Counted from the stretch's first letter, positions 1 through 32,000 are shown. The stretch is 32,000 bases of DNA from Psychrobacter cryohalolentis K5 (GCF_000013905.1 NC_007969.1:1140001-1172000); one strand, 5' to 3'. A program made the numbers and translations. The notes: generated by a model from the sequence alone, not told the origin.

Positions 1-648
1 ACAGCACTAATGACGCTCTTTTTAGTAGTGATGGCAGTATCTTTAATGGTCGTCACTAAAAAAATCAACGAAGCAACGCAAGCTGAAAAAGAACGTAGTT
101 CAGAGATCTTGGATATTTGTACTGGTATTAAAGACGACCCTACTTTAAAGAATCAGCTCATTACCGTAGATTGTAAAGAGAACCGTATTAACTTTGGTGA
201 AGCAGGTCGCTTTGGGCATAACGATTACCGGTTGAATGCAGAGGGTATAAAGGCTTTAAGTGCTTTAGTTCCTGTTGTCTTGGAAGCGGCTAATAGTGAA
301 AACGGCAAAAAATGGTTTAAACAGATTGTGATTGAAGGCTTTACAGATACCGATGGATCATATTTATATAACCTGAATTTAAGCTTGCGTCGTTCGGAGT
401 GGGTGATGTGTAGCTTATTGGATCCCACATTTAATCAAGAGCTCACTTTAACTGACGCGCAAAAAAACCAAATCAAACAGCTGTTTCTAGCTGGAGGTGT
501 ATCGTTTAATTCAGCAAAAGACAGTAAAGAAGCTTCGCGCCGTGTAGAACTAAGAATGCAGTTTTATGGCTTAAAAGAAAAAGACAGTGCTGAGGCGCAG
601 CCTATTTTTGTTTCTGCCCCTATTGAAACCTGTCAGCTGGCAAGGTAA
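1..648 (+). CDS. zorB: ZorB-like MotB/OmpA-family membrane protein (stator-type subunit of type I Zorya); the 5' end runs off the window
   Basis: The frame is open from nt 1 (TAL precedes the first Met at 10). It has one hydrophobic helix (LMTLFLVVMAVSLMVV), then OmpA/MotB-type peptidoglycan-binding signatures GFTDTDGSYLYNLNLSLRRSEWV and SRRVELRM. zorC- and zorD-like genes follow directly. Confidence 0.8.
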   Translation, partial: TALMTLFLVVMAVSLMVVTKKINEATQAEKERSSEILDICTGIKDDPTLKNQLITVDCKENRINFGEAGRFGHNDYRLNAEGIKALSALVPVVLEAANSENGKKWFKQIVIEGFTDTDGSYLYNLNLSLRRSEWVMCSLLDPTFNQELTLTDAQKNQIKQLFLAGGVSFNSAKDSKEASRRVELRMQFYGLKEKDSAEAQPIFVSAPIETCQLAR

Positions 649-650
649 AT

Positions 651-2075
651 GTGATGAGTATCGCTATATTAAAGCAGAGGCTGAATCAGAGTGTCAATAA
701 TTTCTCTGACCCTGCCCAAATACATAATAAATTTGCCAAACCGACCAAATTAATTAAGACGTTAGCAATCATTGAACGTAAGTTTGATGAGATGGAGAGT
801 ATTCAGCCTATCGAAGAAAAAATTGTTAACTCAATTTTAAAACTAGAAAAGCATGGTACCGACTATCTAACAAAACGTGATTGGAAGAACCTATCGTGGT
901 CACTCAGTAAAAAGCTGCTAAGTTATGAAGATAAAATACTCTTCACCTTCAAAGGTAGCGAGTTCATTGAACAATTTAGCAAAATTGATCCTGAGTTACT
1001 AAAGGTTGTTTATTTCCCTTTGCTTTATAGTTATTTTGCGGTAGAACAAGCTGAAATAAATAAACGGCCCAATAACTGGATTCAGCTCAGGAATATCTTA
1101 AATACCAATCGGTCTACGTTATTTCAAGCCACTCTTAAGCCTAAAAAATGGCTTACTACGTTAACGGAGCATCCTGAAGTGCTCTCGCTAGATCCTTCTA
1201 AAAGATTTATTCGTGACTTTTTATACAATAGCGATGACAGTAGAGTCAGTAGTCAATTAGAAAGCTTAAGCATTGCTCCTAATAGCTGGTTTTGGGATAG
1301 CTTGATAAGCTCATCTATCAAGTCAGTCAAGACAATGAAGGAAGATGACTACTTTAAAGTGATACCACGTTTGTTACTTCTTCTAGAAAAGAATCCAATT
1401 TATACCACCGCTATTTTAACGGCTCTACTTGAACGTTATGCTTCTACCTCAAAACGTACACTTGTACATGAAGCTTTAAAGCACGTCTGTTTGACGCAAT
1501 GGGGTAACCCGCAATATGACTCAGCAGCAGGTTGGCGGAATGTAAACCCAGATACTAGAAAAATGGTGGTTCAATGGTTTGTAAGAGCAGATTTAGAAGC
1601 TTTCTTTAAATTGTTCAGCCATACAGCTGATGTCGATCGTTTTAACTATTGGATAAAGTTTATTGACAAAATTTCTTTTTCTCAGATATTTTTAGGCCCA
1701 GCTGCCGTACAATCTAGACATGCTGAGCATAGAAAGTTCAGAGAGCTTAACCGTGGCAGACTGAAAAACCTTGTAGGTTCTACTGCTAGTAATAATGCCT
1801 TTCTACTTAAAATCGATAACATCTATATTGTTGATTTTTCAGATACAGGAAATGCTTGTTATGGATATAGTACTTTTCCTTTTGACATTAATAAGAAAAA
1901 CATAGGTGTTTATGAGTTAAAGAACAAGCCGCAGTCCATCTTTAAAAGCGAGTACGGTCTAGGAATGAGTTTGAGTCATTCAGGAAATTGGGAAGCTAGA
2001 TTCGATAAAAAACTCGCTGAGTTGGGCATTTTTTCCAATCAATCCAATAGTCCAAAATACAAAAAACGTTATTAA
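651..2075 (+). CDS. zorC: ZorC-like protein (putative EH-signature-domain component of type I Zorya)
   Basis: A 474-aa soluble ORF starts 2 nt after the zorB stop (GTG 651 or ATG 654) and ends 9 nt before the Snf2 gene. Size and position fit ZorC. The C-terminal region (RHAEHRKF ... FLLKIDNIYIVDFSDTGNACYGY) is compatible with an EH-signature domain from memory only. I recognised no housekeeping family. Confidence 0.7.
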   Translation: MMSIAILKQRLNQSVNNFSDPAQIHNKFAKPTKLIKTLAIIERKFDEMESIQPIEEKIVNSILKLEKHGTDYLTKRDWKNLSWSLSKKLLSYEDKILFTFKGSEFIEQFSKIDPELLKVVYFPLLYSYFAVEQAEINKRPNNWIQLRNILNTNRSTLFQATLKPKKWLTTLTEHPEVLSLDPSKRFIRDFLYNSDDSRVSSQLESLSIAPNSWFWDSLISSSIKSVKTMKEDDYFKVIPRLLLLLEKNPIYTTAILTALLERYASTSKRTLVHEALKHVCLTQWGNPQYDSAAGWRNVNPDTRKMVVQWFVRADLEAFFKLFSHTADVDRFNYWIKFIDKISFSQIFLGPAAVQSRHAEHRKFRELNRGRLKNLVGSTASNNAFLLKIDNIYIVDFSDTGNACYGYSTFPFDINKKNIGVYELKNKPQSIFKSEYGLGMSLSHSGNWEARFDKKLAELGIFSNQSNSPKYKKRY

Positions 2076-2084
2076 AGGGCCGGT

Positions 2085-5000
2085 ATGAAATTAGCATTCT
2101 GGAAAAGAAATAAATCGGTTGAGCATGCTTCTGCAGAAAATTCAGTAGAAAGTATTGCTCTTTTACCGCTGCAATATGATGACATGGGTTTAAAGCACGG
2201 CTATACAGCTGTGGCTAAAACTGATGCGGATTTCTATTGGGAAAGCTTAACTGATGAAGAGGTTGCCTATCAGCTAGATGATAGCTATATATTGCCATGG
2301 GAAGAGTTGTTCCAGATTAAACAAGATCCTGATCATAGCGATGTCATTAATTTGCTCAACTTGCCGTTATCAAATGATTTATATCCGATAATTCGTAGTG
2401 AAAATGGGCTAAGTGATTCGAATTTCCAAATTATTCTGGATGGTTGGTGTGATAAAAATAAGGTCAAGTTTAAAGGCTCAGTCAAACGAACAGGCGCAAT
2501 TATTAGTATTACCGGTAAAGAATGTTTATTGAATGAAAGCACTTGGAAGCTATTAGAGAAAATTAAAGAATTCTCCCGTGTTACAGATAAAAATAAATCA
2601 TTAAATCAAAAATATTGGGCGCAAATACGCAGTTTGGCGAATAAAAGCGAGGCGAACTTAGATGAGTTCTTGCGTAAAACGATCGTACTTGCCCCAGAAG
2701 AGCTGCAACTTAACCTTCGTAAAAACTTAGTTAGTACAGAGTCAGTGGTAGAGGTGCAGCCTGATTTTAAAGACTCACCCTCAAATTGGCTACAAACTTT
2801 TGATAAATATAATCAAGTACAAGATGAATATACAATCAGCTTACCAGAAGGTGGTCTGGCTCACGTTATTATCGAGCCGCAAGTTAAGAGTGTACTCAAT
2901 GAAATTAAAAAGATGCCAAATCGTCGGATAGCTGGCGAGCGTGCACAGACCTTTTTACACAATCCTTTTGCTCAGTTAGGGGAGGATGCCATAGAGGTTA
3001 TATCTCCAGAGGGCTTTGAGCAATCCAAAGAAGAGGCAGAGATCTATAGCTATCGTTTGCTCATAGATAAAAATTATGATGAATTATCACATTTTAGTTC
3101 CGCTCAATTAACGTTGCATGAAATTTCAAGTAGAGCACAAGACCCTATTCTGTTAGAACTTTCAAATCTAGAGCAAGCTCAACACTTTATTGCTACTTAT
3201 GAGCGATCATCACCTGTGTTCCTATGGGCAGGTTATAGTATAGATAGAAGCAACTACTTAGATAATCAAGTAGACGAGCTGAAAAGCGATCTAGAAAAAA
3301 TTCAACAGTATGATGATGAATTGCAAGCTAGAACAGTGCTAGATTTAAGCAATTACAGCGATAGAGTGATAGGGATTGGTGAAGCTGAAAAACTGAGCTC
3401 TGACGCCATTCAAAAAGATAGTGGTGAATCCGAATGGTTACCACAGAATCTTATAGATGGGTCAGCTGACTTATCTCAATTTACTTCTGATAATACTGAT
3501 GCCACTACTGAACTACTTGAGCAACGTATCCAGCATGCAGAGGAAGAAGGCGAGAGCTTTGTTCTACATCCGGACAGCAACGTCTCCATTCCATTAGATG
3601 ATGCAAAAAAACTACTTGATGATCTGCGTGATTCAAAGACTGGGGATCCAGTTGAAAACGACATAGAGCAAGAGCAGCCAAAAGCTGATGAAACAAAGAA
3701 AAAATCTACCTTATTGATTGCCAATAATATCGATGAGGCTGACTTTACTAAGAAGCGAGCCGAGACTCTGACTTTTGATGAAAGCAACCGCCCTCAGGCC
3801 AGATTGCCATCAAGTTTTAGAAGCCAAGAATTTAGTCTAAAAACGCATCAAGAATATGGTATCGCTTGGCTACAGAACCTATATCAGTATGCACCAAATC
3901 AGGTAAGCGGCTGCTTGTTAGCAGATGATATGGGTTTAGGGAAAACTTTGCAGTTACTTTGCTTCATTGGTGAATATCTAGAAACCGCAGAAGATAAAAA
4001 ACCTGCATTAGTCGTAGCGCCAGTTTCTTTATTGGAGAACTGGGAGGCTGAAATCAATAGGTTTTTTAGTGCAAAGTTCGGAAAAGTGTTAAGTTTATAT
4101 GGCGATAACTTAAAACAGCGAAAAATACCCAAGCACCTAATATCTTCTCAATTAAGAAATGATTATGGGATAACAAATCTACTTGAAGATAATTGGTTAG
4201 GTGGTGCAGATATCGTACTGACTACTTATGAGACCATGCGAGACCTTGAGTTTTCTTTAGGGAGGGTAGATTGGAGTATCATGATATGTGATGAAGCCCA
4301 AAAAATAAAAGTGCCCACTGCAATGGTTACTAAAGCTGCTAAAGCCCAAAAAGCAGACTTTAAGATCGCTTGTACAGGCACGCCTGTAGAGAATTCACTT
4401 GTTGATCTATGGTGCTTATTTGATTTCATTCAAGAAAATCTGATGGGTTCACTTAGTGAATTTAATAAAGAGTATCGACGTCCTATTGAAAAGAAAGACG
4501 ATGAAGACAACGCGATAATAGATGAGCTTCGTCAATTGATTGAGCCACAAGTATTAAGACGTATGAAGCATGATGTCGCTGAGTTGCCAGCAAAACACGA
4601 AATTAATGATTGTAAAAATATTGAAATATCAACGCTGCAACGCACACTTTATAAACAAGTATCAAATGATTATAGAAGTTTATCTGAGCAAGGCCACAAA
4701 GGCGTTATGTTAAAAGCACTACATGACATGCGAATGATTTGTGCTCACCCCCTGAATTTTCAAGAACAAGCGACTATCAATGATTCGCCTAAAGCCGAAT
4801 GGTTAATAAACACTTTAGAGACCATAAAACAAAAAAATGAGAAGGTTATCATTTTTACTGAGTTCAGGGCTATTCAAGTGTTTTTAAAGCGGCTTCTCCT
4901 TGAGCGGTTTGGATTAAACGTTACTACAGTGAATGGGGATTCAAATACTAATAGTAGAGTAGGCTTAACGCGGCAGGGCATTATTGATAAGTTCCAAGAA

Positions 5001-5312
5001 ACGAATGGTTTCAATGTGATTATCTTATCCACTGTGGCAGTTGGCTTTGGTGTGAATATCCAAAAAGCAAACCATGTTATCCACTATACACGCAGTTGGA
5101 ACCCAGCTAAGGAAGACCAAGCGACTGATAGAGCCTACCGTATTGGTCAAGATAAAGAGGTTTACGTGTATTATCCGTCTATCGCAGCAGATGATTTTGA
5201 GACGTTTGAAATCAAACTGGATAAGCTATTATCTAGTAAGCGCAGTCTTGCTGATGATATGTTGAAACCAAACGTAGAGCTTACTCAAGAATTGATTCAG
5301 TCGATCTATTGA
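2085..5312 (+). CDS. zorD: ZorD-like Snf2/SF2 helicase-family ATPase (type I Zorya effector)
   Basis: The ORF is 1075 aa. The C-terminal ~480 aa carry ordered SF2/Snf2 motifs: LADDMGLGKT (3918-3947), DEAQ (4290-4301), TGTPVEN, and QATDRAYRIGQ (5118-5150). A long non-helicase N-terminal region precedes them. Confidence 0.85.
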   Translation: MKLAFWKRNKSVEHASAENSVESIALLPLQYDDMGLKHGYTAVAKTDADFYWESLTDEEVAYQLDDSYILPWEELFQIKQDPDHSDVINLLNLPLSNDLYPIIRSENGLSDSNFQIILDGWCDKNKVKFKGSVKRTGAIISITGKECLLNESTWKLLEKIKEFSRVTDKNKSLNQKYWAQIRSLANKSEANLDEFLRKTIVLAPEELQLNLRKNLVSTESVVEVQPDFKDSPSNWLQTFDKYNQVQDEYTISLPEGGLAHVIIEPQVKSVLNEIKKMPNRRIAGERAQTFLHNPFAQLGEDAIEVISPEGFEQSKEEAEIYSYRLLIDKNYDELSHFSSAQLTLHEISSRAQDPILLELSNLEQAQHFIATYERSSPVFLWAGYSIDRSNYLDNQVDELKSDLEKIQQYDDELQARTVLDLSNYSDRVIGIGEAEKLSSDAIQKDSGESEWLPQNLIDGSADLSQFTSDNTDATTELLEQRIQHAEEEGESFVLHPDSNVSIPLDDAKKLLDDLRDSKTGDPVENDIEQEQPKADETKKKSTLLIANNIDEADFTKKRAETLTFDESNRPQARLPSSFRSQEFSLKTHQEYGIAWLQNLYQYAPNQVSGCLLADDMGLGKTLQLLCFIGEYLETAEDKKPALVVAPVSLLENWEAEINRFFSAKFGKVLSLYGDNLKQRKIPKHLISSQLRNDYGITNLLEDNWLGGADIVLTTYETMRDLEFSLGRVDWSIMICDEAQKIKVPTAMVTKAAKAQKADFKIACTGTPVENSLVDLWCLFDFIQENLMGSLSEFNKEYRRPIEKKDDEDNAIIDELRQLIEPQVLRRMKHDVAELPAKHEINDCKNIEISTLQRTLYKQVSNDYRSLSEQGHKGVMLKALHDMRMICAHPLNFQEQATINDSPKAEWLINTLETIKQKNEKVIIFTEFRAIQVFLKRLLLERFGLNVTTVNGDSNTNSRVGLTRQGIIDKFQETNGFNVIILSTVAVGFGVNIQKANHVIHYTRSWNPAKEDQATDRAYRIGQDKEVYVYYPSIAADDFETFEIKLDKLLSSKRSLADDMLKPNVELTQELIQSIY

Positions 5313-5443
5313 GTAAGACTTTTAACAAGGGGCTGGGGTTATATTCAATCCTTATCTACTACAGCTCCTAATTCTGAGTGGCTGTTGTGGTAGTACACTA
5401 AATTTGGACTGTATTCAAGAGAAGATATATTACATACGAAAAA

Positions 5444-5451
5444 GCCAGACA
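5444..5451. repeat. Target-site duplication (left copy) GCCAGACA of the IS256-family insertion
   Basis: An identical 8-mer directly abuts both ends of the element (5444-5451 and 6821-6828). Confidence 0.8.
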
Positions 5452-6820
5452 GAGGGTATCCCGAATTCTGTGTAACTGCCATTTAGATTAAATGCTTACT
5501 GATACGATCATCAAACATAATCATAAAGCGATTAAGGGCAGACGTCCAGTTACGAATCGGCATCGACCACTTTTTAGACGCCTGCTGGGTTGCCAGATAT
5601 ACTACCTTAAACGCTGCCTGATCAGACGGGAACACCTTACGCTTATTCACTGCCGTACGAATCACACTGTTTAGCGACTCAATAGCATTGGTGGTATATA
5701 TGACTTTTCTGATGTCTTTAGGGTAACCAAAGAACACCGTTAAGCCTTCCCAGTTATTGCGCCAAGACTTGATGACATGCGGATACTTATCGCCCCACAC
5801 TTCATCAAAGTGCTCAAGATTGGCCTCTGCTATCTCTATAGTATCAGCACCATAAATTGCCTTTAAATCAGCCGCTACTGCCTTTTTGTCCGTCCATGGT
5901 ACGAACTTCATTGAATAACGCACCATGTGCACGATACACAGCTGAACCTGAGCGTTGGGGTAAACAGTATTGATGGCATCAGGAAAGCCCTTTAAACCGT
6001 CGACACAGGCAATGAGTATGTCTTGTACCCCGCGGTTTTGCAATTCAGTGAGAACGCCTAGCCAGAACTTAGCGCCCTCATTCTCTGATAACCACATACC
6101 CAGCAGCTCTTTTTTACCGTTAAGTCCCACCCCTAGCGCCAGATAGATAGCCTTGTTGATGATCTGCTTATCTTGACGTACTTTAACAACAATACAGTCC
6201 AAATAGACGATAGGATAAACACTGCTCAGTGGTCTATTCTGCCACGCAGTGATGTCTTCCAAGATGTTGTCAGTGACTCTTGAGACAAGAGAGCTTGAGA
6301 TGTCGACGTCGTAAAGCTCTTTGATGGTCTCGACAATCTCGGTGGTCGTTTGGCCCTTGGCATATGAGCGAGGATCAGCAAGTGTCTGGGAGACACTTGC
6401 CCGAAGCGCAAGACGGAAGGCTATGCCTGTAGTGGAATATGATTTTATCGTCAAGCCCTGAGATACGGGTTTGATGCTTACGCACTAAGGTGGGCTCAAA
6501 AGCGCCGTCACGGTCTCTTGGGGTGGAGATCTCAAGCTCCCCTGTGTCACTACGGACTGTCTTTTTAGTGTGCCCATTGCGCTTATTAGGTTTATCCGCC
6601 TTTTCATGCTTAGGATAGCCAAGATGGTCTTCCATCTCAGCTTCTAGGGCAGTATCGATAAAGGATTGCATGAGTTGCTTTTGGAAGTCTTTGATGTCAT
6701 CAAAGCTGTTCATGCTACCAGCCATCTGCTGGGCCAGTTTCTTGATGTCAGTTTGGTTAGTCATTGCTTATTCTTCGGTTAGTGGATTATAAGCAGTTAC
6801 ACAAAGTTTGGGAAAGTCTC
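5452..6820 (-). mobile_element. IS256-family insertion sequence, 1369 bp
   Basis: Imperfect ~28-bp terminal inverted repeats are present: GAGGGTATCCCGAATTCTGTGTAACTGC at 5452-5479, and the reverse complement of 6793-6820, GAGACTTTCCCAAACTTTGTGTAACTGC. An 8-bp direct repeat flanks the element. The internal gene is an IS256/mutator-type transposase. Confidence 0.85.
5483..6764 (-). pseudogene. IS256-family (mutator-type) transposase split into two overlapping reading frames (6764-6375 and 6454-5483)
   Basis: The N-terminal ORF ends ...FEPTLVRKHQTRISGLDDKII followed by out-of-family residues and a stop. The second frame resumes at ...RSYAKGQTTTEIVETIKELYDVDIS...AWQNRPL...YLDCIVVKVR... with DDE-type core blocks. 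The second frame has only a TTG at its head. The frames differ by +1. Confidence 0.7.
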
Positions 6821-6828
6821 GCCAGACA
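6821..6828. repeat. Target-site duplication (right copy) GCCAGACA
   Basis: It is identical to 5444-5451 and lies immediately outside the right IS terminus. Confidence 0.8.
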
Positions 6829-6847
6829 ACCTAAGCTGTCTGGCTTT
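6821..6847 (-). terminator. Hairpin of an intrinsic terminator, separated from its minus-strand T-tract by the IS insertion
   Basis: GCCAGACA-ACCTAAGC-TGTCTGGC is followed by TTT. Removing the IS and one duplication copy restores AAAGCCAGACA/TGTCTGGCTTT (11-bp stem) with TTTTT on the minus strand, which is now at 5440-5444. Confidence 0.6.
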
Positions 6848-6862
6848 AAAATTGTGAATAAC

Positions 6863-7180
6863 TTATCTATGATTATGTTCCCGCCATACAGCATGTTCAC
6901 ATACCTCACAGCACCAACGCTCTTTTGCTCGCATATATGCAATATCTGCTGGTATCTGTAAAGGGCACACATAACCACAGTACTCGCATCGCACATCATC
7001 TAAATAAGCAAAACACTCACCGATTGTCTCGAACAGTACTTGAGTGCTAATCTCATACTTTTCACAAACGATTTCTACATGCGCGATATAATCACCTTTA
7101 TTATCATATGCCCAGTAGTCCTCACAGATCTTTAGATCTCGTGCGTTCTGCGTCATATTAGGCTGAAGCTTTACACTCAT
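6863..7180 (-). CDS. Small hypothetical protein with a C-terminal Cys-rich (zinc-ribbon-like) motif
   Basis: ATG at 7180 sits 6 nt after GAGGAG, and the longer ORF start at 7237 would overlap the upstream gene. The C-terminus reads CEYCGYVC...CCEVCEH. I recognised no family. Confidence 0.55.
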   Translation of the reverse strand: MSVKLQPNMTQNARDLKICEDYWAYDNKGDYIAHVEIVCEKYEISTQVLFETIGECFAYLDDVRCEYCGYVCPLQIPADIAYMRAKERWCCEVCEHAVWREHNHR

Positions 7181-7190
7181 CACATTCTCC

Positions 7191-7484
7191 TCAATAGCCG
7201 TCATAATCAGACTGCGGTAGTAGCTCATAAAGCTCACTTTGAAGCTTGCTGCTCATATCCTCTACAAAGTACCCATCCTGAGCATCTAAGCGCTTCTGTA
7301 CCCATATACGCAGTGCCATATCATTATCAAAGCAGCGCTTCACTCCTAAGAAGCGTGCGAGGTTATGATCCGATGAAACATACAACTCACGCATCAATGC
7401 ATTAGCAATCTTATTAGCATCCTCACTAATTGCACCGTCGGGTTTAAACTCACCAAACAGCTCCTCGTAATTGATAATTTTCAT
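7191..7484 (-). CDS. Hypothetical 97-aa protein, translationally coupled to the integrase
   Basis: Its ATG overlaps the integrase stop (ATGA at 7481-7484). It is same-strand and tightly packed with the next ORF. I recognised no family. Confidence 0.55.
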   Translation of the reverse strand: MKIINYEELFGEFKPDGAISEDANKIANALMRELYVSSDHNLARFLGVKRCFDNDMALRIWVQKRLDAQDGYFVEDMSSKLQSELYELLPQSDYDGY

Positions 7485-8725
7485 TGTGACGTCTCCTTGT
7501 CAGTTTGTGAGTCCCTGATTAGTGCTTCACCTTCAGAGCTATTAGATGCGCTGGTTAGCTTCTCCTTGCTCGCTAGTAGCAAGTTATCCATTGCCGAGCC
7601 ATCCTGTCGGGTGATATCAGGTACATAACGGCTATATACCCGAAACAGCATCTCCGTACTACTGTGACCCATCTGCCGAGCGATCCATTCAGGATTCTCA
7701 CCAGCAGCCAGCCATAGCGTCGCTGCCGTATGCCGAGTCTGATAAGCCCGCCTATGTTTCAGACCGAGTAGGGCAAGCGTGGGTTTCCATACCCGCCGGT
7801 TCACATTGCGATACTCCATCGGATTGCCCTGTGAATTGCAAAACACAAACTCTGACTTACCAAAGGTACGCGTCTTCTGCTCTTGTAGTGCGTCATAGAC
7901 CAGTTGTGACATCGCAATATCACGTTGCGAGCCTAACGTTTTCGTTGGACCCATCTCCCCATTCACCAATGCACCGCGAATACTGATCTCACGGCGATCA
8001 AAGTTAATGCAGTCCCACTTAAGCCCATCGATCTCACTGGTACGCATCCCTGTAAAGAAGCGAATAGTGTAGTAGGGCCTATAATCAGCACGAACATGCT
8101 TTAAAATCAGCCATACCTCAGAAAGTGTAAAAGGATTCACATCCGGACGCGCTTGCTTGAGATTCTTAATATTTTTATAAGGCATCTCAAACTCATGGCG
8201 ATCCGACGCTTCTTCTAGTATCATACGAAGAAGTATCATGATCTGGTTGATCCGTGCTACTGACAGACTTGACTGACCATCTTTACCGTAACAAACTTTG
8301 GCGAGGGAGCTACGGAAGGTCAGCAAGTCTGGTTTTTTTATGGCATGTACCGCTTTGCCACCAAACTCAGGTAACAAGTACTTATCTAAAATAATCTGCG
8401 TCTTTTGCCGATAGCTTGGCCGCCATTCAATCTTCTTCTCCTCATACCAAATATCGACAAACTGTCTAAAGGTTGGATTACGACTGATACAAGCTTCCGC
8501 TCTATCGGCCAGTGCTGTCATCTCTTTTAGACGAGTACTCTTCGGAAAGTAGGCGCCATAGTCGAAGATGCCTAGGGTTATTTCTGCGTCTATTTTTTTC
8601 AAAACAGTCGCTAATTTTCTTCTGTTAGCTGGGTTATCTTCTAAGCTAGTCTTTTCTCGACAACGTATACCTAGGTAGTAGAAGTCGGCAATTAGTTTGC
8701 CAAACCGTCCTTGTATAGTAGCCAT
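7481..8725 (-). CDS. int: Tyrosine-type site-specific integrase (phage integrase family with an N-terminal arm-binding-type domain)
   Basis: The C-terminal catalytic region contains ...FFTGMRTSEI..., ...HRRAYQTRHTAATLWLAAGENPEWIARQMGHSSTEMLFRVYSRY (R, H-x-x-R, H, Y pattern). The N-terminus MATIQGRFGKLIADFYYLGIRCREKT is typical of island integrases. The gene lies ~1.1 kb from a tRNA 3' end. Confidence 0.9.
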   Translation of the reverse strand: MATIQGRFGKLIADFYYLGIRCREKTSLEDNPANRRKLATVLKKIDAEITLGIFDYGAYFPKSTRLKEMTALADRAEACISRNPTFRQFVDIWYEEKKIEWRPSYRQKTQIILDKYLLPEFGGKAVHAIKKPDLLTFRSSLAKVCYGKDGQSSLSVARINQIMILLRMILEEASDRHEFEMPYKNIKNLKQARPDVNPFTLSEVWLILKHVRADYRPYYTIRFFTGMRTSEIDGLKWDCINFDRREISIRGALVNGEMGPTKTLGSQRDIAMSQLVYDALQEQKTRTFGKSEFVFCNSQGNPMEYRNVNRRVWKPTLALLGLKHRRAYQTRHTAATLWLAAGENPEWIARQMGHSSTEMLFRVYSRYVPDITRQDGSAMDNLLLASKEKLTSASNSSEGEALIRDSQTDKETSQ

Positions 8726-8741
8726 GATAAATCTCCTTCTA

Positions 8742-8957
8742 TTATTGAAGTGCCATACCGTTGATAGCGCTCATAACCGGCTTGCACATATCCTCTTCGA
8801 TACGCTCCCATACATACAGAATCTTACGGCCACCAAAAGGGCGTATGTAGTGAATGTTTTCAATTAAAACGGTGTCTTTCATTTGATTGCGGATAGTACG
8901 TGCGTCGTACTTGATGCGTTCAGCTAACTCATCAGTTGTTAAATAAGTATTGCTCAT
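8742..8957 (-). CDS. AlpA/excisionase-like small HTH DNA-binding protein
   Basis: The 71-aa ORF lies directly upstream of int on the same strand. The LTTDELAERIKYDARTIRNQMKD helix-turn-helix is typical of AlpA/Xis-type island regulators. Confidence 0.7.
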   Translation of the reverse strand: MSNTYLTTDELAERIKYDARTIRNQMKDTVLIENIHYIRPFGGRKILYVWERIEEDMCKPVMSAINGMALQ

Positions 8958-9059
8958 GGTATTTACCTCTTTTCAGTTATTAAGTCATCGCATTAAGTGA
9001 TAGAATAAAAATTATTTTATCAACTTGTAAGAATGCACCTTGAAGTAATCAGTAATTAT

Positions 9060-9078
9060 TTACCCGCTTAAAGGTAAT
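9060..9078. promoter_or_regulatory. Putative operator, TTACC-N9-GGTAA inverted repeat (site 1)
   Basis: TTACCCGCTTAAAGGTAAT lies in the divergent xis/int and HTH intergenic region. It is 15/19 identical to site 2. Confidence 0.4.
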
Positions 9079-9130
9079 TAATAACCGATTTGTGTACTAT
9101 ATTATCTTTTTACCTCAATGTAAAGCATTT

Positions 9131-9149
9131 TTACCCGAAAAGAGGTAAT
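9131..9149. promoter_or_regulatory. Putative operator, TTACC-N9-GGTAA inverted repeat (site 2), overlapping the RBS of the HTH gene
   Basis: TTACCCGAAAAGAGGTAAT ends 4 nt before the ATG at 9154. Confidence 0.4.
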
Positions 9150-9153
9150 AATT

Positions 9154-9378
9154 ATGATTGTGTCTAAACTCCCTGTTATTCTGGCAGAGAAAAAACTGCG
9201 CGTAGCAGATGTTGTAAGGGCAACAGGCATGAGTAAATCAACACTTCATAAGCTATACAATGAAGAGTCATCAAGAATTGATTTCAATACTATCGACCAG
9301 TTATGTGAGTTTTTAGACGTACAGGTAGGTGACTTATTTATTTATACGCCAAATCCTAAAGATGATGAAGAGTCTTGA
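9154..9378 (+). CDS. XRE/Cro-type helix-turn-helix transcriptional regulator (74 aa)
   Basis: KLRVADVVRATGMSKSTLHKLYNEESSRIDFNTIDQLCEFLDVQVGDLF matches the small YozG/Cro-like HTH pattern. AGAGG lies 7 nt upstream of the ATG. Confidence 0.75.
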   Translation: MIVSKLPVILAEKKLRVADVVRATGMSKSTLHKLYNEESSRIDFNTIDQLCEFLDVQVGDLFIYTPNPKDDEES

Positions 9379-9496
9379 AGATATACAGAGTTGAAAAAGA
9401 TGCGCAGAGGAATAAGTGGCAGAGCCTTATATATATGACGTTCCAAAGCATGAAATTAAGGTTGGGGTTATTTTTTATATCTACTTTTTCATGATT

Positions 9497-9515
9497 TGGT
9501 CACGTTTTGGTCACG
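9497..9515 (+). repeat. Octamer repeat cluster 1: TGGTCACG-TTT-TGGTCACG
   Basis: This 19-mer repeats exactly at 9654-9672, with 11-bp unit phasing. Confidence 0.8.
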
Positions 9516-9549
9516 CTATGAGCTTAATTTAAAAAAGCATTGGAAAAGG

Positions 9550-9588
9550 AAAAACGATGCTAAGAAAATATTTCTTAGCATCGTTTTT
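9550..9588. terminator. Bidirectional intrinsic-terminator-like hairpin
   Basis: AAAAACGATGCTAAGAAA-ATA-TTTCTTAGCATCGTTTTT forms a perfect 18-bp stem including A/T tracts. Confidence 0.6.
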
Positions 9589-9642
9589 TATAAAGATAAG
9601 AGTAATAAGTTGGGGTCAATTATAGAATCAGTGTTTATATGG

Positions 9643-9672
9643 TGGACACGAAATGGTCACGTTTTGGTCACG
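9643..9672 (+). repeat. Octamer repeat cluster 2: TGGACACG-AAA-TGGTCACG-TTT-TGGTCACG
   Basis: Three units start at 9643, 9654 and 9665 (11-bp period). The last two are identical to cluster 1. Confidence 0.8.
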
Positions 9673-9766
9673 GTGCTGATTTTTGAGCTTTTAATATATT
9701 AGCTAAACTTAGCAATTAGACTGAATAGCTCATGCTGAAAAACGCTACAGCCCCTGAAAGACGGAC

Positions 9767-9799
9767 AAAAAAAAGCCTCACTGTTATGTGAGGCTTTTT
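9767..9799 (-). terminator. Intrinsic terminator downstream of tRNA-Gly
   Basis: AAAAGCCTCAC-TGTTAT-GTGAGGCTTTT. On the minus strand the stem is followed by a run of 8 T. Confidence 0.75.
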
Positions 9800-9806
9800 A
9801 AGTATT

Positions 9807-9881
9807 TGGAGCGGGAAAAGAGATTCGAACTCTCGACCCCAACCTTGGCAAGGTTATGCTCTACCACTGAGCTATTCCCGC
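9807..9881 (-). tRNA. tRNA-Gly (anticodon GCC), 75 nt with encoded CCA
   Basis: The reverse complement folds as a cloverleaf: acceptor GCGGGAA/TTCCCGC, D-stem GCTC/GAGC, anticodon stem TAACC/GGTTG with loop TTGCCAA, and T-arm GAGAG-TTCGAAT-CTCTT. It is nearly identical to the E. coli tRNA-Gly(GCC) as I recall it. Confidence 0.95.
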
Positions 9882-10133
9882 TAATTATCAATTAACTATC
9901 GTCAGTTGATGATGGCGTATTATACGCAGTTTTCTGAGAGTGTCAACAGCTAGTATGAAAAAAAGCAAAAGATAGTAGATTGGCATATTATCGCATCGTC
10001 TATCTATGTTATAACAGATTGTTATAATCTATATTCCAAAAGCTTTGCTTTCTATAAATAGGCTGGAATGCAGTTTTATAATTACTTTTATCATATTTAT
10101 GATTAATAAACATAACACTTAAGGATAAGTAGT

Positions 10134-11804
10134 ATGAGTCAACAATATACCATCGCTGATTATTTGTTTGATCGTGTCGCAGAAGCAGGTGCGTCAGAGG
10201 TATTTGGCGTACCTGGTGATTTTAATCTCACGTTTTTAGATAATGTGCTTGCCTCAGATAAATTGCGCTGGGTAGGTAATACCAATGAGTTAAATGCTGG
10301 TTACGCAGCAGATGGCTATGCACGTGAGCGTGGGTTTGCGGCGATGGTGACGACCTTTGGAGTGGGTGAGCTGTCCGCTATCAATGCCACCGCAGGCTCG
10401 TTTGCTGAGTATGCGCCAGTGCTTCATATCGTAGGCGCGCCAAGTACAGCATTACAAGATTCAAAGCGTCGCATCCATCACTCACTTGGTGATGGCGTGT
10501 TCAATCATTTTATTAAAATGGTAGAACCGGTTACGGTAGCACGGGCGCAAATTACGCCTGAAAATGCTGCCTCAGAGATTGACCGCGTGATTCGCGTGAT
10601 TCTCAAAAAGCATCGCCCAGGCTATTTATTACTATCACCAGATGTAGCAAAAACGCCAATTTATCCGCCGACGACTAAACTTATCGATAGTGAGGAAGAT
10701 ATTACTAGCCAAGCGGCGTTAGCAGACTTTAAACAAGCACTGATAGAATTTTTACCCAATAAAACCACGACGCTCATGGCAGATTTGATGGTGCATCGTT
10801 TGGGTCTGCAAAATCAGCTTAAGGCTTTGATTGCCGATACTGACATTCCTTATACGACGTTATCGTGGGGCAAAACCTTGCTTGATGAAAATAGTGAGCG
10901 TTGGGCAGGCACCTATGCAGGCGTGGCATCGCGTCCTGTGGTTAAGGATATGGTCGAAAACTGTGAGTGTTTGATAAAAATTGGTGTGCAATATACTGAT
11001 ACTACTACTGCAGGTTTTAGCCAAGATATTGATGAAAACGTGGTGGTTGACCTGCATTATGAGCGTGCGAGTATCGCAGGCAAAAACTTTGCGCCCATTG
11101 CCCTAAAAGATGCTCTAAAAACACTGCATGAGGTAATGACCTCAGATATTAATATTGTACCGAAGCAGTTCTGTGAAGAGGTAAAGCAGCATGAGCAACA
11201 TGGCAAGGATAATGAGGCCATTCGTCAAGATGACTTATGGCATATCATTGCTGATGCGCTTGATGATAAAAACTTGGTGTTTTCAGAACAAGGTACTGCC
11301 TATTTTGGTATCAGTGATGTGCGTCTGCCAGAAGGCGTGACGTCTTATGGTCAGCCGATGTGGGGTTCTATTGGTTATACTTTGCCTGCGAGTTTAGGTG
11401 GTGCCATTGCTTCACCGCATAAGCGTAGTATTTTACTCATTGGTGATGGTTCTGCTTTATTAACCATTCAAGAAATTGCGGTAATGATTCAAGAACGTAT
11501 CAACCCGGTGATTGTACTGATTAACAATGATGGCTATACCGTTGAGCGCGCGATTCATGGTGAAAACCAGTACTATAACGACATTCCTAAATGTGACTGG
11601 CAGTTGATGCCAAAAGCGTTTGGTGCCAATGCTAATAATAGTCTGCTACTAAAAGCAGAGACAGCAGGCGAGTTAAAAGATGCTCTCAAGCAAGCGGCGG
11701 CTGCAAAAGACAAGCTGGTTATGTTGGAGGTTATCGCTGGCAAGCATGATATCCCGCCATTACTTGCAGATATCAGTGCCGCGCTGAAGCCAAAAAATGA
11801 TTAA
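10134..11804 (+). CDS. ipdC: Thiamine-diphosphate-dependent alpha-keto-acid decarboxylase (indolepyruvate/phenylpyruvate/pyruvate decarboxylase family)
   Basis: The N-terminus YTIADYLFDRVAEAGASEVFGVPGDFNLTFLD matches this family, as does the TPP-binding motif GDGSALLTIQEIAVMIQERINPVIVLINNDGYTVER. The 556-aa length is typical of IpdC/PDC. Confidence 0.85.
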   Translation: MSQQYTIADYLFDRVAEAGASEVFGVPGDFNLTFLDNVLASDKLRWVGNTNELNAGYAADGYARERGFAAMVTTFGVGELSAINATAGSFAEYAPVLHIVGAPSTALQDSKRRIHHSLGDGVFNHFIKMVEPVTVARAQITPENAASEIDRVIRVILKKHRPGYLLLSPDVAKTPIYPPTTKLIDSEEDITSQAALADFKQALIEFLPNKTTTLMADLMVHRLGLQNQLKALIADTDIPYTTLSWGKTLLDENSERWAGTYAGVASRPVVKDMVENCECLIKIGVQYTDTTTAGFSQDIDENVVVDLHYERASIAGKNFAPIALKDALKTLHEVMTSDINIVPKQFCEEVKQHEQHGKDNEAIRQDDLWHIIADALDDKNLVFSEQGTAYFGISDVRLPEGVTSYGQPMWGSIGYTLPASLGGAIASPHKRSILLIGDGSALLTIQEIAVMIQERINPVIVLINNDGYTVERAIHGENQYYNDIPKCDWQLMPKAFGANANNSLLLKAETAGELKDALKQAAAAKDKLVMLEVIAGKHDIPPLLADISAALKPKND

Positions 11805-11841
11805 TTAGTTCGCAAATAGCATCAACAATTATCAGTCATAG

Positions 11842-11876
11842 CCCCATTTAGCAGCATTGCTAGATGGGTTTTTTTT
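11842..11876 (+). terminator. Intrinsic terminator after the decarboxylase gene
   Basis: CCCCATTTAGCA-GCAT-TGCTAGATGGG (one mismatch) is followed by 8 T. Confidence 0.65.
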
Positions 11877-11998
11877 GAGCCTTTTTATGGTGTAAGTCAA
11901 TTAAGCTGTTGTTCCTCTTATATCGCTTTGCAGACTTTAGTATCATGGTGGATTGGGCTATGTTCAGCCCTTATCATTCAACAGGAGATGATCCCGTC

Positions 11999-12334
11999 GT
12001 GATTTGGTTAAAAATGCTTATTGGCGCTCTAATGGTACTGGCGATTCAATTATTTGCGCAAACTCGATTTTTTTATTTGGCGGCACTTGCGCCACTTTTC
12101 CCCACCTTTACATTAATCAGTCACTTCATCGTCGGTACTGAGCGTAGTCCTGCTGATTTAAGGGTCGCACTAATATTTAGTATGCTTGGTGTCATTCCGC
12201 ACCTTATTTATACCTTTGTGGTGTTCTTTAGCATCAGCTATATCAGTTTATATAAGGCACTGCTGCTCGGCGTTGTCGCTTGGACAATAGCGGCGGCAAT
12301 TTTAGTACTTACTTGGCAATACATTCAGGCTTAG
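11999..12334 (+). CDS. glpM: GlpM-family small inner-membrane protein
   Basis: MLIGALMVLAIQLFAQTRFFYLAALAPLFPTFTLISHFIVGTERS resembles Pseudomonas GlpM. The family length of ~110 aa favours GTG 11999 (AGGAG 11 nt upstream) or ATG 12014 over the 11909 ORF start, so the start is uncertain. Confidence 0.7.
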   Translation: MIWLKMLIGALMVLAIQLFAQTRFFYLAALAPLFPTFTLISHFIVGTERSPADLRVALIFSMLGVIPHLIYTFVVFFSISYISLYKALLLGVVAWTIAAAILVLTWQYIQA

Positions 12335-12542
12335 GTGTTACTAAGCAAGACCACTTAAATCATGCAAAAATACACGATAGTAATTACATATCTGAAATTG
12401 GATGTATGTTCTTATAAATATTTTCTATGAATTCGGATGTGGATGTTATGCTTAGGAGCGGCTTTTACCGTAACGAAATCAGAGCAACATTATTACGATA
12501 ATTGTATTTGTCGTCATTCATAAAAATAGGGCTTAAAAAAAG

Positions 12543-14333
12543 ATGGATACCTTAAATATCCTATACCTTGTAGGGGCATTGTTAATTTTCGCCAGTATCA
12601 TGGCAAGCACGTTATCAGCACGTTTGGGCGTTCCTTTATTACTGCTGTTTTTAATGGTAGGAATGCTGGCTGGTGAAGAGGGTATCTTAGGTATCGAGTT
12701 TTCCCAATATGCTATTGCTAATTTTGTTGGTCAGGCAGCTTTAGCCTGTATCTTGTTAGATGGTGGTCTACGTACCTCTTTTAATTCCTTTCGCGTTGGT
12801 CTTAAGCCTGCCGTTACCCTCGCAACTTGGGGTGTCCTCGCGACTGTCATGATACTGGGCATATTTGTGACTTGGCTACTTGATGTCGATTGGCGTTTTG
12901 GCTTGTTAATGGCAGCGATTGTCGGTTCGACCGATGCGGCAGCGGTCTTTTCATTGCTGCGTAATGGCGGTGTCAAGCTTAACGACCGTGTACAAGCCAC
13001 ATTGGAGCTGGAATCTGGTGCCAATGATCCTTTGGCTATTTTGCTTGTAACCGGATTGATTGCCTTAAATGTCGATCCCGAAGGGCAAACGTTACTGGGC
13101 TTTTTAGGGTTGCTATTACAGCAGCTTAGCTTTGGTCTTGGCATGGGTCTGCTGTTCGGCTATTTATTAGCCAGGCTATTACCCAAGATACTGTTAGCGG
13201 AAGGTATGTACGCTATCTTAATTATGTCTGCTGGCTTGGCAGTCTTTGCCGCGACCAACCTTATTGGCGGCAGTGGATTTTTGGCGATTTACCTCACTGG
13301 TGTGCTGATTGGGAACCATAAAGTCCGCTCAACCGAGCATGTCATGCGGGTCATGGACAGCTTTGCTTGGTTGTCTCAAGCGGTGCTGTTTGTGGTGCTA
13401 GGTTTGCTCGTGACGCCATCGAACGTTATCGATGTTTGGTATTATTCAGTGGCGATTGCCGCCTTTATGATTTTAGTTGCTCGTCCTATTGCAGTTTATA
13501 CTAGCGTTAAACCTTTTAAATTCAAAGACAGAGAAATTGGCTTTATCTCTTGGGTAGGACTGCGCGGGGCAGTACCTATTACCCTTGCGATATTGCCAGT
13601 TATGGCAGGCATAGATGGTGCCTTTATGCTATTCGATATTGCCTTTGGTGTAGTGGTGTTGTCTTTGATTTTGCAAGGCACGACCATTCCTATTATGGCA
13701 AATTTGTTTAAAGTACGTATTCCGAATAATAAAGACCCAGAAGAAGAACATGAAGTTTGGGTATCTGATAAAGCGAGCATTACCTTATATGAATTTGAAG
13801 TAAAGTCTGGTGCATTTGCGATTGACCGTCATCCGATGGGCATCTCTAACCGTGTCAGCCCTGATGAGATTAGTATCTTTGCTTTGGTACGTCGGCAACA
13901 CATTGTGATGGTTGAAGAAACGACCAAGCTCAAATGTGGGGATAGAGTCTGGTATGCGATGAGAGGTAATCATGCCAGTCAAATTGCCAAGATTTTCAAT
14001 GATACGACACTCGATCGTAAAGCCATTGATGACTTTTATGGCGACTGGTTGCTATCACCCAGTGTGAAGCTTGGAGATTTGCCTTTTTTTACCGATATCA
14101 TGGCGTCTGAGTCTCTTGTAGATAAGCTAAAGGCAAAACCTGAAAATACTTCAAAAATTATGTGGGAGCAGACGGTCGCTGAGTATGTCATAGACAATTT
14201 GGATATGAAGCCAGTATCAGGCGATACGGTTGCTATCAGTGATGAGTGGTCATTGGTCATCAAAGAAGTGGACGATAAAGGAAAGCTAAGAACGATTGGT
14301 TTAAAGCACTTGGAGTTTGCTAAAGCGATTTGA
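12543..14333 (+). CDS. nhaP2: K+/H+ antiporter NhaP2/CvrA (CPA1 family with a C-terminal TrkA-C-like domain)
   Basis: The ORF is 596 aa. The N-terminus LNILYLVGALLIFASIMASTLSARLGVPLLLLFLMVGMLAGEEGILGI and the ELESGANDPLA motif match the family, and a ~200-aa soluble C-terminus follows. Confidence 0.85.
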   Translation: MDTLNILYLVGALLIFASIMASTLSARLGVPLLLLFLMVGMLAGEEGILGIEFSQYAIANFVGQAALACILLDGGLRTSFNSFRVGLKPAVTLATWGVLATVMILGIFVTWLLDVDWRFGLLMAAIVGSTDAAAVFSLLRNGGVKLNDRVQATLELESGANDPLAILLVTGLIALNVDPEGQTLLGFLGLLLQQLSFGLGMGLLFGYLLARLLPKILLAEGMYAILIMSAGLAVFAATNLIGGSGFLAIYLTGVLIGNHKVRSTEHVMRVMDSFAWLSQAVLFVVLGLLVTPSNVIDVWYYSVAIAAFMILVARPIAVYTSVKPFKFKDREIGFISWVGLRGAVPITLAILPVMAGIDGAFMLFDIAFGVVVLSLILQGTTIPIMANLFKVRIPNNKDPEEEHEVWVSDKASITLYEFEVKSGAFAIDRHPMGISNRVSPDEISIFALVRRQHIVMVEETTKLKCGDRVWYAMRGNHASQIAKIFNDTTLDRKAIDDFYGDWLLSPSVKLGDLPFFTDIMASESLVDKLKAKPENTSKIMWEQTVAEYVIDNLDMKPVSGDTVAISDEWSLVIKEVDDKGKLRTIGLKHLEFAKAI

Positions 14334-14384
14334 TTTTTTGCTATAGTGACTTCAGTATTAAAACGATACAGTGGGACTGGGATG

Positions 14385-14429
14385 ACTATTGAAAAGCGCT
14401 ATTGATAATCAATAGCGCTTTTCAATAGT
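14385..14429. terminator. Bidirectional terminator, perfect 21-bp-stem palindrome between convergent genes
   Basis: ACTATTGAAAAGCGCTATTGA-TAA-TCAATAGCGCTTTTCAATAGT. The GC core is flanked by A4/T4 tracts. Confidence 0.7.
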
Positions 14430-14446
14430 ATTATCTACAGCAGTGA

Positions 14447-14980
14447 TTACCACATCAAGTCATCTGGAATCACATAAGCGGCATATGGATCGTCTTCTGC
14501 CAGCTCATCTTCTGCAGTATCGTTTGATACCACCATAAAGCCTGTCATCTTTGAATCGATACGATCAGCAAGTGGGCGCGGTAGTAGGGCATAGCTGTCA
14601 TCTAAGCGAGCAATGACCACGTGACCTGCCACGATTTGATCATATAGCTTTTGAGTGATAGAGATTTTTTTGACTTTGGCATCGTCGACAAACTGATAGC
14701 TGATATCGCCGTTTGTCTCAGTCAGTTTATGCTGCTTAATCATTTGGATGATGTTGGCTTTTAGCATCTTTTCTTCTAAAATGCGCTGCTTTTCTTGATT
14801 GAGCTTTTGGTCTTTTTCTAGCTTCTTAGCTTGAGCATCTGCCAAGGCTTGTTTAGCTTCGATATTCGATGCATCGCCAGTGCGCTTAGCGTGCTGCGTC
14901 TGTTTACTTATTTTGTTGGCTTTCTTACTATCAACCAAGCCTGCTTTTAGAAGTTGAGCCTGTAGGGCGTTTTTTGCCAT
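14447..14980 (-). CDS. DUF2058-family protein (YaiL-like)
   Basis: The N-terminus MAKNALQAQLLKAGLVDSKKANK and the lysine- and glutamine-rich coiled segment resemble E. coli YaiL/DUF2058. Confidence 0.7.
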   Translation of the reverse strand: MAKNALQAQLLKAGLVDSKKANKISKQTQHAKRTGDASNIEAKQALADAQAKKLEKDQKLNQEKQRILEEKMLKANIIQMIKQHKLTETNGDISYQFVDDAKVKKISITQKLYDQIVAGHVVIARLDDSYALLPRPLADRIDSKMTGFMVVSNDTAEDELAEDDPYAAYVIPDDLMW

Positions 14981-15166
14981 ATCTGCATTACCTAAATGAA
15001 ACTAACTAAGTGAAATGATCTAAATTGTCTTCAGTCATGGTAACAAATTCTGCCAAGAGATGTCATCAAATACGGCAATCCCAAAGTTTTTATTGAAAAA
15101 TCGTTTGTCAGATAATTGAGTCACATACCTTTTTAGAATAATTGCCGTAGATTCTTGTTCACCCGC

Positions 15167-15862
15167 TTAAGAGCTTTGATGTTTAATAATGTGTTCAGCG
15201 AGGGTGATGAGGTCTGAAGCGATAAAGTCGGGTTTTGGTACATTGGGTGCCGAAAGTAGCGCGTTATAAGGTCGAGTGATAAAAGCCCCTTGGCAGCCAG
15301 CAGCTTGAGCACCGATGACATCCCAGAGGTGACAGGCGACAAGACATAGCTCTGAGGTCTCAACGGACAGCTCGCGAGCGACCATCTGATATGTCGCCGG
15401 TGCAGGTTTAAATTGGCTGACGTTTGCAACACTAAAATTCCGCTCAAAGAATTCACTCAGTCCTGCTTTTTCAAGCGGTGTCGGAGAGGCGCTGGGTGCT
15501 GAGTTGGTCAAGGTCACCAATCTAAATCCTGCATCACGTAGTTTGGTCAAAGCAGGGATAGCGTCAGGGTGAGCTGGCATCTCACTCATGCGCTGCTTAA
15601 ACTCCTGAACATCTTCTTCTGTTAGCGTAACGGCATGAATATCTGCGGTCATTTGTAAAGCACCAACGCCAAGCTCGCCAAAAGGTGTATAAAGACCAGA
15701 TAAAGTCATGGTTTGCGAATAAAGTACCAATTGCGCGAACCACTCTCGGAGTCTGTTATTATCCCCAAATAAACGCGTGAATAAGGGCGTGAGCGTATCG
15801 ATATCGAGTAAGGTTTCGTTGACATCGAATACGATAATCGGAGCTGAGTAGATATAGGACAT
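15167..15862 (-). CDS. HAD-superfamily hydrolase (haloacid dehalogenase type II-like)
   Basis: Motif I is FDVNETLLD near the N-terminus, followed by VTLTNS (motif II-like). The 231-aa length fits the family. Confidence 0.75.
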   Translation of the reverse strand: MSYIYSAPIIVFDVNETLLDIDTLTPLFTRLFGDNNRLREWFAQLVLYSQTMTLSGLYTPFGELGVGALQMTADIHAVTLTEEDVQEFKQRMSEMPAHPDAIPALTKLRDAGFRLVTLTNSAPSASPTPLEKAGLSEFFERNFSVANVSQFKPAPATYQMVARELSVETSELCLVACHLWDVIGAQAAGCQGAFITRPYNALLSAPNVPKPDFIASDLITLAEHIIKHQSS

Positions 15863-16092
15863 AAAAGTTCCTTTTGCAATAAAAGTAAGCCTTACTATAG
15901 CTAATCCACTTTTAAAAGGGTACAGAGCTACTGGGGTTAATTATTCGCAGCCTCTGTCTGCGTAGGCACAGCAAGCAAGAAAAAGTAACCCCAGTAGTAC
16001 CTTATAACATTTGTATTTCTTTTATTTAGGACCGACTATAGTGAGGTTTGATAATATAATAAAGACATTCGGTAAACTTACTTTAGCTGGAC

Positions 16093-16131
16093 TTGAGTAA
16101 TCATTCAAGATAAAATTGAGTAGTCACTCAA
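16093..16131. promoter_or_regulatory. Pair of 16-bp near-palindromic operators (TTGAGTAATCATTCAA and TTGAGTAGTCACTCAA), start-to-start 23 bp
   Basis: The pair lies in the divergent HAD/TetR intergenic region, 58 bp upstream of the tetR-family start. The same motif pair with the same spacing recurs at 18395-18433. Confidence 0.6.
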
Positions 16132-16188
16132 ATTGTATAACCATGTTTACTTTATTGTCTAAAATCATGGGATAAAAATTGGAATATT

Positions 16189-16797
16189 ATGTCACGTACC
16201 ACATTATATAATCGTCATGAAGCATTAGAGCGGGCCATACAGCTGTTTTGGCAAAAAGGCTTTCATGCAACCTCTTTAAAGGATATCGAGCAAGCGCTTG
16301 ACATGCGACCAGGCAGTATTTATGCCGCTTTTGGTAATAAAGACGGATTGTTTCAAGAAGCGCTTGATTACTATGCGCAGGCAGGGCTAAAGGAGCTTGA
16401 GCGTACATTAGCCAGCTATGAATCCCCTTTATTAGGATTGGCAGCTTACATGCGTCAGCTTGGCGGTATCCGCGAAAAAAACCTGCCCAGTCGGGCATGT
16501 ATGTTGGTCAAAAGCTTACTTGAGCTTGGTGCCCGTGAACAGTTAGCGCTAGAGAAAGTTGAAAAATTACTAGCGGGTATGGAGGCGCGTTTTGCCGCAT
16601 GTTTTGTGGAAGCGCAGCAGCTAGGAGAGCTGGATGACACACTCGATCCACTGAGGTTGGCCCGTCGATTACAAGCCGAGGTTATGGGGTTACGTGCTTT
16701 TGCTCAGCGCGATGTTGACAGTGCGGCGGTTCATGCGCTTGCAGAGGATATGGCGTATTCTATAGAAAGCTTGCGCAATAATGAGTCTGTTGGTTAA
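16189..16797 (+). CDS. TetR/AcrR-family transcriptional regulator
   Basis: The N-terminal HTH is ALERAIQLFWQKGFHATSLKDIEQALDMRPGSIYAAFGNKDGLF. The ORF is 202 aa. Confidence 0.85.
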   Translation: MSRTTLYNRHEALERAIQLFWQKGFHATSLKDIEQALDMRPGSIYAAFGNKDGLFQEALDYYAQAGLKELERTLASYESPLLGLAAYMRQLGGIREKNLPSRACMLVKSLLELGAREQLALEKVEKLLAGMEARFAACFVEAQQLGELDDTLDPLRLARRLQAEVMGLRAFAQRDVDSAAVHALAEDMAYSIESLRNNESVG

Positions 16798-16903
16798 AAC
16801 GATGCCTAGTGGCCAAGCTTACGTTCGCTAGTATGATGGTCATTTAAGCTAAAAATCGAACATGAGTATGGATATTAACGGTCATTTGTATAATAGCAGG
16901 TGT

Positions 16904-16939
16904 AAAAAAAGGCTACTTGAAAGATTAAGTAGCCTTTTT
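16904..16939. terminator. Bidirectional intrinsic terminator between convergent tetR-family and dsbA-like genes
   Basis: AAAAAAA-GGCTACTT-GAAAGATT-AAGTAGCC-TTTTT. Confidence 0.7.
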
Positions 16940-16985
16940 AGTTTTAAATTTTGCAGTGTGTTTTTATTATTAATTAGAGATACAT

Positions 16986-17639
16986 CTATTGTGGCATGTC
17001 CGCTAATTGCTGCAAAATACTTTTGAAGTTCTCGACCCCTTGAGCACCGCTAACCAGATGCTTTTGGTTAAAGATAACAGAAGGTACGCTTTGAATACTT
17101 TGCTGTCTCCACTGTTGCTGAGCACGGCGGACGTCTTCAGCAAAGCGCTCGTCTGCTAATACCGCTAGCGCCTCACTACGATCTAAACCAATCTCTGCCA
17201 CGATATCGGCTAAGACTTCTTTGTTAGAAATATCTCTAGCGTGAGTAAAGTGAGCCGCGAACAAGGCTTGCTTTAAATCATGCGCGTACCCTTGCTGATC
17301 GGCCCAGTGCAGTAGTTGATGCATAGCAAAGGTATTATAAGTGCGACTCTCTTCAGTAAAGTTAAATGCAAAGCCAACCTCACGACCAGCCTCAGTCATT
17401 TTAGCGCGGCTGGCATCAGATTCTTCTCGACTTGAGCCGTATTTCTTAGCGATATGCTCACGATAGTTTCGTCCTTCGTGCGGCGTATCAGGATTAAGCT
17501 CAAACGGATGCCAATGAATCTCGTACTCAGTATTGGTTTTTTTGAGTGCTTCGGCCAACTGTCCATAGCCTATAGCGCACCAAGGGCAAACCACGTCCGA
17601 TACAATATCGATGCGCAGTGGGGCTATTATACTCATCAC
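16986..17639 (-). CDS. DsbA/FrnE-family thiol:disulfide oxidoreductase
   Basis: The thioredoxin-fold active site DVVCPWCAIG lies near the N-terminus. The 217-aa length is typical of cytoplasmic FrnE-like DsbA proteins, and there is no signal peptide. Confidence 0.8.
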   Translation of the reverse strand: MMSIIAPLRIDIVSDVVCPWCAIGYGQLAEALKKTNTEYEIHWHPFELNPDTPHEGRNYREHIAKKYGSSREESDASRAKMTEAGREVGFAFNFTEESRTYNTFAMHQLLHWADQQGYAHDLKQALFAAHFTHARDISNKEVLADIVAEIGLDRSEALAVLADERFAEDVRRAQQQWRQQSIQSVPSVIFNQKHLVSGAQGVENFKSILQQLADMPQ

Positions 17640-17690
17640 AATATCTCCTTCGATTTTATACGAAATTCTTTGCTCAACTAGTCTGTGCTG

Positions 17691-18245
17691 TTAGTCTGCT
17701 TTGTGCCATTCAAATTTTTGAAAAGGCTTATCGATTGGTGTATTAGCGAGATGGTTGGTGTAGTTACTCATTACTTTCTGTGCTGTTGCTAATACCACTT
17801 CTAGCACTTGACGCTTAGTAAATCCTGCGTCCAAAAACGTTTGTACAGTGTCATCATTGACGTTGCCACGATCACGAACCACAGATAGAGTAAAGTCACG
17901 TAAAGCTTCTAGTTTTGCAGTTGGTAGTGGCGTCTCGTCACGTAATGCATCAGTGATAGCATCATCGACTTTCATGCTTTTGGCAATACCAGTATGAGCT
18001 GGCACACAATAATGACATTCATGCTCGACGTTGATGGTTTGCCATACTACCGTAGTCTCTTCGTCATCAAAGCTGCTGTCTAAGAACAGTTGATGTAGAC
18101 GTTGGTAGCCTTCAAGCAATCCAGGCGCTTCAGCCATTACGGCATGTAAGTTTGGAACCATACCAAATGCATTGATTGAGACATCAAGTAATGCTGTGCT
18201 TTCTGCTGGCGCGCTTTGTTTGTCATGTAATGTAAAGTCAGTCAT
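17691..18245 (-). CDS. Carboxymuconolactone decarboxylase/AhpD-like family protein (peroxidase-related)
   Basis: The AhpD-type CxxC motif EHECHYCVPAH is present. The ORF is 184 aa and lies 51 nt upstream of the DsbA-like gene on the same strand. Confidence 0.75.
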   Translation of the reverse strand: MTDFTLHDKQSAPAESTALLDVSINAFGMVPNLHAVMAEAPGLLEGYQRLHQLFLDSSFDDEETTVVWQTINVEHECHYCVPAHTGIAKSMKVDDAITDALRDETPLPTAKLEALRDFTLSVVRDRGNVNDDTVQTFLDAGFTKRQVLEVVLATAQKVMSNYTNHLANTPIDKPFQKFEWHKAD

Positions 18246-18394
18246 ATATAATTCCTATTTGGTATTAGTAACAGTATTAAAATTTTATTCAATCATTCAG
18301 GTTGAAAAACAATGATGATATGTGATTAAAGTTAAAACTTATTATCGTAAAGGTATTACCTTCTACTTGATAACTGACACCACTATAAATGATT

Positions 18395-18433
18395 TTGAGC
18401 AATCACTCAAATATAAATTGAATGATTGCTCAA
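18395..18433. promoter_or_regulatory. Second pair of the same 16-bp operators (TTGAGCAATCACTCAA and TTGAATGATTGCTCAA), start-to-start 23 bp
   Basis: The pair lies upstream of the AhpD-like/DsbA-like gene pair. The consensus with 16093-16131 is TTGAGYAATCAYTCAA. Confidence 0.6.
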
Positions 18434-18519
18434 ATATTTGTAACGCTGGTTAACAATTAAAGGTTTTGCTAGCAATTAATAGTCCATATTACCCGTTTAG
18501 TGATGGTTAGATGCTGCAT

Positions 18520-19338
18520 TTATTTTTGATTGGATTGATTTATAGAAGGTTTATTTTTAAAAGGCATGAGCAACAATCCCCATAGCGAGGCATTTTGCTT
18601 GGCATCGGGATACTCTTTTAAACCAATATCTAATGCTTGATCAGGTTTGAATCCTTGGCTTTTATAACTACCAAAAAGCCAATCCCACCAAGTCACACTA
18701 AAGCCATAATTGGAGTTGGTCTCACTGGCCCGTTGGCTGTGATGAATACGGTGTAAGACTTGCGTGACTAGAATCATGCGTAAAGGCTTCTCAATCACTG
18801 GTGGCAGACGAATATTGGCATGATTAAACATAGCCAACCCATTTAAGGCAATCTCGAATATAAGTACCACGATAGCAGGGACACCAAGCACACTAATGAC
18901 AACAAGCTTAAGCAATATGCTTAAGACAATTTCGATAGGATGAAATCTAAGCCCAGTGCTGGCATCGATATGCGAATCAGCGTGATGGACACGGTGCAAG
19001 CGCCAGAGAATCGGCACTCGATGAAATAAACGATGCTGCCAGTAGATAACCATATCAAGCAACAATAAGCTTAAAATAATAGCCGCGATATTCGGTATCT
19101 CAATTAAATTAAATAAACCGATACCGTTTTCTTGATTATAAATGGCGACCGTTGTCAGCCCAATGGGGACTGCCAAACGCGCAACAAAAGAAGAGGCAAA
19201 TACCAATCCAAGATTAGCAAACCAACGTGTGCTACTCTTAATTGGTGATTGACGTGCGGGATGCCTATGCTCAATGAGCATCATAATGACCAATATGCTA
19301 AAGAAAAAGCCCAAACGCCACCACATCTCATTCGCCAT
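18520..19338 (-). CDS. Fatty-acid hydroxylase / sterol desaturase-family membrane di-iron enzyme
   Basis: Histidine boxes HRLFH, HRVHH and HRIHH are present with multiple TM segments. The preferred start is ATG 19338, with AGGAGG 7 nt upstream. The ORF-track start 19404 would overlap the upstream gene by 77 nt. Confidence 0.8.
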   Translation of the reverse strand: MANEMWWRLGFFFSILVIMMLIEHRHPARQSPIKSSTRWFANLGLVFASSFVARLAVPIGLTTVAIYNQENGIGLFNLIEIPNIAAIILSLLLLDMVIYWQHRLFHRVPILWRLHRVHHADSHIDASTGLRFHPIEIVLSILLKLVVISVLGVPAIVVLIFEIALNGLAMFNHANIRLPPVIEKPLRMILVTQVLHRIHHSQRASETNSNYGFSVTWWDWLFGSYKSQGFKPDQALDIGLKEYPDAKQNASLWGLLLMPFKNKPSINQSNQK

Positions 19339-19987
19339 TACTGACCTCCTTAATGGGCTTATGTATATCGGTTTCGAGCCGTTTAAGCGTATGATAACCG
19401 CCATATATACGAGTCATAATAGTAACCGCACAGGCCGCTGCAAAAATACTTGCTAATACCACAAAGTGCTGTGGCCAAATACAAAAGGCGATAAATAAAA
19501 CAATGGTTTCAGTACCCTCAGTGAGACCATTTAGATAATAAAAGCTCTTATATTTAAATTGCGGCTTATCTAATTGGAATTTTTCAGCTGCAATAGCAAA
19601 GGCCAAAAAGCTAGAGCCAGTGCCAATAAAGGCGGCTAATAACAATGCGCCTACAATAGCGTTTTGCTCGGGATTAACCAATACAAAGCCGAGTGGCACC
19701 GCTGCATAGAATAAAAAATCTAGGGTAATGTCTAAATAGCCGCCCGCACTTGAGCTTTGGCCAGCATAACGTGCCAGTGCACCATCTAATCCATCAAAAA
19801 CACGGTTCAATATAATAGCAATTAGTGCTGCATTCCACAGCTCAAAAGCAATCAATGGCAACGCCAACATACCAATGAGAAAACCAGTGACAGTCAACTG
19901 ATTTGCGGTAATACCACCCTTATAAAATAGTACGACCAATGGCTCTAATAGAGGCTTGATGATGGGGGTAATAAACTTATCGAGCAT
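19328..19987 (-). CDS. CDP-alcohol phosphatidyltransferase-family membrane protein (YnjF-like)
   Basis: The motif DGLDGALAR-x-GGYLDITLD corresponds to D-G-x2-A-R...G-x3-D-x3-D. The protein is polytopic and 219 aa. Confidence 0.8.
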   Translation of the reverse strand: MLDKFITPIIKPLLEPLVVLFYKGGITANQLTVTGFLIGMLALPLIAFELWNAALIAIILNRVFDGLDGALARYAGQSSSAGGYLDITLDFLFYAAVPLGFVLVNPEQNAIVGALLLAAFIGTGSSFLAFAIAAEKFQLDKPQFKYKSFYYLNGLTEGTETIVLFIAFCIWPQHFVVLASIFAAACAVTIMTRIYGGYHTLKRLETDIHKPIKEVSNGE

Positions 19988-20120
19988 ATTTTTGCCTTTT
20001 GTATCGTCATTCTTTTAGAAGCAAGCAGTCGCACTTTTTATACTGGTTTCTAAGTATTGTTTATCAAGCTTTTTATTTTATCAAAAGCTAAAGGCTGTTT
20101 ATCAGACAAACAATTTCTTA

Positions 20121-20747
20121 TCAAAGGCGAATGATTTTGCCGTTTGCTGCTTCAGCATCGCTATGGTCGTGGGTAACCATGATGGTAGGTAACTTATGCT
20201 GACGGATTTGACTGAATACCAATTGTTGGGTTTCCGCTCTAAGCTGACTATCAAGTTTGCTAAAAGGTTCGTCCAATAATATCGCTTTAGGTTCGCTTAA
20301 CAGAGTACGCAGCAGCGCAACACGGGCTTGCTGACCCCCAGACAAACTATCGGGATGTCGATTTTCCATACCTGCCAAACCCACTTGATCAAGTGCGTCT
20401 GCTATTTGTTCAAAGTGCTGCTCTTTATTGCCCTTAGGCATTGCAAAAGCAATATTTCCTGCAACCGATAAATGCGAGAATAACAGCGCATCTTGATACA
20501 AAATGCCGATATGGCGTAAATGCGCGGGCAGGTGACTGATGTTTTGACCATGTAGCCAAACCTCACCCGTGGCACTCAAGCCGCTCGGCAAGGTGCCAGT
20601 CATCCAATTTAACAAACTTGACTTGCCACTACCAGATGGACCCATGATAGTGAGAATGTCACCACCTTCAATCTGTTCATCTAACTGAAGGAGCAATTTA
20701 TCTTCTCGAAAGAGCTGTAGATTTTTTATCTCTAAAGATGATTGCAT
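20121..20747 (-). CDS. ABC transporter ATP-binding protein (YnjD-like)
   Basis: It carries Walker A GPSGSGKS, signature LSGGQQ, Walker B ILLDEP and the H-loop VTHD. The ORF is 208 aa. Confidence 0.85.
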   Translation of the reverse strand: MQSSLEIKNLQLFREDKLLLQLDEQIEGGDILTIMGPSGSGKSSLLNWMTGTLPSGLSATGEVWLHGQNISHLPAHLRHIGILYQDALLFSHLSVAGNIAFAMPKGNKEQHFEQIADALDQVGLAGMENRHPDSLSGGQQARVALLRTLLSEPKAILLDEPFSKLDSQLRAETQQLVFSQIRQHKLPTIMVTHDHSDAEAANGKIIRL

Positions 20748-20860
20748 TAAAGAGCCTTTATGTAGTCAATTAAAAATATAGCCAGTTAAAAAAATCTTCA
20801 GTTCAAAATAAAAGAGACACAGATAAATGAAGTTTAAAAATTTTTTTATGATTGAACATT

Positions 20861-22687
20861 CTAACGCACGCCACTTCTGAAAAAATACTTCGGTAGCAGC
20901 CATGCCACCATAAAGCCAATCAGTGGTAACCCCATTTGTATAATGGCATATACGGCGCTGGTACGGCGGCTGGCACCATTAGCAAGCGTCACCGCTTCGG
21001 TCGTAATGGTAGCAATACGTCCGCCGCCCGTGAGTAACGTTGGCAGATATTGACCAAAACTCACCGCCAATCCTAGTGCCATTGCGATGAGTAGCGGTGC
21101 AAATAACTGCGGTAACTTAACTTGGAAGAATACTCTCATAGGCGGCGCTCCAAGACTGGCTGCTACAGTGGCAAAGCGCTTATCTAACCTTCTATAGCTG
21201 CTGGCAAGGGATAAAAATACATAGGGCAGTACAAATAAGAAGTGGGTAAAAGCGACGTTAAAAAATGCCGCTTGGTTATGGACAAGTTGCTGTAACCACA
21301 CCAAGCCAAATAAGAAAGCAATGCTCGGCACCAGAAGTGGCAGGTAAATAATCAAGCTGGTAAAATTTGAGATGGGTTTATTGCTTAACTGCTCTGCCTC
21401 TAAGCACAGTACCGTTATGGCAATAGCAAAAAGGGTGGAGACGATACCAAGGGCAAGGGTGTTAAATAATGGTGTGCTTATTTGCATCAAGGCGCTTTGA
21501 AAGTGTAATAGTACGAGCTGCTCTGGCAGGGCGGCAGGGAAGCGCCAATAGCCAGCTAAAGACCACATCAGCAGACCAATGAGCGAGAGGGCGATAAACC
21601 CTATGATGAATACTGTGGCGCTTGCAGTGAGTTTCTGCCAAATAACATCCTTATACTGGCGTTTTCCATTAACCAATGCGTCACTGCATAGCGCTTTGAC
21701 CATACGCTCACCGCCCAGCCATAATGCAATTAAGCTGCCTGTCAGTAGTAGCTGTAATATTGCCCCAGCCGAGGCTTTGATACGTAAGTTCAAATCAACA
21801 TCATTGAACCACTGCATGATAGTGACAGCAAGCGTGGGTGGGGTATTGGGTCCTAAAATTAATGGCATCTCAACACTGGCACTGGCGTAAGCGAGGACTG
21901 CCAATATAGGCAAACGCAAGAAGGGGTACAAAATAGGAAATACTGCTTTAAAAAAGGCAGTAATGGGATAGTAGCCTAAGTTTAGGGCAACTTGATATTG
22001 TTGGCGCAGCTTCTTACCAAGCTCAGGCTGTGCGAATACGCCAAGTGCCATTAACAATAGAAAAGGCAGCTCTTTGAGTACTAGACCTAAGATGATACTA
22101 ATGCCATAAGGGTCATGCGGTAGTATCCCCTGTGGTGCCAGCTCCCAATCACTGAGCCATGGCGATATCATTCGTGCCATCATGCCAGAGGGTACAATCA
22201 AAAACCCAACGGCAATCGCCGCTGCGGCATGCGGGATCACTAAAATAGGGCTAAGCAAACGTTCAATACGTGTGAGCCAAGGACTATTAAAAAACGTCGC
22301 CAATATCATAATCGCTATGACAAAGGCGAGTAGGGTGCTGAGAAATCCGGTCGCCACACTAAGCGCAACCATTTGCTCAAGCCCCAGTGTTTGACCCAGC
22401 GCTTTAAATCCTTGTAGACCAAAGGTCGTTGTTTCTAGAGCAGGCACCCAGCCAAACGCTGGCAGGATGACGCTTATCAAACCTCCTAATACAGGCAAAA
22501 TAAGGAGTATTAGTAAAAGACTGGGGCTTAGGGTCACTAAACGAGTAAAAAGGTCAGTTTTACAAGTCGCGGCTATTTGATGGCTTAAATTAGAATGAAT
22601 GATAGCAGCATTAAGAGTATCAGTATTCACGCCATTAATATTGTTGTTATCAGTATTAACCTTGCTTTTATGAACGGATTTTTTCAT
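20861..22687 (-). CDS. ABC transporter permease with duplicated transmembrane domains (YnjC-like)
   Basis: The 608-aa protein is highly hydrophobic with ~12 predicted helices in two halves. Its start overlaps the stop of the binding-protein gene (ATGA). Confidence 0.8.
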   Translation of the reverse strand: MKKSVHKSKVNTDNNNINGVNTDTLNAAIIHSNLSHQIAATCKTDLFTRLVTLSPSLLLILLILPVLGGLISVILPAFGWVPALETTTFGLQGFKALGQTLGLEQMVALSVATGFLSTLLAFVIAIMILATFFNSPWLTRIERLLSPILVIPHAAAAIAVGFLIVPSGMMARMISPWLSDWELAPQGILPHDPYGISIILGLVLKELPFLLLMALGVFAQPELGKKLRQQYQVALNLGYYPITAFFKAVFPILYPFLRLPILAVLAYASASVEMPLILGPNTPPTLAVTIMQWFNDVDLNLRIKASAGAILQLLLTGSLIALWLGGERMVKALCSDALVNGKRQYKDVIWQKLTASATVFIIGFIALSLIGLLMWSLAGYWRFPAALPEQLVLLHFQSALMQISTPLFNTLALGIVSTLFAIAITVLCLEAEQLSNKPISNFTSLIIYLPLLVPSIAFLFGLVWLQQLVHNQAAFFNVAFTHFLFVLPYVFLSLASSYRRLDKRFATVAASLGAPPMRVFFQVKLPQLFAPLLIAMALGLAVSFGQYLPTLLTGGGRIATITTEAVTLANGASRRTSAVYAIIQMGLPLIGFMVAWLLPKYFFRSGVR

Positions 22688-23991
22688 TCGCTAACCCCGT
22701 AGCGTGCTTGCCAACCTTGCATAATGGCGTCAACCCAGCTGGGGTGTGGTTCACTGACGGTTCGTTTGATAGCATCAAAAGGTAGGGCGCTTGCATGCGG
22801 TTTATTGGCTTTAAAGAGTGCTTGCTGCTCGGCGCTCAGTGTCGATTGAACCAGCACGGTTTTATCTCCCCAGACAGCTGGGTTTTGTTTATGCGCCTGT
22901 GCGTCTGGGCTTAATAAAAAGTTTGCCACCAATTGTGCTGCGGCTGCATGGCTTGCGTTATAAGGAATAGCAACGAAGTGAGTATTGCTCAAACTGCCAT
23001 CTGTCATGGCATAACTGCGAATACTGGGCGGCAAATCATAGCGCTGAACGGCAGCTGGTATTTCGGGTCCTGAAAAGGTAAAGGCCAAGCTTAGCTCCGT
23101 ATCATCTACCAAACGGCGCATTTGTGCGCCGCTTTGCAGGAATTGCTCACCTTTTCGCCATAGCATGGGATGCAGCTCATCCAAAAAGTCCCACAGCGGA
23201 TTGAGTATCAAATCTTTGTTTTGTGCATTTACCGGCTGGTTAAGCTCTGCTCTGAGAGTGGTTCCATTCTTACTATCGTTTTGCTCATGCAGCATGACCA
23301 AAGCATACTTCAAAAAACTCATACCCAAAAAATCAGGCGGCTTTGGGTAGCCAAAACGTCCGGGGTTCTGCTGTGCCCAAGCGCTTAATTGCTGCAAGGT
23401 AGCAGGCGGTTTATCTATCGCTAAGTTATCATAATAAAAAGTCAGTGATGCTTGTCCCCATGGCGCTTCCATACCGTCAGTAGGTAAACCAAAATCAAGC
23501 GTGACAGAGGGGTTGTTATCAGGATCAGTCAGCGCAAAGTTTGGCAGAGTAGATGCCCAGTCCTTTAATAGTAATTTATTCTCACTCATAGCGGCAAAGT
23601 TCGCACCGTTGATCCAAATTAAATCAACGCTACCTTTTTTATTATTATTGGCAGATTTTTCTGCAAGGACACGGCTGACAGCTTCACTGGTGTCGCTTAA
23701 TTTGACATGAACCAAGTTAATATTATATTTTTTATCGACCGCTTTTGCAGTCCACTGAATATAGGCATTAATTTGCGGATCCCCGCCCCAGGTATGAAAG
23801 TAAACATCCTGATTTTCACCAGCTTGTACTGTCTGCTGCCACTGCGAGGTATCTTTATTATCCATAGCAGTGGGAGTCGAAGCGGTACTTGCAGAGATGC
23901 CAACACATATACCAAGCACTATGATAAAGGCGCTATAGCGGCTCAGTTTTTTTGGTATTGTAAAGGCTGCTGGCAAGCTAGGAGGTTGCAT
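22684..23991 (-). CDS. ABC transporter periplasmic substrate-binding protein (YnjB-like)
   Basis: The 435-aa ORF has an N-terminal signal-like hydrophobic segment (YSAFIIVLGICVGISAS). Its operon position is ahead of the permease and ATPase. Confidence 0.75.
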   Translation of the reverse strand: MQPPSLPAAFTIPKKLSRYSAFIIVLGICVGISASTASTPTAMDNKDTSQWQQTVQAGENQDVYFHTWGGDPQINAYIQWTAKAVDKKYNINLVHVKLSDTSEAVSRVLAEKSANNNKKGSVDLIWINGANFAAMSENKLLLKDWASTLPNFALTDPDNNPSVTLDFGLPTDGMEAPWGQASLTFYYDNLAIDKPPATLQQLSAWAQQNPGRFGYPKPPDFLGMSFLKYALVMLHEQNDSKNGTTLRAELNQPVNAQNKDLILNPLWDFLDELHPMLWRKGEQFLQSGAQMRRLVDDTELSLAFTFSGPEIPAAVQRYDLPPSIRSYAMTDGSLSNTHFVAIPYNASHAAAAQLVANFLLSPDAQAHKQNPAVWGDKTVLVQSTLSAEQQALFKANKPHASALPFDAIKRTVSEPHPSWVDAIMQGWQARYGVSE

Positions 23992-23994
23992 GAA

Positions 23995-26163
23995 TTAACC
24001 TCGACGCCAAGTATGATACTTCTCAAGCAACTGTAGCGCTTTTTTAGGCGCATGATTGCGTTTCCATTCGCCAGCTGCATACTTATTGCCTTCCGCCCAT
24101 GTTGGATAGATATGAATGGTACCCAGTATTTTATTCAGCCCTAGATTGTGTTTCATGGCCAATACAAACTCAGCCATCAAGTCGCCGGCATGTTCAGCGA
24201 CGATGGTCACACCCAATATTTTATCTTTGCCCTTTGGGGTAATGACCTTGATAAAGCCATGATTGGCGCTTTCGGTTACCGCCCGATCTAAGTCTTTAAA
24301 GTCATAACGTGTGATTTCAAAATCGATGCCTTTATCAATCGCTTCTTGCTCATTTAAGCCCACTCGTGCTACTTCTGGGTCAATAAACGTCGTCCATGGA
24401 ATCACCCGATAATCTACTTTGAATTTTTTAAGATGACCAAATAAGCCATTGACCGCAGCGTACCATGCTTGATGGGCAGCCACATGGGTGAATTGATAGG
24501 GACCTACGACATCACCTGCCGCATAGATATTGGGGTAAAGCGTTTCAAGATACTCATCTGTACTGATGGTACGCTCAGTATCGATGCCCAAGGTGTCAAG
24601 CCCGTAACCTTCTAAGCGCGCACTACGACCGACTGCACAAATCAACTCGTCATACTCAATGGCAGTTTCTTGTTGATCATCAGTGCTGCCTTTTGGTGCA
24701 ACGATAATATGTTTTTTGCCATCACGAGTTTCACAGCGAATTGCTTGCTGTGAGGTTAGGATAGTAACGCCACTCTCAGTCAGTGCTTCTTGCGCAAATA
24801 CAGAAACCTCGACATCCTCTTTTTTCATCAGTCGCGTGCCTCTTTCGATTTGGGTCACAGCAGAACCTAAACGAGCAAAGGCTTGTGCCAGCTCACAGCC
24901 AATGGGTCCGCCGCCAAGTACGACCAGCTTGCTCGGCGCTTTATCAAGTTTTGCAAACTTATCCCAGAGAGTATCGCTTGTCACATAACCTGTCTCATCT
25001 AAACCCGGTAGATCTGGGACAAAGGGACGTGCGCCCGTCGCGATAACGATAGAGCGCGCGGTTAATGTCTGAGTGCTACCATCATTGAGGGCAATCTCAA
25101 CCGTCCATGGATCAATGAGCTTTGCATAGCCTTTCAATACCTCGACACCCAAATCTGTATAACGCTCAACACTGTCATTTGGGGCGATATCAGCAATGAC
25201 TTTATGAATGCGAGACATGATGTTCTTGAATGCAAAATCCGGTTGGCTATTATTGAGTCCATAACGTTCGCCATGGCGTATCTGTTCGACTACTTTTGCA
25301 CTTTTTATCAGCGCTTTACTGGGGACGCAGCCATAGTTTAAGCAGTCGCCGCCCATCTCACCTGCCTCAATCAAGGTGACTTTTGCTTTGACGGTCGCAG
25401 CAATATAGCTGGTAACAAGTCCGCCAGCACCAGCACCAATCACAATCATATTCCGGTCGAATTTTTTTGGTTTATTATAGTTCTTATAGACACGGCGTTT
25501 TTTTAGTATCGTTAATATGCCTTTCGCTATTAGCGGAAATAATCCTAATAATGCAAATGAAGCCAGAAGATTAAAAGACAAAATGCCAGATAACTGCTCG
25601 ATTTGTGCCAATTGCGTACCAGCATTCACAAATACAAAAGTGCCGGCAAGCATACCGATTTGGCTGACCCAATAAAAGGTCCTTGCTTTGATAGCAGTCA
25701 GACCCATCAATAAGTTGATAAGGAAAAAGGGGAATATCGGTACCAAACGTAACGTAAATAAATAAAATCCGCCTTCTTTTTTTACCCCAGCATCGATGGA
25801 AGCAAGACGGTCAGGAAAACGCTGTTTAATGGTATCGCGTAACAAATAACGCGAAGTCAAAAAGGCGAGGGTGGCACCGATACTGGAGGCAAATGAGGCG
25901 ACCAATACACCTTGTACTAAACCAAATAAAGCACCGGCTGCCAAAGTTAAAATAGCGGCGCCGGGTAAAGATAATGCGGTAACTAAGATGTAGACCAAAA
26001 AAAAGCCGCCGATGACTAACCATGGCGACTGTGTTTTGTATTGCTCAAACTGATCCATCGAGCCTTTTAAGCCCTCAAGTGTTAATAATTCATTGAGGTC
26101 AAAATAAAAAAAGCCAATGACGCCAATCAAGACCGCGAATATCAAAACTATTTTTTTAATCAT
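23995..26163 (-). CDS. Fusion protein: DedA/TVP38-type (VTT-domain) membrane module plus a class I pyridine-nucleotide-disulfide (FAD) oxidoreductase
   Basis: The N-terminal ~230 aa are polytopic (…LVPIFPFFLINLLMG…). They are followed by IVIGAGAGGLV (dinucleotide fold), the redox-active GGDCLNYGCVPSKAL (Cys codons within 25327-25344) and a C-terminal dimerisation-type region. Confidence 0.8.
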   Translation of the reverse strand: MIKKIVLIFAVLIGVIGFFYFDLNELLTLEGLKGSMDQFEQYKTQSPWLVIGGFFLVYILVTALSLPGAAILTLAAGALFGLVQGVLVASFASSIGATLAFLTSRYLLRDTIKQRFPDRLASIDAGVKKEGGFYLFTLRLVPIFPFFLINLLMGLTAIKARTFYWVSQIGMLAGTFVFVNAGTQLAQIEQLSGILSFNLLASFALLGLFPLIAKGILTILKKRRVYKNYNKPKKFDRNMIVIGAGAGGLVTSYIAATVKAKVTLIEAGEMGGDCLNYGCVPSKALIKSAKVVEQIRHGERYGLNNSQPDFAFKNIMSRIHKVIADIAPNDSVERYTDLGVEVLKGYAKLIDPWTVEIALNDGSTQTLTARSIVIATGARPFVPDLPGLDETGYVTSDTLWDKFAKLDKAPSKLVVLGGGPIGCELAQAFARLGSAVTQIERGTRLMKKEDVEVSVFAQEALTESGVTILTSQQAIRCETRDGKKHIIVAPKGSTDDQQETAIEYDELICAVGRSARLEGYGLDTLGIDTERTISTDEYLETLYPNIYAAGDVVGPYQFTHVAAHQAWYAAVNGLFGHLKKFKVDYRVIPWTTFIDPEVARVGLNEQEAIDKGIDFEITRYDFKDLDRAVTESANHGFIKVITPKGKDKILGVTIVAEHAGDLMAEFVLAMKHNLGLNKILGTIHIYPTWAEGNKYAAGEWKRNHAPKKALQLLEKYHTWRRG

Positions 26164-26438
26164 GGATTATCCAGATAAATAATATAAAACATCATGTAAT
26201 AAAGAATCACTTAGCAAAGAATAACGCTGTATTCCTACTATAAGCTAGTTTTTCATATAGTTATATTATAAATGACTGTTCAAAATCTAGTCATAGATAT
26301 ACGTAAAATATGACATTTATCCATTGTAATCGTTATTGAGCGATTGTTCAAATATAATATTGTGGATGGCTTGAGACAAATTTTAAAGTGATATAGAAGA
26401 AAGCAGTGATAATCTTCCTCTGCTTATATCAGTATTAT

Positions 26439-26471
26439 AAAAAACCGCCAAATACACTCATTATTTGGCGG
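26439..26471 (-). terminator. Intrinsic terminator after the bhc-like operon
   Basis: The minus strand reads CCGCCAAATA-ATGAGTG-TATTTGGCGG followed by TTTTTT. Confidence 0.75.
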
Positions 26472-26511
26472 CTCTACAATACAATCTCTAGGCTGCTCAT
26501 TATAACAATAG

Positions 26512-27513
26512 TTATAACGAGATGTGTTGGGCTTCACCTTTTTCAAGGGCAAGCTTAGTGGCAGCAGAGGCTACTGCTAAATCCTGTAAACCAACACCCG
26601 TACCATCGAACAAGGTAATCTCATCGTCTGAGCTGCGACCCGGATGCTCACCATTAATGACATCGCCAAGCGTGGTAATATCACTCTCTTTGATAGCACC
26701 AGACTTAATCGCATGCTGGGTTTCACCAAGACTGATTGATTGCGTGATCTCATCTGTAAATACAGTAGCAGCAGCTATTAAATTGACATCAACTTCTTGC
26801 TTACCAACGGTATCGGTACCCATACAGGCGATATGTGTACCGGGTTTGATCCACTCTTTCATCAGTAATGGCTCAAACGCTGAAGTAATAGTAATGATTA
26901 CATCCGCCTCGCTACATAACTGCTCACGCTCAACGGCTTCAAACGGTACGCCTAATTCTTCAGCGACGGCTTGTAGGTTTTTGAGACGATCTTTATTCTT
27001 ATTCCAAGCGACTACTTTTTCGAAATTGCGTTGCTCAAGAGCGGCACGCAGCTGAAAAGTAGACTGATGACCGGCGCCGACCATACCAAGTACTTTGCTG
27101 TCTTTACGTGCTAGATGGGCGATTGATACTGCCGATGCGGCGGCGGTACGTACAGCAGTTAAATAATTGCCGCCGACCAGTGCACGCAATTTACCATTAT
27201 CTGGATTAAATAAGAAAATCGTGGATTGATGATTGGTCAAGCCTTTAGCCGCATTACCTGGCCAGTAGCCACCTGATTTTAGACCTAGTGATTTTCCTGC
27301 ACGGTCAAAACCTGATTTAAAGCCGTATAACGCATCAGCATAGCCAATGGCTTCGCGGATAACAGGGAAGTTATAGGCGTCCCCTCGTGACATTGACGCA
27401 AAAACATTTTCAACGGCGATAAATGCAGAAGGGCGATCAATCACCGATTTGCAAGCGTCTTCTGATACGATCAATAAACCTTCGTCACTATTAACACTAT
27501 TTGCTTCACTCAT
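26512..27513 (-). CDS. bhcD: Ornithine cyclodeaminase/mu-crystallin-family reductase; candidate iminosuccinate reductase
   Basis: The 333-aa ORF has the Rossmann motif LGMVGAGHQS and the OCD-family pattern GTHIACMGTD. It is last in an operon ordered class V aminotransferase, dehydratase, aldolase, OCD. Confidence 0.7.
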   Translation of the reverse strand: MSEANSVNSDEGLLIVSEDACKSVIDRPSAFIAVENVFASMSRGDAYNFPVIREAIGYADALYGFKSGFDRAGKSLGLKSGGYWPGNAAKGLTNHQSTIFLFNPDNGKLRALVGGNYLTAVRTAAASAVSIAHLARKDSKVLGMVGAGHQSTFQLRAALEQRNFEKVVAWNKNKDRLKNLQAVAEELGVPFEAVEREQLCSEADVIITITSAFEPLLMKEWIKPGTHIACMGTDTVGKQEVDVNLIAAATVFTDEITQSISLGETQHAIKSGAIKESDITTLGDVINGEHPGRSSDDEITLFDGTGVGLQDLAVASAATKLALEKGEAQHISL

Positions 27514-27658
27514 TATAAATTCCTTTTTATACTTTTTGATTTGTAATTCTTGAATACTTTAAATGAATAAGGGCTGCTGTAGGCTAAAGCTACAACAGCC
27601 CATCTAAACTAAACGGATAGAATCATACTAATTTAGCTTATAGTTCCTAATACAGTGC

Positions 27659-28813
27659 TTAGTACATTTTACCGCGTGCAGATACTGGCCATACGGTTTC
27701 AACTTTACCATTACGCACACCAATATAGAAATCATGAACGTTACAAGTAGGATCACAATGACCAGGTACCAGTTTTAGTTTTTCATTGATTTCCAGTACG
27801 CCATTTGGATCGCTGACTACGCCATGCTCGTCTGAACATTTAACATATTCAACATCGTCACGACCATAGATGAACGGTAGGCCACTATCAACTGACTGAG
27901 CTTTTAGACCAGCATCAACGATGGCTTTGTCGGTTTTGGCATGGCTCATCACAGACGTTAGGATGAATAATGCATTTTCCCACTCACCAGCATCGATACG
28001 GTTGCCGTCTTCATCTAGAATACGACCGTAATCGGCATCCATAAACGCGTAAGAGCCACACTGTAATTCGTTGAAAACACCTGAATTACTTTCGAAGTAA
28101 TAACTACCTGTACCGCCACCCGATACAAATTCTGGTTTTAGCCCGATTTCAGTTAATGCATCGATTGCTTCTTGTACTTGATCGATAGCGATTTGTGTTT
28201 TCGCTTTACGATCGCTAAAGCTGTCCATGTGTTGCATCGCACCTTGATAAGCTTGGATACCAGTGAATTTTAGATTTTCAGCGGCATCAATTGCTTTGGC
28301 AATCTCAACAACCGCTTCAGTCGTCGTTACACCACAACGCCCAGCACCGCAGTCGATTTCGATATAGCAGTTCAGTTCAGTGCCTGCTTTGGTCGCAGCA
28401 GCTGATAGCTCAGCGACGTTATCGACATCATCGACACAAACGGTAATGGTTGCACCCAACTTAGGTAGATTCGCTAAGCGCTCAATTTTGGCTGGATTAC
28501 GGACTTGGTTTGATACCAATACGTCTTTAATGCCACCACGTACGAATACTTCTGCTTCAGAGACCTTTTGACAGCAAACGCCAATAGCGCCGCCAAGCTC
28601 TTCTTGTAAATTTTGTACATCAACTGATTTGTGCATTTTACCGTGGCTACGGTGACGCATATTATGCGCTTTAGCATAATCGCCCATTTTTTTGACGTTA
28701 CGCTCAAGGGCGTCAAGATCCAAGATCAAACAAGGGGTTTGAATGTCAGCTTCGTCCATACCAACAGCGGCGGGTACGTTGTAACCTACTTCTAATTCGG
28801 CAGTCATTGTCAT
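27659..28813 (-). CDS. bhcC: DSD1/D-threonine-aldolase-like PLP enzyme (alanine-racemase N-terminal fold); candidate beta-hydroxyaspartate aldolase
   Basis: The 384-aa ORF has the N-terminal TPCLILDLDALERNV, the PLP-lysine region RSHGKMHKS and the C-terminal HCDPT metal-site-like motif. Operon context supports the call. Confidence 0.7.
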   Translation of the reverse strand: MTMTAELEVGYNVPAAVGMDEADIQTPCLILDLDALERNVKKMGDYAKAHNMRHRSHGKMHKSVDVQNLQEELGGAIGVCCQKVSEAEVFVRGGIKDVLVSNQVRNPAKIERLANLPKLGATITVCVDDVDNVAELSAAATKAGTELNCYIEIDCGAGRCGVTTTEAVVEIAKAIDAAENLKFTGIQAYQGAMQHMDSFSDRKAKTQIAIDQVQEAIDALTEIGLKPEFVSGGGTGSYYFESNSGVFNELQCGSYAFMDADYGRILDEDGNRIDAGEWENALFILTSVMSHAKTDKAIVDAGLKAQSVDSGLPFIYGRDDVEYVKCSDEHGVVSDPNGVLEINEKLKLVPGHCDPTCNVHDFYIGVRNGKVETVWPVSARGKMY

Positions 28814-28942
28814 TGTAATTCTTCCATGTTATTAGTTAGTGTTATAAAAAGCCGTTTAAACTTGCGCATTACTGGCGCTTAGTTAACGCTTCATTTGTAA
28901 TCAGTTATTGATACCTAATTACTGATATTTAGTTGCCGATCA

Positions 28943-29923
28943 TTAATTCCAAGGCAACTTGTCAAGATCAACGTTACCACCAGTGATGATGACGCCAACC
29001 TTTTTACCGGCAAAAACGTCTTTGTTCTTCAGGATGACAGCAAGCGGCACGGCACAGCTTGGTTCGATGATGATTTTCATATGCGTCCAAGTCAGTTTCA
29101 TCGCTTCAACGATTTCTTCTTCAGTCGCGGTCAAAATATCAGTCACATAATTGCTAACAAAATGCCAAGTCAAATCCTTCAGCGGTACTTTTAAACCATC
29201 GGCAACCGTGTTTGGTGCATCATCAGCGATAATATGACCGGCTTTAAATGAGCGTGCAGCGTCATCAGCGTTTAATGGCTCTGCTGCATAGATTTTGACA
29301 TCTGGTGCTAGGTTCGACAACGTCAAACAAGTACCTGAAATCATACCGCCACCACCAATGGGTGCCACAACCATATCAGGTTTTTCACCAATCTCTTCCA
29401 TTTGTTCTAAAAACTCACGTGAGCAAGTGGCTTGTCCAGCGATAACGCGTGGATCATTGTACGGATGGACAAAGTCGCCGCCTGTTTCTGCTTGAACTTT
29501 GGCAAAGACTTCTTCACGCGATGTGGTTGATGGCTCACATTCGGTGATGATACCGCCATAGCCACGTACCGCGGCTTTTTTAGCTTCAGGCGCGCTATGC
29601 GGCATCACCACATTACATGGTATACCACGCTGGCCTGCAGCATAAGATAAAGATAGGGCATGGTTACCTGAGCTGTGTGTACAAACGCCATTTTTGGCAT
29701 CTTCGTCAGAGAGGCCAAACACTGCATTTGAGGCGCCACGTACTTTAAATGCACCCGCTTTTTGAAAGTTCTCACATTTAAAGAACATCTCACAGCCAGC
29801 CAGCTCATTTAAAAAGCGAGAGGTCAGAACAGGGGTGCGATGGATATATGGTTTGATGCGCTCATGCGCTTCTAACATATCATCAAGGGTTGGAATCACT
29901 AATCCATTATCATTTGTTATCAT
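28943..29923 (-). CDS. bhcB: Serine/threonine dehydratase-family PLP enzyme; candidate beta-hydroxyaspartate dehydratase
   Basis: The ORF is 326 aa. It carries FFKCENFQKAGAFKVRGA (PLP-lysine motif), SSGNHA and the GGGGMISG glycine loop. Confidence 0.75.
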   Translation of the reverse strand: MITNDNGLVIPTLDDMLEAHERIKPYIHRTPVLTSRFLNELAGCEMFFKCENFQKAGAFKVRGASNAVFGLSDEDAKNGVCTHSSGNHALSLSYAAGQRGIPCNVVMPHSAPEAKKAAVRGYGGIITECEPSTTSREEVFAKVQAETGGDFVHPYNDPRVIAGQATCSREFLEQMEEIGEKPDMVVAPIGGGGMISGTCLTLSNLAPDVKIYAAEPLNADDAARSFKAGHIIADDAPNTVADGLKVPLKDLTWHFVSNYVTDILTATEEEIVEAMKLTWTHMKIIIEPSCAVPLAVILKNKDVFAGKKVGVIITGGNVDLDKLPWN

Positions 29924-29986
29924 AAAAAATAGTCCTTCATCTTTTGTTTAACTCTTGTTATTTAATAGCTTGTTATCTAATAAATT

Positions 29987-31162
29987 TTATTTAGTTGGTG
30001 CGCTGTGGCGATAATACTCTTGCGCAGCAGCAACGCCTTGACCCAGTTTAATAGGGTAGCCCAAATCAACCATTGCCATCTCAATCGTTGCAAGCCCTGC
30101 TAGTACCATAACTTCAGTTAATGAACCTAGATGACCGATTCTAAATGCTTTACCATTCATCTCGCCCAAACCAATACCAAATGAGATACCATATTTATTA
30201 AAAGCATGATCGGTCAGCTTGTTACTGTCAAAGCCTTCAGGAACAAAGATGGCGCTGACGGTATTAGAATAAAGGTCAGGTGTTTTTGCACACAGTTTCA
30301 TACCCCAAGCGCTAACCGCTTGTCGTACACCTTCGGCTAGACGGTAATGACGTGCATAGACATTATCAAGGCCTTCATCAAACAACATCTCAAGACTTTC
30401 TCTTAGGCCATAGATGAGATTTAATGGTGGTGTATAAGGGAAGCCGCCGTTGGCATTGGCATTTAACATATCACGAAAAGCAAAATAAGTACGTGGAAGC
30501 TTTGCCTCATCCATATGACTCAAAGCTTTTTGACTGACGCCCAATATTGCCATACCCGTTGCGAGCATAAAGCCTTTTTGTGAGCCGGCAACAGCAACGT
30601 CTACGCCCCAAGCATCCATCTCAAAAGGAACGCAAGCAATTGAGCTAACACCATCTACGAATAATAAAGCAGGGTGGTCACTGCTATCCATGGCTTTACG
30701 AACGGCGCCAATATCACTTAAAACACCTGTTGCTGTTTCGTTATGGGTGACCATGACGGCTTTGATTTCGTGTGCAGTATCTTCGTTTAAAATCGCTTGA
30801 AATTTATCAGCAGGTGCGCCTGTTCCCCAATCGCATTCTACAACTTGCACATCAAGTCCGTGGCGCTGACACATATCGATCCAGCGATGCGAGAACATAC
30901 CATAGCGTGCAATCAGAACTTTATCACCAGGTGACAAGGTATTGCTAATAGCAGCTTCCCAGCCACCTGTGCCGCTAGAGGTAAATAGAATGATTTCGCC
31001 ATCTTGGGTGCCAAATACTTTTTTACAATCAGCAAGCACTGGTAAGAACGTGTCTGAGAAATCAGGCGCACGGTGATCTTGCGTCGGCACGTTCATCGCG
31101 CGACGTAATCTGTCAGGAATATTGGTAGGGCCAGGAATAAAAATTGGGTTTTGTAGCGACAT
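29987..31162 (-). CDS. bhcA: Class V aminotransferase (serine/aspartate-glyoxylate aminotransferase type); candidate aspartate-glyoxylate aminotransferase
   Basis: IFIPGPTNIPDRLRRAM and SQKGF (PLP lysine) are present. The preferred start is ATG 31162, 8 nt after AAGGA. The ORF-track start 31222 adds 20 unlikely residues. Confidence 0.75.
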   Translation of the reverse strand: MSLQNPIFIPGPTNIPDRLRRAMNVPTQDHRAPDFSDTFLPVLADCKKVFGTQDGEIILFTSSGTGGWEAAISNTLSPGDKVLIARYGMFSHRWIDMCQRHGLDVQVVECDWGTGAPADKFQAILNEDTAHEIKAVMVTHNETATGVLSDIGAVRKAMDSSDHPALLFVDGVSSIACVPFEMDAWGVDVAVAGSQKGFMLATGMAILGVSQKALSHMDEAKLPRTYFAFRDMLNANANGGFPYTPPLNLIYGLRESLEMLFDEGLDNVYARHYRLAEGVRQAVSAWGMKLCAKTPDLYSNTVSAIFVPEGFDSNKLTDHAFNKYGISFGIGLGEMNGKAFRIGHLGSLTEVMVLAGLATIEMAMVDLGYPIKLGQGVAAAQEYYRHSAPTK

Positions 31163-31731
31163 GATTGACATCCTTGTAAGTGCATATAAAGGGGCACGAT
31201 TGTTGTATAAGCAGGGGTTCATGCGAATTTAATGCAAGAGTCTTCCTGACTCATACAGTTTGTGTTTTTAAGATTTAAAAAATTAACCATGTCAAAGAAA
31301 GGAGTTGCAGGTGATTGGTCACTTTACTACTTACTGCGTTCTTATTATGGTGTTCTTGCGGTAACGATTTTTACGAAGGATAAAATAAGAGGTTTTGGTT
31401 GAAAAAGTGTAGATACTCATCAACTGGTTAAAATATAGCACTAATAGTAAGTTGTAACAAGGTGTTTTTAAATAACCTTTGTGCTAGACTTCTCAAGACT
31501 ATTACAGTGATTGTTTTGTGTAAATAGCCGATATTAGTTCTATTTATTCTTTTATGCTTTGACCGCAATAATTCATGATTGCTATTTCAGTTGTATGATG
31601 TCTTCAAGAGCTGCTATAACTTCAGTATAATAGGGATTCTTGCCGACAACTTTGCCTTGATGGGTTATATCAATTGGATAACGTTTGTATCGCTATTCTT
31701 GATTACTAAGCCATCACATTTAAGTTATCTG

Positions 31732-31785
31732 TTAGATAGCCTCTGCTTTACATTCTGTACTATATCTCTGCAATTTTTTGGTCAT
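31732..31785 (-). pseudogene. Possible remnant of an IS3-family orfA (first 17 codons, then stop and decayed sequence)
   Basis: The minus strand reads ATG ACC AAA AAA TTG CAG AGA TAT AGT ACA GAA TGT AAA GCA GAG GCT ATC TAA. That gives MTKKLQRYSTECKAEAI*, which resembles the RYSxEFKxEA start of IS3-type OrfA proteins. Downstream frames are broken. Confidence 0.3.
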
Positions 31786-32000
31786 GGTAAGCGCCTCGTC
31801 CAGTGGTTAGTTTACTAAGTTTATCTTTACAGTTTCTTCAGCATCGCTCAATTTCTAACTTGCTAAAAACAACTTATTCAATTAAGAAAATACGATAAAA
31901 AATCCTTCATTATCAATGTTGAGGGTTTACAAAAGACATTGTATTTATTATAGATATCAATTCCTTAAGAATGTCAGCTTGAACGAATTTGAGCAAGCTA

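What the first reader, a model, noticed from the sequence alone, without database searches (positions are those of the whole stretch)
1..5312. Type I Zorya anti-phage system (zorB-zorC-zorD; zorA expected just upstream of the window)
Three same-strand genes are packed with 2-nt and 9-nt gaps. The first is a single-pass membrane protein with a MotB/OmpA peptidoglycan-binding C-domain (GFTDTDGSYLYNLNLSLRRSEWV, SRRVELRM), and its frame is open to the window edge. The second is a 474-aa soluble protein with no housekeeping resemblance. The third is a 1075-aa protein whose C-terminal half carries Snf2/SF2 motifs in order: LADDMGLGKT 3918-3947, DEAQ 4290-4301, TGTPVEN, QATDRAYRIGQ 5118-5150. A MotB-like gene followed by a mid-size EH-signature-type protein and a giant Snf2 helicase is the ZorB-ZorC-ZorD order of type I Zorya, a flagellar-stator-like defence system. 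Its position on a tRNA-linked island beside an IS fits defence cargo. This is the most likely system of interest in the window.
Basis: partly seen in the sequence, partly recalled or inferred. Interest (0 to 1): 0.85.

Follow-up and report, generated by a model that had tools for sequence, protein, structure and literature searches.

The report
Type I Zorya anti-phage genes zorBCD
The first 5.3 kb of the window hold three of the four genes (zorB, zorC, zorD) of a type I Zorya anti-phage system from a Psychrobacter-like bacterium; this is a well-characterised kind of system, so the find is correct but ordinary, apart from a naturally shortened ZorC.

Summary
Window 1-648 is zorB, missing about 28 N-terminal codons at the window edge. 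Window 651-2075 is zorC (474 aa, EH_Signature domain). Window 2085-5312 is zorD (1075 aa, Snf2 ATPase). All three match PADLOC type I Zorya models over their full length (E 8e-89, 2.5e-255, 0). All three also match the solved E. coli Zorya structures (8QYD ZorB, 8R68 ZorC, 8QY7 ZorD). The functional residues mapped in E. coli are kept. zorA lies outside the window, but it sits directly upstream of zorB in all 11 related loci that hold upstream DNA. The genes lie on a tRNA-Gly-linked integrase island, 140 nt from an IS256-family insertion that does not disrupt them. Two differences from the E. coli model are worth recording. This ZorC lacks the C-terminal globular domain that is essential in E. 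coli ZorC, as do about 20% of family representatives. Its signature Glu is Asp, which is rare (4 of 138). ZorC and ZorD score below NCBI's equivalog cut-offs, and so does ZorB, though the copy scored here is cut at the window edge. Verdict: a new member of a known kind, of low to moderate interest.

The parts
1..648 (+). zorB, 5'-truncated by the window edge (about 28 codons missing, including the channel Asp26). It encodes a TM helix followed directly by an OmpA-like peptidoglycan-binding domain.
   Evidence: PADLOC ZorB1 PDLC00611 gives E 8.3e-89 over profile positions 29-239 of 240. Pfam OmpA scores 29.3 bits. PDB 8qyd_F (E. coli ZorB) gives E 1.3e-77 over residues 29-242. The PG-binding residues Y151, N152, L155 and R159 and all four disulfide cysteines of EcZorB are conserved. 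Window base 1 corresponds to L001 base 9351, inside a 243-aa zorB.
651..2075 (+). zorC, 474 aa, an EH-signature DNA-binding protein. This is a short form that ends about 27 residues after the conserved Trp. It has a basic KYKKRY tail and lacks the C-terminal globular domain of E. coli ZorC. The start is GTG at 651 or ATG at 654.
   Evidence: PADLOC ZorC1 PDLC00614 gives E 2.5e-255 over positions 1-465 of 465. Pfam EH_Signature gives 2.8e-31. PDB 8r68 ZorC gives 6.2e-43, aligned only to residues 10-471 of 560. Family alignments place window D329, R330, W334, H443 and W447 at EcZorC D332, R335, W339, H443 and W458, and window D395 at EcZorC E400.
2085..5312 (+). zorD, 1075 aa. It has an N-terminal regulatory domain and a C-terminal Snf2-type ATPase/nuclease domain, with Walker A LADDMGLGKT at 3918-3947, the DEAQ box at 4290-4301 and motif VI QATDRAYRIGQ at 5118-5150.
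   Evidence: PADLOC ZorD1 PDLC00632 gives E 0 and 1443.5 bits over positions 3-1093 of 1101. Pfam SNF2-rel_dom gives 2.1e-59 and Helicase_C 5.9e-18. PDB 8qy7 (E. coli ZorD) gives 1.3e-247 over residues 51-1065, at 43% identity. EcZorD E651 and D730-Q733 correspond to window E656 and D736-Q739.
5452..6820 (-). IS256-family insertion sequence downstream of zorD (context, not part of Zorya). It has 28-nt imperfect terminal inverted repeats and an 8-bp target duplication, GCCAGACA, at 5444-5451 and 6821-6828. The transposase is split into two ORFs (6375-6764 and 5483-6454).
   Evidence: Pfam Transposase_mut matches profile positions 15-113 in one ORF and 110-377 in the other. The target duplication was read directly from the sequence. 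The empty site is continuous in L002.
7481..8725 (-). Tyrosine integrase of the genomic island that carries the Zorya genes (context).
   Evidence: Pfam Phage_integrase, Arm-DNA-bind_2 and Phage_int_SAM_3 all match. The same zorD-integrase-tRNA arrangement is found in Psychrobacter sp. L003: window 6821-10495 aligns to L003 17337-21012 at 86%.
9807..9881 (-). tRNA-Gly(GCC), the likely integration site and right-hand boundary of the island. Housekeeping genes follow to the right.
   Evidence: ARAGORN found the tRNA. The genes to the right are a TPP enzyme, GlpM, a Na+/H+ exchanger and ABC transporter components, and none of those scanned hits PADLOC.

Best explanation
The region holds the last three genes of a four-gene type I Zorya anti-phage operon (zorA-zorB-zorC-zorD) on a tRNA-Gly-linked integrative island in a Psychrobacter-like (Moraxellaceae) genome. 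The mechanism is inferred by homology to the E. coli system (Hu et al. 2024, PMC11946911). ZorA5B2 forms an ion-driven inner-membrane rotary motor. The ZorB periplasmic domain anchors it to peptidoglycan, and it senses envelope perturbation when a phage injects its DNA. Rotation of the long ZorA cytoplasmic tail recruits and activates ZorC and ZorD. ZorC is an EH-signature DNA-binding protein. ZorD is an autoinhibited Snf2 ATPase with nuclease activity, and it degrades the incoming phage DNA locally without killing the cell. What is shown here: the identity and intactness of zorB (as far as the window goes), zorC and zorD; conservation of the residues that are essential in E. coli; and zorA directly upstream in every relative examined. 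What is inferred: that zorA is present and intact in this genome, that the system is expressed and that it protects against phage. One step must differ from the E. coli model. This ZorC has no C-terminal globular domain, so DNA binding must rest on the EH core alone, possibly with help from its short basic tail.
For: PADLOC type I Zorya models match all three proteins over their full length, and the matching Pfam domains score above their gathering cut-offs. The solved E. coli Zorya proteins are the top PDB hits for each: 8qyd ZorB 1.3e-77, 8r68 ZorC 6.2e-43 and 8qy7 ZorD 1.3e-247. NCBIfam's best hit for each protein is the type I Zorya ZorB1, ZorC or ZorD model. The residues shown to be essential by mutagenesis in PMC11946911 are conserved: the ZorB PG-binding residues and four cysteines; ZorC D332, R335, W339, H443 and W458; and ZorD E651 and the DEAQ box. 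The genes are packed with 2-nt and 9-nt gaps. In 11 of 11 related loci with upstream DNA, a gene aligning to E. coli ZorA at about 34-36% identity lies immediately upstream of zorB; in ten of these it is a single alignment of about 650-730 residues (the called ORF is 691 aa in L001 and L003), and in L002 it is frameshifted. The two closest relatives with an intact zorA (L001, L003) keep ZorB D26, and L001 ZorA keeps T147 and S184. All three window ORFs align end to end, without frameshifts, to their P. immobilis counterparts at 98%, 89% and 95% amino-acid identity. The IS256 insertion lies 140 nt beyond the zorD stop and has a clean target duplication.
Against: zorA and the first ~28 codons of zorB, including the essential Asp26, lie outside the window, so neither completeness nor function can be shown here. 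One close relative (L002, P. glacincola) has frameshifted zorA and zorD, so decay of this locus does occur, unless those are assembly errors. ZorC lacks the C-terminal globular domain whose deletion abolishes DNA binding and defence in E. coli ZorC. It also carries Asp at the signature Glu position. All three proteins score below NCBIfam's equivalog cut-offs: ZorC 230.9 against 490, ZorD 1131.5 against 1500, and ZorB 376.3 against 400 with the N-terminus missing. No member of this Moraxellaceae clade turned up among tested systems in the papers I searched.
Confidence: 0.92

Rival explanations
1. The locus is a decaying or incomplete Zorya remnant. zorB, zorC and zorD are intact, but zorA (outside the window) is missing, frameshifted or interrupted, for example by another copy of the neighbouring IS. 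In that case the genes no longer provide defence.
For: zorA cannot be seen in the window. The P. glacincola relative L002 has one frameshift in zorA and two in zorD. An IS256-family element sits 140 nt downstream of zorD, which shows IS activity in this island.
Against: The three visible genes are full-length with no frameshifts and are 89-98% identical to their intact P. immobilis counterparts. The functional residues are conserved. Ten of the 11 relatives with upstream DNA show a zorA with no frameshift in the alignment to E. coli ZorA.
Confidence: 0.1
2. The Snf2 protein is DpdE of a Dpd (7-deazaguanine DNA modification and restriction) cluster, or a housekeeping RapA-like Snf2 ATPase. The MotB-like gene would then be an ordinary OmpA/MotB-family envelope protein that happens to lie nearby.
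For: One PADLOC model labelled DpdE (PDLC02854) matches ZorD at 4.3e-254 over residues 51-1064. Snf2 domains are shared by many systems.
Against: The ZorD1 model scores far higher (1443 against 844 bits). The PDLC02854 match covers nearly the same residues, at about the same score, as E. coli ZorD itself (8qy7: 51-1065, 828 bits). I infer that this model also captures E. coli-type ZorD-like sequences. NCBIfam's curated DpdE scores only 36.6 bits against a cut-off of 500, and RapA scores 54.5 against 576. None of the window ORFs I scanned against Pfam or PADLOC is a dpd gene. The ZorD N-terminal domain, the adjacent EH-signature ZorC and the ZorB1-specific match all point to Zorya.
Confidence: 0.01
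3. This is a functionally distinct Zorya I sub-variant. Because ZorC lacks the C-terminal domain and has Asp for the signature Glu, ZorC here would serve as an adaptor between the ZorA tail and ZorD rather than as a DNA binder, or it would bind DNA in a different way.
For: The ~85-aa C-terminal domain is absent in all Psychrobacter and Acinetobacter relatives, and about 20% of family representatives are short (27 of 138). Asp at the Glu400 position occurs in only 4 of 138. In E. coli the C-terminal domain is required for DNA binding. No extra domain appears in ZorD (1075 aa against 1080) or in the relatives' ZorA (691 against 729).
Against: The rest of the EH electrostatic network (D, R, W, H, W) is strictly conserved, which suggests the same core activity. 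Glu to Asp is conservative. A basic C-terminal tail (KYKKRY) could supply non-specific DNA contacts. Nothing here tests biochemistry.
Confidence: 0.3

Closest known systems
E. coli type I Zorya (EcZorI; E. coli E24377A/NCTC9026 zorA1-zorB1-zorC-zorD; PDB 8QYD, 8R68, 8QY7; Doron et al. 2018 from my own knowledge; Hu et al. 2024, PMC11946911)
   Same: The gene order and tight packing are the same. ZorB is 61% identical, with the same TM helix fused directly to the PG-binding domain, the same PG-binding residues and both disulfide pairs. ZorD is 43% identical over nearly its full length, covering both the N-terminal domain and the Snf2 domain, with E651 and the DEAQ box kept. The ZorC core is 28% identical, with D332, R335, W339, H443 and W458 kept.
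   Different: ZorC is 474 aa rather than 560 aa and has no C-terminal globular domain, which is essential in EcZorC. Its signature Glu400 is Asp395. ZorA in the closest relatives is 691 aa rather than 729 aa and lacks the Ca2+-site residues E86 and E89 (N and K in L001). The proteins score below the NCBIfam equivalog cut-offs built around the E. coli type. The host is a Psychrobacter-like member of the Moraxellaceae, with about 38% GC across the zor genes.
PADLOC ZorA1/ZorB1/ZorC1/ZorD1 sub-family models PDLC00598, PDLC00611, PDLC00614 and PDLC00632
   Same: The matches are end to end with very high scores: ZorC 845 bits over 1-465 of 465, ZorD 1443 bits, and the relatives' ZorA 834 bits. This short-ZorC sub-family is therefore already represented in a 2023 defence-system database.
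   Different: Nothing of substance differs. The exact ZorC sequence is not on record in the public protein collection. The nearest genome in the species set is P. immobilis, at about 93% nucleotide identity.
Flagellar stator MotAB and other 5:2 motors (ExbBD, TolQR)
   Same: ZorB has the single N-terminal TM helix and an OmpA-like PG-binding domain. The relatives' ZorA has a weak MotA_ExbB match, and their ZorB keeps the universal channel Asp.
   Different: The PG-binding domain follows the TM helix with no plug or linker region. The partner genes are ZorC and ZorD rather than flagellar or Ton/Tol genes. The only Pfam hit is the generic OmpA domain, and the specific hits are all ZorB.
Type II Zorya (zorA2-zorB2-zorE)
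   Same: It shares the ZorAB motor module. ZorB also hits the ZorB2 model weakly (1.8e-10).
   Different: The effectors here are ZorC plus ZorD, not the HNH nickase ZorE. In P. immobilis (L001) a separate type II Zorya lies immediately downstream of this type I system, but the window has an IS256 element at the corresponding place.

Membership tests
Type I Zorya (ZorABCD) | ZorA: a MotA/ExbB-like pentameric membrane protein with a long helical cytoplasmic tail, encoded directly upstream of zorB. | not testable with these tools
   The gene lies outside the window. Indirect support: in 11 of 11 related loci with upstream DNA, zorA sits immediately upstream of zorB. L001 and L003 ZorA (691 aa) match PADLOC ZorA1 PDLC00598 at 1.6e-251 and 2.8e-250. 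The exact source contig could not be found.
Type I Zorya (ZorABCD) | ZorB: an N-terminal TM helix fused to an OmpA-like PG-binding domain, with the PG-binding residues and two disulfide pairs. | tested here: met
   PADLOC ZorB1 gives 8.3e-89 and Pfam OmpA scores above its cut-off. PDB 8qyd_F gives 1.3e-77. Y151, N152, L155 and R159 and C68, C86, C165 and C240 of EcZorB are all conserved.
Type I Zorya (ZorABCD) | ZorB channel aspartate (Asp26 in EcZorB). | not testable with these tools
   The window begins at the codon equivalent to EcZorB residue 29. The closest relatives L001 and L003 have D26.
Type I Zorya (ZorABCD) | ZorC: an EH_Signature domain (PF15611) with the Glu/His signature and its electrostatic network. 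| tested here: met
   Pfam EH_Signature scores 109.7 bits against a cut-off of 27.5, and PADLOC ZorC1 matches over its full length. His, Arg, both Trp residues and Asp332 are conserved. The signature Glu is replaced by Asp395, which keeps the acidic character but occurs in only 4 of 138 family representatives.
Type I Zorya (ZorABCD) | ZorD: a large protein with an N-terminal domain and a C-terminal Snf2 ATPase carrying the DEAQ box. | tested here: met
   PADLOC ZorD1 scores 1443 bits. SNF2-rel_dom and Helicase_C both match. PDB 8qy7 gives 1.3e-247 over residues 51-1065. E656 and D736-E737-A738-Q739 are conserved.
Type I Zorya (ZorABCD) | Co-directional, tightly packed zorB-zorC-zorD gene order. 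| tested here: met
   The gaps are 2 nt and 9 nt on the same strand. The order is identical in E. coli E24377A and in 12 related loci.
Type I Zorya (ZorABCD) | Experimentally demonstrated anti-phage protection. | not testable with these tools
   This needs plaque assays. No paper on a Psychrobacter Zorya test was found.
E. coli-type ZorI (NCBIfam equivalogs NF041788, NF041789, NF041790) | A score above the curated equivalog cut-off for each protein. | tested here: not met
   ZorB1 scores 376.3 against 400 (with the N-terminus missing), ZorC 230.9 against 490, and ZorD 1131.5 against 1500. These remain the best hits by far, but this clade is more divergent than NCBI's equivalog definition allows.
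E. coli-type ZorI (NCBIfam equivalogs NF041788, NF041789, NF041790) | A ZorC C-terminal globular domain (EcZorC residues ~480-560), required for DNA binding and defence in E. coli. | tested here: not met
   The window ZorC ends 27 residues after the conserved Trp, against 102 in EcZorC. No separate ORF could encode the domain, because only 9 nt separate zorC from zorD.
Dpd system (DpdE helicase) | A DpdE equivalog score, plus neighbouring dpdA/dpdB/dpdC genes. | tested here: not met
   NCBIfam DpdE scores 36.6 against 500. The neighbours are zorB and zorC. One PADLOC model labelled DpdE matches the same span as E. coli ZorD, but at 844 bits against 1443 for ZorD1.
RapA (RNA polymerase-associated Snf2 ATPase) | A RapA equivalog score. 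| tested here: not met
   NF003426 scores 54.5 bits against a cut-off of 576, and only over the Helicase_C region.

The most novel reading that the evidence does not exclude
The short-ZorC clade found here (and in Acinetobacter and about 20% of ZorC representatives) is a fully active type I Zorya, even though it lacks the C-terminal globular domain that is indispensable for DNA binding and defence in E. coli ZorC, and has Asp in place of the signature Glu. If so, the current model of ZorC as a two-part DNA binder does not generalise. In these systems, DNA engagement or ZorA-tail coupling would be done by the EH core alone. The swappable C-terminal third of ZorC seen among Psychrobacter strains would then be a specificity or counter-defence-evasion module.
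Probability: 0.45. Interest if true: 0.4.

Novelty: new member of a known kind. Interest (0 to 1): 0.22.

Why it matters
On its own this adds another correctly recognised type I Zorya locus, in a cold-adapted genus (Psychrobacter) where the system has not been studied experimentally as far as I could find. Its practical value is as a natural comparison for the E. coli model. A conserved Zorya I clade whose ZorC lacks the supposedly essential C-terminal domain offers a direct way to ask what that domain does. A swapped EH-module among close relatives adds a second handle on which part of ZorC is under diversifying pressure. The result also shows that NCBI's equivalog models would under-annotate this clade while PADLOC captures it.

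Tried and rejected
1. An exact look-up of the ZorC protein in the public assembly index, to find the source contig and read upstream, found nothing on record. zorA therefore had to be inferred from relatives.

2. The Dpd/DpdE reading, raised by a strong PADLOC hit labelled DpdE, was rejected. That match covers the same span as E. coli ZorD at a lower score than ZorD1, the curated NCBIfam DpdE score is negligible, and the ORFs I scanned include no dpd genes.

3. The RapA/housekeeping Snf2 and ordinary MotB/OmpA readings were rejected on family scores and context.

4. A pairwise alignment suggested that the signature His was missing from ZorC. Multiple alignments with 11 relatives and with 136 family representatives showed that it is conserved, as LSHS aligned to E. 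coli LPHT.

5. I looked for a separately encoded ZorC C-terminal domain, or a compensating extension in ZorD or ZorA, and found none.

6. I searched for the Moraxellaceae DdaA box (CGWCA-N5-TGWCG) in the window. There are no exact matches, and the two 1-mismatch hits are at chance level. The zorA promoter lies outside the window.

7. The promoter and terminator scans of 1-7000 were at or below shuffle expectation and were uninformative.

8. PADLOC scans of five large ORFs to the right of the tRNA gave no hits, so no second defence system was found among them.

Full report
**Observation**

The first 5.3 kb of the window contain three co-directional ORFs on the + strand.
- Frame 1 is open from base 1 to a stop at 646-648.
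- A 474-aa ORF runs 651-2075, and a 1075-aa ORF runs 2085-5312.
- The gaps between them are 2 nt and 9 nt.
- The first protein begins with a single strongly hydrophobic helix. The other two proteins have no comparable segment.

**Identity of the three genes**

| Window | Gene | PADLOC | Pfam | PDB, E. coli Zorya |
|---|---|---|---|---|
| 1-648 | zorB | ZorB1 PDLC00611, 8.3e-89, profile 29-239 of 240 | OmpA | 8QYD chain F, 1.3e-77, residues 29-242 |
| 651-2075 | zorC | ZorC1 PDLC00614, 2.5e-255, profile 1-465 of 465 | EH_Signature, 109.7 bits (cut-off 27.5) | 8R68, 6.2e-43 |
| 2085-5312 | zorD | ZorD1 PDLC00632, E 0, 1443.5 bits, profile 3-1093 of 1101 | SNF2-rel_dom, Helicase_C | 8QY7, 1.3e-247, residues 51-1065 |

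- Only the N-terminal ~28 residues of ZorB are cut off by the window edge.
- All the Pfam domains listed score above their gathering cut-offs.
- The ZorD match to 8QY7 covers both the N-terminal and the Snf2 domains.
- NCBIfam's best hit for each protein is the type I Zorya ZorB1, ZorC or ZorD model. RapA scores 54.5 bits against a cut-off of 576, and DpdE scores 36.6 against 500, so both are negligible.
- One PADLOC model labelled DpdE (PDLC02854) matches ZorD at 844 bits. It covers nearly the same span, at about the same score, as E. coli ZorD itself, and it scores far below ZorD1. I read this as a model that also captures ZorD-like sequences, not as evidence for a Dpd system.

**Functional residues**

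I fetched the E. coli E24377A zorA1-zorB1-zorC-zorD locus (L013) and aligned it. I then mapped the residues that Hu et al. 2024 (PMC11946911) showed to be essential.
- **ZorB** (61% identity): the PG-binding residues Y151, N152, L155 and R159 and all four disulfide cysteines are conserved.
- **ZorD** (43% identity): E651 and the DEAQ box D730-Q733 correspond to window E656 and D736-Q739.
- **ZorC** (28% identity): D332, R335, W339 and W458 are conserved.
- **ZorC His443:** a pairwise alignment seemed to lose H443. Multiple alignments with 11 relatives and with 136 family representatives place window H443 (LSHS) at E. coli H443 (LPHT).
- **ZorC Glu400:** the signature Glu400 is Asp395 here. Asp at this position occurs in only 4 of 138 aligned sequences, and these include the window itself.

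**The missing zorA**

The exact ZorC sequence is not in the public assembly index, so the source contig could not be extended.

A scan of species-representative genomes found 12 related loci. The closest are Psychrobacter: P. immobilis L001 at ~93% nucleotide identity over window 1-5317, then P. glacincola, Psychrobacter spp. and P. urativorans. Acinetobacter follows at ~70%.

In all 11 loci that include upstream DNA, a gene aligning to E. coli ZorA at about 34-36% identity lies directly upstream of zorB. The called ORF is 691 aa in L001 and L003.
- L001 and L003 ZorA match PADLOC ZorA1 PDLC00598 at 1.6e-251 and 2.8e-250.
- L001 and L003 ZorB carries the channel Asp26, and L001 ZorA keeps the selectivity-filter residues T147 and S184.
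- Window base 1 corresponds to base 85 of a 243-codon zorB.

zorA is therefore very probably just outside the window, but this is an inference. One relative (L002) has one frameshift in zorA and two in zorD, so decay of the locus, or assembly error, is possible.

**How it most likely works**

This is inferred from homology to the E. coli system.
- ZorA5B2 is an ion-driven 5:2 rotary motor in the inner membrane, and ZorB's dimeric periplasmic domain binds peptidoglycan.
- Envelope perturbation during phage DNA injection activates ion flow and rotation of the long ZorA tail.
- The rotating tail recruits ZorC, which binds DNA through its EH domain, and ZorD.
- ZorD is an autoinhibited Snf2 ATPase whose C-terminal domain has ATP-dependent nuclease activity. 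It degrades the incoming DNA near the entry site, giving direct rather than abortive defence.

The conservation of the mapped residues supports each of these steps here. None of them was tested experimentally.

**How it differs from the E. coli model**

- **No ZorC C-terminal domain.** ZorC is 474 aa against 560 aa. It ends 27 residues after the conserved Trp, against 102 in EcZorC, and finishes with a short basic tail (KYKKRY).
  - In E. coli, deleting that domain abolishes both DNA binding and defence.
  - The domain is absent from all Psychrobacter and Acinetobacter relatives and from 27 of 138 family sequences.
  - Several PADLOC ZorC models are 426-467 positions long. The short form is thus a recurrent natural class, not a truncation.
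  - No compensating ORF or extension exists: the zorC-zorD gap is 9 nt, ZorD is 1075 aa against 1080, and the relatives' ZorA is 691 aa against 729.
- **Glu to Asp at the signature position**, as described above.
- **Below NCBIfam's equivalog cut-offs.** ZorC scores 230.9 against 490 and ZorD 1131.5 against 1500. Standard NCBI naming rules would probably not call these proteins Zorya.

**Context**

- zorD is followed, after 139 nt, by an IS256-family element at 5452-6820. It has 28-nt inverted repeats and an 8-bp target duplication, GCCAGACA. The empty site is continuous in L002. The transposase is split into two ORFs in different frames.
- Next come two small unannotated ORFs, a tyrosine integrase (7481-8725, -), a possible excisionase-like ORF, a small HTH ORF and tRNA-Gly(GCC) (9807-9881, -).
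- To the right of the tRNA the genes are housekeeping: a TPP enzyme, GlpM, a Na+/H+ exchanger, DsbA, lipid-synthesis genes and ABC transporter components. None of those scanned hits PADLOC.
- GC is ~37-40% across zorB-zorD and ~41-46% over most of the housekeeping genes to the right of the tRNA.
- Psychrobacter sp. L003 has the same zorD-integrase-tRNA-Gly arrangement.

The IS does not interrupt them.

**Verdict**

The locus is a new member of a well-characterised kind of system. The sub-family is already represented in PADLOC, and only the sequence and host are new.

Interest is low to moderate. The one lead worth following is that this clade naturally lacks the ZorC C-terminal domain and has a variable EH module, which offers a test of the current ZorC model.

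Noticed in passing
L005 and L006 (P. urativorans, Psychrobacter sp. R86515) zorC; corresponds to window 1607-2169: ZorC is a mosaic among close Psychrobacter relatives. Residues 1-318 are 86-91% identical to the window's ZorC, but residues 319 to the end, which form the EH-signature core, are only 33% identical. That is as divergent as E. coli ZorC. The flanking zorB and zorD stay at ~88-92% nucleotide identity. It looks like a recombinational swap of the EH module.
   Followed up: partly
L001 16242-19341 (P. immobilis), immediately downstream of zorD: A complete type II Zorya follows the type I Zorya in tandem: zorA2 at 3.5e-89, zorB2 at 6.2e-85 and zorE at 4.2e-79. The window has the IS256 element at the corresponding position.
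   Followed up: partly
L003 2900-6642 and L013 (E. coli E24377A) 1-5186: Type I restriction-modification genes (methylase and specificity subunit) lie divergently just upstream of zorA in Psychrobacter sp. L003, and the same is true in E. coli E24377A. This may be a recurrent RM-Zorya I pairing. The window's own upstream region is unknown.
   Followed up: no
L002 7176-9249 and 11435-14654 (P. glacincola 1447): zorA is split by one frameshift and zorD by two, while zorB and zorC are intact. This is either a decaying Zorya locus or indel errors in that assembly.
   Followed up: no
window 5483-6764 (-): The IS256-family transposase is split into two overlapping ORFs, 6375-6764 and 5483-6454. The second is in the +1 frame relative to the first. 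This suggests an inactivating 1-nt indel or a sequencing error rather than a typical -1 programmed frameshift.
   Followed up: partly
L004 6966-6980, L007 6919-6933, L003 6822-6836 (1 mismatch); ~200-350 nt upstream of zorA: Matches to the Moraxellaceae DdaA (WYL activator) box CGWCA-N5-TGWCG lie upstream of zorA in some relatives: perfect matches in L004 and L007, and one mismatch in L003. This fits the report that DdaA regulates some Zorya systems (PMC12392091). The other loci have none, and the window's promoter region is not available.
   Followed up: partly
window 9496-9515 and 9653-9672: The 18-nt sequence GGTCACGTTTTGGTCACG occurs twice, ~155 nt apart, in the AT-rich stretch between the small HTH gene (9154-9378) and tRNA-Gly. 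The copies could be integrase arm-type or regulator binding sites. I read them by eye and did not test them against chance.
   Followed up: no
window 6863-7484 (-) and 8742-8957 (-): Two small ORFs (124 aa, Cys-rich, and 97 aa) lie between the IS and the integrase, and a 71-aa ORF lies just upstream of the integrase. None has a Pfam or NCBIfam hit. The stretch 6821-7447, which covers the first two ORFs, is conserved in L002 and L003 (about 85-86% nucleotide identity). The 71-aa ORF is in the position of an excisionase or AlpA-like gene.
   Followed up: partly
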